64,000 nt of DNA from a bacterium (GTDB lineage Bacteria; Zhuqueibacterota; Zhuqueibacteria; Residuimicrobiales; Krinioviventaceae). The stretch spans positions 1 through 64,000 of the forward strand of contig CAXXMD010000002.1 in assembly GCA_963675755.2 (NCBI GenBank), read 5' to 3'. Shown piece by piece: positions 1 to 64,000 of the stretch. Numbering within the stretch: the stretch's first letter is position 1; each line of letters opens with the position of its first letter. The position numbers were made by a program, and so were the translations under genes. The notes below the pieces were generated by a model, which ran no database searches, was not told where the DNA came from, and was given only the letters and a program-made list of their open reading frames with translations.

Positions 1-523
1 TTGTATTATAATCATTCAAATGGCATCCAAAGCATTCAACGGGTGTGGTTTTGTATTGAATGCGCTGTTCTTTGTAATGGCAGGCTTCACAATCCAATTG
101 TTTGTGTGCCCCGGTTAATGGATAATTAAACTCGTTATGTAAATGTCGCATACGGGTATAATTGATCCAGTTGTCAGGAGTGTGGCAGTTTTCACATTCA
201 GTTCCCAGTTCACCATGATGTATGTCTGTATGACAGTTGAAGCAATGTTTGTCATTTTTTTCAAATTTAAGGTCTGAATGGCATGTTTTACAATTCAGAG
301 AGTTGTGCTTTCCGCCAAGTGAAAATCCGGTTTCCTGTTCATGATTGAATTCAATGTTTTGAGGATCAACCTGCCAGCTTTCATCTGTATGGCACAGTTC
401 GCAATCCATTTCAAATTCATCACTGTGAGGATATTCAGCATCCTCTTGTGATAAAATAATGGTAAATTGACACAATAATGAAATAACAAGCATCAGGAAT
501 ACAAAACTGTATTTGATTTTCAC
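1..523 (-). CDS. Multiheme c-type cytochrome, 5' part (runs off the window start; absent from the ORF track)
   Basis: Manual translation from GTG at 523 (RBS AAAGGA): signal peptide, then six CXXCH motifs in 174 codons (CELCH, CKTCH, CFNCH, CENCH, CEACH, CFGCH) with F.L.G.H / PLTGAH spacers. Confidence 0.9.
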   Translation of the reverse strand, partial: MKIKYSFVFLMLVISLLCQFTIILSQEDAEYPHSDEFEMDCELCHTDESWQVDPQNIEFNHEQETGFSLGGKHNSLNCKTCHSDLKFEKNDKHCFNCHTDIHHGELGTECENCHTPDNWINYTRMRHLHNEFNYPLTGAHKQLDCEACHYKEQRIQYKTTPVECFGCHLNDYNT

Positions 524-820
524 TTTTGTTTCCTTTATTTGATGATCAACATGAATTATAATAAAAGCGCGGAATGGAAGTTAAGAAGAGAGGAGGATAG
601 TTGTAGTAACATGTTGATATTTATATATTAAGGTTGATTAAGGTCCAAAATAGTTTATATGAATATATTCTTTTCTAAAAGTCATTCACTATATATAATT
701 ATAGTACAAACTTGATACCGTTAAAAGAAAAAAACATAATATTAAATGGGGGTGTAGAAAATTACGACTGTTATAATATCGATGAGAATGTGTGGAGTAT
801 TACTTGGAATCGACAATGTT

Positions 821-2191
821 TTATAATAACTCTTTGGGGAAAACTGCTTTGGCAACACGCAATACATTAAGTCCTATTATTTTTTCAATATCCTGGTCAC
901 TGTAACCACGCTGAACCAGCCCAACAGTAAACAGGGGACGATTGGTCCATGCGGTTGATTGGCGCATGTGGGGCTTTTCAACATAATCAAAAGGCGGCCA
1001 GAGCGCTTCCCAGCGGGTACGTGAACGTAACTTCCAGTTCAGAGGCAGTTTACTCTCTTCTTTGTCGGCATTGGGCGAGGGATACCCCATGTCTGTTGCA
1101 ATAGAAACATGGTCACTGCCAAATTTTTTAACCATATAATCGATATGGTCAAGCATGGCAGTTATATCGCCAGCACCCCCAAGAAAACGGGGGATAGCAC
1201 ATATCCCCATCAAACCACCCTTGTCCACAATAGCCTTGATAACATTATCGGGTTTGCAGCGATAATGCGGATGAAGCGCGTGGCAGGCAGAATGGCTCGC
1301 GACTATGGGTTTGTCCGAGATTTGCGCTGCTTCAAGGGATGTGTTAAATCCGCTATGTGCCACATCAACAATAACACCCACGCGGTTCATTTCTTTAACA
1401 ACCAGTCTGCCAAAATCACTCAGTCCCGCATTACTTGACTCACCACAGCCATCACCAATCAGGTTTCGGCGATTGTAGGTGAGGTGCATCATCCGGATGC
1501 CCAGTTGAAAAAACAGACGGATGTATAATAAAGCTTCATCCGTATTGTTTAGCTGGTCTGGTACAGGCACACCATTGCCGCTAAAGTACAAACAGTGCGA
1601 GTTATTTTGACCTGCTTTTTCAATATCCTCAGGTGTAACTGCTTTGGGCAAAAAATTGGGCAGCATATCGGTTAGAAATGTAAAGTTTGATAACCGTTGT
1701 AACAATGTTACGATATTGTTACTCTCTTCTCCGGCATTTTGAAATACACAATTTATACCTGCAGCTTGCTAGGCTTCTACAAATTGTTTTCTTTCATTCA
1801 TATCTACAAGGCAATTTGTACGCTGCTGGTCTTCCATTTTGACCAACAGTTCCTGGGGTGTGCCGCCTTCATCGATTAGTTTACGGATTTCATCACCATT
1901 GATAGCAGAATAGGGGGTGAATCCATATCCTTCTATTACCAATGAATTTCTGTGCAACTCCATACCGTGTTCGTAATCTTTTTTTGACGGTTTTAAAATA
2001 TTCATTGCTACATCGCGCAAATTTTGGATGTATGGATTACTTGCCACACGGTCAATGTCTATGTCTGTATTAATTCCGGCGGATGTGGAATTTTTGGGGT
2101 TCTCTGCTTTGGCTTGTATGCTGGCAGGAATGAGCGGTAATGCTGCACTGGATGCAAGAAATTGTCTGCGGTTGATTGAATTCTTGATCAT
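821..2191 (-). pseudogene. Tat-exported membrane (renal-type, M19) dipeptidase interrupted by one in-frame TAG at 1769-1771
   Basis: ORFs 1769..2191 and 821..1705 share a frame: ...FVEA*QAAGINCVFQNAGEE...; twin-Arg NRRQFL; motifs LTYNRRN, DVAH, ASHS, HIDY, ATD. Confidence 0.8.
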
Positions 2192-2268
2192 ATTATTGAT
2201 CCTGTAAAATTATGGTGATTTTATATATCGGAAAATATACAGAATCAAGAACAGGATCAAGTGTTTTT

Positions 2269-3537
2269 TCAAGAAGCAGGTTCTTTGACTGTCCAAAGTT
2301 TTAAAATGAAATAAGTATATAGAATCAATCCAAGATACAGACCAAACAAAATTACCTGGTTGCTGTTGGTATAATGGTATGCAATTTTCGCATAAGCAAA
2401 GGGAAAAAGTTGGCCAATAATGGTAATACCCCACAACAGCCATGCACCGATAGAATTTTCACTGCGTATATATTTAAAAGCGATGATAATAGGTACAAAC
2501 AGCATGAAAAAATAGTGCATCCAGGCTATGGGTGCGGTTATGATTTGTAAAATAATCAATTGTGCAACAATGATATCATAATGCCCGTCCAGTTTTTTTC
2601 TGGCTCGATAAACACTGATGAAAAATAATGAAAAAAGAAGTATGGAAATCAATGTTGATGTGACAGAAACCCATGCCGGTGTTTGATACATGTACCATTG
2701 TTTCACGGAATCCAGAGTCATTGTAGTGCGCATGAGATAGGCGCGAATGCTATGGTTTCCATATCCAGTCAGGGTAATGCTGCTAATTTGCTGGATCCGT
2801 TCCAGAAAATTGAGGTGACTCTGCCATCCTGCCAGTATTAAACTGGTTATACCTAACAATGCTCCACCTGTCAATGCGCCCCACAATGCACGCATTCTTT
2901 TTTTTATCATCCAGTAAAACAATATAATAATTGGAGTGATTTTAATGGCAATGGGGAATGCCATAACCATTCCGCCAATAAACGGTTTGTTTTTATGATC
3001 AAGATATAATCCCAGAATCATAAAGAAAAATAAAATGGGGTGGGTCTGCATTAAAAACAGGGTATATCTAAAGGGCATTGTAAGCGAAAAGATAATTAAA
3101 AACAGCATTAAAGGTATGGATTCCAGAAATTCAGGCGCCCACATTTTAAATGACAGTAATATAGAGCCTAACAGTGATAACAGGATAATGATATGAAAAA
3201 TGTGCGTAAATTCAGGGTATTGTAAATATTTGACAAGTGGCTGCAGCAATCCTGCCCATAAAGGGATTTGCACATACGGGTGCAGAATATCCATACCGCA
3301 CTCGGATTCCTCTGCGATCTGGTCCCATAGTTCATCATCCTGTTCAGGATACTGGTTTTTATCATAGCTGTATAAATGATCAATTTCACCTTTTAACAGA
3401 ATCTTTGAACCAATATATCCACTGGCAAGGTCCTGACCTTTAGAATGCCAGTCATAAAACAAATTTATACCAAACCATCCGGCAATGATCAATGCAATTA
3501 AAAGGTACTGGGACTGTTGCGTACCATTGTTTTTCAT
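2269..3537 (-). CDS. GT-C fold membrane glycosyltransferase (GT87/DUF2029-like)
   Basis: Multi-TM protein; D..Y after TM1, HPYVQIP, IKITP, PIAWMHY motifs. Confidence 0.7.
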   Translation of the reverse strand: MKNNGTQQSQYLLIALIIAGWFGINLFYDWHSKGQDLASGYIGSKILLKGEIDHLYSYDKNQYPEQDDELWDQIAEESECGMDILHPYVQIPLWAGLLQPLVKYLQYPEFTHIFHIIILLSLLGSILLSFKMWAPEFLESIPLMLFLIIFSLTMPFRYTLFLMQTHPILFFFMILGLYLDHKNKPFIGGMVMAFPIAIKITPIIILFYWMIKKRMRALWGALTGGALLGITSLILAGWQSHLNFLERIQQISSITLTGYGNHSIRAYLMRTTMTLDSVKQWYMYQTPAWVSVTSTLISILLFSLFFISVYRARKKLDGHYDIIVAQLIILQIITAPIAWMHYFFMLFVPIIIAFKYIRSENSIGAWLLWGITIIGQLFPFAYAKIAYHYTNSNQVILFGLYLGLILYTYFILKLWTVKEPAS

Positions 3538-3681
3538 CTTGTAACCACCTGATATTTAAACATTGAATTGTCTCAAACAGGGTTGCAATTTTCAGACCAG
3601 GCGAATGTATTTATTTTATTTAAAATTCTTTTGCATTGTATGTGAAAAAATTATTATAATATAAGAGAGGAGGAATTGGTC

Positions 3682-4959
3682 ATGGCACACCGAACACTAC
3701 GTAATGGATACTCGCAATTTTCTGAACGAGTCAATCGTTTCCCCCAGGGAGCACCCACATCAGAATCTCTGTTCAAGATCTTGAAAATATTAATGAGTGA
3801 AAAAGAAGCCTCTTTACTTGCTCAAATACCCATAAAACCTTTTACAGTTGATAAAGCCGCAAAGATCTGGAAGATATCCCTGGCAGAATCCCAAAACATA
3901 TTGGAAGAGCTTGCCAGTAGAGCAATATTGCTGGATATTGAAGTGAATGGCGAGTCTACCTATGTACTGCCGCCGCCAATGGCAGGTTTTTTTGAATTTT
4001 CCATGATGCGCATTCGTGATGATATTGATCAAAAATTACTCGGTGAATTGTTTTACCAGTACCTGAATGTGGAAGAAGAATTTATCAGAGATTTGTTTAC
4101 CGATGGTGAAACCCAACTTGGCAGGACCTTTGTGAATGAAGATGCTTTGCCGGATACGGATGCCCTGTATGTGCTCGATTACGAGCGCGCAACTCAGGTG
4201 ATTGAAACCGCTACCCATATGGGAGTAGGAGTGTGTTATTGCCGCCATAAAATGGAGCATATGGACCGTGCCTGTGATGCGCCTCAGGACATTTGTATGA
4301 CGTTTAATGGATCGGCTGAATCTTTGATCAAGCATGGGCATGCCCGGCAAGTGGACAAGGTAGAGGGGCTTGAACTGCTGCACAAAGCGTGGGAGCATAA
4401 TCTGGTACAGTTTGGGGAAAATGTGCGCGAGAGTGTGAACTTTATCTGCAACTGTTGCGGCTGCTGCTGCGAGGCCATGATAGCCCAGCGCAAGTTTGCG
4501 GTTATGAATCCCATCCATACCACCAATTTTTTACCTGTTGTAAATGAACATGCCTGTACCGGATGCGGTAAATGTGTTACGGCATGTCCGGTTGAGGCCA
4601 TGACCTTGATCTCTGCAAACGACCCTCACAAACCCAAACGCAAAATTGCCAAAGTGGATAATGATACTTGCCTGGGTTGCGGGGTATGTGTGCGGGTATG
4701 CAAAGATGCTCTGTCTTTAAAACCCCGTGAAAAACGGGTAATCACGCCTTTGAACGGAGCGCATAAAGCCGTGGTAATGGCAATTGAACGGGGAAAATTG
4801 CAGCACCTGATTTTTGATAATCACGCTCTATGGAGTCATAGGGCCATGGCAGCGATTTTGGGCGTTTTGGTCAAATTGCCACCTGTCAAACAAACATTGG
4901 CCAATGAACAGATTAAATCCCGCTATTTAGAAGCATTAATCAAGCGGAAGGGATATTGA
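3682..4959 (+). CDS. 4Fe-4S dicluster domain protein with N-terminal winged-helix-like region
   Basis: CYCRH, ICNCCGCCC, CTGCGKCVTACP, CLGCGVCVRVC; RBS GAGGAGG before ATG 3682. Confidence 0.85.
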   Translation: MAHRTLRNGYSQFSERVNRFPQGAPTSESLFKILKILMSEKEASLLAQIPIKPFTVDKAAKIWKISLAESQNILEELASRAILLDIEVNGESTYVLPPPMAGFFEFSMMRIRDDIDQKLLGELFYQYLNVEEEFIRDLFTDGETQLGRTFVNEDALPDTDALYVLDYERATQVIETATHMGVGVCYCRHKMEHMDRACDAPQDICMTFNGSAESLIKHGHARQVDKVEGLELLHKAWEHNLVQFGENVRESVNFICNCCGCCCEAMIAQRKFAVMNPIHTTNFLPVVNEHACTGCGKCVTACPVEAMTLISANDPHKPKRKIAKVDNDTCLGCGVCVRVCKDALSLKPREKRVITPLNGAHKAVVMAIERGKLQHLIFDNHALWSHRAMAAILGVLVKLPPVKQTLANEQIKSRYLEALIKRKGY

Positions 4960-4973
4960 TAGAGGGATTTTTC

Positions 4974-5002
4974 TTGAATTTTTGATTAAAATAGCTTATG
5001 AT
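4974..5002 (+). promoter_or_regulatory. Sigma70-type promoter for the CRISPR array
   Basis: TTGAAT-N17-TATGAT ending 63 nt before repeat 1; orientation agrees with the crRNA strand implied by tracrRNA pairing. Confidence 0.6.
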
Positions 5003-5008
5003 TTTATA

Positions 5009-5021
5009 TGTTCTTTGACAA
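5009..5021 (+). promoter_or_regulatory. boxA-like antitermination element in the CRISPR leader
   Basis: TGTTCTTTGACAA resembles rrn boxA (TGCTCTTTAACA / GTTCTTTGAAAA) and lies just after the predicted -10. Confidence 0.5.
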
Positions 5022-5065
5022 TTAAATCCGTAAACGGCATGACGTAAAACACCATACATGTTTCG

Positions 5066-6418
5066 GTTGTGGTTGGTTTACAAGATCAGGTTTAAAACAG
5101 TAGTTATCGAACAGGCGTTGTATACCGGTCTGTTGTGGTTGGTTTACAAGATCAGGTTTAAAACAGTCAAGTGGTTGAGGATAGCAGGCAGTTTAGGGTT
5201 GTGGTTGGTTTACAAGATCAGGTTTAAAACAGTGGTAAATCAATTGCTGTTAGTTATAATAGGTTGTGGTTGGTTTACAAGATCAGGTTTAAAACAGTCA
5301 AGATCACATATTTATCATTGGTTTCATTGTTGTGGTTGGTTTACAAGATCAGGTTTAAAACAGTAAAAATTTGAAAGCGCCGACAGGGCAGAGTGTTGTG
5401 GTTGGTTTACAAGATCAGGTTTAAAACAGTATGTCAGTGCAAAAGAATTTCATATTACTTGTTGTGGTTGGTTTACAAGATCAGGTTTAAAACAGTAAAA
5501 CCAACGGTTTTGCCTTTAGCCTTTGGGTTGTGGTTGGTTTACAAGATCAGGTTTAAAACAGTAAATAATCCAGACCGTTATCATAATCTGGTGTTGTGGT
5601 TGGTTTACAAGATCAGGTTTAAAACAGTCCTTTGCTGGTTATTGGGTTATGCTTGGTTGTTGTGGTTGGTTTACAAGATCAGGTTTAAAACAGTATCTTA
5701 GCATATACCCAGTTGTTGTTGTATGTTGTGGTTGGTTTACAAGATCAGGTTTAAAACAGTTTTGTTTTCTTTTGCCGGAATCCGTTTGTGGTTGTGGTTG
5801 GTTTACAAGATCAGGTTTAAAACAGTTATATATGGTAAATGGAACGGATGCTGCATGTTGTGGTTGGTTTACAAGATCAGGTTTAAAACAGTATGGATGG
5901 TTTTCAAATCTTATAAATTATAGTTGTGGTTGGTTTACAAGATCAGGTTTAAAACAGTTTCCTGATGAAAATGGATTATATGCCAGATGTTGTGGTTGGT
6001 TTACAAGATCAGGTTTAAAACAGTTTTCTGCAAGGCTTGTAAGTGAAGTTTTTGTTGTGGTTGGTTTACAAGATCAGGTTTAAAACAGTCCAGTTGCAGC
6101 TTTGCCACCGGTGATATAGGTTGTGGTTGGTTTACAAGATCAGGTTTAAAACAGTCCTCGGTCATGGCATTCTGATAGTCTTTGGGTTGTGGTTGGTTTA
6201 CAAGATCAGGTTTAAAACAGTAGTGATAATTCAACAGCCTCGGCGGTTACTGTTGTGGTTGGTTTACAAGATCAGGTTTAAAACAGTCCATCAGTATTTA
6301 CATCCATCCATGCGATGTTGTGGTTGGTTTACAAGATCAGGTTTAAAACAGTAAATTATACTTGTAAACTTGCTATTACTAGGTTGTGGTTGGTTTACAA
6401 GATCAGGTTTAAAACAGT
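5066..6418 (+). CRISPR. Type II-C CRISPR array, 21 identical 36-nt repeats, 20 spacers (17 x 30 nt, 3 x 29 nt)
   Basis: Repeat GTTGTGGTTGGTTTACAAGATCAGGTTTAAAACAGT at 5066, 5132, 5198, 5263 ... 6317, 6383; adjacent to cas2; complementary to the tracrRNA. Confidence 0.99.
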
Positions 6419-6520
6419 ACGTCCGCTATAACCCCCTGTTTTGGGGGTATTTACAGGCATTTTCGGGGAAATAAACCACCCCAAATGTGCCTTTGGCGGA
6501 CAAATTCTGTTCGTTTTTTG

Positions 6521-6850
6521 TTAAAACATTTCCAATTGCTGGCCCCCACTGGGCGGGGGAACGGCCTTTCGGCGTTCAAATGTCTGTATTTGACTGAATT
6601 GTTTGTCCGTTACGCGTAATATACTGACCTGTCCCTTGGGCGGCAGGGCCTTTTCTACCCGTTTACTGTGTATATTAGAGTTTTCTGAACTGGCACAATG
6701 CCTTAAATAGACGGAATATTGCATTTGTGTGAATCCGTCTTTTAATAAATACTTGCGAAAACGGGTATAGTTTTTCCTGTCGGTTTTTGTTTTGGTGGGC
6801 AGGTCAAAAAAGACTACCAGCCACATAATTCGCCACGGATTTAATTGCAT
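6521..6850 (-). CDS. cas2: CRISPR-associated endonuclease Cas2
   Basis: MWLVVFFDLPT...FRKYLLKDGFTQMQYSVYLRHC...VTDKQF, typical type II Cas2. Confidence 0.97.
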   Translation of the reverse strand: MQLNPWRIMWLVVFFDLPTKTKTDRKNYTRFRKYLLKDGFTQMQYSVYLRHCASSENSNIHSKRVEKALPPKGQVSILRVTDKQFSQIQTFERRKAVPPPSGGQQLEMF

Positions 6851-6868
6851 TTTTTTATCAATTTTTTG

Positions 6869-7756
6869 TTAAAACGAAGGGTAAACCGGTCTTTTTTGCC
6901 CTTCGGTAAAGCACCGTTTAACCGATGCTGCTGTTCTTGCCGCCGCAAGGTGAAGAGGCTTTACTTCGCCCTGCATCATTACGCCCGTTGCCGGTATTTC
7001 CAATAGTATTTTTTTCAATTCCGGGGTCAGGTTGCCAATGTCCGGTTCTTCCTGGGCCATGTTCCACACCATATCGTCAACAAAGGGACGGTAAGGTTCC
7101 ATAATGTCATCCGCTAACGGAAACGGATTATTGCGGTTATGGTGGTGCACACCAAGCATGGGCAGTAATCCCGCTCCACACAGAGCCCTTGCTATAACCC
7201 CGCGCAAAATCGCGTATCCGTAATTCAATAAATTGTTGGGCGGTTTTCCGTAACGGTGCCGTTTAAAGCGGTACGGATCAAACAACAATTGCCAATAGAG
7301 TTTGGCTGCCGCCGCTTCCCGGTTGGTTACGTCTCCGCTTTGCACCTCTAACGCAAGATCGCGCAGGGGATTATCGGTTGCTCCCACACGGTCAAGCAGG
7401 GCCGCCTGATTCAATATTTTTGAGCGAATGGTAGCCTGCCAAATGCGTTTGTGCGTGGGAACAGGTGCGTTGATCTGCGCTCTGAACGATTCTGTCTGGG
7501 CGTGGTTGCCTGCCATGGGTAAAAACATGCCCGCGGGCATGTGGGTTTCATCGGTGGTAATTACCATTACGTTATGAAACATGAGCTCGTTCAAAGCGTA
7601 ATGCGATATGGTAATACCAAAGTGGTCAAGCACAATAAAACCCAGATCTTCAAGCGGCACGGTTACGTTTTTTTCATCTTGGCGCTCTATGACAAGCTGA
7701 AGGTCCTTAACCCGCAAACGGGCTGGATTGCCAAAATAAAGTGTCCGTTTAATCAT
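6869..7756 (-). CDS. cas1: CRISPR-associated endonuclease Cas1 (type II)
   Basis: MIKRTLYFGNP, VPLEDLG, NREAAAA, NNLLNYGYAILR, GVHHHN, LADDIMEPYRP; start overlaps the cas9 stop. Confidence 0.97.
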   Translation of the reverse strand: MIKRTLYFGNPARLRVKDLQLVIERQDEKNVTVPLEDLGFIVLDHFGITISHYALNELMFHNVMVITTDETHMPAGMFLPMAGNHAQTESFRAQINAPVPTHKRIWQATIRSKILNQAALLDRVGATDNPLRDLALEVQSGDVTNREAAAAKLYWQLLFDPYRFKRHRYGKPPNNLLNYGYAILRGVIARALCGAGLLPMLGVHHHNRNNPFPLADDIMEPYRPFVDDMVWNMAQEEPDIGNLTPELKKILLEIPATGVMMQGEVKPLHLAAARTAASVKRCFTEGQKRPVYPSF

Positions 7757-10700
7757 GGCACATCTCGATTTTGCCTAAAGGATTAATTTTGATTTTAATT
7801 CCAGTTATTGTATTGGGATTAGGTCTCAACACACCAGGATCAGCTTCACCACTTAAAGATATTGTATGATGTCGTAATGTGATTTGTTTACTAATTTTTT
7901 GAATTCTATATAATTTAGTTGTTAGTGATAATATGTCCGGGTTTTCCCAATCCACATCCTGCGGTTTTGTATCTACCAGAAAAATATCATTAATTTCCAA
8001 AGACATGACAAATTCGGGGTATTGCTCTTCACGGGGTTGTTTGTTTATAATTGGCAGTCCTTGTTTTTTACGCTGTACTGCTTCAAACAAGGTTATAACA
8101 TACCCCGTTCTTTTTTTACCGTCACGGGTTGCAAATATTTCTATATGATGGTTGTTACCCGGCTCTACAAATAATTTATGATCTTTGTACAATTGTATCA
8201 TATTGCTGGTTGGTATTTTTACCCTAACACTTTTGATCTTGTTGCCGGTATTGGGGTGCATGACAGGTTCGGTAAACGCGTCTTTGGGGATTTTGAATTT
8301 ACCAGATGTGTCTATACCTTTTTCATGCAAACGCTCAAGTATGAGCTGCCGTGTTTCGCTGTTTACTATATTGGTAATCATTTTAGGGGTTAGCGCTTCA
8401 ATCTGTTTTCTGACCACATACACAGCTTTACCGCTTTCAGGATCTGTGATTTGTCCGTAATTGGTTTCCTCGTGCAGTTTACCACGCGGGCGGTTGCGTT
8501 TATGAAACGAAACCAGAATGTTATTGACTGATTCTTCCGCATGATTGTGAAAATGGTCCCACGGCATAGGAAACCGATGATCTGACGCTTTAACATATCT
8601 GGCATCAAGATTGTATTTTTGATAGGTGCTGAGGGTGCGCATCATTGACTGGGTAGTGTTGGCTATAACCAATGCGTCTATGGCATGGTGGCGGTGGTCA
8701 TCCCTGGTTTTGATTTTAATATCTCCTGAAAGAATATCATTCAAACCCCACAAGTATCTCAACTTGGCCGTTGCGCCCCCTTTAATAACATGTACTTTGG
8801 GGCAAATTTGTTTCAGATATTTTGATGCCTCCCTTGAAATATAGGCTGTATCATTGAGTTGTTTGTGAAAAAATTCTTCTGATAATGTTTTATCTACATC
8901 TTGAAGTTGGAACTTTGTCAACTTGCCGTTACGCTTTCCGTTTGTTTTGAATTTTTTTACTCTTTCAACCATAAATTCATATTCCGGTAAATGCCCAAAG
9001 GCTTCAAAGGGGGTTTTATTGCTCTTTTTCAGATTATAATCCTTACGGCACAAGGTTTTATTGGCATAGCTGTCATCAAGACTGCGGCTGTAAGGGATTA
9101 TGTGCTCTATTTCATATTCACCATTATATAGATCGGTAAATCCTATTCTGTCCCCGGTATAGGGGTCAATTTCGTTACTTTCCTGCCAAAGCAGATATTT
9201 AATTACATCATCACGCCCGGGATCAATATTGTTCATCTCATTTTGCAGTCTGATTTTAATTGCGTCTCTTTCGCGTTGACGTTGAATGTTTTCTATTCTA
9301 ATCTGTTCACGTCTGTCTTTGGGCATTTTAAGCTCTCGTGCAAGTTCTACTCTTATTATGTCCGGTTGACCATGTTCCTGAATAATTGTATTTACAACTT
9401 TTTTTAATTGAAACATGGTTTGCTGAACAATAGGGTTGCGAACGTTGGGAGGATCATCTAAATAATCTTGTATTTCAATATCATTTATTTTTGAATGATG
9501 ATAGCCCGCGTTTAACGCGGCTTCGTCGTATCTCAGGCTGGTTTCCAGTTCAGGAATGAGCTTTTTCATAGCCTTGTTAGATAACCTGCCGTATCCGTTA
9601 TTTGGCCCGCTTTCCATTGTGGTTTTCATTAGACGATCTATCTGTTTATCATCCAGATTCCATTTTTCTTTGGCGTATTTTTTTAACCAGTCATCATCGT
9701 TTGAAAAATGGATTGTGTGCCAGATATAATAGATATAATCCTCAGACATGCTTGCATATCTGTCTTTACCAAATATTTGTTTTATTTCAAATCCTGTAAT
9801 ATTACCCAATAACTTGTCAAGATCAAGATTGATTACAGCGTCATCTTCTAATCCCAATATCTTGTGAAGGGTATCCATTTTTACTTCTTTAGCTTCCTTG
9901 AGCTTATTGATGAGAATTTCACGTTCCTGTGGATTTAGCTGTTCATTTACCCGTGAACTGTCTGTGACATGGATACGATTTACCTGTTCCAGAATTCTAA
10001 AATATTGAAAGACCGGGGAGCTTTTTGGTGAGCAGCGTTTCTTGGGTTCAAACGTACAATACCCAATTGTATGTTTCTGACTTTTTAATTTTCTTTGATA
10101 AAAAATAATTTCTTCAATTTCTTTTTTTACCTGATCTGTTAATTGCTCAGGATAATACTTTTGCTGTTTTAACCACAGTGCGTCAAATTCATCTTTATAC
10201 CATTTACGTAATGTATATCGGCTTCTTCGTCTCTGTTCAGGGTCATTGATATCTATAGAAGCCAAATATTGCCCCAAGGTTTGATATTTATTGTCTTTCA
10301 TTTTTTCTTTAGCTTCATCAATGCCATGTACATGTCCGCTGCCTTTGAAAATCGCGCCATCTTCTTTTGAAGCTGTTTTCCGGTTAGATTTAAAACCCCT
10401 TCGTTGATTAATATGAAAGAGCGCTCGTCCCAATTCATATAATTCCAGTTTTTCTGACAAGCCTTTATTTCTGAGCTCATATGGATCATTGTCTTTAAAA
10501 TAATCAACGTAATCAGTTTCTGTCACGGGAAAGAGGTTGTGTTTTTTTAATATTTTAACCAGCAGATCCCGCCGCATTTTATATCGTGAATTTCTTCTTC
10601 GTGCCCCTCTGGCGTCTCGTCTGTCTTTGTTTTTTGATACTTCACTACCCGTTGTATTTCTATTTATACCTTCCTGAAAAATGCGAACCCCGGAATTTAT

Positions 10701-10772
10701 AATTTCTTTATTTTCAATCAATGCCCAACCAATTGAATTTGGCCCTAAATCCAATCCTAAAATGCGTGACAT
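7749..10772 (-). CDS. cas9: Compact type II-C Cas9 (1007 aa from ATG 10772)
   Basis: RuvC-I LGLDLGPNSIGWA, Arg-rich bridge helix, RuvC-II IRVELARE, HNH EIEHIIPYSRSLDDSYANKTL...N..K.N.TP, RuvC-III HHAIDA; no csn2 or cas4, hence II-C. Confidence 0.97.
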   Translation of the reverse strand: MSRILGLDLGPNSIGWALIENKEIINSGVRIFQEGINRNTTGSEVSKNKDRRDARGARRRNSRYKMRRDLLVKILKKHNLFPVTETDYVDYFKDNDPYELRNKGLSEKLELYELGRALFHINQRRGFKSNRKTASKEDGAIFKGSGHVHGIDEAKEKMKDNKYQTLGQYLASIDINDPEQRRRSRYTLRKWYKDEFDALWLKQQKYYPEQLTDQVKKEIEEIIFYQRKLKSQKHTIGYCTFEPKKRCSPKSSPVFQYFRILEQVNRIHVTDSSRVNEQLNPQEREILINKLKEAKEVKMDTLHKILGLEDDAVINLDLDKLLGNITGFEIKQIFGKDRYASMSEDYIYYIWHTIHFSNDDDWLKKYAKEKWNLDDKQIDRLMKTTMESGPNNGYGRLSNKAMKKLIPELETSLRYDEAALNAGYHHSKINDIEIQDYLDDPPNVRNPIVQQTMFQLKKVVNTIIQEHGQPDIIRVELARELKMPKDRREQIRIENIQRQRERDAIKIRLQNEMNNIDPGRDDVIKYLLWQESNEIDPYTGDRIGFTDLYNGEYEIEHIIPYSRSLDDSYANKTLCRKDYNLKKSNKTPFEAFGHLPEYEFMVERVKKFKTNGKRNGKLTKFQLQDVDKTLSEEFFHKQLNDTAYISREASKYLKQICPKVHVIKGGATAKLRYLWGLNDILSGDIKIKTRDDHRHHAIDALVIANTTQSMMRTLSTYQKYNLDARYVKASDHRFPMPWDHFHNHAEESVNNILVSFHKRNRPRGKLHEETNYGQITDPESGKAVYVVRKQIEALTPKMITNIVNSETRQLILERLHEKGIDTSGKFKIPKDAFTEPVMHPNTGNKIKSVRVKIPTSNMIQLYKDHKLFVEPGNNHHIEIFATRDGKKRTGYVITLFEAVQRKKQGLPIINKQPREEQYPEFVMSLEINDIFLVDTKPQDVDWENPDILSLTTKLYRIQKISKQITLRHHTISLSGEADPGVLRPNPNTITGIKIKINPLGKIEMCHD

Positions 10773-10811
10773 AATTCCCTCCAAAAATTTTATTAAAAAT
10801 AATTTTTTTTC

Positions 10812-10840
10812 TTGCTTTTATATGCTGAAAATGATATAAT
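10812..10840 (+). promoter_or_regulatory. tracrRNA promoter
   Basis: TTGCTT-N17-TATAAT with extended -10 (TGaTATAAT), divergent from cas9. Confidence 0.7.
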
Positions 10841-10846
10841 AATAAA

Positions 10847-10936
10847 GATATCTAACCTGATCTTGTGTGACTTTTCCACAATAAGGATTTTTCACGCAGG
10901 TAATACCATCCTCCGACTTTGCCGGAGGTTTTTTTT
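10847..10936 (+). ncRNA. tracrRNA (~90 nt; 5' end approximate)
   Basis: Anti-repeat AACCTGATCTTGT (10854-10866) perfectly pairs repeat nt 15-27; CCACAAT (10876-10882) pairs repeat nt 1-7; then AAGG nexus-like motif and terminator CCTCCG-N7-CGGAGG-T8. Confidence 0.9.
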
Positions 10937-11071
10937 GCCCATTTATTAATAAATAACCCCTTAATGTTTGACCCCTGTTTATATTAAAACTATCCCTATT
11001 ATATATTAATCAAAAAGTTAAAAGTTGCAAGACTTTTTTAAATCCCATTCTTGTAAAAAATTGTATCTCCT

Positions 11072-11100
11072 GGAATGAGCACATGGACCGGTTTGTCTAA
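11072..11100 (+). promoter_or_regulatory. Possible ECF-sigma (RpoE-like) promoter of the ABC efflux operon
   Basis: GGAATG-N17-GTCTAA, 40 nt upstream of the start codon. Confidence 0.35.
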
Positions 11101-11140
11101 TGGTCAGAGAGGGCAAAAAATGTGTTGAAAGGAGAGCACA

Positions 11141-12403
11141 ATGAAAAAGATGTTTAAATTTGTTATTCCGTTGATGTTGATCGGCGCCGCGCTAGGATTC
11201 ACCCTCATGAAACCTTTGCATGGTAATGGCCAGGCTGCATACCAATTCAAAGAAATTACAAAAGGTGATGTTGTCAATACCGTATCCAGCACAGGTACAT
11301 TGGAAGCGGTCAGTACCGTTGAAGTGGGTACCCAGGTGTCTGGTATTATTGACAAGCTCTATGTGGACTTTAACGATATTGTGAAAAAAGGCCAACTTTT
11401 AGCTGTATTGGATACAGTGCTGTTGAATGCTTCATTAAAGGACGCACAGGCCAATATGGAAAAAGCCGAAGCTCAATATGAACTGGCCCAGGCTGATCTT
11501 GATCGCTATAAACCCATGTTTGAAAAGGGATTGATTTCTGAATCCGAGTTTTTAACAACACAGGTATCCGTCAAAACCGAACGCGCGAATTTAAAATCCG
11601 CAGAAGTCGCATTACAACGTGCAACCCAGAATTTAAATTACGCGTTTATCAAATCCCCAATAAACGGCACTATCATTCAGCGCAGTGTGGAAGAAGGGCA
11701 GACCGTTGCGGCTAGCATGTCTACACCTACGTTGTTTATCATTGCAGAAGATCTTTCCAAAATGGAAATCCATGCACAGGTTGATGAAAGTGATATCGGC
11801 ATGATTAAAGATGGTCAATCCGTGGAGTTTGATGTACAATCTTATCCTGATTTAAAGTTTACCGGCCAGGTCCGTCAGATCCGTTTACAACCAACAACCG
11901 AATCCAATGTTGTAACATATACAGTGGTTGTAGATACTGAAAATAAAGATAATATTCTATTGCCAGGTATGACAGCAACTATAGATTTTATTATAGAAGA
12001 GAGCAGGGATGTTTTATTAGTTCCCAACATTGCCTTGCGTTATCAACCGTCTGAAGATGAATTAAATGCTGTAATGGAATCTATGCCTAAACCAGGTGAA
12101 GGTGGACCCGGTGGTCCGGCTCCTGAAGGTATGGAAAATAAACCGCCCCAGGGTGAAGGTGCTCCTCCAATGGGTGCAGAGCCCCCAGCAGATATGGGAC
12201 ACGTATGGTATTTAAAAGATGGTAAACTGGCAATGGCCATGTTCAAAGCCGGTGCTACCGATGGCAAATTTACCGAGATCGTTGCAAGTCGTGAATTGAA
12301 AAAAGGTGTTCAGGTGATTTCCGGTAGAAGCAATTTTGACGAGCAAGCTCTCAAAGAGGCAGCTCAGCAGCGACAAGGTGGCGGACCACCAAGGCCTTTT
12401 TAA
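11141..12403 (+). CDS. MacA-like periplasmic adaptor subunit
   Basis: [40 protein letters not shown] motifs. Confidence 0.9.
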
Positions 12404-12441
12404 AAAAGTTTGTTGATATTGATGGTATTGGAGAACATATT

Positions 12442-13182
12442 ATGAAGACTGTAATTGAAACCAGAAATCTTGTAAAAACATATACAATGGGACAAGTATC
12501 GGTCCATGCATTAAAAGGTGTGAATTTGACTGTAGAGGAAGGCGAGTTTGTCGCAATAATGGGCTCTTCTGGCTCTGGTAAATCTACATTGATGAATCTG
12601 CTTGGTTGTTTGGATTCACCTACCAGTGGTGATTATTATCTGGATGGTAAAAATGTAAACGATATGACCAAAGATGAATATGCAGATATTCGCAATCAGA
12701 AAATTGGATTTGTCTTTCAGGGATTTAACCTGTTACCGCGTACCACTGCTTTAGATAATGTTGAACTTCCTTTGGTATATGATCGAACCAAGCGTGTCAA
12801 GAATCCACGCGAAGCCTCAATAAAAGCATTGGAAATGGTAGGACTGGGAGACAGGATTGATCATGAACCGAACCAATTGTCTGGTGGGCAACAGCAGCGC
12901 GTTGCTGTTGCACGTGCATTGGTTACAAATCCGTCCCTTATTCTGGCAGATGAACCAACCGGTAATCTGGATACAAAGACTTCTGTTGATATTATGGCCC
13001 TGTTTCAGGAATTGAATGATCAGGGGATTACAATAATTCTTGTTACACATGAAGAAGATATAGCATTATATTCTAAACGGATAGTGACCATGCGTGACGG
13101 ATTAATTGTAAAAGACGAGTCTGTTTCAAATCGTTCTTTGATACCATCTACAAATGAAAATGTTTATGTAACAGATTTGTAG
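12442..13182 (+). CDS. MacB/LolD-type ABC transporter ATP-binding protein
   Basis: Walker [33 protein letters not shown]. Confidence 0.95.
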
Positions 13183-13191
13183 AGGTGGGTT

Positions 13192-14412
13192 ATGTTGCAA
13201 TTGAAAAAAATTATTGTTGCGTCTATGAACAGCATTTTAAAGAATAAAATGCGGAGTTTATTGACTTCATTGGGTATTATTATTGGTGTAGCGTCAGTCA
13301 TTGTTATGGTTGCTATTGGAAAAGGTGCATCGGCAAGAATTCAAAGTCATATCGCATCCATGGGATCAGATATGTTAATGGTGCATCCCGGAGCAAGCAG
13401 AATGGGTGGTGTAAATCGCGGTGCTGGTAGTTTTAATCGATTAACTTTTAAAGATGTGGAAGAAATACAAGACCAGGCGCAGTATTTAAGTTATGTTTCG
13501 CCGCAGGTTCGTGTCAGCGGACAGATCATTGGTGGCGGAAATAACTGGTCTACATCTGTACTGGGTGTAGGTCCGGATTATTTGAAAATACGTGTTTATG
13601 AAATTGAATCCGGTGAAATGTTTACCGATAAAGATGAACGCGTACGAAGCAAGGTAGCAATATTAGGTAAAACTGTAGCAGACGAATTATTCCCGGATCA
13701 GGACCCCATAGGTGAAAAAGTACGTATAAACAAAACTCCGTTTACAGTTATTGGTGTACTCAAGGAAAAAGGAACGACGGGTTTTGGCGGAGATCAGGAT
13801 GATGTAATTCTGGCCCCTTCTAAAACTGTATTATTTCGTTTAAAAGGCGGGCAGTATATTGACGAGATCTATACAAGTGCATTATCAAGCAATTATATGT
13901 ATCGTGCTGAACAAGAGATAAAACAAGTATTACGTCGTACACACAGGCTTGATGATAATGAGGATGATGACTTTACAGTGAGAAATCAAGCCGAAATGAT
14001 TGACATGATGTCATCAACCACCCAAACCATGACCATGCTTTTGGGCTCAATTGCTGCGGTATCACTGCTGGTAGGTGGCATTGGAATCATGAATATCATG
14101 CTGGTATCTGTAACAGAAAGGACCCGCGAGATTGGCATTCGGTTATCCATTGGTGCACGTGGAAGAGACATTATGACCCAGTTTCTTGCTGAATCTATGA
14201 TGCTGAGTGTAATCGGAGGATTAATAGGAATTCTGTTCTCTTTTGGGGTTTCAGCGATCCTGGTCAAGTTCACTACGTTTAGTACTTTGATAAGTATGCC
14301 AATAGTTATGCTGGCATTTTCATTCGCCTGTTTTGTTGGTGTCTTTTTTGGCTATTATCCAGCTCAAAAAGCGGCTCAGATGAATCCAATTGATGCTTTG
14401 CGCTATGAATAA
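13192..14412 (+). CDS. MacB-type ABC transporter permease
   Basis: RSLLTSLGIIIGVASV, GGIGIMNIMLVSVTERTREIGIR, PIDALRYE. Confidence 0.95.
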   Translation: MLQLKKIIVASMNSILKNKMRSLLTSLGIIIGVASVIVMVAIGKGASARIQSHIASMGSDMLMVHPGASRMGGVNRGAGSFNRLTFKDVEEIQDQAQYLSYVSPQVRVSGQIIGGGNNWSTSVLGVGPDYLKIRVYEIESGEMFTDKDERVRSKVAILGKTVADELFPDQDPIGEKVRINKTPFTVIGVLKEKGTTGFGGDQDDVILAPSKTVLFRLKGGQYIDEIYTSALSSNYMYRAEQEIKQVLRRTHRLDDNEDDDFTVRNQAEMIDMMSSTTQTMTMLLGSIAAVSLLVGGIGIMNIMLVSVTERTREIGIRLSIGARGRDIMTQFLAESMMLSVIGGLIGILFSFGVSAILVKFTTFSTLISMPIVMLAFSFACFVGVFFGYYPAQKAAQMNPIDALRYE

Positions 14413-14431
14413 GTTATAAAAAAAGGAGACC

Positions 14432-14860
14432 ATGATGAAACTTTTTAAAAGTTTTAATGTATCATTAATAGCAGCAGTTTTGTTGCTTGGAAATGTTTGT
14501 TTCCCTCAACCGGGTGGTGGTCCCGGAGGTCCTGGTGGCCCAGGTAAACCAACTGATGAACAGATTAAAGAACGAGTAAAAGAAATGGCAGAATCTGTTG
14601 GTTTGTCAGATGAACAGATTGAAAAAATTGTAGCTATACAAAAAGAACATTTTCAAACCATGGATGAATCAAGACAAAATTCATCAGGTGATCGTTCTAA
14701 AATGCGTGAAACAATGGACAAGATGTTTGAAGAAATGAATACGAAAATTAAAGCAGTAATGACAGACGAACAATATAAAAAATATCAGGAATATGAGAAA
14801 AGCCATCGTAGAGGTCCAGGAGGACCCGGTGGTGGAGGTGAACCTCCATCTCAAAGATGA
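14432..14860 (+). CDS. Secreted Spy/CpxP-like (LTxxQ-type) helical protein with Gly/Pro-rich tails
   Basis: Signal peptide; GLSDEQ and VMTDEQ motifs; Met/charged helical core. Confidence 0.6.
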   Translation: MMKLFKSFNVSLIAAVLLLGNVCFPQPGGGPGGPGGPGKPTDEQIKERVKEMAESVGLSDEQIEKIVAIQKEHFQTMDESRQNSSGDRSKMRETMDKMFEEMNTKIKAVMTDEQYKKYQEYEKSHRRGPGGPGGGGEPPSQR

Positions 14861-14871
14861 TGCCCCTCATC

Positions 14872-14930
14872 GCGCTGATACCTCCTTCATCAGTGCAAAC
14901 CGGGAGATTTTAATATCTCCCGGATATTTT
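14872..14930 (+). ncRNA. Anti-SD hairpin + terminator, copy 1 (3' UTR of the ABC operon)
   Basis: Stem GCGCTGAT/ATCAGTGC with loop ACCTCCTTC, then CCGGGAGAT-N6-ATCTCCCGG and a T-rich tail. Confidence 0.55.
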
Positions 14931-14985
14931 TAATTTTTTTATTTTTACAAAAATATGTTTTGATTTTACATATTTTTTTTATAAT

Positions 14986-15014
14986 TTGTCATGTTTTAAT
15001 ATTGATAATATAAT
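14986..15014 (+). promoter_or_regulatory. Sigma70 promoter of a stand-alone small RNA
   Basis: TTGTCA-N17-TATAAT, followed ~110 nt later by an intrinsic terminator with no substantial ORF between. Confidence 0.6.
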
Positions 15015-15020
15015 TTTTTT

Positions 15021-15138
15021 TAAAAAATGGTATCGGTTGGCGAATGTGGACGCTATTAAGACTGAACCATATAAAAAACGCTAATACCTCCTTCATTAGC
15101 GTTAACCGGGAGATTTTTTAATCTTCCGGTTTTTTTTT
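15021..15138 (+). ncRNA. Putative ~118-nt sRNA containing anti-SD hairpin copy 2
   Basis: 5' stem (ATGGT...ACCAT enclosing TGGCG/CGCTA), stem AACGCTAAT/ATTAGCGTT with loop ACCTCCTTC, terminator AACCGGGAGAT/ATCTTCCGGTT plus T-run. Confidence 0.6.
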
Positions 15139-15337
15139 GTCCATCCTAATAGTTTTGATATTTATAAATGTAATAAAAATTTGAAATTTTTTGATTTGTA
15201 TTTTTTCTTGTGCAATCTCTATATACAAAAAATATCAACAGTAAATTCATTTTACATCTGTTTATATTGTTTTACTTTTTAATTTGGAAATTATTTATTA
15301 TTATTAAATAATCACAATTTAAAACCAAGGGGATGAA

Positions 15338-17977
15338 ATGAAATCTATTTACAGTATTATTGTTTGTGTAATCGTATGTATTTTTTTAATGAATCATGAT
15401 CTTTATGCAAGACAACTAATCGTGCCCGATCAATATTCAACCATTGCTCAAGCTGTTACTGATGCTGCTGCAAAAGATACTGTTTTTATAAAAAATGGTG
15501 TCTATACGGAGCATTACATTAAAGTTGAAAAATGTATCGTTATCCGGGGTGAGAGCAGAGATTCCACAATATTAAAAGGTGATGGTTTCACCGAAGAAGG
15601 ATTTATGTTGGATGTGGAATTTACTGAAGGTACAACAGTTGATAGCTTGATATTTGAAAACTTGACCATAAAAGATTATTGGAGATCACTTGAGAATTAT
15701 CTTCCTTCTTACTATCCCGAATCAAAGCAGGCTGTTATGATTATTCAAAATTGTAATTTTGTCAATTGCGGTACACGTGCAATTGCAATTCCCGAATGGT
15801 CAAAAACTTTATATATTCAAAACAATACATTTGATAGTTGTGGTTCCGCACTTGTTCTTGGTTCATCGAGTGCATTTGTCAAGTATATACTGAATAATCG
15901 ATTTGTTAACAACTATGTTGCCATAGAACTGAAAGCGCATAATGCTATAATTAGTAATAATATTATTAAAAATTCTCAATATAATGGCATTTTAGAATCA
16001 TCAACCACCCAAAACAACAAGATTGTCAATAATACGTTTGTAGGGAATTCTGGCTGGGGTCTTCATATTGATAATGGTTTCCATACAACAGAAATCAAGA
16101 ACAATATATTTTACTCAAATGAATCAGGTTTAACTGTAGCATCTGACCAAAGCAGTGTTGACTATAATGCATTCTATATGAATGGTGAAGATTATTGGGG
16201 TGGAAGCAAAAAAGGGGAACATGATGTGTTTGATGATCCCATGTTTGCTGATACAACTAATTATTCCATTGCTTCTGGTTCCCCCTGCATTGATGCTGGA
16301 GACCCATCATTTGATTATTCTAATGAACCGGATTATAATGGTCTATGTGTTAATATGGGTGCTTGGGGAAATACCCCGTTTGCCTCCATTTCCAACCCAG
16401 CTATTGCAATTGATGATACTTTGCAGAATAGTGAACATTTGGTTCAGCAAAATGATACATCTTTTGTACTGGTCCATAATCCGGGAACTTCTCGACTCAA
16501 TATTTTGCAGCATCAAATCAATGGAGAAGGATTTACCAGGATAAATGATAATCCAACATTTATATTGCCGGATTCTGTTGTAAAATTTAAATTTTTGTTC
16601 AACCCTTTAAAAACCAAAGAGTATTCAGGAGAACTGGTGTTTAACTCTAATTCATTACAGGAACCTGAAGTTAAAGTCAAAATTATTCGAAAAGGAGTGC
16701 TAAGGGGGCATTTTGCAGGTGTTTTGAATAAAACAAACTCTCCGTACAAGGTTACAGGCCATGTTTATGTGGATTCATTAAAACATTTATCTATAAACGC
16801 AGGGGCAGAATTATTATTCGAACAGGATTGTAGAATATTTGTTAAAAGCGGTGGAAGGATTTCACTTGCCGGTTATCCAGCAGATTCTGTCATATTACGG
16901 CCTGTAAATAGTCAAATTGAGGGATGGGGAGGAATTGAGATTCAAAACAGTCAAAACAGTGAGATCCGTTATACATCATTTTATGGAGCAAAGAACACCC
17001 AATATAATGGCGGAGCATTACTGTTAGATCAATCGGATATGATTATTGAGCATTGTTTGTTCAAAGATTGTCGTGCAGGTGGAGACGGGGGAGCAATCGC
17101 CATTACACATTCACAAGTGCAATTGCGATCTTGTAAGTTTGATAATAATATGAATGGTGCAGGAAATGGGATTGTGAGTGCAAGGCATTCGAATACAAGT
17201 ATTGAAAATTGTGAATTTAATAATAGTGAGCAATTGGTAACAGATCTTTTACATTTTGATACGGGAAGCTTGGTATTTAATTATAATCTCATACATTCAT
17301 TATCTACTCATTGGATTATTTGGTGTTATCTTGAAAATCTTTCTTTTAATAACAATACTATTGTAAATAATTCTGATCCTGATTCAAAAGGGGATTTTGT
17401 TTTTTATATTAAAAGTAATGGAGAAATACACAATAATATTATTAAAAATTTTAAAGATAATGAATTAAGCCTAACAGATAGTACATGTTTTTTTAGTCAT
17501 AATTTATGTGATTATAAATATGAAGGTGATGGGAACATTATAGGTGATCCGGGTTTTGTGGGAGGAGATCCTTTTGATTACCATTTACAGGAAAATTCGG
17601 TTTGCATTGATGCGGGGATTGATGTGGGATTTTCATGGGTTGGTGAAGCAGCTGATCTGGGGTGTTACGAGTATGATCCCACCACTGTTTTTGTAGAAAA
17701 TTTAAAAACACCTATGAATTATAAATTACAACAAAATTATCCCAATCCTTTTAATCCCAATACTCATATTTCATTTTCATTACCCGTGATGACCAAAGTT
17801 CGTCTTGAGATATTTAATATGTTAGGGCAAAGCGTTGCGGTTTTAACGGATAAATACTATGATGCCGGTCACTATACAATCCCCTGGAATGGAAGAGCAT
17901 TTCCCAGTGGAATTTACTTTTATACAATGACAACTGACACACACAAGGTAACACGAAAAATGGTATTAATTGAATAA
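15338..17977 (+). CDS. Secreted right-handed beta-helix repeat protein with Ig-like domain and C-terminal sorting (T9SS-type) domain
   Basis: VPDQYSTIAQAV start, Asn-rich parallel beta-helix repeats, SPCIDAGDP, LQQNYPNPFNP...SGIYFY...RKMVLI. Confidence 0.8.
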   Translation: MKSIYSIIVCVIVCIFLMNHDLYARQLIVPDQYSTIAQAVTDAAAKDTVFIKNGVYTEHYIKVEKCIVIRGESRDSTILKGDGFTEEGFMLDVEFTEGTTVDSLIFENLTIKDYWRSLENYLPSYYPESKQAVMIIQNCNFVNCGTRAIAIPEWSKTLYIQNNTFDSCGSALVLGSSSAFVKYILNNRFVNNYVAIELKAHNAIISNNIIKNSQYNGILESSTTQNNKIVNNTFVGNSGWGLHIDNGFHTTEIKNNIFYSNESGLTVASDQSSVDYNAFYMNGEDYWGGSKKGEHDVFDDPMFADTTNYSIASGSPCIDAGDPSFDYSNEPDYNGLCVNMGAWGNTPFASISNPAIAIDDTLQNSEHLVQQNDTSFVLVHNPGTSRLNILQHQINGEGFTRINDNPTFILPDSVVKFKFLFNPLKTKEYSGELVFNSNSLQEPEVKVKIIRKGVLRGHFAGVLNKTNSPYKVTGHVYVDSLKHLSINAGAELLFEQDCRIFVKSGGRISLAGYPADSVILRPVNSQIEGWGGIEIQNSQNSEIRYTSFYGAKNTQYNGGALLLDQSDMIIEHCLFKDCRAGGDGGAIAITHSQVQLRSCKFDNNMNGAGNGIVSARHSNTSIENCEFNNSEQLVTDLLHFDTGSLVFNYNLIHSLSTHWIIWCYLENLSFNNNTIVNNSDPDSKGDFVFYIKSNGEIHNNIIKNFKDNELSLTDSTCFFSHNLCDYKYEGDGNIIGDPGFVGGDPFDYHLQENSVCIDAGIDVGFSWVGEAADLGCYEYDPTTVFVENLKTPMNYKLQQNYPNPFNPNTHISFSLPVMTKVRLEIFNMLGQSVAVLTDKYYDAGHYTIPWNGRAFPSGIYFYTMTTDTHKVTRKMVLIE

Positions 17978-18063
17978 AAGTGAATTACAATTTACGATCC
18001 GAATTTTGAAATATTTGAGTCATGTTTTCCATTATATATATATGTATACCTATAGGAGGAAAT

Positions 18064-19126
18064 ATGGCTAATCAAAATATAGATCGTCGAACTTTTATTG
18101 GTGCAGGTATTGCTTCTACGGCTGGTATTGCTATGAATACAGCAATGGCAGCTAAGGATAAAAAAATAGAACCCGGACAAAAACGTGTAACTGAACATCC
18201 TTATAACCCAAGAACACATAAGGCAATGCCTACTCGTAATTTAGGAAAAACCGGATATCAGGTTGGTATTTATAGTCTTGGTGGTCAGGCAACCCTGGAA
18301 AAACCGGGAACAGAGCATGAATCCGAGCAGATCGTAAACCGAGCTATAGATTTGGGTATTAACTATATAGATTCAGCAGCGGCTTATGGTAGAGGAATCA
18401 GCGAGACGAATATTGGTCGTGTTTTAAAGTACAGAAGAGATGAAGTGTTTCTTGCTTCCAAAACTCATGACCGTAGTTACGATGGCTCTATGAAATTACT
18501 GGAAAAGAGTTTAAATCAACTCCAGACTGATCATCTCGATGTTTGGCAGTTACATAATGTAAAACGCCAGGATGAACTGGACCAGATTTTTGCCAAAGAC
18601 GGTGCAATTAAAGCACTTGAAAAAGCTATTGATGAGGGAATGGTACGATATCCCGGTATAACCGGTCATTATGAGCCCCTTGTTTTAGGAAGGGCGTTGG
18701 AATCCTATGATTTTGCTACAATACTCATGGCAATTAATGCTGCGGATGTACATTATCTCAGTTTCAAAAATTATTTACTTCCCCTTGCACAGGAAAAAGG
18801 AATTGGTATTGTTGGGATGAAGTTGGCTACACGAGGGAGATTGTTATCAACCTGGACACCTCCACCGCTTGAAGATCAACCCGAGCGGATGCGGACATCC
18901 AAACCCGGTGCTGTAACAATGAAAGAATCACTTTATTACAAATTTTTCATTACCACTCAGTACAAATATTGTTGGTGTAGATAATATAACACAATTGGAA
19001 GAAAATGTAAAATGGGCTTCAGAATTTTCTCCTTTAAATGAAAAACAGTTGGCCGATTTGGAGGTTAAAACATTACCGGTTGTTAGACAGGGACTTTATT
19101 TTAGACGTTGGGATTTGGGAGCATGA
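18064..19126 (+). pseudogene. Tat-exported aldo/keto reductase with a +1 frameshift near 18940 (homopolymer; possibly sequencing error)
   Basis: DRRTFIG, GINYIDSAAAYG, LASKT, DVWQLH; removing one A from TACAAATTTTTCA restores YNFSLPLSTNIVGVDNITQLEENV...RRWDLGA* ending at 19126. Confidence 0.8.
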
Positions 19127-19135
19127 CTTTATTAT

Positions 19136-19164
19136 GAGCCCGGTATAAAATTACCGGGCTTTTT
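19136..19164. terminator. Terminator hairpin between convergent genes
   Basis: GAGCCCGGTA-N6-TACCGGGCTT followed by Ts. Confidence 0.7.
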
Positions 19165-19165
19165 C

Positions 19166-19858
19166 TTAATATACTATAGGTTGAGGATCATATTCATATT
19201 TTTCTCTCCATCTCATTGGAACATCTGCGCGGTTATCATAAAATCCACTTTCCCAGTATCCTTTGACAGATTCGTTGGTTAATTCCAGTTTATTTACCCA
19301 TTTTGCCCATTTGTATCCGATCTTGCCAAAGTTAATCAATCTTAATGGATACCCATCATTTGGTGCTAACGGATATCCGTTAACTTTGTACGCCAACATT
19401 GCATTGTATTTTATAAGATAAGCTAGCGGCAACGATGTTGTATAATCATCCACACAGTGGAAGAGAATATGCTCTGCATCTTGTTTGACTCCTGACAGAA
19501 CCAATAAGGATTTAATGGATATCCCTTCCCATTGACCCCAAACTTCCCAGCCTTCAACACAATACATGATCATGGTATCCGATTTGACGGATTTCATATT
19601 TTGTATCTGCTGCCAATTCAAAGTGACTGTAGAATCAACGAGACCTGTTATTGTAAGCGTAAATTCGTTCATGTCAATTACCGGAACACCAAAAACACTG
19701 CGTTCAGGCCCATTTTCTGCTCTGACTATATATTCTTTAAAAGGATTTTCGTTTCCGGTACCTTCAGGAGCGGTTGTATTGTTTTCAGATAATGGCTTTT
19801 CATCCTCACAGTAAACAAGAAAGACAACAAATAATAGTAACAAGTGTTTTATTTTCAT
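19166..19858 (-). CDS. Molybdopterin-dependent oxidoreductase (sulfite oxidase/MsrP-like), probable lipoprotein
   Basis: YCVEGW, YTTSLPL, GYPLRL, GYKWAKWV, GYWE. Confidence 0.85.
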   Translation of the reverse strand: MKIKHLLLLFVVFLVYCEDEKPLSENNTTAPEGTGNENPFKEYIVRAENGPERSVFGVPVIDMNEFTLTITGLVDSTVTLNWQQIQNMKSVKSDTMIMYCVEGWEVWGQWEGISIKSLLVLSGVKQDAEHILFHCVDDYTTSLPLAYLIKYNAMLAYKVNGYPLAPNDGYPLRLINFGKIGYKWAKWVNKLELTNESVKGYWESGFYDNRADVPMRWREKYEYDPQPIVY

Positions 19859-20004
19859 TATTTTACTCCATTCAACAGGATTGATATAACAATCCAATGG
19901 TGCTTTTTAGTCCTATGTTCAACTTTTCCTTGTTTAAAACAAAAAATCCCCTATATTGAATTTATTGCACAATATAAATGTTAACAGGCGAAAAGGGAGG
20001 AGTA

Positions 20005-21372
20005 ATGAACAAGGGTTTTAAAATATCAGTTCTTGTATTAATAATAATCATGTTTTTTTCAGTTTTGGGGTGTCAAAAAGCACAACCGCCAAAAGATTAT
20101 CTTCATGAAAGCAAGGCTGAATTTGATGCTCGCATGCAGTGGTGGAAAGAAGCCCGTTTTGGTATGTTCATCCATTGGGGATTATATGCTATTCCGGCGG
20201 GTACATACAATGGCGAACAAATAGGTGGGCTAGGTGAATGGATTCAGAATAGTGCAAGTATCCCTGCGCAAGAGTATGAAAAATACGCACCCCAGTTTAA
20301 TCCTGTCAATTATGATGCAAATGAATGGGTCCGTATGGCCAAAGAAGCTGGCATGAAATATATTGTTATTACATCTAAACATCATGATGGATTTTGTTTA
20401 TGGGATTCTAAATTGACTGAATGGGATGTAATGGATGCAACTCCTTTTAAACGTGATATTTTAAAAGAATTGAAACAGGCTTGCGATGCACAGGGTATTA
20501 AATTGTGTTTTTATCATTCAATCATGGATTGGCACCATCCAGATGCACAGGCACCTTTTTATCCGGATTTCAATGATACCAAAAAGACCAATCCCAATTT
20601 CCCCAGTTATGTTGAAAATTACATGAAACCCCAATTAAAAGAATTGGTGGATAATTATGGCAAGTTAGGAATTATGTGGTTTGATGGTGAATGGGTAGGA
20701 GATTATACTTCTCCAATGGGTAAAGACGTTTATAATTTTGTTAGAAATTTACAACCCGATATTATTGTGAATAATCGGGTTGATAAAGGCCGTCAGGGTA
20801 TGAAAGGCCAGAATAAAGAAGGTGATTTTGCCGGTGATTATGGCACACCAGAACAGGAAATACCGGATACCGGTTTACCAGGTGTTGAATGGGAAAGCTG
20901 CATGACCATGAACGATACCTGGGGATTCAAATCCTTTGATCATAATTGGAAATCAACGGAAATTTTGGTCCGCAATTTAATTGATATTGCTTCAAAAGGT
21001 GGTAACTATTTGTTAAACATTGGTCCCAAAGCCGATGGTACTTTTCCTGAAGCCAGTATTCAAAGACTTGCAGAAATTGGTGAGTGGATGGATGTTTATG
21101 GAGAATCCATATATGGCACCATGGCAAGTCCTGTAGAAAAGCCTGAATGGGGCAGATTTACCCAAAAAGAAGGTAAACTGTATGCACATGTTTTTGAATG
21201 GCCCAAATCTAGGAAACTGGTTGTTCCTGTAAAAAGTAATGTTTCCAAAATATATGAACTTTCAACTCCCGAAACTGCGTTGAATTTTAAAGTTTCAGGT
21301 GGCGAGTGTGTAATCAATTTACCCCGTAAAGCGCTTAATAAAATTGCATCAGTAATTGTTGTTGAATATTAA
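20005..21372 (+). CDS. Alpha-L-fucosidase (GH29), lipoprotein
   Basis: ARFGMFIHWG, TSKHHDGF, MWFDGEW, VNNR, WESCMT, LLNIGP; lipobox LGC. Confidence 0.95.
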   Translation: MNKGFKISVLVLIIIMFFSVLGCQKAQPPKDYLHESKAEFDARMQWWKEARFGMFIHWGLYAIPAGTYNGEQIGGLGEWIQNSASIPAQEYEKYAPQFNPVNYDANEWVRMAKEAGMKYIVITSKHHDGFCLWDSKLTEWDVMDATPFKRDILKELKQACDAQGIKLCFYHSIMDWHHPDAQAPFYPDFNDTKKTNPNFPSYVENYMKPQLKELVDNYGKLGIMWFDGEWVGDYTSPMGKDVYNFVRNLQPDIIVNNRVDKGRQGMKGQNKEGDFAGDYGTPEQEIPDTGLPGVEWESCMTMNDTWGFKSFDHNWKSTEILVRNLIDIASKGGNYLLNIGPKADGTFPEASIQRLAEIGEWMDVYGESIYGTMASPVEKPEWGRFTQKEGKLYAHVFEWPKSRKLVVPVKSNVSKIYELSTPETALNFKVSGGECVINLPRKALNKIASVIVVEY

Positions 21373-21376
21373 TTCT

Positions 21377-21407
21377 AGATGCGGTATAATTACCGCATCT
21401 TTTTTTT
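21377..21407 (+). terminator. Intrinsic terminator
   Basis: AGATGCGGTA-N4-TACCGCATCT followed by a T-run. Confidence 0.75.
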
Positions 21408-21421
21408 ATTAGAGAAGTCTT

Positions 21422-21865
21422 ATGAAAAAAGTTTATTTTTTAATAGTGATTGCATTTATTGCAGGTGTTGTTATGAGTAATAGTATGAAACCCAAGGCAG
21501 CTGTTGCAAAAGATGAGTCTGTATTGCCTGAATATACAATTGCGAATTGTGTTTCTCAATTTTCCAAAGATAAAGCAGTGACCACTGATAAAGGCTTTTA
21601 CTACTGGTTTGTTGACAAAAAGTTTACCGGTAACCTGAATGTTAAAATGTCAGAGGTTGGTGCCAATTCGGCTAATCATCCTCCTCATGTACATAATGAG
21701 GCCGAGGTTTTTTATATTCTGGAAGGTACAGCAAAATTTTATTTAAATGGCGAGTCAACAACAGCTGGTCCTAACAGTACTTTTTATTGTCCACCAGATG
21801 TACCACACGGAATCAGCAATGCAGGTGACGGAACCTTGAGATATCTTGTTATAAAGAATAATTGA
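21422..21865 (+). CDS. Secreted cupin-domain protein
   Basis: HPPHVHNEAEVFYILEG...PHGISN cupin motifs; signal peptide. Confidence 0.85.
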   Translation: MKKVYFLIVIAFIAGVVMSNSMKPKAAVAKDESVLPEYTIANCVSQFSKDKAVTTDKGFYYWFVDKKFTGNLNVKMSEVGANSANHPPHVHNEAEVFYILEGTAKFYLNGESTTAGPNSTFYCPPDVPHGISNAGDGTLRYLVIKNN

Positions 21866-21879
21866 TCAAGAGGTTTGTG

Positions 21880-22893
21880 TTGAATGCATATGAACGGTTT
21901 CATAACCGAATGCAGGGTCTTGCTGTAGATCGTGTACCCAATTTCAATATTATGATGGCATTTGCCGCACATTATATTAACAAAAAGTTGTCCAGCTATT
22001 ATTTGGATTTTCGTGTACTCGTTGAAGCAAATTTTGCAGTTGCAAATGACTTTGGAATTGATATCTTGCAGGCTATTTCGGATCCCTATCGGGAGGCCCA
22101 TGATCTGGGGGCAATAATAGAGTTCCCGGATGATAGTCTGCCTGTTTCGCGAGTACCGTTGCTTTTAGATAAAACTGATTTGAAAAAATTGAGAATTGTC
22201 AAACCTGAAAACGGTAAACGCATGCATGATCGTTTACAGGCAATTCGCCTTTTTCGAGAAAAAGCAGGTGGAGAATTTCCAATATTGGGATGGGTAGAAG
22301 GGGCATTGGCTGAGGCAGCGGATTTGAGAGGGTTAAACCAGCTCATGATGGATTTGTATGAAGATCCCGATTGGGTATTGGAACTGCTTGCATTTTGTTC
22401 GGAACAGGCTAAAATTTTTGCCAAAGCTCAGGTTGAGGCCGGAGCAGATATTGTTGGTTTGGGAGATGCTGCAGCATCACAAATTTCACCGGATATGTAT
22501 CGTCAGTTTGCACTACCTTATGAACAGCAGATTTTTGATACGATAAAAAAATCCGGTGCAATACCAAGATTACATATTTGCGGAAATACAACACAAATTC
22601 TACCCGATATGCAAAACAGTGGAGCAGATATAATTGATTTAGACTGGATGGTAAGCTTGAGAGATGCGTTCAGCATTTATGGCAAACATCCAATTGTTTG
22701 CGGTAATATTGATCCGGTTGCGGTATTGTTAAATGGTTCTGTTGATCTGGTAAAACAGGAAACGAGAAATAGCTTGCAAATGGGTGGAGATTATTGTATA
22801 CATATGGCAGGTTGTGAAGTGCCAGATCATACTCCTTTTGAGAATTTATATGCTCAGGCAGAGATATTAAGTTTAATGGAAAATGTTAATTAA
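21880..22893 (+). CDS. UroD/MtaA/CmuA-family methyltransferase
   Basis: DRVP, SDPYREA, GDAAAS.ISP, LHICG, GNIDP, GCEVP; TTG start with GAGG RBS. Confidence 0.85.
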   Translation: MNAYERFHNRMQGLAVDRVPNFNIMMAFAAHYINKKLSSYYLDFRVLVEANFAVANDFGIDILQAISDPYREAHDLGAIIEFPDDSLPVSRVPLLLDKTDLKKLRIVKPENGKRMHDRLQAIRLFREKAGGEFPILGWVEGALAEAADLRGLNQLMMDLYEDPDWVLELLAFCSEQAKIFAKAQVEAGADIVGLGDAAASQISPDMYRQFALPYEQQIFDTIKKSGAIPRLHICGNTTQILPDMQNSGADIIDLDWMVSLRDAFSIYGKHPIVCGNIDPVAVLLNGSVDLVKQETRNSLQMGGDYCIHMAGCEVPDHTPFENLYAQAEILSLMENVN

Positions 22894-22907
22894 ATTTGGA
22901 ATTGTAT

Positions 22908-23798
22908 ATGAGTGCAATTAAAGATCTATTACAAAAAAAGAAAATTCTTGTTTCTGATGGTGCCTGGGGTACTTTTTTAATAGCAAAGGGTCTTAAACCC
23001 GGAGAATGCCCGGAAGTCTGGAACCTTGAACGTCCTGACGATGTTCAGACAATTCCTGCTGCATATTTTAAAGCAGGAGCTGATATGGTATTAACCAACA
23101 GTTTTGGAGCCAGTCCGTTCAAACTTGAACATTTTGGTTTAGCAGACAAAACTTTCGAAATCAACAAAGCTGCTGCCGAGATATCCAAACGTGCGGCAGG
23201 TGTTGACCAATTGGTTTTGGGTTCTGTGGGACCAACCGGTGTAATTTTGATGATGGGACAGGTTAGTCCTGATGAACTTTATGATGGATTTGCAAAGCAG
23301 GTGACGGGACTTGCCGCTGGCGGTGTAGATGCAATCTGTATTGAAACCATGTCTGCACTGGATGAAGCGGAACATGCATTAAAAGCAGTTAGAGAAAACA
23401 CCGATCTTGAAGTTGTTACAACGTTTACTTTTGAAGAAACAGTTGATGGTGATTTCAGGACTATGATGGGTGTTGCACCTGAAGATATGATTGGTGCTTT
23501 ATCTGCTTATAACATTGATGTAATTGGCACAAATTGTGGAAATGGAATGAAGCAGATGTTGGGAATAGTTGAGAGAATAAAAAAGGCTGCTCCAGATACT
23601 CCAATACTTGTTCATGCAAATGCAGGTAAACCGGTGATAGACGATGCAGGTAAAACCGTTTTTCCTGAATCTCCTCAGGAAATGGCTGGCCTGGTAACCC
23701 CAATTTTAAAAGCTGGTGCGTCTATTGTAGGTGGGTGTTGTGGTACTACTCCAGAGCATATTAATCAAATACGTAAAGTTGTGGAACAATATAAATGA
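22908..23798 (+). CDS. Homocysteine S-methyltransferase domain (stand-alone MetH N-domain)
   Basis: SDGAWGT, TNSFG, IETM, GTNCG, GGCCGTTPEHI (Zn ligands). Confidence 0.9.
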   Translation: MSAIKDLLQKKKILVSDGAWGTFLIAKGLKPGECPEVWNLERPDDVQTIPAAYFKAGADMVLTNSFGASPFKLEHFGLADKTFEINKAAAEISKRAAGVDQLVLGSVGPTGVILMMGQVSPDELYDGFAKQVTGLAAGGVDAICIETMSALDEAEHALKAVRENTDLEVVTTFTFEETVDGDFRTMMGVAPEDMIGALSAYNIDVIGTNCGNGMKQMLGIVERIKKAAPDTPILVHANAGKPVIDDAGKTVFPESPQEMAGLVTPILKAGASIVGGCCGTTPEHINQIRKVVEQYK

Positions 23799-24502
23799 AC
23801 GATTCTATCTTTAATGATGATATTTTATCTTTATCCATTTCAACCGACGAAATTTTAGTTGATCCTGAAAAAATTGAAACCTATCTGGGGTATCCCAAAG
23901 ATCAGACACCTGATTTCATAAAGGAAAGTATTTCAGATATCATTAAATCATCCCGAGATTATATACAAATAACCGCGGGATATACAATTCGACCCGTTGT
24001 CAGGGGAGAAGACAAATCTTTTCTCACTATTGGAGATAAAGAGTTTAATACAGGAAAAATTATATCCGCTCAGATGAACAGAGCCGAGTATGCGGCTTTA
24101 TTCTTGTGTACCATTGGTCCTGATCTGGAAAACTGGGTAAAGAAACTGAGTGAAGATGGTGAGATAATGTCCAGCTTTATTGCAGATCATGTTGCTTCTG
24201 AATCTGTAGAAAAAGCTGTTGATGTTTTAAATGATAAATTGAAAATTAATTTGGAATCAAAAGGCTTTGGAGCTACATATCCTTTTAGTCCGGGGTATTG
24301 TGGATGGCATGTTTCTGAACAACCCATGTTGTTCTCATTTTTCCCTGAAAATCCATTCGGTATAAAGTTGAGTGATTCACATTTAATGATCCCTATGAAA
24401 TCTGTTAGTGGCATTATTGGCATTGGACGTGAAGCCAAACAACGCGTTTATCCTTGTAAAATTTGTACATTCAAAGAATGTTATAAAAATCAACAAAAGT
24501 AA
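23795..24502 (+). CDS. B12-dependent methionine synthase reactivation domain (stand-alone)
   Basis: FLCTIG, FSPGYCGW, LMIPMKSVSGIIG, C-terminal CxxC...C. Confidence 0.85.
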   Translation: MNDSIFNDDILSLSISTDEILVDPEKIETYLGYPKDQTPDFIKESISDIIKSSRDYIQITAGYTIRPVVRGEDKSFLTIGDKEFNTGKIISAQMNRAEYAALFLCTIGPDLENWVKKLSEDGEIMSSFIADHVASESVEKAVDVLNDKLKINLESKGFGATYPFSPGYCGWHVSEQPMLFSFFPENPFGIKLSDSHLMIPMKSVSGIIGIGREAKQRVYPCKICTFKECYKNQQK

Positions 24503-24551
24503 TTAATAAAATTTTTTCCTTGCTATTTTTCTTAATTTTTACTTAATTGAA

Positions 24552-24567
24552 TCGAACGTTCGTTCGA
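24552..24567. promoter_or_regulatory. TetR-type operator palindrome
   Basis: TCGAACG-TT-CGTTCGA, 23 nt upstream of the TetR start. Confidence 0.7.
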
Positions 24568-24590
24568 ATTTATTCAGGGTTTACATTTTC

Positions 24591-25232
24591 ATGGACAATA
24601 GTGATTTACGTGAAAAAATATTGACTACTGCCATACGGTTGTTTGCACAACAAGGTTATAATGCAACGGGTGTACGTCAGATTACCAAAGAGGCAGATAC
24701 TACTGTTTCCATGGTTAGCTATTATTTTGGATCAAAAGAAGGTATTCTTAAAGAAATTATTGATGATTATTATAGAAAAATTCAACCTTTTGTTGATACT
24801 GCATTTCAGGATACAACCAGTCATGAAACCATGATAAGAAATTTTGTTAATAACTATTTAAAAATAATCAAAGATTATCCTGATCAGGTACGTATTGTAA
24901 ACCATGAACTTGCTTTTGGGAACAGTAAAGTCGAAAATCTTCGCACAGAACATGTTAAAAAGCATCAGGATAAAATTCAAGATTTTATGCAAACTGAATC
25001 TCAAGTTTCTGAAAATATAGAATATGATATGACCATCATTTGGAGTGCACTAATGGGGATGGTTATTTACCCGGTAATGCTGAAACCTATTTATAGTAAA
25101 ATATTTTTAGAAACGGATCAGGAATTCATGAATCGGTTTGTAGATATAATCACCACAATGGCATTGAATGGTATGCAGCCATTATTAGAAAAAATGATAT
25201 CAATGCATGATGTAATGCATTCACATTCATAA
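24591..25232 (+). CDS. TetR/AcrR family regulator
   Basis: LFAQQGYNATGVRQIT...VSYYFGSKEG helix-turn-helix. Confidence 0.92.
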   Translation: MDNSDLREKILTTAIRLFAQQGYNATGVRQITKEADTTVSMVSYYFGSKEGILKEIIDDYYRKIQPFVDTAFQDTTSHETMIRNFVNNYLKIIKDYPDQVRIVNHELAFGNSKVENLRTEHVKKHQDKIQDFMQTESQVSENIEYDMTIIWSALMGMVIYPVMLKPIYSKIFLETDQEFMNRFVDIITTMALNGMQPLLEKMISMHDVMHSHS

Positions 25233-25285
25233 AAAACACCACGTCCCATGGTGTCTTACAGGCCGGTTGAAAAAAATATTTTTTT

Positions 25286-26080
25286 TTAGCCGGCTCTTTT
25301 ATTTTGGGGATGCAATGTTAGCCAGAATCTCAGGTTTTTATCTCCTGGAGTGGCAATGTCATCAAACATTGCAAACCAGCCATTATTTTCACCGTCCCAG
25401 CCAAAATTTAAATGTACCATAAAAGTATCATTTTTAAACCGATACCCATCAATAACAACCGAGTGACCACTTCCTTTTACATCCATGTTTCTATAATAGA
25501 AAAATACAGGATTACCCAATTCAAGCTCGTGTATAACAAGATTTCTGATTTTACGTTTCCCCTGTAAAAATCCTTTATACATCAAGTAGAGTTGTGCTTT
25601 AACAGGTAAATGTTTTTCAATTATTTTTTTGGAAGGCATCATGGTCATGTATCGCCCTGTTCCAAAATCTTTTTGAACAACCAGTGCCGACGCATAACAA
25701 TATTCGGCAATTTGTAATGCAATACTGTCCGGAGTATCATTTGTAATTTGATCGGCAAAGTTGTTCCAACTGATAGTAAAATCCGATAAATTTTCCTCTA
25801 TTTCATATCCTTTTGAACATGTGTATTTTACTCTGCCTTCTGGAATCAATTTATGATAATACATAATCTGTGCAAGAGTTGTTGACCAGCATCCCATTGT
25901 ATTGCTTTCAGGTTCTGGTGTAAATGCAGCATAGGGACCGCTTCCCGCCCAGTTTGTGGATAGTAAAACCGTATTTTCTCTGTTATTAGGAGTGGGGGAA
26001 TAAAAGGGTAAGTTGGAGTACAAGGTATAAATTAATGCTATTGTGATTAATACAATTAAAAAGATTTTGATAATTTTCAT
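25286..26080 (-). CDS. C10 (streptopain-like) cysteine peptidase domain, membrane-anchored
   Basis: GCWSTTLAQIMYYH, GHSVVIDGY, HLNFGW. Confidence 0.8.
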   Translation of the reverse strand: MKIIKIFLIVLITIALIYTLYSNLPFYSPTPNNRENTVLLSTNWAGSGPYAAFTPEPESNTMGCWSTTLAQIMYYHKLIPEGRVKYTCSKGYEIEENLSDFTISWNNFADQITNDTPDSIALQIAEYCYASALVVQKDFGTGRYMTMMPSKKIIEKHLPVKAQLYLMYKGFLQGKRKIRNLVIHELELGNPVFFYYRNMDVKGSGHSVVIDGYRFKNDTFMVHLNFGWDGENNGWFAMFDDIATPGDKNLRFWLTLHPQNKRAG

Positions 26081-26195
26081 GATTGCCCCGTAATATAATT
26101 TGGTTTGTTTTTATACATACGGAACATTATTAAATCTGTTACAAAAAAATACCCGCTTTTAATAAATAAAAGCGGGTTGATAGATTTTTTTTATA

Positions 26196-27353
26196 TTATT
26201 GAATTTCCAAATAATCCTTGTCAGGCAGTTCAGGGAATTTTGCATGAGGTTCCTGTTGATACCAGAAAGCAACCGAAGCAATATCATCTTGAAGAGGTAA
26301 ATATCTGCCACCGCTTCTCCAACCAAGAGCCTGCATAGTAACTTTGAGGTCTTTATCAAAACGAACAGGATCAGTAATATGCCAGCGATATAAACCAAAC
26401 CGGGTTTGTGATTTACGCAAGGGTTCTTCGTCTGGTTTTACAACATAAAATCCAGCATATGGAGTTGTGTATTCCCGGTATTCTTTGACGCCATCTTCAC
26501 GACGTGCTTCAAAACCATATGAACCACAGAAATAATCTTCTGTACCGGTTCCGCAAATGGTTGGGAATTTTTTATCACCATCCATAAAAAATTTAATTTC
26601 ACCTTCACCCCACCAACTGTTGTTATTAGAACCCCAGGCCATATATGTACCTACATAATGGCCTTTACCTTTCACACCATCCAGAATAGTATAAACCTCT
26701 TTGTAAGGAACCGGATTCGTTCTACGGAATTGTGCGTGAAAGTATGCAGCATCATCAGATATTTCTGTCAAAGTATAATTGATTTGAAAATACAATGTCA
26801 TTCTTTTTTCATCCAGATTTGTCATCGTAATTTTACATTTTTTACGAAATGGCATAATCCAATAAGAGTTAAATGCACTGCCAGGATTCACACATATCGG
26901 AGTAGAGGAGATATGTTTATATGTTTTCCACCCTTGACAAAAGAAATCACCTACCGGTACTTCAACAGAGGGTTCAGTTTCATCATCATAATAAATACGG
27001 ATAATTGAATAACGCCAATCACCTGTTGGTGTCATCCATATTTGCTGAATTGCGCCGGGGCCTTCAATATCAGCCAGTGTAAAGGTTTGTTTAGATTCAA
27101 TATGAATATAGGGATTTACTTTCCATCCTTGTCCCAAATCTCTTGCAGCTTTTGCGGCTGTACCTTCTTCCAGGGTAGCCATGCCGCCTTTACCTTTTTC
27201 TCCTGTTAAATTTTCAGGACTTATGGAGCGGGTTTTGGCATTAGATAATAATGTCAGATCTCCCAAATTAGAAGATAATCCATTGAATGATTGGGCCTGT
27301 ACAAACCCAATAGTAATAACAAACAATAACAATACTGCAATTTTAACTCTCAT
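26196..27353 (-). CDS. GH172 (DUF2961) glycoside hydrolase
   Basis: TRSISPENLTGEKGKGG, WWGEGEIKFFMDGD, GTGTEDYF, YRWHITDP. Confidence 0.9.
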   Translation of the reverse strand: MRVKIAVLLLFVITIGFVQAQSFNGLSSNLGDLTLLSNAKTRSISPENLTGEKGKGGMATLEEGTAAKAARDLGQGWKVNPYIHIESKQTFTLADIEGPGAIQQIWMTPTGDWRYSIIRIYYDDETEPSVEVPVGDFFCQGWKTYKHISSTPICVNPGSAFNSYWIMPFRKKCKITMTNLDEKRMTLYFQINYTLTEISDDAAYFHAQFRRTNPVPYKEVYTILDGVKGKGHYVGTYMAWGSNNNSWWGEGEIKFFMDGDKKFPTICGTGTEDYFCGSYGFEARREDGVKEYREYTTPYAGFYVVKPDEEPLRKSQTRFGLYRWHITDPVRFDKDLKVTMQALGWRSGGRYLPLQDDIASVAFWYQQEPHAKFPELPDKDYLEIQ

Positions 27354-27383
27354 AACTTCCTCCGATTTTTTTATTATGATTGA

Positions 27384-28115
27384 TCAAGTCCAGATTGTTT
27401 TTGCTCTGCACAATTCGCTATTGTCGCTAGACCGTTTCAAACTGTGCAGTATTTCTCCGTTTTCTTTATGGCTGTACATGGTGTTTATGGTATCGTTCTG
27501 TAATGCCTCGTTAATAAAATTGATCTCCAATTCCATCAGTTGATGTTTTTTACAAAAATCAGGATCAAGAGCATTTACAATATATTCAATATATTTAACA
27601 TTGTTTACATGTCCATTCACATCCAAATCAGTAAAAGTAACCGGTTGGGAAAAAGAATGATCCAGGTTGTCTATTGGTAAGATTTTACCAGCATAGTCTT
27701 TAAAAGCTTTTTCATGATGTAACGGTCTTTCTGCCAGGTATGAATCCATTCTTTGTGGACGTCTAGACTCAAAGTTAATTACCAGCCAGGTAGTCGTTGC
27801 ACGGCCAATGACCTCTTTATTGCTGTTTTCTATTTTAAAATCACGATAGAAAAACATTCTATCCAAGCCAGATGGCCAGGTATATACTGTAATAGTATCA
27901 CCCCATTTGGGGTATTTTTGTAAAGAAATTTTTTGTCTTGCCAATACCCAAGCCAGATTTTGTTTAACCAGGTGACTGAAACCCAGTTCCAGTTGTTCGG
28001 CATGGTTCCATGCTATTTCTTGTAAATAATTGCTAATTGCTGGTATTGTTGCATTGCTGTTTATATCTGCTTCATAAGAATGTATTTTAAATTCATCTTT
28101 CCATATCAACTTCAT
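27384..28115 (-). CDS. Acyl-ACP thioesterase (FatA/B-like double hotdog)
   Basis: WVLARQ, PKWGD, DLDVNGHVNNVKY. Confidence 0.9.
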   Translation of the reverse strand: MKLIWKDEFKIHSYEADINSNATIPAISNYLQEIAWNHAEQLELGFSHLVKQNLAWVLARQKISLQKYPKWGDTITVYTWPSGLDRMFFYRDFKIENSNKEVIGRATTTWLVINFESRRPQRMDSYLAERPLHHEKAFKDYAGKILPIDNLDHSFSQPVTFTDLDVNGHVNNVKYIEYIVNALDPDFCKKHQLMELEINFINEALQNDTINTMYSHKENGEILHSLKRSSDNSELCRAKTIWT

Positions 28116-28132
28116 ATGATTATCCTGTGTTC

Positions 28133-30052
28133 TTAGTTTTCGTAGGGTATCCAAACTGCCATTTCACCTGCGCCGCGATGCGCCCAGGAGTAATAGGGGA
28201 TTGCTGTTAATAATTGATCTTGTCCATTTTTAGTCTTTGCCGCACCTGATAAAATATGTATGCCTTTTAATAGTTCTGGTCTTGCATTCGAAATAAAATG
28301 TGTATCCTGGGGAATGACAAGGTTTCTTGCTTGATTATTATTGTCTATCCATTCAACACAATAAACCAGGGGACCACGTTGCAGTGCTATTTTGTTTTCA
28401 TTTTCCTTAACTTTGATGTTACTCTCGATTTTTCTCACCGGCATTTGAAGGTAAAGGTCTATGCTGTCACCTTTTTGCCAGGTTCTTGTAATTAATGCAT
28501 ATCCATTTTTAATGGTATAATTGATAAAGCAATTGTTGATGGATATTTCTGGTTTGAGGAGCCTTTGATCAGTAAATGTATATAAATCTCCAGGTACGGG
28601 ACTGTTAATTGCCCAACCGGGGATCCGTAGTGCTAATGTAAACGATTTGTTTTCTTCCGGATCAATTGTATAATTTATTAAACCATTCCAGGGGTAATCT
28701 GATTTTTGCTGGATGGTTAATGAATTGTCTGGTAATTCCAGTTTTGCGGTACTGGCAATAAACAGATTACTGTATATGGTGTCATTTTTGACTGCATACA
28801 TGTAACCTGGCAGCGATGGTAAAAATCTTGCAACATTTACCGGACAGCAGGCACAGTCAAACCATGGGCTTCTTTTGTGATATCCATCAGATTCCAAGGG
28901 ATTGGGATAAAAGAATTCATTCCCATCCAAAGAAACGCCCGATAAAAATCCGTTATATAAAGTCCGTTCAAACACATCTATATATTTAGCATCGCCATGC
29001 AGTAAAAACATACGATAGTTCCAAAGCATGTTGGCAATTGCTGCACATGTTTCGTTATATGCTGAAAGATTTGGGAGTTCATAATCTTCACCAAATGATT
29101 CTCCGCTATAACGTGAACCAATTCCACCGGTGATATAAAGTTTGGTATATACTGTGTTTTGCCAGATCTTGTTCAAAGCGTGAATATATTCAGGATCTCC
29201 AGTCAAGGCTGCTGCGTCGGCCATACCTGAGTACATATATGCTGCACGCACGGCATGCCCTGTTGGGCGGTCTTGTTCTATAACGGGGATATGGTCCTGG
29301 CAATATTCTCCATATAGTTCATGGTTTTCACTTTGCCCACGTTGATCTAGAAAGAATTTGGCTAGATCCAGGTAATCATTATTGCCGGTTATTCTGTAAA
29401 GTTTAAACAGTCCTATTTCAATTTCCTGATGACCGGGTACATCATAACGTTTACCGGGGCCAAATACAGAACAAATCAAATCTGCGTTTTTAATTGCTAC
29501 ATTGAGTAAAGTTTTTTTACCGGTTGCCTGATAATGAGCAACAGCGGCTTCGTACATATGACCTACATTATATAGTTCGTGACTATGAACAAGATACGAC
29601 CATCTAACGTCTCCGGCTTCTCTTGCCGGTTTGTTTGGATTTATTGTACGGGTGGTATAAAGATATCCATCATCCTCTTGTGCTGCTGCAATCTTGACAA
29701 TTAGATTGTCAAGATATTGATCAAGTTCAGGATCAGGATGTGAAGCCAGAGAATATGATGCGCCTTCTATAACTTTGAATACATCAGAGTCATTAAATCG
29801 AATGCCTTCAAATTCACCATCTAAAAGTTTACCTGCTTTGCTGAAATTATCAATTCTGCCTGTTTCCTCACATTTTTTAAAATCATATGGAATAGTAACC
29901 ATACGATTGGTTTCCAGGCGGGGACTCCAAAAGTTGTCAGTCAATTGGACTCGAAAGAATTCCACAGGTTGAATTGGATAATCTAATTTCAGAGAGTGAG
30001 AACAGTTTAATGTTACTAAAAATACTATTCCAAACCTGAAAATTTTATACAT
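28133..30052 (-). CDS. GH127 beta-L-arabinofuranosidase-family protein
   Basis: FNDSDVFK, HELYNVGH, GHQEIE, GHAVRA, YNETCAAI, CACCP, IPYYSW. Confidence 0.93.
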   Translation of the reverse strand: MYKIFRFGIVFLVTLNCSHSLKLDYPIQPVEFFRVQLTDNFWSPRLETNRMVTIPYDFKKCEETGRIDNFSKAGKLLDGEFEGIRFNDSDVFKVIEGASYSLASHPDPELDQYLDNLIVKIAAAQEDDGYLYTTRTINPNKPAREAGDVRWSYLVHSHELYNVGHMYEAAVAHYQATGKKTLLNVAIKNADLICSVFGPGKRYDVPGHQEIEIGLFKLYRITGNNDYLDLAKFFLDQRGQSENHELYGEYCQDHIPVIEQDRPTGHAVRAAYMYSGMADAAALTGDPEYIHALNKIWQNTVYTKLYITGGIGSRYSGESFGEDYELPNLSAYNETCAAIANMLWNYRMFLLHGDAKYIDVFERTLYNGFLSGVSLDGNEFFYPNPLESDGYHKRSPWFDCACCPVNVARFLPSLPGYMYAVKNDTIYSNLFIASTAKLELPDNSLTIQQKSDYPWNGLINYTIDPEENKSFTLALRIPGWAINSPVPGDLYTFTDQRLLKPEISINNCFINYTIKNGYALITRTWQKGDSIDLYLQMPVRKIESNIKVKENENKIALQRGPLVYCVEWIDNNNQARNLVIPQDTHFISNARPELLKGIHILSGAAKTKNGQDQLLTAIPYYSWAHRGAGEMAVWIPYEN

Positions 30053-30171
30053 TAAAAATCTCCTGTCAATCTGTGGTTAAAATATACAATATTGCATGTC
30101 ATTGCGCAAGATTTTATATCTGAATATAAATACGAATGGCCCAATTGTTATAGGGCCATTCGTATTGTTAA

Positions 30172-30663
30172 TTATTTTTCTATACCAGGTTCAGTTGCAC
30201 CATAATTAACGATTTTGATTTCACCATGGGCATTGTAAAATGTGTTTCCAGCACCAACCCATGCTTTAAAGCCTCCGTCAAGATTTTTAACGTTTTTATA
30301 TCCTAACTTCTCTAATGATTGAACTGCAAGACTGCCTCTGCTTCCTGAACGACAATACAGAATCATTTCAACATCAGGATCATCTGACATTGCGGTAACT
30401 CCCCATTCCAGTTTTCCGCGAGATATCCATTTTGCACCTGCTAAATGACCGGCATCGTATTCAGCTTTGGTTCTGACATCAATAAGGTAAAATTTTTCAT
30501 CACTTTTCATTTTTTTGCTCAGATCTGATGAAGAAATATGAGAAATTGATGACTTGGCTTCTTTTACCAGTTCATCTTGTTTATCTTTTGGTGAGGCAAT
30601 AACTATATTATTCAGAGAAATAAAGAAGAATATTATCATTATCAATACGAATAGTTTTTTCAT
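30172..30663 (-). CDS. Secreted rhodanese-domain sulfurtransferase
   Basis: IDVRT, GHLAGA, YCRSGSRG, LDGGFKAW; signal peptide. Confidence 0.9.
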   Translation of the reverse strand: MKKLFVLIMIIFFFISLNNIVIASPKDKQDELVKEAKSSISHISSSDLSKKMKSDEKFYLIDVRTKAEYDAGHLAGAKWISRGKLEWGVTAMSDDPDVEMILYCRSGSRGSLAVQSLEKLGYKNVKNLDGGFKAWVGAGNTFYNAHGEIKIVNYGATEPGIEK

Positions 30664-30685
30664 GAGGAACTCCATTTTTGAAATT

Positions 30686-31210
30686 TTATTGATTAATCAG
30701 ATTCCACATCCATTGTGCCGCAACCAGTGCGGGTGATAAGAGCAGGCAACCTAATGCCACAACAATACTAATGTGGATAGTGCTAGACGTTTGAGATTGT
30801 ACCAGTTCGTAATAATAATATAAACTAGTAATCAGCACGATCAAGTTAACCAATATAATACGAATGGATTGTTTTTTCAAGTTTATTAATTGAATTAAAT
30901 GGGCAATGGTGTGAAATGTAAAAACACCCGTCATGGCAATAAACAAGTTTAATAATATTGTATTGTTCGGATTACGAGTTGAAAAGAAAGAAATTGATGA
31001 AAAAATAATAAACTCTGTAATGATTGCAAACTTGAATTCACTAATAGAGATATCAAAGGATTGTAATAATAATTGTTTTAGCTGGTTGTTGCCGGCAATA
31101 TCAGGTATTTTATGCTTGTTGTCATCCAACCATAAACGTATTTCTATCATCTCTTCTACATCGTGTAATATGAAAAGAAAAGGGAGTACACTGGTAATAA
31201 TTTTTAGCAT
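30686..31210 (-). CDS. HXXEE-domain membrane protein
   Basis: LHDVEE motif in TM1; multiple TM segments. Confidence 0.75.
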   Translation of the reverse strand: MLKIITSVLPFLFILHDVEEMIEIRLWLDDNKHKIPDIAGNNQLKQLLLQSFDISISEFKFAIITEFIIFSSISFFSTRNPNNTILLNLFIAMTGVFTFHTIAHLIQLINLKKQSIRIILVNLIVLITSLYYYYELVQSQTSSTIHISIVVALGCLLLSPALVAAQWMWNLINQ

Positions 31211-31215
31211 AATGA

Positions 31216-31953
31216 TTATTTGATTAAATTAAACAATTGAGTTAAAATTTCTGTTGCTTTGCCTTTTAAAAATATATCTGTTATTGTATTTGTAAATGCT
31301 GAAGGTGCTGCGTTTATTTCAATTATTGTACTTCCGGTTTCTTTTGCCTGGTAAGGAATATAGCACGCAGGCATAACTTCTCCGGTTGTTCCAATAACCA
31401 ATACCACATCTGCAAGTTCTGCCTGAATAAATGATTCATCATTAACGTGCGAAGGAATCATCTCTCCAAAGAATATAAAATCCGGCTTTAATAGTCCGCC
31501 ACATATAGGACAAGAAGGGGGGAGTACTTTTAAATTAACATCCGGTTGTCTTGATTTTACAAGACAATTTTGACACTCGAAGCGTTTGGTAGTACCATGG
31601 AATTCAAGCACATGTTTGCTGCCGGCATCCTGATGCAGGTTGTCAATATTTTGGGTAATTATGGATTTAATAATACCTTTTTCCTCAAGTTCAGCCAGTT
31701 TGATATGAGCGGCATTGGGCTTTGCATTACCCATAAACTCGTAAAATATTGTGTAAATTTTTTCCCATGATTCTTGAGGGTGTGAGTTAAAGAAATCGAG
31801 TTCAAGGCAGGTGGGGTCGTATTTTGACCATAATCCATCCGGGCCTCTAAAAGGAGGTATGCCACTTTCTACTGAAATCCCTGCTCCTGTAAATACAATG
31901 CAATGTTTAGATGTTGCTACTAAATCTGCTGCTTTTTGAATATCGTTCTGCAT
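31216..31953 (-). CDS. cobB: NAD-dependent protein deacylase (sirtuin)
   Basis: TGAGISVESGIPPFRG, TQNID, HG, two CxxC, KPD..FFGE, GTTG. Confidence 0.9.
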   Translation of the reverse strand: MQNDIQKAADLVATSKHCIVFTGAGISVESGIPPFRGPDGLWSKYDPTCLELDFFNSHPQESWEKIYTIFYEFMGNAKPNAAHIKLAELEEKGIIKSIITQNIDNLHQDAGSKHVLEFHGTTKRFECQNCLVKSRQPDVNLKVLPPSCPICGGLLKPDFIFFGEMIPSHVNDESFIQAELADVVLVIGTTGEVMPACYIPYQAKETGSTIIEINAAPSAFTNTITDIFLKGKATEILTQLFNLIK

Positions 31954-32024
31954 TCCTGATCTTTCATTTGTATCAATGAATTTACAAATAATCTGTCAAC
32001 AATACAAAAAGTATATTTGGGCAT

Positions 32025-32125
32025 AAAAAAAGCTCCCAAATGATGGATTGGGAGCTTTAGGAGGAGGATTGCAAGGAATAATAAACATCAATTGTTTTAT
32101 ATTAATTGCTGCTTTAAAAATGTAA
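32025..32125 (-). ncRNA. Putative ~100-nt sRNA with CCUCCUCCU directly before a terminator (5' end uncertain)
   Basis: Minus strand ...TCCTCCTCCT-AAAGCTCCCAA-N8-TTGGGAGCTTTTTTT; no minus-strand gene upstream for this terminator to serve; weak GG-N10-GC at 32150-32137. Confidence 0.4.
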
Positions 32126-32222
32126 CAGTAGGTTATGCTAATATCTTCCCGATTTTTTTAAATTTTATTTGGAATAAATTTACCTGAATACGAATTGTTT
32201 AATAATAAAGTGGATAATTATT

Positions 32223-33083
32223 ATGATTATAATAAAATTTCCCCTTTGGGGTGTTTTTGGCTTTATATTGATGATAGCCGGTTGGGCATTTAACTGGTTT
32301 TATCCGGGTATGCGTTCACATCTCTTTTTCTTTCCTCTCTGGCTTGGATATAGTTTGGTCATAGATGCATGGGTTTTTAGTCGCAAGGGAACATCACTCT
32401 ACTTTAGATCCGTTTCGCGATATGTGGGATTATTTGTTCTATCAGCTCCGGTATGGTGGATCTTTGAATTAATAAACTGGAGAATGCAAAACTGGCTTTA
32501 CCTGGGACGCGATTCATTTACACATTTTCAGTATTTTGTGTTTGCCAGTATCAATTTTTCTACTGTGATTCCTGCGGTTTTTGGAACAGCAGAGCTTGTG
32601 GGCTCGTTTCTATGGGTTAACAGTTTAAGAAAAGGGCCTGTAATTCAACCCTCGTTACGTTTAACTGTTTCATTGTTTTTGTCTGGCATATCCGGTTTTC
32701 TTTTGTTAATGCTGTGGCCTCGTTATTTCTACCCGTTTGCCTGGATCTCGTTGTATTTGGTTTTTGAATCTCTAAACGTTTGGTTAGGTAACCGCTCTCT
32801 TTTGTTTTATTTGAAAAAAGGAGATTGGAGACCGGTAATTTCTTTGGCTCTGGGATGTTTAATTACCGGATTCTTTTGGGAATTTTGGAATTATTATTCT
32901 TATCCCAAATGGATATACCATGTACCTTTTGTTGATTTTTTAAATGTTTTTGAGATGCCAATTCTTGGATTTTTGGGATACATTCCTTTTTCATTCGAAT
33001 TGTTTGTAATATATTATTTTGTAGAAAGCATTTTTAACCGTTCAACAAACAATTCTTATATATCTATTGTTAAAGATGATTAA
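32223..33083 (+). CDS. Trp-rich polytopic membrane protein of unknown function
   Basis: About 8 TM segments; WWIFELIN...NW.Y, WEFWNY...KW.Y, FEMPILGFLGY. Confidence 0.7.
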   Translation: MIIIKFPLWGVFGFILMIAGWAFNWFYPGMRSHLFFFPLWLGYSLVIDAWVFSRKGTSLYFRSVSRYVGLFVLSAPVWWIFELINWRMQNWLYLGRDSFTHFQYFVFASINFSTVIPAVFGTAELVGSFLWVNSLRKGPVIQPSLRLTVSLFLSGISGFLLLMLWPRYFYPFAWISLYLVFESLNVWLGNRSLLFYLKKGDWRPVISLALGCLITGFFWEFWNYYSYPKWIYHVPFVDFLNVFEMPILGFLGYIPFSFELFVIYYFVESIFNRSTNNSYISIVKDD

Positions 33084-33167
33084 TCTTTTTAAATTCTCTT
33101 GTCATCAACTCTTTCTTGCTTTCTGCCTGACACCCAAAAATTATAATTCTTTAGTCCAAGAGGTTTT

Positions 33168-33827
33168 ATGAGCAACATCAATGATATGACAAGTGATCCG
33201 ATCAAACAAGAGATTATGGAACAGCGTGTTTACGAAATGTTAATTAATATGCAGCAACGTCGTTCTGTTCGAAAATTTTCCCCCAAACCAGTGCCTGTAA
33301 ATATTATTAAAAATTGTATCAGGGTAGCTGCGTCAGCACCCAGTGGGGCCAATCAACAGCCGTGGCATTTTGTTATTGTTTCTGATCCATTAATCAAGAA
33401 ACAGATACGAACAGAAGCAGAAAAAATAGAATATGATTTTTATACACGGACGGCACCCCAATCCTGGTTAGATGCCCTGAAACCCTTTGGAACCAATTTT
33501 GAGAAACCTTTTCTTGAAGAAGCTCCTTTTTTAATTGTATTATTTATGAAAAAATATGATTTAAATCCTGATGGAACCATAATCAGACATTATTATCCAT
33601 TAGAATCTGCAAGTATATCTTTGGGTATGCTTTTAACAGCTATTCATACCGCCGGTCTTTCATCACTCGTATATACACCTGCCAAAATGGGATTTTTAAA
33701 ATCCCTTCTTAACCGTCCTGATAACGAAAAAGCATTATCTATTGTTGTTGCAGGATTTGCGAATCCTGATTCTGTTAAACCATCAATAACAAAAAAGCCG
33801 CTAAATGAATTTGTTACCTTGTTTTAA
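33168..33827 (+). CDS. Nitroreductase, iodotyrosine-deiodinase (IYD)-like subgroup
   Basis: RRSVRKFS, APSGANQQPW, E...Y (IEYDFY), GT..EKPFLEEAP, AGLSSLVYTP. Confidence 0.75.
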   Translation: MSNINDMTSDPIKQEIMEQRVYEMLINMQQRRSVRKFSPKPVPVNIIKNCIRVAASAPSGANQQPWHFVIVSDPLIKKQIRTEAEKIEYDFYTRTAPQSWLDALKPFGTNFEKPFLEEAPFLIVLFMKKYDLNPDGTIIRHYYPLESASISLGMLLTAIHTAGLSSLVYTPAKMGFLKSLLNRPDNEKALSIVVAGFANPDSVKPSITKKPLNEFVTLF

Positions 33828-33844
33828 TATGTAATTCAATATTT

Positions 33845-33860
33845 TGGAATAGTTTATGCT
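33845..33860 (+). promoter_or_regulatory. Putative sigma54 (-24/-12) promoter
   Basis: TGGAATAGTTTATGCT = GG-N10-GC, just upstream of GAGGAG. Confidence 0.5.
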
Positions 33861-33981
33861 TACTTTTTTTACTTGATGAGGAGATTATACTATTCTGGTA
33901 GAAAATAAAATAAATAATAATCTTGATCTGCCAATACTTTATACCAGAGCAGAAAATAAACGAAAGATTATACACAGTAAT

Positions 33982-36270
33982 TTGATGATGGGCAAGTTAT
34001 TGGGCCTGGATGTTATTCCAATAAATTTGTATTATCAAGACTGGATATTTAAAGATGATGTTAATAAAATTTCCAGTTGTATTAATAATCTTACCATCGA
34101 ACATAGTGATTTTGAAATTGATTATCGCATAATTGCCCATAACGGAAAAATATTTCATGTTGTAGAAAAAGGTAATTGTGTATTTACTCAGGAAAATGAA
34201 CCCGATTATATTCAATCCGTTATTATAGATATATCATTTGTTAATAACGAAAAATCAGATTCTACTAATCCTCTTGAATTAAATAGAAAATTATTATCAC
34301 AGGTGCTTGAAAGCACTACAATACCCAAATTCATTATAGATAACAATCATCGGGTTTTTTATTGGAATCAACCCTGTGAGAGGCTTACTGGTGTTTCTGC
34401 AAATGAAATGCTGGGTACCAAAGGGCATTGGAGCCTTTTTTATGGCAAACATAGACCTGTTTTAATTGATTTAATGTTAAAAAAAGATCCCAGTAAAGAT
34501 ATTAAAGAGTGGTATGGCAATAAAATTAAACCCTCTTCATTGATGCAGGGAGCTTATGAAGGAGAAGATTTTTTCCCAAGATTGGGGGAAAATGGATTAT
34601 GGCTTCATTTTGTTGCAATGCCTATAAAAGATGAATTGGGCAATATTATTGGAGCTTTTGAAACCATACAGGATATGACTGAACATTACAACACTTTGAA
34701 TCAAATCAAAGTGAGCGAAGAACGGTTTAGATATCTCTTTGAAAACGCGAATGATATAATATATACACATGATTTAAAAGGTGTACTCACTTCGGTTAAT
34801 CCGCTTGGAATTGAACTCTTTGGCTATAATTATGATGAAATTATTGGCATGTCTATATCTCAACTTGTAGATGCTTCTTATTTGACTGAAGCCAGACAAA
34901 TGCTGCAGCGAAAAGTTGATGGAGAGATAACAACAGGACCTTATGAGTTATTGACTATCAGCAAAAGAGGAGAAGCAATTTGGCTGGAAGTCAACTCTCG
35001 TTTGATCTTACAGGATGGTACACCAAAAGAAATACAAGGTATTGCAAGAAACATTACAGATAGAAAAAAAAGTGAAATGCTTTTGCATGTTTTAAACCGT
35101 GCTTCACATGCAATGATGAAACAATTAAGCAAAAAAGACATTTATGATCATCTTATAACATTGTTATTAGAAATGGGATATAGTACAATGTTGTTCAAGT
35201 GTGAAGATAAAGGTAAATATGCATTTCTGGATTATTATGGATTTGAAGATAATCGTTTAATGCTTGTAGAATCGTTATTGAAAATTGACGTCAAGAAATT
35301 TCAGCTGTCAATTGATAACGTTGATATGTTAAATAATGTATATCATAATCGGAAAAGCTTGTTTTGTAACAACATTTCGGCAATGCTGAAACAAATGTTG
35401 CCTAAAAAGATGCATTTTTTTATACCTCAAATTTTAAAATTAATGAAAGTAAAACAGTTTATTGCAGCTCCTGTTATTGTAAATAATAGGGTTGTTGGTG
35501 TGTTTTGTGTATTAAGCAATGAATTGTTTGCTGGTGATGTACCTGCAATATCTGCATTTGCGAATCAAATGGCAACAGCACTAAACAACGCAAGTTTATA
35601 TGAAAAGATACAAAAAGAATTGAGTGAAAAGATTAAAGCTGAAAAGATTATTGAAGATTCATTAAAGGAAAAAGAAGTATTATTAAAAGAAATCCATCAT
35701 CGGGTTAAAAATAATTTGCAAATTATCCTCAGTCTTTTAAATCTGCAATCCCGTAAATTAAAAGATAAACAGTCTCTCGAATCTTTTCAGGTTGCTAAAA
35801 ACAGAGTCCATTCCCTGGCACTCGTCCATGAACGTTTGTATCAAAGCCAGGACCTGGTGAATATAGATTTTAGAGAATATATTATTTCAGTTGTTCAGCA
35901 TTTATTTTATTCCTATGAGATTACAGGCAAGATAGAGCTGGATGTAAATGTCACGGACATACAACTCGATATTGATAATGCTATTCCTTGCGGCTTGCTC
36001 ATTAATGAACTGGTTACCAATTCATTGAAACATGCTTTTCCTGCCGGCAGGAAAGGGAAAATACAGATCGGTTTAAAGGCCGATTCATCTGGAAATAAAG
36101 AACTTGTTGTAGCAGATGATGGTATAGGATTTTCTACAGATTTGGATCATACGAAAACAGATACATTGGGAATGAATTTAATCAGAGTTTTAACCCGCCA
36201 ACTGAATGGTACCTTTGATATTGAAAATGAAAAAGGAACAAGATTTGTTTGTAAATTTACCGGGGTTTAA
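33982..36270 (+). CDS. Multi-PAS/GAF sensor histidine kinase (HisKA_2 type); real start may be ATT at 33892
   Basis: PAS domains, GAF, EIHHRVKNNLQ, NELVTNSLKHAF, DDGIG, LGMNLI; frame stays open upstream to 33880. Confidence 0.9.
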   Translation: MMMGKLLGLDVIPINLYYQDWIFKDDVNKISSCINNLTIEHSDFEIDYRIIAHNGKIFHVVEKGNCVFTQENEPDYIQSVIIDISFVNNEKSDSTNPLELNRKLLSQVLESTTIPKFIIDNNHRVFYWNQPCERLTGVSANEMLGTKGHWSLFYGKHRPVLIDLMLKKDPSKDIKEWYGNKIKPSSLMQGAYEGEDFFPRLGENGLWLHFVAMPIKDELGNIIGAFETIQDMTEHYNTLNQIKVSEERFRYLFENANDIIYTHDLKGVLTSVNPLGIELFGYNYDEIIGMSISQLVDASYLTEARQMLQRKVDGEITTGPYELLTISKRGEAIWLEVNSRLILQDGTPKEIQGIARNITDRKKSEMLLHVLNRASHAMMKQLSKKDIYDHLITLLLEMGYSTMLFKCEDKGKYAFLDYYGFEDNRLMLVESLLKIDVKKFQLSIDNVDMLNNVYHNRKSLFCNNISAMLKQMLPKKMHFFIPQILKLMKVKQFIAAPVIVNNRVVGVFCVLSNELFAGDVPAISAFANQMATALNNASLYEKIQKELSEKIKAEKIIEDSLKEKEVLLKEIHHRVKNNLQIILSLLNLQSRKLKDKQSLESFQVAKNRVHSLALVHERLYQSQDLVNIDFREYIISVVQHLFYSYEITGKIELDVNVTDIQLDIDNAIPCGLLINELVTNSLKHAFPAGRKGKIQIGLKADSSGNKELVVADDGIGFSTDLDHTKTDTLGMNLIRVLTRQLNGTFDIENEKGTRFVCKFTGV

Positions 36271-36418
36271 GATTGATTGATAAACGGAACTTTTTGCTTT
36301 TTTTATTTGTTATAATTAATAATTACTAATTTAAGGGGATTGTAATAAAAAGCTTTTTTAGGTATTAGGGCTTTTTAAATAGTTTATAAAATAACGCAAA
36401 ACCAAAAGGGGAAAAACT

Positions 36419-37069
36419 GTGTTTAAAAAGATTATTTTATTTGTATTATTGATGTTTACAGGATTCCAATGTACAACCAACAAGGATCCTCTGAGCTCTA
36501 ATATTGCAGAACCGGATACTGTAATTGACCGTAAACCAAACATCTATATCTATCCTCCAAGTGCCTGTGATATGACATTGGCATTATCCTTTCCCAAAGG
36601 AGGACGCGTTACTGTTTCAGAACCACCTTATTTGAATGGCTGGTCATTTCATGTAGAGCCATCCGGATTGATTGATAATCAATATCGTTATCTTTATTAT
36701 GAATCTGCTATTCCTGCAATCACTCAACCTGACGGATGGATTGTCAAGCGTTCTTCTTTGACCGAATTTATTGTGCAAAACATGCAGGCTTGTGGTTTTA
36801 ATTCAACAGAGATAAAAGATTTTACAGATTATTGGATTCCTCTGCTAAATGATCACCCTTATTATAAAATATGCCCGGTTTATACCGATCAAATAGAGCA
36901 GTATGTCAAATTTGAATTATCAATCATCCCTGATAGTGTACTTCGCGTCATTTATTTGATACAAGGATTAAAGGATAATGAGCTTGTTCAGATTCAAGAA
37001 CCTTCAATCCCACTGTTTACAAGAAACGGTTTTACTATTGTGGAATGGGGTGTGATTTTGCTGGAATAA
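36419..37069 (+). CDS. Lipoprotein with KPxIYxYP domain, function unknown
   Basis: Lipobox-like FQC; RKPNIYIYP, YRYLYYE, DFTDYW, VEWGV. Confidence 0.7.
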   Translation: MFKKIILFVLLMFTGFQCTTNKDPLSSNIAEPDTVIDRKPNIYIYPPSACDMTLALSFPKGGRVTVSEPPYLNGWSFHVEPSGLIDNQYRYLYYESAIPAITQPDGWIVKRSSLTEFIVQNMQACGFNSTEIKDFTDYWIPLLNDHPYYKICPVYTDQIEQYVKFELSIIPDSVLRVIYLIQGLKDNELVQIQEPSIPLFTRNGFTIVEWGVILLE

Positions 37070-37179
37070 TAATTCGACATATACCATTACCGCCTTGAAT
37101 TAATCCCCGAAAATGAAATATTTAAATATCATTTCTATGTTAATATTTGTAAATCACCTTAATTTAAGAGGAGGAAGAT

Positions 37180-37542
37180 ATGCGACCACATATCGATCAA
37201 ACTTCTTTTGGGTGGATTACTATAGAAGGGGAAGCCTTTAATCATGATATTACCATCAACCTGCATGGACATGTGCTGAAAAGGAAGAAGCGTCTTTCAA
37301 AAGAAATTTATGGCACTTCTCATAATATATCCAAACCCGAAGCAGAAGCAATGTATGAATATGGCGCCGAGTCAGTTATTATTGGCTGCGGACAATATGG
37401 ACTTGCAAAACTATCTGATGAAGCAGATCAGTTTTTTAAAGAACATCATTGTAATGTTAGTATTCTGCCTACACCTCAGGCCGTCAAAGTGTGGAATGAT
37501 ATGCATGGCAGAGTCATTGGTATGTTTCACGTTACATGTTGA
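37180..37542 (+). CDS. Mth938/DUF498-like protein
   Basis: FGWITI, KRKKRLSK..YGTSH, IIGCGQYG, FHVTC. Confidence 0.85.
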   Translation: MRPHIDQTSFGWITIEGEAFNHDITINLHGHVLKRKKRLSKEIYGTSHNISKPEAEAMYEYGAESVIIGCGQYGLAKLSDEADQFFKEHHCNVSILPTPQAVKVWNDMHGRVIGMFHVTC

Positions 37543-37626
37543 GAGGTTGTAAAGCAGAGATTAATTTAAAAATATCTTGTACCTTTAATACGTTTTTGTA
37601 TTTTACAATATGTAAAATAAAGGTGC

Positions 37627-37903
37627 GTGATGAAAAATTTTCCCCGTCTTTTTCTGTTCTTGTTGGTTTTGAACAAGCTCTTGATTGCTTTTCCTGGTAC
37701 CGTTCAGGATTCAATATCCCTTTCTTTTCGATTTGCTACGGGTTTGACTTTTGATGGAGCGGCTTTATGGTTGGCAGATCATAAAGCTGATGTATTGGCC
37801 TGCATTAATCCGGTAAATGGAGAGGTGATTCGTACCATCCCATCTCCCGGGTTCTGGCCTGCCGGTCTTGAGTGAGTAACAAGTATTTGTAGTCTGTTGA
37901 TAC
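37627..37903 (+). pseudogene. Truncated relic of a secreted beta-propeller (glutaminyl-cyclase-like repeat) protein
   Basis: TGLTFDGAALWLAD...SPGFWPAGLE*, then shifted NKYL*SVD; both stops fall where the repeat predicts Trp. Confidence 0.6.
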
Positions 37904-38158
37904 GTCACAGATTAAGTATTTTAACCTGTTTTTCCTATTAGACTCCTTTTAAAAGCATTAGAGTATGGGAACCACTAGAATAATAGAGATGCATTGGGAT
38001 ACTTGAAATTTAAAACAAATTTAGAATAAAAAAAAAGTATGGCTTTTTGTCATTAAACTCGTTATTTTTTAGCTGGTAACTGGTTAATATCCGGATGCTT
38101 GTTCCTTGGGTTCATATTACAACCATTATCCAATCCAATAAATCCTTTAGGAGGGAAA

Positions 38159-39889
38159 ATGTTAGAGTATACAGAGAGAATCGATCCGTTTACCGGAGAG
38201 ATGTATGTGCAGGTACCGTTCAAGGGCTTGTTTTTAACTGAACATCCTATTTATAACAAAGGTACCGCATTTCCGGAAAATGAGCGCTATTCTCTGGGAC
38301 TGTGTGGCTTGCTGCCGGATGGTGTGGCTTCATTAGAATTGCAAAAGCAGCGTACCTATGCTAATTTTTGCACCAAAACTGATGCCCTGGAAAAATATAT
38401 CTATATGATATCGCTTCAGGACAGAAACGAAACTTTGTTTTACAGTCTGTTATTGGACCATTTGGAAGAAATGCTGCCCATTGTATACACACCCACAGTT
38501 GGTCAGGCTTGTCAAAGATTCAGCCATTTGTACAGAAGACGTAGAGGCATTTATGTGTCTGTACATAATATTCACCATGTAGACGAGATCTTGAAAAATG
38601 CATCTTTTAGCAACATTTCTCTGATTGTTGCAACTGACGGAGAACGAATTCTTGGTTTGGGTGATCAGGGTGCCGGCGGTATGGGAATCCCAATAGGCAA
38701 GATCAGTCTTTATATTGCCGCTGCGGGTTTGCATCCTGCGTATACACTGCCCGTAATGCTGGATGTAGGTACCAATAACGAAGCACTTTTGGAAGATCCG
38801 CTTTATATCGGTGTAAGACAAAAACGATTGACCGGTGATGCTTATGACGCGTTTATTGAACAATTTGTTGCAGCAGTGCGCAGACGCTTTCCGCGTGCAC
38901 TTTTGCAATGGGAAGATATTGGTAAAAATAATGCTTTCCGCGTACTGGACCGCTACCAGGAGCGTATTACATCTTTTAATGATGATATTCAGGGAACCGG
39001 CTCTGTTGCATTGAGTGTTTTTCTATCAGCAATGAAAATTAAAAAGCAAAAATTGGGTGATCAAAAAATTGTTATATTTGGACAGGGACAAGCAGGTCTG
39101 GGAATAGCCCGACAACTTGTTGCCGGAATGATAGCTGAAGGCTTGAGTGAGCAGGAAGCCAGAGACAGGATATTTGGTATTGATAAAGACGGTCTTTTGG
39201 TTGAGGGAATGCAAGTTACAGCAGAACAGGAATTCCTGTTAAAATCCCGGGCAATGGTTGGAGAATGGAAACTTGAAAATCCCAATAAAATTACCTTGTT
39301 GGACACAATCAAGAATACAGGCGCCACTGCATTGATAGGAGTAACCGGACAAACCGGTGCTTTTGACGAAACGATCTTGAAGCAATTGTCTGAAAATTCT
39401 GATCTGCCTTTGATTATGCCCTTGTCTAATCCTACTGCCAAAACCGAATGTGTGCCCGAAACTGCCATTAAAGCCACGAATGGAAATTGTTTGATCGCAA
39501 CCGGCAGCCCGTTTGCTCCTGTAGAGTATAATGGTAAATCGCATATAGTTTCGCAGTGTAATAATCTGTATATCTTTCCGGGAGTAGGACTCGGTGCGCT
39601 GGTTTCCGGCACTCCCAAAGTCACGAACGAGATGTTTATTGCAGCATCCCGTGCGTTGAGTGATATGCTTACCCAGGATGAACTGGATTCCGGCAGACTA
39701 TTGCCGCAAATTGATCAGATACGTCAGGTATCGGAAAATGTGGCAGTCGCTGTTGCGGTTGAAGCGCGGGACAGTGAACTCGGCCTGCGCAAAGATGAAG
39801 ACGAACTCCGTAAAATGGTTAAACAGGCCATGTGGCAGCCGCAGTATTTGCCATACCGTTATAAAAGACAAGATGGGGAATTGTACTAG
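38159..39889 (+). CDS. maeA: NAD-dependent malic enzyme
   Basis: YNKGTAF, PIVYTPTVG, TDGERILGLGDQG, FNDDIQGTG, PLSNPT, QCNNLYIFPG; RBS GGAGG. Confidence 0.93.
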   Translation: MLEYTERIDPFTGEMYVQVPFKGLFLTEHPIYNKGTAFPENERYSLGLCGLLPDGVASLELQKQRTYANFCTKTDALEKYIYMISLQDRNETLFYSLLLDHLEEMLPIVYTPTVGQACQRFSHLYRRRRGIYVSVHNIHHVDEILKNASFSNISLIVATDGERILGLGDQGAGGMGIPIGKISLYIAAAGLHPAYTLPVMLDVGTNNEALLEDPLYIGVRQKRLTGDAYDAFIEQFVAAVRRRFPRALLQWEDIGKNNAFRVLDRYQERITSFNDDIQGTGSVALSVFLSAMKIKKQKLGDQKIVIFGQGQAGLGIARQLVAGMIAEGLSEQEARDRIFGIDKDGLLVEGMQVTAEQEFLLKSRAMVGEWKLENPNKITLLDTIKNTGATALIGVTGQTGAFDETILKQLSENSDLPLIMPLSNPTAKTECVPETAIKATNGNCLIATGSPFAPVEYNGKSHIVSQCNNLYIFPGVGLGALVSGTPKVTNEMFIAASRALSDMLTQDELDSGRLLPQIDQIRQVSENVAVAVAVEARDSELGLRKDEDELRKMVKQAMWQPQYLPYRYKRQDGELY

Positions 39890-40074
39890 CATTTGAAATC
39901 CATACGAAATGTAATTGGAATAAAAATTAGCCTGGCATAAAAGTGCCAGGCTAATACTGAATCCGATGAGGGATTTTTATTATTAACAAGAATATTAAAA
40001 TCAGAGTCTGGGTTTTCATTACGTTTATTTGTATTGGACCATATTTATCCAGAAGAAGCCTTTACCTTACCAAT

Positions 40075-40413
40075 GTGCCTAATTATCGATTTTCGCAATC
40101 CACTGAAGAAATAATGTATCAAGCCTCTTTTCAACCAAACAGATTTATATATGTGTCTGCTGTAGAGATTAAGAATAGAACTTCTTTAAGTAATGATATA
40201 ATTGTCAGAGTTTTACCTCATAATTGGAATGGTAATATTAGCAAGATGGTCCCAATTTTTAGTACACATATTTCTCAGTATTTTTTTTATGCAGTACTTG
40301 AAAATGAGACGCTTGATGGAGAAGAAAGCGTTTGGTGGCAAGAACATTATATATGGACCCCCTGGAAATGGTATCATTTACGTTTCTTTTCAAAAATGAC
40401 AGGGTGTGCGTAG
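40075..40413 (+). CDS. Hypothetical protein (frame open upstream to 39970; start uncertain)
   Basis: ORF track; upstream in-frame hydrophobic stretch follows a GAGGG with only ATT as candidate start. Confidence 0.35.
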   Translation: MPNYRFSQSTEEIMYQASFQPNRFIYVSAVEIKNRTSLSNDIIVRVLPHNWNGNISKMVPIFSTHISQYFFYAVLENETLDGEESVWWQEHYIWTPWKWYHLRFFSKMTGCA

Positions 40414-40463
40414 AGCAAATTCATAACTGGCAATATTCATAAATTAATAACCAGGGAAACAAA

Positions 40464-41885
40464 ATGGAACGCAGAGATTTTTTTTCATCGGGATTGTTGC
40501 TGGGAATTGGAACCTTGCCGGCAAGTTACGGGATTTCAGAAGAAGTAAATTCCTCTACAAATGAGCTGCTGGATGAAATACTTACCATGCCCAATTTTTG
40601 CAGTCACGAACATTGGGGCAGTGTTGCATCCATCGGTAATAACAAAAATGGATATCTTGCCGATCTCAAACCCGGTGCGTTACCTTCAAGAAAGACCAAC
40701 CTGGTTGATCTGATCATCGATCCCTATATGAATGAAAATTTACGCAACAATGGTATTACTCCGGATGAAATACTATTGGATAATGGAACCAAAGCAGATA
40801 TTTTTCAACTGGCGCAAAAGAATGGTGCCGGGTGTGTACCCTTGCTCCGAAAAATCCTTGCTCCACAACAGTTCACCGGTATTTATATGTGCTTGCGGGA
40901 GGGTATGCGGTTTGCTTATGATGTGGATATCCATGAAATGGATGCTGGTTTGTTTCGCCAAACCAGTCAAACTGTTGCCGCAAATTATGCCGATTTGTTC
41001 AGTTGGTACAAGAAACTGATGCAAAAAGCACATTTTACCCGGCTGATACGTCCTGTCCATCCCGAATTTTATTTTTCAACAAATACTATAAAGGCTGCTG
41101 CAGAAATGGCCTTTACCGATACGGTTCTGCGCATTGATCCGTTATTAGACATGTATAAAGATTCTGAAAGAAGGCAAAATCTTACCCGGTTAACCGGAGT
41201 CGAACCCGTGGATGCGGCATCATGGCGGCTGTTTCTCGAAAAGATATTCCAGGCTGTAAAAGATAAGGGAGCTGTGGGCATCAAGCAGCTGCAGGCGTAC
41301 CGTCGTGATCTCGACTTTAAGTTCCACGAGGACAGTGAAGTCCAATTCAATTCCAAGCTGACAAAGCCGGAAATAAATACATTCAAGAACTGGGTTGTTC
41401 ATGAATGCTGCAAGCTGGCAGATGATTTGAACTGGCCGCACCAGGTGCATGTGGGTACCGACAATATGCCCCATTCCAATCCGTTACCATTGGCTGGATT
41501 GGCCCGCAGATACAAAAATCAAAAAATTGTCATGCTCCATTGCTGGCCGTTTTTACAGGAATCCGCGTATCTTGCCAAGAAACACTCCAACATCTATATC
41601 GACACCTGCTGGCAGCCCATTCTGAATCCCGAGTTTTTGGTGCAATCGCTCGGACTCTGGTTGAATTATGTGCCCCTGAACAAGATCACTATGGGCAATG
41701 ACGCCACATCCATTGAGATGGCAGTGGGCTCGTCAATACTTGCAAAGCATATACTCGCCTTTGTGCTGGACCATTTTGGCGCAAACAGCAATATTGAGAA
41801 AAAACAGTTATTACAAACTGCAATTGATTTTCTGCACAACAATGCGGTGAATATTTATGGGATTGGTGAAAGCCAGTCTATTTAG
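40464..41885 (+). CDS. Tat-exported amidohydrolase-superfamily protein
   Basis: RRDFF, SHEH, GAVGIK..AY.R, QVHVG, MLHCWP, YIDTCW, GND. Confidence 0.8.
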   Translation: MERRDFFSSGLLLGIGTLPASYGISEEVNSSTNELLDEILTMPNFCSHEHWGSVASIGNNKNGYLADLKPGALPSRKTNLVDLIIDPYMNENLRNNGITPDEILLDNGTKADIFQLAQKNGAGCVPLLRKILAPQQFTGIYMCLREGMRFAYDVDIHEMDAGLFRQTSQTVAANYADLFSWYKKLMQKAHFTRLIRPVHPEFYFSTNTIKAAAEMAFTDTVLRIDPLLDMYKDSERRQNLTRLTGVEPVDAASWRLFLEKIFQAVKDKGAVGIKQLQAYRRDLDFKFHEDSEVQFNSKLTKPEINTFKNWVVHECCKLADDLNWPHQVHVGTDNMPHSNPLPLAGLARRYKNQKIVMLHCWPFLQESAYLAKKHSNIYIDTCWQPILNPEFLVQSLGLWLNYVPLNKITMGNDATSIEMAVGSSILAKHILAFVLDHFGANSNIEKKQLLQTAIDFLHNNAVNIYGIGESQSI

Positions 41886-41903
41886 ATAATTTTAACCGGG
41901 CTA

Positions 41904-42410
41904 GTGGTATTGATACGTACTAGAAAAATATTATTATTTCTTATAATTGTTCTCTCCTTTTTTAATTGTCTAAATAAGGAAAGGTTTGCAGTAAAAGATC
42001 CACATGATCCGTTTGGACTTGCCGGTAAAATAAGTGTAAGGATTGTATCTGCCAAAGATGGTACTCCGTTAAGTCATGTCAGATTAAAAATAAATGAAAA
42101 GGATATATGCACTGGCAATTATAAATTCAAACGTGTCGTTTTTGAATTCTGTGATCAAAAGAAAGAAGGAGAGTATGAGTGTCTGATTTTCTCTGAAGGA
42201 TTCGTACTTTTGAATGACAGCGCAGTTGTATCAAATCAATCCTTTACATTGGAATTACCCTTAAAATTCTATTACAAGCTGAAATCAAAGCCTGTTCTTG
42301 TACTAAATCCCGAGGTCAATTTTATAATCGCCAGTTATTCATATTATAACAACGAGGGTGGGGAGATACCAATTACCGATCTGGGTGTAATCGAACTGGA
42401 TGTTGAGTAA
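41904..42410 (+). CDS. Hypothetical lipoprotein
   Basis: Signal peptide ending FNC; no recognised domain. Confidence 0.5.
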   Translation: MVLIRTRKILLFLIIVLSFFNCLNKERFAVKDPHDPFGLAGKISVRIVSAKDGTPLSHVRLKINEKDICTGNYKFKRVVFEFCDQKKEGEYECLIFSEGFVLLNDSAVVSNQSFTLELPLKFYYKLKSKPVLVLNPEVNFIIASYSYYNNEGGEIPITDLGVIELDVE

Positions 42411-42498
42411 CGTTCTCCTCGTCAATAATCCTTGTTTTTCATAAAAATTGTATTTACTTATAAAAACAATCCTTTCTGCTTTTCATAATTTAAAGGGC

Positions 42499-43815
42499 AT
42501 GTCCATGAAAAATAAATCTATCTTCTTTTTTCTATTCTTTGCAATACCACTCTTTGCCGGGGAAACTATGACTCCCATGTTTAACGGTGAAGACCTAACC
42601 GGATGGGTAAATGTCAACTGTGCACCTGAAACCTGGACTGTTGAAGACGGTATGATCAAATGTACCGGATTACCAATTGGAGTATTGCGAACTGAAAAGA
42701 TGTATGAAAATTTTATCATGGAGCTGGACTATAAACACATGCAGGAAAAAGGCAATGCCGGTGTGTTTATCCATTCTGCTCCGTTGCCGGTAACGGGCAA
42801 GCCTTTTACCAAATCTCACGAAATACAGATTCTTGATGGTCGCTATACGGAAAACTATACCAGTGACGGCGATATCTTTTCAATCCAGGGCGCGTTTATG
42901 GTGCCAAATCCCATCCATCCCAACGGTTGGATGCGCTCATTACCGCAGGAACGACGTGCGAATCCGGTAGGCGAGTGGAACCATTATCGTATTGAGAGTA
43001 GAGACGGTACAGTAACCCTGGCTGTTAATGGCAAGGTGGTAACCCGTGCATATGATTTGAATCCCCGAAAAGGATATATTTGCCTGGAAGCTGAGGGATC
43101 TTTGATTTATTTTCGTGATGTAAAGATCATGGAACTGCCGGGTACCAATCCCCCTCAGGATGTGATTGCAGAATCAGACAATGGATTTGTTTCACTGTTT
43201 ACAGGACTCGATCTTCGCGGTTGGAAACAGGTCCCAGGCAATAAAGACCACTGGATTGTCAAAGACGGAGTGATTGTCTATGATGGTAAAAGTAAAGCAG
43301 AGGGAGAAGATAAACATCTTTGGACAGAAAAATCCTATGGTAATTTTATATTAATGGTGGACTGGCGCCAGCCCATGGAACCATTTGTTGATAATGTACC
43401 GGTTATTTTACCTGATGGATCTACGCTGAAGGATGAAAAGGGCAAAGAAATCACCATTCCGGTCAAAGACGCTGGCGACAGTGGGATTTATATACGCGGA
43501 CATTCAAAGAACCAGATTAATATCTGGAATTGGCCGGTGGGTTCGGGTGAGATTTGGGGATATCGTACTGATCAGTCCATACCGCCACATATAAGACGAG
43601 ACGCTACTCCGATTGTGAATGCTGATAATCCCATTGGCAAGTGGAACCGGTTTGTAATAACCGTAATAGATGAAACAGTATCCGTTGAACTAAATGGCGT
43701 TACTGTTATCCGAAATGCACATCTTCCGGGTATGGCGAAAACAGGTCCTATTGCGTTACAGCACCATGGAGATCCAATTGAATTTACCAATATTTACATC
43801 AAGGAATTAAATTAA
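42499..43815 (+). CDS. Tandem DUF1080 (3-keto-glycoside hydrolase/hydratase-like) protein
   Basis: Two copies of FxGxDLxGW...YxNFxL...N/DSG...WN; GPIALQHHG. Confidence 0.88.
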   Translation: MSMKNKSIFFFLFFAIPLFAGETMTPMFNGEDLTGWVNVNCAPETWTVEDGMIKCTGLPIGVLRTEKMYENFIMELDYKHMQEKGNAGVFIHSAPLPVTGKPFTKSHEIQILDGRYTENYTSDGDIFSIQGAFMVPNPIHPNGWMRSLPQERRANPVGEWNHYRIESRDGTVTLAVNGKVVTRAYDLNPRKGYICLEAEGSLIYFRDVKIMELPGTNPPQDVIAESDNGFVSLFTGLDLRGWKQVPGNKDHWIVKDGVIVYDGKSKAEGEDKHLWTEKSYGNFILMVDWRQPMEPFVDNVPVILPDGSTLKDEKGKEITIPVKDAGDSGIYIRGHSKNQINIWNWPVGSGEIWGYRTDQSIPPHIRRDATPIVNADNPIGKWNRFVITVIDETVSVELNGVTVIRNAHLPGMAKTGPIALQHHGDPIEFTNIYIKELN

Positions 43816-43837
43816 TACACATATACAGGAGGTTGTG

Positions 43838-45103
43838 ATGGAGTCCAAAATCACACGCAGAGAATTTATAGGAACAACCGCTGCGGCGGGTGCAGGACTG
43901 ACAATGGCTTGCAGTTCCAGCAGTGTAAGCAGTTATAAAAGGATTATTGGTGCAAATGACCGTATATCAATTGGCATTATTGGCTGCGGCAGCAGGGGGA
44001 CCGAGGCGCACATGCCGGGCATACAAAAACATGTAGAAGAAATGAATTTTGAAGTTACAGCTGTTTGCGATCCATATCGTGTAGCAAGAGAAAAGGCCAA
44101 TTCCCTGGCAAAAGAATGTTATGGCAGAGACACCCGTCAGTTTGTTTCTCATCTCGATTTGTTGGCATTAAAAGATGTTGACGCGGTTATGATTGCTTCC
44201 TGTGATCACCAACATGCCACACATTTGTTAAATGCTGCCAAAGCCGGCAAGGATATGTATACGGAAAAACCGCTTGGCATGGATTTTAAAACCGTTAAAA
44301 AAGCTGTCAAAGCAGTCAAGGAAGCTGGTTCCATTTGCCAGGTTGGAACACAACTGCGAAGTATGGCTTCGTTTACCGGGTGTAAAGAGTTGTACAAATC
44401 CGGGATATTGGGCAAAGTGAGCCGGGTAGAACAAAACCGCAATACCGGTCGGCCCTATTGGTATTCTTATATCAAGGATGTAAAAAAACAAGATCTGGAT
44501 TGGAAAGAGTTCTTGTTCAATCGTCCATTTCGTCCCTTTGATCCTGTTCAACACTCTGCATGGTACGGATATCGTGATTTTTCTGATGGCCCGGTTCCGC
44601 AGTGGGGTGTTCATTATCTCGATTTGGTGCATTACATTACCGGTACCAGTTTTCCGGAAAGTTGCGTGTGTTTAGGTACTACTTCCACCTGGAAAGATGA
44701 ACATCATTTTGATGTACCTGATAACATTGAAGCAACCTGGATTTACCCTGAAGGATTTATGGTACATTATTCTACCAACTGTGGAAACAGCTTTGGAAAC
44801 ACTTTCAAGATTTATGGTGACCAGGGTGTATTGAAAATGGACCATTGGAGCGAACCCGTACTTACCGCAGAGGGAGGAACTCAAAATAAAGGTGTTATCC
44901 GGGGAGAGCAGCCTGTAGAAGGTATAGAACGTCCTGATCATTTTCTGAACTGGTTACAATGTTTACGATCAAAAGAAACACCGCATGCATCCATTGATAC
45001 AGGATTGCAGCACATGGTAGCTGTTGAAATGGCGAGGATGTCATTTGATGAAGGCAGAAAAACAGTATTTGATAAAGATAAATTAAAAGTAAAAACTGTC
45101 TAA
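43838..45103 (+). CDS. Tat-exported Gfo/Idh/MocA oxidoreductase
   Basis: TRREFI, GANDRI.IGIIGCG, EKP, QVGTQ.RS, WGVHYLD. Confidence 0.92.
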   Translation: MESKITRREFIGTTAAAGAGLTMACSSSSVSSYKRIIGANDRISIGIIGCGSRGTEAHMPGIQKHVEEMNFEVTAVCDPYRVAREKANSLAKECYGRDTRQFVSHLDLLALKDVDAVMIASCDHQHATHLLNAAKAGKDMYTEKPLGMDFKTVKKAVKAVKEAGSICQVGTQLRSMASFTGCKELYKSGILGKVSRVEQNRNTGRPYWYSYIKDVKKQDLDWKEFLFNRPFRPFDPVQHSAWYGYRDFSDGPVPQWGVHYLDLVHYITGTSFPESCVCLGTTSTWKDEHHFDVPDNIEATWIYPEGFMVHYSTNCGNSFGNTFKIYGDQGVLKMDHWSEPVLTAEGGTQNKGVIRGEQPVEGIERPDHFLNWLQCLRSKETPHASIDTGLQHMVAVEMARMSFDEGRKTVFDKDKLKVKTV

Positions 45104-45122
45104 TTACAATCTTTTCTAAAAT

Positions 45123-45159
45123 AAAAAACCCGGTTATCTAAAGACAACCGGGTTTTTTT
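45123..45159. terminator. Bidirectional intrinsic terminator
   Basis: A6-CCCGGTT...AACCGGG-T7 between convergent genes. Confidence 0.8.
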
Positions 45160-45175
45160 ATAATCAATATATAAT

Positions 45176-46210
45176 CTAGATCGAATCAAAATGTTCCTGA
45201 AAATTGGCTTCAGTTTTCAAATCTTCGATCATGGTTTCATATGTTTCCTGACGTTTGGTTTGTTTCAAACGAGCTTCCAGCTCAGTTTTAACTTCGTCAA
45301 GTGGTTTGGTTTCTTTTTTACGATCCATGATTTTGATAATATGATAACCGTATTGGGTTTCAACCAGATCACTGATTGAACCGATAGGAAGATTAAAAGA
45401 TGCATCTTCAAATGGTTTAACCATACGACCTTTGGTAAAATCTTCGTAAAGACCGCCATTGTCTTTTGAACCAGGATCTTCAGAATATTCTTTAGCAAGA
45501 GCGGCAAAATCTTCACCATCTTTGGCACGCTTTAGAATTTCTTCTGCTTTTGCTTTTACTTCTTGTTTTTCTTCATCGGTTTTACCCTGAGTCATAAAAA
45601 GGATATGACGAACTGAAGCTGATTTATCTTCATTGTATGCTTGTTCAAGTTCTTCATCAGAAACGGTGAGATTGGTTTCTACATTGTTTTTAATGAATTC
45701 TTGTATATGCATAGACATACGAACATCATTTTCTACATAGGGTAAATCAAAACCCTGTTGTTCAATAAATTCAACAAATTGTTCTTTGCCGCCTCTGCTC
45801 TGATAGAATCTTTCCAATTGTGCGTTAACAGTACTATCTGAAACAGTAATACCTTCTTTTTTGGCTTTGGCATAGAGTAATTTCTTTTCAGCTTCGCCAT
45901 TAGCACCCTGTTCCAGAACCGCTTTTAAACGATCTACCGGAAGACTGGTAATATTATCTTTGAATCTGCCAAATGCTGAATAAACGCCAGGCATAATATC
46001 ATACGACCAAATTGTAAAATCATTTGAAGTAACAAGTTTTACAGCTTTATCAGGATTCAAGGCTTTAATACCCAAAGAATCACTAACGGTTTTAAAGAAA
46101 CTGTACTGATCAGATTCTTTAGCAAAAGGGAGTTTGGGTCCTTTTTGTCCACAGCCGGCCAGCATGGCAATCAACAATATTATTCCAGTAAGAGTAAAAA
46201 GTTTTTTCAT
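45176..46210 (-). CDS. Parvulin-type peptidyl-prolyl isomerase lipoprotein (PrsA/SurA-like)
   Basis: Lipobox LAGC; VRHIL, FAALAKEYSEDPGS..GG, MVKPFE, TQYGYHII. Confidence 0.92.
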   Translation of the reverse strand: MKKLFTLTGIILLIAMLAGCGQKGPKLPFAKESDQYSFFKTVSDSLGIKALNPDKAVKLVTSNDFTIWSYDIMPGVYSAFGRFKDNITSLPVDRLKAVLEQGANGEAEKKLLYAKAKKEGITVSDSTVNAQLERFYQSRGGKEQFVEFIEQQGFDLPYVENDVRMSMHIQEFIKNNVETNLTVSDEELEQAYNEDKSASVRHILFMTQGKTDEEKQEVKAKAEEILKRAKDGEDFAALAKEYSEDPGSKDNGGLYEDFTKGRMVKPFEDASFNLPIGSISDLVETQYGYHIIKIMDRKKETKPLDEVKTELEARLKQTKRQETYETMIEDLKTEANFQEHFDSI

Positions 46211-46403
46211 TACAATCTCCGGTTTATAATTATTAAAATTATCAACTATGAATATATGAAATTAATGGGGGAATCCCTATAATTTTTTGTTAATTTATCA
46301 AATATTCAATAAAAACCAAACTGATTTTGTTTGGAATCGTGTTTTATACGTGTGATGGATTAAAAAGTTCAAAGTTTTATGTGTTTTGTTTTAACATATT
46401 TTA

Positions 46404-46911
46404 TATTTCTAGAATTGTCGAAATAAATACATTCAACTTTAAATTAATTATATTTCTAGAAATATAGAAATGATATATCAAAAAAAACTAGTAATCAATT
46501 CCCTTGCAGCAATTTTCCTGTAAATACAGCAAGACATCATTAAGCGCACGATACTGAGCTATGCAATAGAGTGTACGGCTTTTGCGTGTTTGTTTAACAA
46601 GTCCAACATTTACCATGCGGGAGATATGGTGAGAGAGTGTAGAGTTGGGGATTTGTAAAGCCTTTTGCACTTCACCTACCGGTAATCCCTGGTCACCGGC
46701 TTGAATCAATGTTCGGTATATAGCAAGACGGTGTACATGCCCCAATTCCGCCAGACGATTTGCGATTGTTTCATCATAATTAAACATATTAAAAGGTAAT
46801 GAATAGATTCATATTTGTCAACTATATTTTTAGAATTATCGAAATAATATTAATTCTTGTAAATAGTTGTTAATAAATTCATCTTTTTATTGTTTTAATA
46901 ATATCGAAATA
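46404..46911. promoter_or_regulatory. Four ArsR-type operator-like palindromes flanking arsR (46404-46425, 46451-46472, 46825-46846, 46890-46911)
   Basis: Consensus TATTTC-N10-GAAATA, e.g. TATTTCTAGAATTGTCGAAATA and TATTTTTAGAATTATCGAAATA. Confidence 0.6.
46488..46787 (-). CDS. arsR: ArsR/SmtB regulator with C-terminal CC (As(III)-sensing type)
   Basis: LAELGH..RL.IYR.L..AG..GL.VG, STLSHH, ENCC. Confidence 0.85.
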   Translation of the reverse strand: MFNYDETIANRLAELGHVHRLAIYRTLIQAGDQGLPVGEVQKALQIPNSTLSHHISRMVNVGLVKQTRKSRTLYCIAQYRALNDVLLYLQENCCKGIDY

Positions 46912-46915
46912 TCTA

Positions 46916-47323
46916 TTATTTGTTTTCCTGAGGTTCCGGATCCATATACAACAATTCCCAGGTATGCCCGTCAAGATCCTGAAATCCGTGTCCATACATG
47001 AATCCATAGTCTTGCGGATCGTTGTAAACTGTACCGCCTGCTCTGATGGCATCCCGTACTAACTCGTCCACTTTGGCCCGTTCGTTTACTGTGAGACTTA
47101 ATAGAACTTCAGTATTTTGGGTAGCATCTGATATGGGTTTGGGTGAAAATGTTTTAAATTTATCTTCTGTGAGAAGCATAACAAATATATTTTCAGAAAC
47201 CGTCATGCAGGTACCGGTTTCGTCTGTAAATTGCGGATCAAAAGTAAACCCCATTTTGCTGAAAAATGCTATGGATGCATCGAGGTCTTTGACAGGCAGA
47301 TTGATATATATCTGATTTATCAT
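46916..47323 (-). CDS. VOC/glyoxalase family protein
   Basis: INLPVKDL, VMLL, GFMYGHGFQDLDGHTWE. Confidence 0.9.
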   Translation of the reverse strand: MINQIYINLPVKDLDASIAFFSKMGFTFDPQFTDETGTCMTVSENIFVMLLTEDKFKTFSPKPISDATQNTEVLLSLTVNERAKVDELVRDAIRAGGTVYNDPQDYGFMYGHGFQDLDGHTWELLYMDPEPQENK

Positions 47324-47475
47324 GATTTACCTCTATTAATAGTAAATAGCGTGTATTATTGTTTTAATTTATTATTGATTAGAATTTTTAAACAATAATA
47401 TAGAGTTAAATCATCCAATAGCATGATCTATTTGGATTGATGCTTTATTCTGCTTATTATGTTGAAAAGTTAATG

Positions 47476-48021
47476 TTAACGAAAATATCCCAGGGCAATA
47501 TTAAAACATATATTACCATAAGAGGCATTAGGGTTATAATTGCCTGTTAGTTCTAAACCGGCACCTGGTCCCCAGGAATGATGAAGTAAAAGTTGTATTT
47601 TTACAATTGCTCCAGGTTTGTGATTTTTAGTAATTGTTCCATATTCAATTGTTTCTGTATTGTATGTTCTTTTTGTATATGATAATCCGGTATTTACAAT
47701 CAAGTCTATATATTTTGCTGATTCAGTATAACCAATTGTAGCCCATAGACTTTCAACTGAATGACAATCTGTTCCTAATGCATCAATACCAATAGCGCCT
47801 TTATATTTATAATGGATATAATGTAAGCCTGCATTAACATAAATTAAATCACTCAGTTTGTATTTATTTTGTAATTGAACATCACTTATTCCCGCTCCTG
47901 CCTGCAGCCAGATAGAATTGCGATTTTGTATTTGTTCATCCCAGTTGTTTTCCTGGGTTTCCTGTGCTGTTAATAATACAGGAGAGAAAAATAAAAGTAT
48001 CAGTAGAATCTTTTTTATCAT
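47476..48021 (-). CDS. Hypothetical exported protein, possible small beta-barrel
   Basis: Signal peptide; alternating hydrophobic strands; aromatic C-terminus. Confidence 0.55.
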   Translation of the reverse strand: MIKKILLILLFFSPVLLTAQETQENNWDEQIQNRNSIWLQAGAGISDVQLQNKYKLSDLIYVNAGLHYIHYKYKGAIGIDALGTDCHSVESLWATIGYTESAKYIDLIVNTGLSYTKRTYNTETIEYGTITKNHKPGAIVKIQLLLHHSWGPGAGLELTGNYNPNASYGNICFNIALGYFR

Positions 48022-48033
48022 AATACCCCCAAG

Positions 48034-48930
48034 TTAAAAGAAATCATGCAGTTTGAATTCCATTACCAATCCGAATTTGATATATAAAAAGGTCTTGAAT
48101 ACATCATTGTCAAAGTCATGAAACGTTTCCGCGTCCCAGAATACGAGACCGGGGGAAATATACCCGCCAAGATTTACATCATAAAATTGTGCAATGTTAA
48201 CCCCGGTACCAATATATAGTTCATTGCCACTGAGAATGTCCCATGTGATTCTGTCCCGGTCAATATATCCGCCATTTATAGTTTCTTCAATGATTATTGG
48301 GTTTTTGTATTTCCAGTACATGAAATTTTTAAACGAAACGCCTAAAAACATATTCAGGCCCATAAATGTATGTGGCGGCGTGGTATACGCTTTTACTTCA
48401 ATACCCGCACTGATAATCTTGACACTGTTTTTGATTGAATACGCGTACTGGTTTGTGTGGGAAACCGGTGCCCAGGCATACTCGAGATAAATTTTCAGCA
48501 ATGTCTTTTTATTGATATGCCCTGCTATATACAAATTAACATTTTGTATACCTGTATAATCCCCGCTGTTTAACAACCCCGAGCCTATTTTTAAACCCAG
48601 ATACCCGGTATTGTATTCTTTGTCTTCCTCGGGATCAAAATGTTGAGGTGGTGAAAGAGGGTTGGGTGTATGCTTTATCTCATTTTTTCTTTCTTCATTG
48701 TTTGCAAAATTTCTGGTTTCCTGAAAGTCATTATACTCGTCTTCAAGGTATTGATCATAGACATCTGTCTCTGTTTCAATGGTTCTGTCGCCCTCGTGCC
48801 CGTCTGATGCTTTTTCCATTGCTTCAGAAAGAGAGCCCCGGCTTGTATTGCTTGCTGTACTACAGTGCAATATTGTAATAGAGGTTATTAACAATATCAA
48901 TAGTTTTAGATAGTTTATAAGAGATTTCAT
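48034..48930 (-). CDS. Hypothetical lipoprotein/outer-membrane protein
   Basis: Signal ending LHC, acidic linker, beta-rich C-terminal half. Confidence 0.55.
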   Translation of the reverse strand: MKSLINYLKLLILLITSITILHCSTASNTSRGSLSEAMEKASDGHEGDRTIETETDVYDQYLEDEYNDFQETRNFANNEERKNEIKHTPNPLSPPQHFDPEEDKEYNTGYLGLKIGSGLLNSGDYTGIQNVNLYIAGHINKKTLLKIYLEYAWAPVSHTNQYAYSIKNSVKIISAGIEVKAYTTPPHTFMGLNMFLGVSFKNFMYWKYKNPIIIEETINGGYIDRDRITWDILSGNELYIGTGVNIAQFYDVNLGGYISPGLVFWDAETFHDFDNDVFKTFLYIKFGLVMEFKLHDFF

Positions 48931-48947
48931 TTACCCCTCAATGGTAT

Positions 48948-49670
48948 CTATTCTATTCTTTTGGTTCCTTGAATTATATTGCCTGTGTACAGCCGCATAA
49001 CGTACTCTAGTCCGGTTTGTTGTTTTATCATTTGGTTCAGGTCTTTGAATGAATTCAGGGCTTTTTGATCTTTGAATGATTCTCCGGGAATATATATATT
49101 CAGAAACAGGGTGTCAGATTCTATTGTCAGTTCAACATGCTTTTGATGGCTTTTATCAAAAAAGCCGGACTTTATAAATGTTTCCCCCAAATCCATAACA
49201 GTTTGGTCTTTTATCTGTTTTTTTGGATAAAGGATCTCATGTTGTATGGTTCCGAATGTCATAGTTTCCGTATTGGGATTGGGTATCAATACAAACAATA
49301 TAAAAAATACAACAAAAAGGGCTATCCCAATCAGGCTCCATAAAAATCCATCTTTAAAAGTAGATGGGAGAATACCCTGTTCAATACTGGCATCAATTGC
49401 TTCTCCCTGTAGCTTTTTAGCCAGTGCTCCGGTTAAAAATGCAATAATGAGTGGAATGATAGCAGAAGGTGTATTGGAAACCCAATTTCCCGGTAGCAAA
49501 ATCGCAATTCCCATCAATGCAATTGTAAATATAAAACCTATAACAAGAGAAAGTTTGGCTTTTAAGGGTTCGTTAAAGATTTTAAAATTCCTGTAAAACA
49601 GGATAGCTCCTGCCCAGGGACCTCCGATCAATGTTACAGCTCTGATAGTGTTGATTGTATAGATTTTCAT
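48948..49670 (-). CDS. Hypothetical membrane protein
   Basis: GGP.AG...NFK, four TM segments, soluble C-terminal domain. Confidence 0.6.
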   Translation of the reverse strand: MKIYTINTIRAVTLIGGPWAGAILFYRNFKIFNEPLKAKLSLVIGFIFTIALMGIAILLPGNWVSNTPSAIIPLIIAFLTGALAKKLQGEAIDASIEQGILPSTFKDGFLWSLIGIALFVVFFILFVLIPNPNTETMTFGTIQHEILYPKKQIKDQTVMDLGETFIKSGFFDKSHQKHVELTIESDTLFLNIYIPGESFKDQKALNSFKDLNQMIKQQTGLEYVMRLYTGNIIQGTKRIE

Positions 49671-49919
49671 TAAAACATCCCCATGTGAAACCAAAGTAGT
49701 AAAAAACTCCCCATCCCTGTTGTTAATATTTTAAAATAGGAGAATAAATTAAAAAATGCAAGAAAATCAGAGTCGATCTAGCTCTTGTATGTTATTAAAA
49801 ATTTTCAAGAAATATATTGTAAAGAAGAAGGAATTTTATTATATAGATATTAAGCAAATTTTATTTGTTTGTACCTTTCAAAATAATAAACCAAAATTCA
49901 AATAATTATATAAAAACTT

Positions 49920-51092
49920 ATGCTTTTGTCACTTTCTATACTGGGTATAATTTTATCAATCATACTGGTTTCTTTCAATATCAGGAAATTCTCTTCATCT
50001 TTTTATCTGGGCGGTTTCTTTTTTCTGGTGAGTTTATATGCTTTTATCGAATATGTGGTATTGTATTCGAAATCGGTTTTTCTGGTTGGGCTTGTGTTTA
50101 TCAATTTTGGATTTCCTACATATCTTATCGGACCCATGGTGTACTGGTATGTCCGCAGTGTTTTGACTGACAAATCCCGGTTGTTTAAACGGGATTTATG
50201 GCATTTTGTACCCATGCTTTTAGTATTGTTTGGATCACTCCATTATATGACTACATCCTGGGCTTATAAAAAGGTGATTGCTACCAGTATTATTCAGAAT
50301 TTTGAACAGGTAAAATCCATTTCAAATCTGTTTGTGTTTAATATTTTTTCCAAAGCCTTTGCATACTGGTTTCGTCCGGTACAGATCATAGTGTATACTT
50401 TATTGTGCATAGTATTGTTGCTTCGGTACAAAAGACAGATGAAAAATGAACAGTTTGTTGCAGGACAGCATTTTATGCTTAACTGGCTAACATTGTTACT
50501 GGGATTTTTGTTCATATTAAATTCAAGTCATACCATACAGATTTTTGCAAGTTTTACCTTGAAAAATTTATTGTTATTTAACAGCATGAACAGCCTGTTA
50601 GTTATTTCCGCTTTAGGCTTGGCGGGTTTGTTAATTTCTCCATTTTTCTTTCCTTCAATCCTGTATGGAATGCCCCGCTGGTCACAGCCCCAATCTACTC
50701 CCCCAAATAACAACCCTGTCAAACCCGGCTTTGAATCCGATTACCTGAAACAGCTCGGTAAAAGTATTGAAACCTGTATGCGGGAAAAACAATTTTTTTT
50801 AAACAAAGATTGCAACCTTGCCAGTTTCTCCAAAGTGCTGAATATCCCCGCGCATCATCTTGCTTATTATTTTAAAGAAGTGAAAAAACAAACTTTCAAT
50901 GATTACCGGAATGAATTACGTATTAAACATGCAAAACAATTGTTACGCGAAGGCAAAGCAAAAGAATTAACTCTGGAAGGTATTGGGCAATTGTCTGGAT
51001 TCTCTTCCCGTATTACATTTTTCAATGCATTTAAAAAGTATGAAAGTGTATCTCCTGGTGCTTTTTTAGCTCAACTGGAAATCGAGTATTAA
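49920..51092 (+). CDS. Membrane-anchored AraC family regulator
   Basis: About 7 TM segments (LIGP, LWHFVP); C-terminal FNDYRNELRI, SGFSSRITFFNAFKK. Confidence 0.9.
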   Translation: MLLSLSILGIILSIILVSFNIRKFSSSFYLGGFFFLVSLYAFIEYVVLYSKSVFLVGLVFINFGFPTYLIGPMVYWYVRSVLTDKSRLFKRDLWHFVPMLLVLFGSLHYMTTSWAYKKVIATSIIQNFEQVKSISNLFVFNIFSKAFAYWFRPVQIIVYTLLCIVLLLRYKRQMKNEQFVAGQHFMLNWLTLLLGFLFILNSSHTIQIFASFTLKNLLLFNSMNSLLVISALGLAGLLISPFFFPSILYGMPRWSQPQSTPPNNNPVKPGFESDYLKQLGKSIETCMREKQFFLNKDCNLASFSKVLNIPAHHLAYYFKEVKKQTFNDYRNELRIKHAKQLLREGKAKELTLEGIGQLSGFSSRITFFNAFKKYESVSPGAFLAQLEIEY

Positions 51093-51299
51093 CCTCATCT
51101 TGCCTTTTTTATATCCTCTTTGTTTCATTTTTCAAAATCAAAACACCCGTAACTCATTTCTTAATTTTTAATTATTTATATTCCACTCTGATTTTAGATA
51201 TTTGCTCGTGTGGGATTATCGGGGCAAAATAATAATTTAAATTATTTGAATTGGGTTTGTAAATCTGAAAAAATCAAAACATTCAGGAGGTTTAGGATT

Positions 51300-52583
51300 A
51301 TGAAAAGGAAACTCACCTTGACGGTTGTTTGCGTTATGTTTGTAACAGGTTTGTATGCGCAATCCACTACATTGACATTACCTACATCAGATAATACCAG
51401 TAATTTCAATGTTGCAAATACCAGTGCAACTATTATGAATCTAAATGGGGATGCGGGATTTTATCTTGGTGGTACAGTGGGAACTGGTACAATTCCAATA
51501 GAAGGTGAAGGAGCCCGGTTAATGTGGTATCCCAAAAAATCCGCTTTCAGAGTAGGCTATGATTTGAATGACAACTGGAATGATACTGAAATTGGTGATT
51601 ATTCCGTTGCAATGGGGTATGATACTAAAGCCGGTGGCTTGGCTTCAACATCTTTGGGACTTGCTTCAAAAGCTGATGGAAATTATTCATGTGCAATTGG
51701 ATATAATGCAAATGCAACTGGTGATTATTCATTTTCTGTCGGTATAAGTTTAACCGCTAGCGGCTCTGTGGCTACTGCTTTTGGAGGAATGAATACTGCA
51801 AGTGGCAATGGTTCTTCTGTTTTTGGTGGATTTAATACTGCAAGCGGAGATTATTCTTTTGCTTTCGGGAATGCAAATACTGCAAGTGGCAATTATTCAA
51901 CAGTTACCGGATACACTTGTACTGCACAGGCATATGCTTCACTCGTTTTGGGACGTTATAATATTGTTGAAGGTACAACAGACAGTTGGGTCGATACGGA
52001 ACCCGTCCTGGTAGTTGGAAATGGAACCAGTACTTCTTCACGTTCAAATGCATTTACCTTGTTGAAAAACGGAAGTTTGACCATTGCCGGATCCTTGTCG
52101 CAGAATTCTGATCGCCGGTTAAAAACTGATATAGTACCGCTTTTCGATGCTTTATCCTCTATTGAACAGATCACACCGGTTTATTATAAATTCAAAGATA
52201 CAAAAAATCATCCGGCCAATCGCCAGATCGGTTTCATTGCACAGGAAATTGAGCCTTTTTATCCCGAACTGATTAGCAGAGATGCTAATGGTACACTCTC
52301 GGTGGACTATGGTAAAATGTCTGCGGTACTATTGCAGGCAATCAAGGAACAGCAGGTTTTGATAGCAGAAAAAAACAGTGAACTTGAATCAGCAAAGGCC
52401 AGAATTACGGAACTCGAGAAAACCCGGATAGAACAGAACAACCTTGCTTCGGCACAGCAAAATTCCATATCCGTTTTAACTGAAAAATTGGCTGCTATAG
52501 AAACGAAAATAAATGAAATTGAAAATTATTATTCTCAGATGAGTTATGCAGACATTTCATCGAAGGATGGAGCAGATAAATGA
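51300..52583 (+). CDS. Secreted fibre protein: YadA/Hep_Hag-like repeats + peptidase S74 intramolecular chaperone + coiled coil
   Basis: LMWYPKKSAFR, 14-aa A.G.YS.A.G..NT repeats, SDRRLK, IGFIAQE, SVDYGK, heptad tail. Confidence 0.85.
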   Translation: MKRKLTLTVVCVMFVTGLYAQSTTLTLPTSDNTSNFNVANTSATIMNLNGDAGFYLGGTVGTGTIPIEGEGARLMWYPKKSAFRVGYDLNDNWNDTEIGDYSVAMGYDTKAGGLASTSLGLASKADGNYSCAIGYNANATGDYSFSVGISLTASGSVATAFGGMNTASGNGSSVFGGFNTASGDYSFAFGNANTASGNYSTVTGYTCTAQAYASLVLGRYNIVEGTTDSWVDTEPVLVVGNGTSTSSRSNAFTLLKNGSLTIAGSLSQNSDRRLKTDIVPLFDALSSIEQITPVYYKFKDTKNHPANRQIGFIAQEIEPFYPELISRDANGTLSVDYGKMSAVLLQAIKEQQVLIAEKNSELESAKARITELEKTRIEQNNLASAQQNSISVLTEKLAAIETKINEIENYYSQMSYADISSKDGADK

Positions 52584-54034
52584 AAAAAACAGTATTAATT
52601 ATAATACTCTTGACCGTTCTGTTAATTGTTCCTTATGTTTCAAGTGCACATGGCCTGTCTGTTGGATCAGGTATGACCTTGTCTCTGGGCTCATCTGTAT
52701 TAAGTCTTGGTGGAGACTGGAACAATTCCGGAACTTTTACAGCGGGCTCTGGGACTGTAGTTTTTAGCGGTGCAAGCGGCAATCAAAGTATAGCAAATAG
52801 TTCCGGCGAGAATTTTTACAATATTACGGTTAACAAAGCAGCAGATGATGTGCAGCTTTTGAATGATATAACTGTTACAGGTACATTGACTGTCACCAGT
52901 GGTGATATGGACCTGAATAGTCATGTGCTTACATTGAGCGGTGCCGGTACACTGAGCGAATCAAGCGGTAATACTGTAAAGGGAACATCCGGATATATTA
53001 CCTGTTCTAGAGATCTTGACGGCCCGTCAGGAATAAATCCTCATGGCATTGGTGTATCTATAACCAGTGCGTCAAATTTGGGCGCCACAACTCTGGTCCG
53101 TGGTCATACTGCACAGACCGGAAAAGGGAATGAAAGTATTTTTAGGTATTTTATCATAACTCCTGCTGATAATTCATCCATTAACGCTACGCTTGTTTTC
53201 AATTATGATGAGAGCGAATTGAACAATATCACAGAATCAAAGTTGATTCCTTTTGAATCTGATGATGGCGGAAGCACATGGCTGCCAACAGTTGAAAGCT
53301 TATTGGACAGTGATGCAAATACCGTAACCATTAGCGGTCTGTCTTCGCTGTATCGTTACAGTCTTGCCTCATCCAATAATCCATTAGGGCAGAACACTGT
53401 CCGTGTACAGGCCAAAATTTTTCTTGAGGGTGATTATAATCCCGGCACACATGAAATGGATGCGACAATCAATGCAAATGTTCCTTTGATTTCTCCTTAT
53501 AGTGAGGATTCCCGTTTGGCAAGCGGAATTCCGGAAGCTATTGCTGACTGGGTTTTAGTACAATTGCGTTCAACCGCCGATGGTGAAGCTATTGCTTCAA
53601 AAAGTGCTTTGCTCCGCAAGGATGGCTGCATTGTAGCGGATGACGGGATTACCGAATATATCAATTTAACTGCCAATGCCGGTAGTTATTTTCTGATTGT
53701 GAAGCACCGTAACCATCTCGCTGTTATGAGTGATGAGGTACATGCATTAAGTGAAAGCAGTTCTACGCTTTACAATTTCACAGTTGATGAATCAGTCCCT
53801 TTTGATAAATATTTTGGTGGTGAAGCGGCCCAATTGGAAACCGGTATTTATGGTATGTTCTTAGGTGACACAAATAGCAGCGGCGGGGTGAATGCAACTG
53901 ATTATTTGACCATCAAGAACCAAAGTGGTGCATCGGGATATTATAAAGAAGATAGTAATATGAATGGTGTAGTCAATGCTACCGATTATCTGACCGTAAA
54001 AACTAACAGTGGGAAAACAACCCAGATCGAATAA
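52580..54034 (+). CDS. Secreted beta-helix protein with C-terminal dockerin-like domain
   Basis: GDWNNSGTF, KIFLEG, DWVLVQLR, HRNHL, duplicated Ca loops GDTNSSGGVNATD / DSNMNGVVNATD; start overlaps the upstream stop. Confidence 0.75.
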   Translation: MKKTVLIIILLTVLLIVPYVSSAHGLSVGSGMTLSLGSSVLSLGGDWNNSGTFTAGSGTVVFSGASGNQSIANSSGENFYNITVNKAADDVQLLNDITVTGTLTVTSGDMDLNSHVLTLSGAGTLSESSGNTVKGTSGYITCSRDLDGPSGINPHGIGVSITSASNLGATTLVRGHTAQTGKGNESIFRYFIITPADNSSINATLVFNYDESELNNITESKLIPFESDDGGSTWLPTVESLLDSDANTVTISGLSSLYRYSLASSNNPLGQNTVRVQAKIFLEGDYNPGTHEMDATINANVPLISPYSEDSRLASGIPEAIADWVLVQLRSTADGEAIASKSALLRKDGCIVADDGITEYINLTANAGSYFLIVKHRNHLAVMSDEVHALSESSSTLYNFTVDESVPFDKYFGGEAAQLETGIYGMFLGDTNSSGGVNATDYLTIKNQSGASGYYKEDSNMNGVVNATDYLTVKTNSGKTTQIE

Positions 54035-54053
54035 ATTGAAAAGGGAGATACTC

Positions 54054-55163
54054 ATGAAATTATTAAAACAATATTGTCTTTTATTTATATTTATGTGCAC
54101 CGCAATAGCCGCAGCAGGTGATGTTACCGTTTCTTTGAATGGAATTAATCCTTTGACAATTAATATCAAGGGCACGAGTACTAATCAAGAAGCTGGCAGT
54201 ATCAGTATTTATCTCTATTTTCGGGATGATGAAACCACCGATCTATTGATTGGAGATGTAAATGCAGGCCAGTTGGAATCAACCTGGGGATGGGGTACTA
54301 GCTTTCGTTCACAATCTATTCAATCCGGTGGTTGGTCAAAAGGAGGATATACATTTACAAGACGTTTGTATTATGATAATGTTGATCTTGGCGATCAGAA
54401 TGATTACTGGACTACTGAAGGGATTAACGCGATTGTTTGTACATTTACAACCGTTGGAAGTGGTCATGTATTTATTGAAGTCAATGGTTCAGACGGGCTT
54501 GCTGACTGGTCTGGTACTGCTCATAATGTATTGTATGCAAATCAGGATAAAACCTTACCGGTTGAACTGACTAGTTTTACTGCTGTTCCGGTCACTGAAG
54601 GGATTCAAGTAAACTGGGCTACTGAATCTGAAGATAATAATCTGGGTTTTGTTCTCGAACGTAAAACGAAATTGGAATCTGATTTCAGTATAATTGCGTC
54701 GTATAAAACAAATCCCGGGTTGGCTGGTAAAGGTACAGTTGCAACACACAATGATTATTTTTTTATTGATAATTCAATTTTTTCAGGAGATATATGTATT
54801 TATAGATTGTCTGATGTGAACAGTTGTGGAGTAAAATCTTGTCTGGGAACAATTCAGGCTATCGCTATCAGTGAAAAGTTACCGGATAAAACAGATTTGT
54901 TACCGGCCTGGCCAAATCCTTTTAATCCGGTCACAAATATTAAATACTCTTTAGCAACGGATGGAAATGTGAATCTTGTAGTGTATGACATCATGGGACG
55001 TGTTGTAACAACACTATTGCAGGAGAAACAACAAGCGGGTCAATATACATGCATCTGGAGTGGTACAACTGATGGGGGAGGTGCTGCTCCCAGTGGTGTA
55101 TATTTTATTCTATTAAGGACTGAAAATTTATCAAGATCACAAAAAGTGGTTCTGGTTAAATAA
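54054..55163 (+). CDS. Secreted protein with N-terminal beta-sandwich, LPVEL Ig domain and C-terminal sorting domain
   Basis: LPVELTSF, W.TESE.NN.GF, WPNPFNP, SGVYF, KVVLVK. Confidence 0.8.
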   Translation: MKLLKQYCLLFIFMCTAIAAAGDVTVSLNGINPLTINIKGTSTNQEAGSISIYLYFRDDETTDLLIGDVNAGQLESTWGWGTSFRSQSIQSGGWSKGGYTFTRRLYYDNVDLGDQNDYWTTEGINAIVCTFTTVGSGHVFIEVNGSDGLADWSGTAHNVLYANQDKTLPVELTSFTAVPVTEGIQVNWATESEDNNLGFVLERKTKLESDFSIIASYKTNPGLAGKGTVATHNDYFFIDNSIFSGDICIYRLSDVNSCGVKSCLGTIQAIAISEKLPDKTDLLPAWPNPFNPVTNIKYSLATDGNVNLVVYDIMGRVVTTLLQEKQQAGQYTCIWSGTTDGGGAAPSGVYFILLRTENLSRSQKVVLVK

Positions 55164-55281
55164 CGTTTTTGCTATTATCTGTAATTGTTTCCTGAAACAT
55201 CTTGATTATACAACGGGATGAATAGAATTTGGTTCACCCCGTTGTATAAAAGATTTATTTAAAGGTTAAAACTCGGGTATA

Positions 55282-55944
55282 CTAGGCTGAAATTACTGCC
55301 GATGGGCACAATTCTTTGATAGGGCAAATATCGCATTTGGGCTTACGTGCGTAACAAACATTACGTCCCAAATGGAGGAAATTCATGTGCAGGGAGTAGG
55401 ATTTACCCTTGGGAACCAATGGCTGCATCATGTGATGTGTTTTTTCGGCGGTGGCGTTTTCAGGTACAAGTCCCAACCGTTTGCATATACGATGGACATG
55501 TGTATCCACCGGAAAAATATCTACACCGCAAGTGAACATGAGCACAACGCTGACCGTTTTAATGCCTACGCCCTTGAGCTGAATGAATGTATCGATCACT
55601 TCTTGCGGGTTCATATCGCATAAAAAATCCAGGTCAAAGGTTCCATAGGTATCATATACCCAGCGTAACACATCTTTGATACGCACACTCTTTTGATTGC
55701 CGAGACCGGCAGGTCGTATGGCATCTGCAATTTCTGTTGCAGGTGCGTTCATGACAGCTTCCCAATCGTCAAAACGGTTTTTTAAGCGTTCATATGCCGT
55801 ATCACGGTTTTTATCGTTGGTACTTTGCGATAAAATGGTTAATATTAGGCTGCCCAAGGGTTTACCTCGACCCTCAAATTCAGGTATGCCAAAGGCATTT
55901 TCTAATCGTTCTGTAATCTGTTGTGTTTTTGTAATGGAGTCCAT
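55282..55944 (-). CDS. nth: Endonuclease III (HhH-GPD, 4Fe-4S)
   Basis: ILSQSTND, LKGVGIKT, PVDTHV.R, C.ARKPKCD.C..C. Confidence 0.88.
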   Translation of the reverse strand: MDSITKTQQITERLENAFGIPEFEGRGKPLGSLILTILSQSTNDKNRDTAYERLKNRFDDWEAVMNAPATEIADAIRPAGLGNQKSVRIKDVLRWVYDTYGTFDLDFLCDMNPQEVIDTFIQLKGVGIKTVSVVLMFTCGVDIFPVDTHVHRICKRLGLVPENATAEKTHHMMQPLVPKGKSYSLHMNFLHLGRNVCYARKPKCDICPIKELCPSAVISA

Positions 55945-55947
55945 TTT

Positions 55948-56418
55948 ATGAAGTTTCCTACAAAGTATATTACTACTGCAGCAATAATAGGCGCGCTTTA
56001 CGCGGCCCTGACTATAGTACTGGCACCCATTAGTTATGGTCCAATTCAGGTTCGTATATCAGAAGCGTTAACCGTATTACCGTTTCTGTTTCCACAGGCA
56101 ATCCCCGGATTGTTTCTGGGCTGCATGGTGGCCAATATCTTTGGCGGTTTTGGCCCTATTGATATTTTTGCGGGCAGTTTTTTAACGTTGGTTGCCGCCA
56201 TGTTAACCTGGTGGCTGCGACGTACCAACAAGCCATGGTTGGCTCCCTTGCCACCGGTGCTGGTTAATGCTTTTGGTGTTAGTGTATATGTTTCAATTTT
56301 GGCAGGTGTCCCATATTGGGTGTTGGTATTTCAAATCGGTTTGGGACAACTCGCAGCCTGTTACGGGCTGGGTCTGCCGTTGTTATACGCGCTTAAAAAG
56401 CGATTTAAACAAAATTGA
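55948..56418 (+). CDS. queT: QueT-family queuosine precursor transporter
   Basis: AALT..LAPISYGPIQVRISEAL, GLFLGC..AN, PPVLVNA. Confidence 0.85.
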   Translation: MKFPTKYITTAAIIGALYAALTIVLAPISYGPIQVRISEALTVLPFLFPQAIPGLFLGCMVANIFGGFGPIDIFAGSFLTLVAAMLTWWLRRTNKPWLAPLPPVLVNAFGVSVYVSILAGVPYWVLVFQIGLGQLAACYGLGLPLLYALKKRFKQN

Positions 56419-56716
56419 TTCTAGCTTCCGGGGGAAGCAGCTTCTTTATAGAAGACGCAAATTGTTGGTCTGTAATGCCTATCACAGCAACTTCTCTGTC
56501 AAATAATACTCTAAATTGTTGTTTATCTGCATATTCATATGCAGAGATTTTGACCGGTTTTCCAAACAGTTTGCTGATTTTGTCTGATGCATCTGTTGCA
56601 ATCAATAAAAGATAAACCTGGTTACGGTCTAATGCTTTTTGGACTGCCGATCTTCCGATAACAATTCTACCAGCTTTTTTGGCAAAACCAACCAAAGTAA
56701 AAATTTGATCATTCAT
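56405..56716 (-). CDS. ylxQ: L7Ae/L30e family RNA-binding protein (YlxQ-like)
   Basis: LVGFAKKAG.IVIG, LLIATDAS, VIGITD..FA. Confidence 0.8.
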   Translation of the reverse strand: MNDQIFTLVGFAKKAGRIVIGRSAVQKALDRNQVYLLLIATDASDKISKLFGKPVKISAYEYADKQQFRVLFDREVAVIGITDQQFASSIKKLLPPEARINFV

Positions 56717-56990
56717 TTTTTAATCCATTCAAAAGTTGAGATCCTGCATCCGTATTCAGATGTCTTCGCAGAGACCTCTCGAATGCCCTGGTTTTTACGG
56801 CTTTTTCCAGGCATGCCATATTATTACATATATACGCACCGCGTCCATTCATTTTCTGTGCAGTATCAGCGGTTAAATTTCCAGTATTATCGCTTACTAT
56901 TCTTAAAAGATTGTGTTTTTCCGTTTTACGTCGACATGCAATGCATGTTCGTTGCGGGATATGTTTCATTTCTGTTGACATCATATTCAC
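56709..56990 (-). CDS. ylxR: YlxR (DUF448/RnpM) RNA-binding protein
   Basis: PQRTCIACR..K..LLRIV, GRGAYIC...C. Confidence 0.9.
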   Translation of the reverse strand: MNMMSTEMKHIPQRTCIACRRKTEKHNLLRIVSDNTGNLTADTAQKMNGRGAYICNNMACLEKAVKTRAFERSLRRHLNTDAGSQLLNGLKNE

Positions 56991-57538
56991 CAGGGTTTTA
57001 CCAGTATTTCACGTACGCGAATATCAAAAAAACGGTTTGATGATTCTGCCGCTACTATCATTGCGGTATCTGCTCCTTTGGCGGTACCTGCTACTGTAAT
57101 AATATCACTGGGGGGGACCAGTCCGGCGTCACAGACCATTGCGGCCATTTCAATTCCCACTTTGACACCTTGACCTACCATGCGAAGAGATTTGTTAACA
57201 AGCTCTTCCTGAGAATAGCCAAATGATTTACGAATGGCTGAACCCTGGTTACGTAACACCATGGTACCGGTATGTACTGTGATCCCGGTTTTTATTAGTG
57301 TTTTCCGAATTTCATCATCAAATTGCTGTTCACCGCTTTTGGCAAAACCAGTATTGTGCGTAACAATGATTACTTTAACATCATCAGGCGAATGAAAATC
57401 CAATACTGCTTTTGCAGTATCACCTGTTGTAGATGCTATAACAATATATTCAATACCTTTTGATTTTGCTTCTTTGAAAGCAATTTCAATGGTTTGAGTT
57501 GTGTTCTCTGGTCCGCTTTTTTGAAAAGTAATGCTCAT
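56987..57538 (-). CDS. Stand-alone pyruvate kinase alpha/beta (C-terminal) domain protein
   Basis: GPENT, VIASTTG.TA, VTH, GQGVKV..E, GADTA. Confidence 0.85.
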   Translation of the reverse strand: MSITFQKSGPENTTQTIEIAFKEAKSKGIEYIVIASTTGDTAKAVLDFHSPDDVKVIIVTHNTGFAKSGEQQFDDEIRKTLIKTGITVHTGTMVLRNQGSAIRKSFGYSQEELVNKSLRMVGQGVKVGIEMAAMVCDAGLVPPSDIITVAGTAKGADTAMIVAAESSNRFFDIRVREILVKPW

Positions 57539-57758
57539 TATTCAATCTTGAAAATTAGTAAACATCAATGTAGTGTTTGTTGTTAATATTATCAAGTAAA
57601 ATACTATTTTGTCGACATTATGGGACACGTTTTAAATAATGTGTGGAGTAGAATATAGAATCCTAAAAAAAGTGTTGCTTTTAATGGACATTGTTTTTAC
57701 ATTCATAAAATTCAATAGGTTATATGCTATAATACGGTGTATATGACAGGATGCAAAC

Positions 57759-58892
57759 ATGTCCGATAACAAAATACCAGAGAATGGTCCTGTTTCAGAA
57801 CAGCAATTGCAAAATTCAGAATTACAGGCCCTTTTAAATTTTCAAACCGAAATTTTTAATTCATTGCCTGCCCACCTTGTTGTCATTGATGATGAGTATA
57901 ATATTTTAAATTATAATCAAGCTGTTGCTGAAATGGCAGGCAACAAGAGTGTTGTTGGCAAAAATCTTTTTGTTTCATTAGAGTTTTATCAGTCTGAAGC
58001 TTTGAACAAAGTTTTGACTGATTTTATTAATAGCAATAAAACAGTTATTCATATAACATTAGATCATCCACACAAGATGGGTGAAAAATATGTCCATTCT
58101 ATATCCAGATTAAAAGACATTGCTGGTCTGAAAGCTTTTCTGTTGCATTCGACATTGTATGATGGCCAAGACAACAATCAGCTAAATGATTTTATTCAGG
58201 ATAAATTTATAAGCCTTGGCGCTTTTGCCGGTAAAGTAGCGCATGATATAAATAATCCGCTATCAGTAATTCTTACACGAATCGATTTTTTACAATCTAT
58301 GGACCTGGAAAATGCCATTGAAGAGGGTGATGTTGAAATCGTTGAAGAGATAGGTATTATTCAACGCCAGGCTCAGAGGATTTTTGATATATTAGATAAA
58401 ATTGGTGCATTGCAGATGCATGCAAAAGAAGTACCGGCAGAATGTGATGTAACTGAAATTGTGACCCGTGCTGTTACCATTTCTGAATTTCAGCGTCCCC
58501 ATAAAACAGTGCATGCTGTTAAAGAGCTAACAGAAGGATTGCCCCGAATGGTTTGTAATGAAATAAAACTTGAACGGGCTATTAATGAATTGTTAAAAAA
58601 TGCATTTGAAGCGGTTAGTGAAAAGGGGGATGTATCTATTAAATTAACCTTTGAAGAACCTGAATACCGTCTTGAAATTAAAGACAGTGGTCCTGGAATA
58701 CCACCCGAAGATATCGGCAAGGTTTTTGATCCGTTTTTTACTACCAAACAAGGTGTAAAAGGAGCAGGTTTGGGATTAACAATAGCATATGCTGCCGCAC
58801 TTGCTCATAATGGTCGTATTGAAATAAATAGTGTTCCCGAATCAGGTACAACCATGACCCTGGTTTTGAAACGTAATTCAGTAAATGAATAA
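57759..58892 (+). CDS. PAS sensor histidine kinase (NtrB-like)
   Basis: AHDINNPL, NAFEA, DSGPGI, PFFTTK, GLGL. Confidence 0.92.
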   Translation: MSDNKIPENGPVSEQQLQNSELQALLNFQTEIFNSLPAHLVVIDDEYNILNYNQAVAEMAGNKSVVGKNLFVSLEFYQSEALNKVLTDFINSNKTVIHITLDHPHKMGEKYVHSISRLKDIAGLKAFLLHSTLYDGQDNNQLNDFIQDKFISLGAFAGKVAHDINNPLSVILTRIDFLQSMDLENAIEEGDVEIVEEIGIIQRQAQRIFDILDKIGALQMHAKEVPAECDVTEIVTRAVTISEFQRPHKTVHAVKELTEGLPRMVCNEIKLERAINELLKNAFEAVSEKGDVSIKLTFEEPEYRLEIKDSGPGIPPEDIGKVFDPFFTTKQGVKGAGLGLTIAYAAALAHNGRIEINSVPESGTTMTLVLKRNSVNE

Positions 58893-58929
58893 CCAACAGG
58901 TTTTATATAAACATAAAGGTTGATTGTAG

Positions 58930-59985
58930 ATGTCAACAGTAATAGCCAATGATAAGCATGTTTCGGGTTTAATTCTTGAATTAGATCCAAAGCAGGCTGT
59001 TGAATCATTCTCTGGATCTCTTGAAAATTGTGATTCACTTTTGAGTGATATAAAGCCCGGTATGTCTTTGTCTGAAGCGTTAAAACGTCTTTGGAATGTT
59101 GATATTGAAGACATGTGTAACGATGCTTATCTGCATGGTAGAACTGCCAGTTATGAAATTCCTGTTCAGTGCAATACAGTTCAACATTGGTATTTAATTA
59201 CTGCATCACCCCGTGTAAGCAATCAAATAATAAATGGCGTATCCCTGAATGTTAGAGATAATACGCTTGTCAAACGAAATGAACGTCAGTTATTACTGCA
59301 CGATAAAATGGGGAATATTGCGCTGCTTGCGTCTCAGGTTGCACACAAGCTCAACAATCCTTTGGCAGCGGTATTGAACCATGTTGGTAGTTTGCTGGTA
59401 ACTGATTTGAGCGATGAGAATCTATTCAGAGTCAAGAGTAAACTGGAATTGATGCAGGAACAGATATATTCCATGTCTGTGATTACCAATGCACTCGTGG
59501 CATTCAGTAAAGAATCCGGAGTAAATTTTAGGTCTCTGGATGTAAATGAGATTGTTCAAAAATCAGTTGAACTGTCTCATTTACTTCAAATAAAGAGTAA
59601 CATCACATACCACGTAACGTTGTTACCCAATTTACCCCAAGTTTTGGGAAATGAAATTACGCTTGAACAAAGTTTTATTAATATCATTCGAAATGCCCTG
59701 GAAGCAATGCCGGATGGAGGTGAATTTACAATTACCACCAATTTGGATCCGCTTTCGAATGATTATATTTGTGTCTCTTTTCAAGATACAGGTTATGGTA
59801 TTGAAAAACAGTATCAGGATCAGGTTTTTGATCCATTTTTCAAGACCAAAGATGAAAATCATTCTGGTTTGGGTTTATCAATAAGCTATGGTATTATTGC
59901 AAATCACAACGGAAGTATTGAATTTAACAGTGAACCGGATAAAGGTACAAAAGTAACTGTACTCTTGCCGGTAAACCGTAAATAA
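58930..59985 (+). CDS. Second NtrB-like histidine kinase
   Basis: AHKLNNPL, NALEAM, DTGYGI, PFFKTK, GLGL. Confidence 0.9.
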   Translation: MSTVIANDKHVSGLILELDPKQAVESFSGSLENCDSLLSDIKPGMSLSEALKRLWNVDIEDMCNDAYLHGRTASYEIPVQCNTVQHWYLITASPRVSNQIINGVSLNVRDNTLVKRNERQLLLHDKMGNIALLASQVAHKLNNPLAAVLNHVGSLLVTDLSDENLFRVKSKLELMQEQIYSMSVITNALVAFSKESGVNFRSLDVNEIVQKSVELSHLLQIKSNITYHVTLLPNLPQVLGNEITLEQSFINIIRNALEAMPDGGEFTITTNLDPLSNDYICVSFQDTGYGIEKQYQDQVFDPFFKTKDENHSGLGLSISYGIIANHNGSIEFNSEPDKGTKVTVLLPVNRK

Positions 59986-60005
59986 AATGTTAAAGGAATA
60001 AACAC

Positions 60006-61436
60006 ATGAGTGATATAAACAACTCGGATTCTAACAAGTTGTTAATAATTGATGATGACAAGAGCGTACTGGATTCCATTGTATCTTTATTAAAAAATTC
60101 AAACTATCAATGTTTAACTGCACCTTCAACCGCTGCCGGTGTGAATCTTATAAAAACAGAACAGCCCCTGGTTGTTTTAACCGATCTGAAAATGGAACGA
60201 GATTCATCTGGTATTGAGGTGCTTGAAGAAGCCAAAAAAATTGATCCTGAGCTGGTGGTTATTCTTTATACAGCGTATGGCAATGTTCCTGCTGCTGTAG
60301 ATGCGTTTAAAAAGGGTGCTTTTGATTTTATACAAAAAGTTCAAACCCACCATGATATTCTGGTACCCATAGATCGTGCTTTTAAATTTGCCCGTATTCA
60401 GCGGGAAAATGCGTTTTTGCGCAGCAGGGTAGATCTTACTGATGACGGCAGTTTTTATGGCGCAGTGGGTACAAGTCCTACAATCCGTGAGGTTTTTGAA
60501 ACAGTCAAACGCGTTGCTCGTACCAATGCAACCGTTATGATTACCGGTGAAACCGGTACGGGAAAAGAAGTAATTGCCCGTGGATTGCATTATCACAGTC
60601 CACGTCAGAGCGAATCTTTTGTACCCGTAGCTGTTGGCACATTACCAGACAATCTGCTTGAAGGTGAATTGTTTGGACATGTTAAGGGTGCTTATACCGG
60701 TGCAACTACTGATAAACCCGGTCTGTTTGAAGCAGCAGACAAGGGAACAATCATGCTTGATGAGATTGGCGAAGTCAGTATCGAAATGCAGCACAAATTA
60801 CTGCGCGTCATTCAGGAACGTACTGTTAGAAGACTGGGAAGTGTAAAAGAACGTGATATTGATGTTAGAATTATCAGTGCAACCAACCGTGATCCTGAAG
60901 AATTGGTAAAAGCGGGTAAATTACGCGAAGATCTTTTTTATCGATTAAATGTGATCCACATCCACATTCCGCCATTGCGCGAGCGCAAAGAAGATATACC
61001 CATTCTAGCTTATCATTTCCTTAAAAAATATCGGGATATTGGTGTAGTAGAAGTTGAAAAGATTTCAAATGAAACTTTACTCTTGTTGCAGGAATATGAG
61101 TGGCCGGGTAATGTAAGACAGTTACAGGGAACAATGGAGAGAATGGTAGCATTGGCCGGCAGGCCTGAACTTCGTCCTGAAGATTTACCAGATAAAATAC
61201 GTCCTACAACCAAACGTGTTTATGTAGATACAAATGAAGAACTGGATTTTAAAACTGCCAAAGCTCGTATTACTGAAGCGTTTGAAAAACAATATATTGA
61301 AAATTTACTGGACAAGTATAACAACAACATCACCAAGGTTGCGGATGCTGCCGGTTTAAATAGAAAAACTATATATCGATTAATTGACTCCCGGAATATT
61401 AAATTCAGAGGAGTTCGAGAAGATGATGACGATTAA
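60006..61436 (+). CDS. Sigma54-dependent response regulator (NtrC/AtoC family)
   Basis: Receiver IIDDD/TD/K; GETGTGKE, ELFGH.KGAYTGA, WPGNVR; Fis-type HTH. Confidence 0.95.
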   Translation: MSDINNSDSNKLLIIDDDKSVLDSIVSLLKNSNYQCLTAPSTAAGVNLIKTEQPLVVLTDLKMERDSSGIEVLEEAKKIDPELVVILYTAYGNVPAAVDAFKKGAFDFIQKVQTHHDILVPIDRAFKFARIQRENAFLRSRVDLTDDGSFYGAVGTSPTIREVFETVKRVARTNATVMITGETGTGKEVIARGLHYHSPRQSESFVPVAVGTLPDNLLEGELFGHVKGAYTGATTDKPGLFEAADKGTIMLDEIGEVSIEMQHKLLRVIQERTVRRLGSVKERDIDVRIISATNRDPEELVKAGKLREDLFYRLNVIHIHIPPLRERKEDIPILAYHFLKKYRDIGVVEVEKISNETLLLLQEYEWPGNVRQLQGTMERMVALAGRPELRPEDLPDKIRPTTKRVYVDTNEELDFKTAKARITEAFEKQYIENLLDKYNNNITKVADAAGLNRKTIYRLIDSRNIKFRGVREDDDD

Positions 61437-61631
61437 TTGATATTGCAAAGAGGGTTTTCATTACATACCCAGGGGGATATGTACTTTACACCACAGTTAT
61501 TTTTATTTAGTGGCCTGCGGGCAACACATCTCGGCTAGAAAAAATGATAATTTTAAACTTTTCTACTTTTTGCCCCCTGTAAGTGTTTGTTTTTAATTAA
61601 AATAGAAAAATGGTAATTTGTGGCGATTTAC

Positions 61632-61646
61632 TGGCATGAAACTTGT
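61632..61646 (+). promoter_or_regulatory. Putative sigma54 promoter (variant -12)
   Basis: TGGCATGAAACTTGT, versus consensus TGGCACG-N4-TTGC. Confidence 0.5.
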
Positions 61647-61700
61647 ACTGGCAGTAATAGAAAAATTAAAGACCATTCACTAAACAGGGTGTATGACGGG

Positions 61701-62123
61701 ATGATGAAAGAAAATATTAAATTAAAAAAAGCCAAATTGATCCTTGTTGGAACGATCGATTTTGGTGTTGTTGAAGGTCTTAAAGAACGTATGAAAGGTG
61801 CCAATTATGAGGTACATTTCGTTCAAAAAGGTATCAGCGTTTTATCAGAAATTCTGGATAATGATGTTGATTTACTTATTCTTGATCTTGAACTTGCAGG
61901 AATTATGGGTGTTGAAATTCTTCCTGTAATACGACGTTTGCGTCCACGTTTACCTGTGATTTTAATTACAGATGATTTTACAAACAGAGTTCGCAAAGTT
62001 GCCGCTGAACTTGGCATTACTTATCAGGCAAGTAAACCTATGTCTCCAAATGAAACTGAAGCTATTATTTCTGCAACTGAAAGTATTGTTGAAAAAAGCG
62101 CACTCAACACATTAGCTATATAA
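61701..62123 (+). CDS. Single-domain response regulator with degenerate acidic pocket
   Basis: LILD, ILIT and KP retained; VGTID replaces V(D/E)DD. Confidence 0.75.
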   Translation: MMKENIKLKKAKLILVGTIDFGVVEGLKERMKGANYEVHFVQKGISVLSEILDNDVDLLILDLELAGIMGVEILPVIRRLRPRLPVILITDDFTNRVRKVAAELGITYQASKPMSPNETEAIISATESIVEKSALNTLAI

Positions 62124-62135
62124 TTATATAGAATT

Positions 62136-62187
62136 AAAAAGCCACCGGTAAAATTTTGAATTCTTGATTTTGCCGGTGGCTTTTTTT
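62136..62187 (+). terminator. Intrinsic terminator
   Basis: AAAAAGCCACCGGTAAAAT...ATTTTGCCGGTGGCTTTTTTT. Confidence 0.8.
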
Positions 62188-62234
62188 GTTTACCCCCATT
62201 TATTATTTCATCCCCATGTTCAATTTTCAAGTGA

Positions 62235-62447
62235 TGTGACATACAGTCAACAGTATTTCATATATGTCCATTGTAATAACCAATTAGTAAACGAAAATGT
62301 AGTTATTTTGATGTTCATATGGCTCCGGACAAGTAGTAATGATTTTTTTGCAGTATATTAAGTTATTAAAAAACAATTAGTTAAAAATTTAATTTTCGTG
62401 TGTATTTGAATTGGTAAATATTTTAGATTTTTTGGCATAAACTCTGC
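62235..62447 (+). promoter_or_regulatory. Sigma54 promoter with upstream activator site and IHF-like site
   Basis: TGT-N12-ACA at 62235-62252; AAACAATTAGTTA at 62371-62383; TGGCATAAACTCTGC (GG-N10-GC) at 62433-62447. Confidence 0.6.
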
Positions 62448-62493
62448 TTTAGCAAGGGTAGAAAATAAAAAATGATTCAAGAAATAAAGATTT

Positions 62494-63798
62494 TTGAGGA
62501 GAGAAGTAATGAAATATAATCTGCGCAAATTTAACCGAATGAAACAGAATAGACGCGTTTTCAGTCTGTTTGGTCAGGCTCATTCTACGGTTCTCTCTTT
62601 TTTGTTTGTGTTATTCTTTTTTACTCAGGTTTATGCAGCAGGTTCTCTGGTAGCATCATGGAGCCCAAATGCTGAATCAGATCTCGCTGGATACAAAATC
62701 TATTATGGTACAACATCCGGTGATCAGACGAATTGGCAGATGAAAGATGTTGGTGATGTCAATCGTCATGTATTTCATGATCTGGTAGCAGGAGAAACTT
62801 ATTATATGGTTGTTACTGCATATGACTGGGCAGGAAATGAGAGTGATCCTTCAACTGAAGCCAGCGCTGTTGCAACAAATCGAGATGTTACAATTGCATA
62901 TACCGAAGAAAACGGATTGGTAATTACCTGGGATGCTGTAAGTGGTGCAACTGCATATGATATTTATAAAAGCTCAAGTGCATACTTTACACCAACAACA
63001 CCTTTAATTTCTGTAACGGGAACACAGTATACAGATAGTAATTTTTCACGTGAAGCTGATACTGGATCATATTATATAGTTACAGCTAAAGCTGATGCCA
63101 ATGAATTATTTACTTTTTCAACAATTGGTGCTTTAAATGTAAAGCTGAATGGTGCCAAAAATCTGGTATCTGTTCCTTTTATTACATCTGATTCAACTTT
63201 ATCAACTGTATTAGGTTCTCAACTTACGGGCAGCAGTTTTTCAAGTCAGGCTGACCGTGTAAGAGTTTGGAATGGAAGTGAATATGAAATGGCATGGTTG
63301 GTTGAAGGTACAGGTACAGCTTATGATGGTAAATGGCTGCGTAAAGCCGGTGATATGGAATCACCAATCAGACTTGTTCCTCAGCAGGCTTTTTGGATTG
63401 AACTGGTAAACCCGGTTCCAACCGATTCTGTAGTAACAGTTGCTGGTAGAGTTGCTGAAGATGCCAGTTATACATATCAATTAAATAGTGGTCCTAACTT
63501 TGTTGGTTCGTACTATCCTTCAGAAATAACATTGACTAACACCAATTTGGGATCAAGTGGAGCAGTAACCGGCGGTTTGAATGGTGCTGTATCTGATAAA
63601 ATTATGCATTGGCGTAATGTAAACGACTTTGACGTGGCCTGGCTTGTAGCTGGTTCTGGAACGAGCTGGGACGGGGAGTGGGTGAATGAGCGAGGTGATG
63701 CTCTTTCTAATATGACTTTCAAGGCAGGCCACGGCTATATTATTATGATTAAAAATGACAATACAACCCGTAACTGGCAGTTACCAAAACCCAATTAA
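62494..63798 (+). CDS. Secreted fibronectin type III domain protein (start may be ATG 62509)
   Basis: SW.PN.E.DLAGYKIYYG, YYMVVTAYD.AGNES; two internally repeated C-terminal beta modules (N.V..P...D....W....AW). Confidence 0.8.
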   Translation: MRREVMKYNLRKFNRMKQNRRVFSLFGQAHSTVLSFLFVLFFFTQVYAAGSLVASWSPNAESDLAGYKIYYGTTSGDQTNWQMKDVGDVNRHVFHDLVAGETYYMVVTAYDWAGNESDPSTEASAVATNRDVTIAYTEENGLVITWDAVSGATAYDIYKSSSAYFTPTTPLISVTGTQYTDSNFSREADTGSYYIVTAKADANELFTFSTIGALNVKLNGAKNLVSVPFITSDSTLSTVLGSQLTGSSFSSQADRVRVWNGSEYEMAWLVEGTGTAYDGKWLRKAGDMESPIRLVPQQAFWIELVNPVPTDSVVTVAGRVAEDASYTYQLNSGPNFVGSYYPSEITLTNTNLGSSGAVTGGLNGAVSDKIMHWRNVNDFDVAWLVAGSGTSWDGEWVNERGDALSNMTFKAGHGYIIMIKNDNTTRNWQLPKPN

Positions 63799-63831
63799 TA
63801 TTGGGACGAGATGTTAAAAGGAGTAATTGTG

Positions 63832-64000
63832 ATGAACAAAGCTTATACGATTATATTAGTAATATTTTTAACCATGCTGGTTGTGTCGGTACAGGCCGGA
63901 ACTTTGGAAGCTTTTTCCGATGAAGGTTGTGTTGATGTTAATGGTTCTACCTACCTTGTTGGAAGCAACAGTAGTGGTGATCTTGTACAATTGATCTGGA
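63832..64000 (+). CDS. Secreted protein, 5' part (runs off the window end)
   Basis: AGGAG RBS; MNKAYTIILVIFLTMLVVSVQA signal peptide; frame open to 64000. Confidence 0.75.
   Translation, partial: MNKAYTIILVIFLTMLVVSVQAGTLEAFSDEGCVDVNGSTYLVGSNSSGDLVQLIW

Follow-up and report, generated by a model that had tools for sequence, protein, structure and literature searches.

Small RNAs (sRNAs) that occlude Shine-Dalgarno (SD) sites are commonplace. Among described examples, the alpha-r14 or 'cuckoo' sRNAs, which include NfeR1 of Sinorhizobium meliloti, display an ultraconserved anti-SD motif in hairpin loops whose stems differ; each RNA has three hairpins, every one with CCUCCUCCC in an unpaired region (PMC10746234). 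A different arrangement is found in the enterobacteria, in which CpxQ is an sRNA released from the cpxP 3' UTR (PMC4817254). In the icaR mRNA of Staphylococcus aureus, a C-rich anti-SD motif in the 3' UTR acts in cis by a 5'/3' UTR interaction (PMC3868564).

Here we describe two hairpins with an anti-SD loop in a bacterial DNA stretch of 64,000 nucleotides, all of which was analyzed and which is called the window below. The original prediction was of a candidate new sRNA family, composed of two working siblings and linked to an envelope-stress operon. We find that the locus contains a real, structured and locally conserved element, which most likely represents a familiar kind of sRNA that has yet to be described.

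Results

Two related modules follow a Spy/CpxP-like gene

Two related modules are present on the + strand, 206 nt apart, between an ORF ending at 14860 and an ORF starting at 15338 (Table 1). In both copy 1 (14872-14931) and copy 2 (15077-15138), a hairpin whose 9-nt loop reads ACCUCCUUC precedes a G+C-rich stem and a U-run. The hairpin of copy 1 begins 11 nt past the TGA stop codon (14858-14860) of the ORF at 14432-14860. Within the modules, the stretch 14873-14931 recurs at 15079-15137 as a direct repeat of 59 nt, with identity at 48 of the 59 positions. When both strands of the window were searched, the 13-mer ATACCTCCTTCAT occurred twice, in these two modules only, and ACCTCCTT occurred three times, at the two module sites and at 31851 on the - strand. 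The coordinates, the folds and the repeat agree with the prediction of an identical 9-nt loop on different stems within a duplicated hairpin-plus-terminator architecture, and the extra 5' stem that had been claimed for copy 2 folds as SL1 at 15027-15070.

The loop of the copy 2 hairpin (SL2) carries an exact copy of the 8-nt anti-SD sequence ACCUCCUU inside the open 9-nt loop. We take ACCUCCUU to be the anti-SD sequence of 16S rRNA, as given in textbooks; the window contains no 16S gene.

Table 1 Features of the locus and their identity to the counterpart locus in a close relative (contig OY843751.1).
Feature	Position	Strand	Sequence, basis or remark	Identical in relative
HlyD-type fusion protein gene	11141-12403	+	Pfam	
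ABC ATPase gene	12442-13182	+	Pfam	
MacB-type permease gene	13192-14412	+	Pfam	
Spy/CpxP-like periplasmic protein gene	14432-14860	+	Last gene of the HlyD-ABC-MacB operon (11141-14412)	Coding part, 352/383 columns; third codon positions, 114/127 (13 differences)
Copy 1 hairpin	14872-14896	+	GCGCTGAT / ACCTCCTTC / ATCAGTGC; 8 pairs, one G.U; as arms and loop, GCGCUGAU / ACCUCCUUC / AUCAGUGC, loop 14880-14888	23/25
Copy 1 intrinsic terminator	Stem-loop 14900-14923; with interrupted U-run 14900-14940	+	CCGGGAGAT-TTTAAT-ATCTCCCGG, then ATATTTTTAATTTTTTT	Terminator and tail (14897-14931), 27/35
Spacer	14932-15019			60/88 (28 differences, 13 gap columns)
Block TTGATT-N16-TAATTT	14960-14987	+	Alignment	Kept in both genomes
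Promoter-like site TTGTCA-N17-TATAAT	14986-15014	+	Score 11/12	Not conserved
Candidate free-standing sRNA, ~115 nt	15021-15138	+	SL1, A-rich linker, SL2 (anti-SD hairpin), SL3 (terminator)	
Copy 2 5' part with SL1	15020-15076			56/58 columns
SL1, extra 5' stem-loop, copy 2 only	15027-15070	+	RNA fold	
Copy 2 hairpin (SL2)	15077-15103	+	AACGCTAAT / ACCTCCTTC / ATTAGCGTT; 9 pairs; as arms and loop, AACGCUAAU / ACCUCCUUC / AUUAGCGUU, loop 15086-15094	27/27
Copy 2 intrinsic terminator (SL3)	Stem-loop 15104-15131, T-run to 15138	+		Terminator and tail, 30/36
Columns past the U-run (22)				10/22 (12 differences)
Beta-helix protein gene with type IX secretion sorting domain (Por_Secre_tail)	15338-17977	+	Downstream gene, Pfam	

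Pfam matches and homologues upheld the gene context first proposed, in which genes for an HlyD-type fusion protein, an ABC ATPase and a MacB-type permease precede a Spy/CpxP-like gene. For the Spy-like protein, the Pfam match to Metal_resist is weak (28.6 bits, slightly below the cutoff); its homologues carry DUF4890/LTXXQ domains (PF16231/PF07813), and the JGI name is Spy/CpxP family. Elsewhere in the window (57759-61436), a sigma-54-dependent response regulator is encoded after two adjoining histidine kinase genes.

The organism uses SD sites. In the window, 9 of the 43 GGAGG sequences and 12 of the 73 AGGAG sequences sit 4-10 nt before an ATG that opens at least 80 codons, compared with 0/43 and 1/73, respectively, at a control offset. 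The complementary motif CCTCC gave 0/43 in the same ATG test.

Upstream of the operon, a compact type II CRISPR-Cas9 locus occupies 5066-10937 on the - strand. It comprises cas9 (1011 aa; 7749-10784, - strand), cas1 (6869-7756), cas2 (6521-6850) and an array of ~21 repeats of 36 nt with a period of 66 (5066-6419). The + strand probably encodes the tracrRNA at ~10848-10937, where the anti-repeat AACCTGATCTTGT...CCACAA is accompanied by a terminator and a subsequent T8. The studied hairpins were considered as candidates for the tracrRNA of this system. The best anti-repeat match in the window (13/13) is at 10854-10866, adjoining cas9, with a terminator that extends to ~10937; inside 14861-15140, the CRISPR repeat has one 8-nt match (14992-14999, - strand) and nothing longer, and there are ~100 such 8-nt matches across the window. 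Since the anti-repeat and its terminator adjoin cas9 (~10848-10937), the studied hairpins are not the tracrRNA.

The modules match no named RNA family and recur in one close relative

The Spy-like protein has a single close relative in the protein database, with 83% identity, encoded on the 6,535,007-bp contig OY843751.1. The same contig also encodes a malic enzyme with 99% identity to that of the window, and the next named matches, from KSB1 and Calditrichia, are at ~70%. This indicates that the contig belongs to a very close relative, perhaps of the same species. Its counterpart locus is called L004 below where its own coordinates or module copies are meant.

A strict pattern, TACCTCCTTCA-N6-11-ACCGGGAG, was used to scan 185,579 species genomes, a collection in which the source genome is not included. 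The scan returned 31 loci, compared with ~26 estimated by chance. Folding and inspection show that 30 of these match by chance within coding sequences (from Streptomyces, Flavobacteriaceae and other taxa), and the remaining locus, L004 (OY843751.1), is a true homologue. No homologue outside this lineage was seen in the scan, although diverged homologues could escape so strict a pattern.

A covariance model was built from four module sequences (both copies, from the window and from L004) and run unfiltered. In the 64-kb window it recovers the two copies only, at 91 and 88.7 bits, with no third copy; the next best match, at 26.6 bits, is on the opposite strand over the copy 1 terminator (14889-14957), and lower matches (for example, 45118-45171) resemble ordinary terminators. 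In L004, the model likewise recovers two copies. With two copies in 64 kb and one exact pattern match in the 6.5-Mb relative, the modules do not behave as a dispersed repeat of the REP or MITE kind, and the original prediction came through this possible refutation. A mobile-element origin was likewise rejected, as the plasmid collection gave no match to the modules and the phage collection gave only one spurious 37-nt match.

No Rfam family matched anywhere in the window at gathering thresholds. At E values up to 10, the region 14700-15400 yielded only noise, with a best score of 22.1 bits against a threshold of 50, so the statement that no named family was recognized holds. Homology to enterobacterial CpxQ is accordingly not indicated by any Rfam family at threshold. 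Among the matches listed for literature on ACCUCCUU sRNAs and on Calditrichota small RNAs, which are a thin basis consisting of partial texts, there is no description of such an RNA. The word 'family' is weakened by its dependence on two copies in each of two very closely related genomes (malic enzymes 99% identical).

Both modules fold and leave the anti-SD loop unpaired

Copy 1 folds with z = -7.4, and a 120-nt unit containing copy 2 folds at -39.6 kcal/mol with z = -6.1; in each case, none of 200 shuffled sequences folds equally well. The structures drawn here are the minimum-energy folds of both modules. The loop bases have an unpaired probability of at least 0.93, and this includes the read-through transcript. 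Pairing of the loop (CUCC) with the 5' arm of the terminator (GGAG), as a pseudoknot or an anti-terminator, was weighed by inspection and is not favored: the linker of 4-5 nt seems too short for a stem of 8-9 bp.

The differences between the stems of the two copies had been described as compensatory, G-C versus A-U. Two of the 8 pairs of helix 1 are indeed changed on both sides in this way, two are changed on one side and four are invariant. Across the four module sequences, pairing is preserved in all cells of helix 1, in 94% of those of helix 2 and in 97% overall, and the overall value falls to 32-46% when the partners are slid. The observed covariation score was reached by 10 of 500 column shuffles, a comparison with little power since it uses four sequences that represent essentially one paralogue split. 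Thus, the covariation is suggestive and short of proof. Invariance of the loop between the paralogues is not significant when taken alone (P = 0.13, given 11 differences in 59 positions).

Copy 2 is conserved as a unit and copy 1 drifts

Both copies are found in L004 after the Spy-like gene, with their order kept, which indicates that the duplication is older than the split of the two genomes. The copy 2 body (15020-15103) differs from its counterpart at 2 of 85 columns. In Fisher tests, this corresponds to P = 1e-7 against the spacer, P = 0.03 against the third codon positions of the Spy-like gene and P = 0.06 against its whole coding part, a contrast that relies on a locally hypervariable region and on a very close relative as the sole comparator. 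The island of identity has a sharp onset at 15020, the predicted 5' end, and it ends at the terminator. Within it, the only substitution in SL1 converts a U-A pair to U.G; SL3 differs in its loop and 3' arm, with the stem kept. The loop, which had been expected to be conserved in homologues, is retained at 9/9 positions in copy 2 and at 8/9 in copy 1 of L004.

Copy 1 shows a different pattern. In L004 its loop is ACCUCCUGC, its stem contains two adjacent wobble pairs, and its terminator has a mismatch and no longer folds (z = -0.63). From these substitutions, copy 1 looks like a decaying element in the relative. The altered loop and the unfolded terminator make it doubtful that there are two sibling sRNAs that both work, as had been proposed.

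Two small ORFs that overlap or adjoin the modules were also considered. A 10-codon ORF on the + strand (15028-15060) is not favored: it lacks an SD, conservation continues beyond its stop and L004 offers no informative differences. A 40-codon antisense ORF on the - strand (14751-14870), which follows the GAAGGAGGT of copy 1, is probably no gene, as the substitutions spare the Spy frame.

The surroundings of the modules differ considerably between the two genomes. The CRISPR-Cas9 locus is absent here in the relative, whose similarity to the window begins only at 11052. The relative also lacks ~3.26 kb corresponding to window positions 11218-14477, a stretch that covers the ABC ATPase and MacB permease genes, the greater part of the fusion-protein gene and the 5' end of the gene for the Spy-like protein. 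At the junction, L004 positions 1241-1406 are joined to 1406-2051, with an in-frame ORF of 152 aa that combines the signal peptide of the fusion protein with the Spy-like protein. Of the proposed operon link, the connection to the Spy-like gene therefore persists in the relative, but the connection to MacAB is lost with the deletion of 11218-14477. The copy 2 unit is retained despite this deletion and despite a different downstream gene, which encodes an M1 peptidase in L004 (2086-4026) versus the beta-helix protein in the window. These two downstream genes align only over their last ~230 nt, the type IX sorting domain (79.9% identity), and the pair looks like the result of a cargo swap before a common sorting domain.

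Termination signals are enriched and promoter signals are not

In the region 14300-15500, 3 terminator-like sites are observed, compared with 0.7 expected, and in either genome each of the two G+C-rich stems has a U-run behind it on the + strand. Promoter-like sites are at chance level in this A+T-rich DNA (8 observed, 6.1 expected). Copy 2 had been credited with its own TTGTCA-N17-TATAAT promoter. The site exists and scores 11/12, but such sites are not enriched, and the L004 counterpart contains indels and has TTTATA as its -35, with the original -35 and spacing both lost. The promoter part of the observation carries no statistical weight.

A second block in the spacer, TTGATT-N16-TAATTT, has a weak match to the sigma-70 consensus (7/12, counted manually). 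It is part of an A+T-rich block, ACAAAAA...TTTTGATTTTACATATTTTT..TAATTT (14947-14987), that is far better conserved in L004 than the remaining spacer. Judging from its sequence, a portion of this block may serve as a weak alternative promoter or bind a regulator.

Discussion

Our tentative first choice among the explanations, drawn from sequence and predicted structure, is a free-standing sRNA of ~115 nt (15021-15138) that would occlude ribosome-binding sites, together with a decaying partial duplicate that would serve as the 3' UTR and terminator of the Spy-like gene. Copy 2 would be the core of this lineage-specific candidate small RNA gene on the + strand. Its SL2 loop would pair with GGAGG-type ribosome-binding sites of mRNAs and thereby lower their translation, and SL3 would act as its Rho-independent terminator. 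Transcription could start at a promoter of its own, or it could proceed by read-through of the imperfect copy 1 terminator, followed by processing. Copy 1, with SL2 and SL3 only, would be an older partial duplicate that now provides the Spy/CpxP-like gene with its 3' UTR and terminator. Its loop, under weaker constraint, may still be exposed, either on the Spy mRNA or on a processed 3' fragment.

A trans-acting base-pairing sRNA is expected to have, besides its own promoter, a discrete transcript and specific target sites, a 3' intrinsic terminator and a conserved single-stranded seed. The copy 2 unit has the latter two: the terminator (15104-15131 plus the T-run) is kept in the relative, and the seed is unpaired with a probability of at least 0.93 and identical at 9/9 loop positions in the one close relative. 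In a predicted target scan of 50 start regions in the window, the energies of the loop duplexes track generic SD strength (r = 0.74), and no specific target emerged among these regions. The complementarity of the loop to the operon's own ribosome-binding sites is 6 bp, by manual reading.

Alternatively, both modules could be locally copied terminators, in which the first hairpin is a passenger, neutral or stabilizing, and its anti-SD-like loop does nothing of its own. Such an explanation accounts for the good terminator signals that end both modules and for the drift of copy 1 in the relative. It is also compatible with the non-significant loop invariance between paralogues (P = 0.13), with the lack of a specific target in the window scan and with a comparator so close that identity could partly reflect lack of time. 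We nevertheless consider it unlikely. A terminator needs something to terminate, yet no ORF leads into copy 2; SL1 equals the hairpin in conservation (56/58 and 27/27 columns) when the flanks are only 68% and 45% identical; and helix 1 remains intact in 4/4 sequences by way of compensatory changes.

The position of copy 1, only 11 nt past a stop codon, raises the possibility of a cis-acting 3' UTR, in which the copy 1 loop would pair with an SD on its own operon mRNA and so tune translation or stability, with copy 2 reached by read-through. Read-through into copy 2 is plausible given the interrupted U-run of copy 1 and the unfolded terminator in L004, and the icaR mRNA is a precedent (PMC3868564). 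However, by manual reading the loop forms 6 contiguous pairs with the ribosome-binding site of macA or of the Spy-like gene, which is no more than with any SD site, and the loop change in L004 reduces this pairing to 5. The better conserved copy is, moreover, the one farther from the gene, and we regard cis action as improbable.

Copy 2 could also be an attenuator, with a conditional terminator placed in the 5' leader of the next gene downstream, which encodes a type IX-sorted secreted protein. Although copy 2 and the next gene are on the same strand in both genomes, and both downstream genes encode Por_Secre_tail cargo, the proteins themselves are different in the two genomes. The DNA from the terminator to the start codon is unalignable and measures 199 nt in the window versus ~33-75 nt in L004, depending on the start codon chosen. 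No alternative anti-terminator pairing is evident by inspection, and the DNA that separates the terminator from the gene contains A+T-rich promoter-like sites. The chance that copy 2 is an attenuator appears small.

Another explanation concerns the ribosome more directly. As a mimic of the 16S rRNA 3' tail, the element could act as a sponge on strong SD sites in general, or it could lure away, as a decoy, a factor that recognizes the 16S 3' end. The full 8-nt ACCUCCUU in the loop and the dependence of predicted pairing on generic SD strength (r = 0.74) are consistent with such mimicry, but one small RNA would face competition from thousands of ribosomes, which makes this explanation very improbable. 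Hardly credible at all is a - strand feature, in which the hairpins would present a true SD (GAAGGAGGU) for a small antisense ORF or protein-binding GGA loops: a 40-codon ORF, open in both genomes, does begin 10 nt past the - strand GGAGG of copy 1, and a T-run trails the copy 2 hairpin on that strand, but the antisense ORFs differ at 6/40 residues and the overlapping Spy frame at only 1, indicating selection on the Spy frame, and behind copy 2 there are just 4 codons, 16 nt from the SD, while the folds are weaker (z = -3.9 and -3.7) and the ends of the conservation island fit a + strand unit.

Returning to the free-standing sRNA with its partial duplicate, its significance would depend on expression. 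If expressed, it would be an undescribed sRNA, according to the literature search, in a poorly studied and uncultured lineage, and it would provide a second example of a Spy/CpxP-family chaperone gene coupled to a regulatory RNA. The design of the candidate RNA is unusually clean: a single open loop displays the complete anti-SD octamer. As a sibling pair seen at two stages, one fixed and one decaying, the modules would illustrate how sRNAs with a common 3' UTR module and terminator are gained and lost. Current concepts are unchanged by the candidate RNA. Stress coupling, a working sibling pair and the term 'family' exceed the evidence. A bolder reading of the sequence, to which we give little credence, is that a CpxQ-like arrangement evolved independently in this candidate-phylum bacterium. 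An RNA from the Spy/CpxP 3' UTR and a sibling gene would then place a broad anti-SD brake on translation from strong SD sites during envelope stress, by mimicking the mRNA-docking tail of the ribosome.

Comparison with known systems

Like ordinary Rho-independent terminators, both modules are closed by a G+C-rich stem and a U-run. Unlike these, the modules have another conserved hairpin, its loop fixed, ahead of the terminator, and one of the modules follows no ORF.

To our knowledge, CpxQ does not carry an anti-SD loop. In its layout, copy 1 resembles CpxQ (PMC4817254): it occupies the 3' UTR belonging to a gene of the Spy/CpxP family, 11 nt past the stop codon, and includes the terminator of that gene. 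The better conserved copy here, unlike CpxQ, is a separate downstream unit.

Like this locus, the icaR mRNA has a 3' UTR whose C-rich anti-SD motif is able to pair with an SD (PMC3868564). The icaR element acts in cis with extended pairing, whereas here only 6 bp can form with the operon's ribosome-binding sites, and there is a second, free-standing copy.

The alpha-r14 sRNAs, including NfeR1, also place the anti-SD sequence in an unpaired loop and keep this motif while the stems vary, and they are free-standing genes with terminators whose predicted targets are ribosome-binding sites, resembling the candidate unit (PMC10746234). The unit described here is not a member of the alpha-r14 or cuckoo group as defined there: it has one anti-SD loop, ACCUCCUUC, and an unrelated 5' stem rather than three CCUCCUCCC hairpins, it comes from an unrelated lineage and it has no Rfam match. 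The candidate RNA is closest in working principle to the alpha-r14/cuckoo sRNAs and closest in layout to CpxQ.
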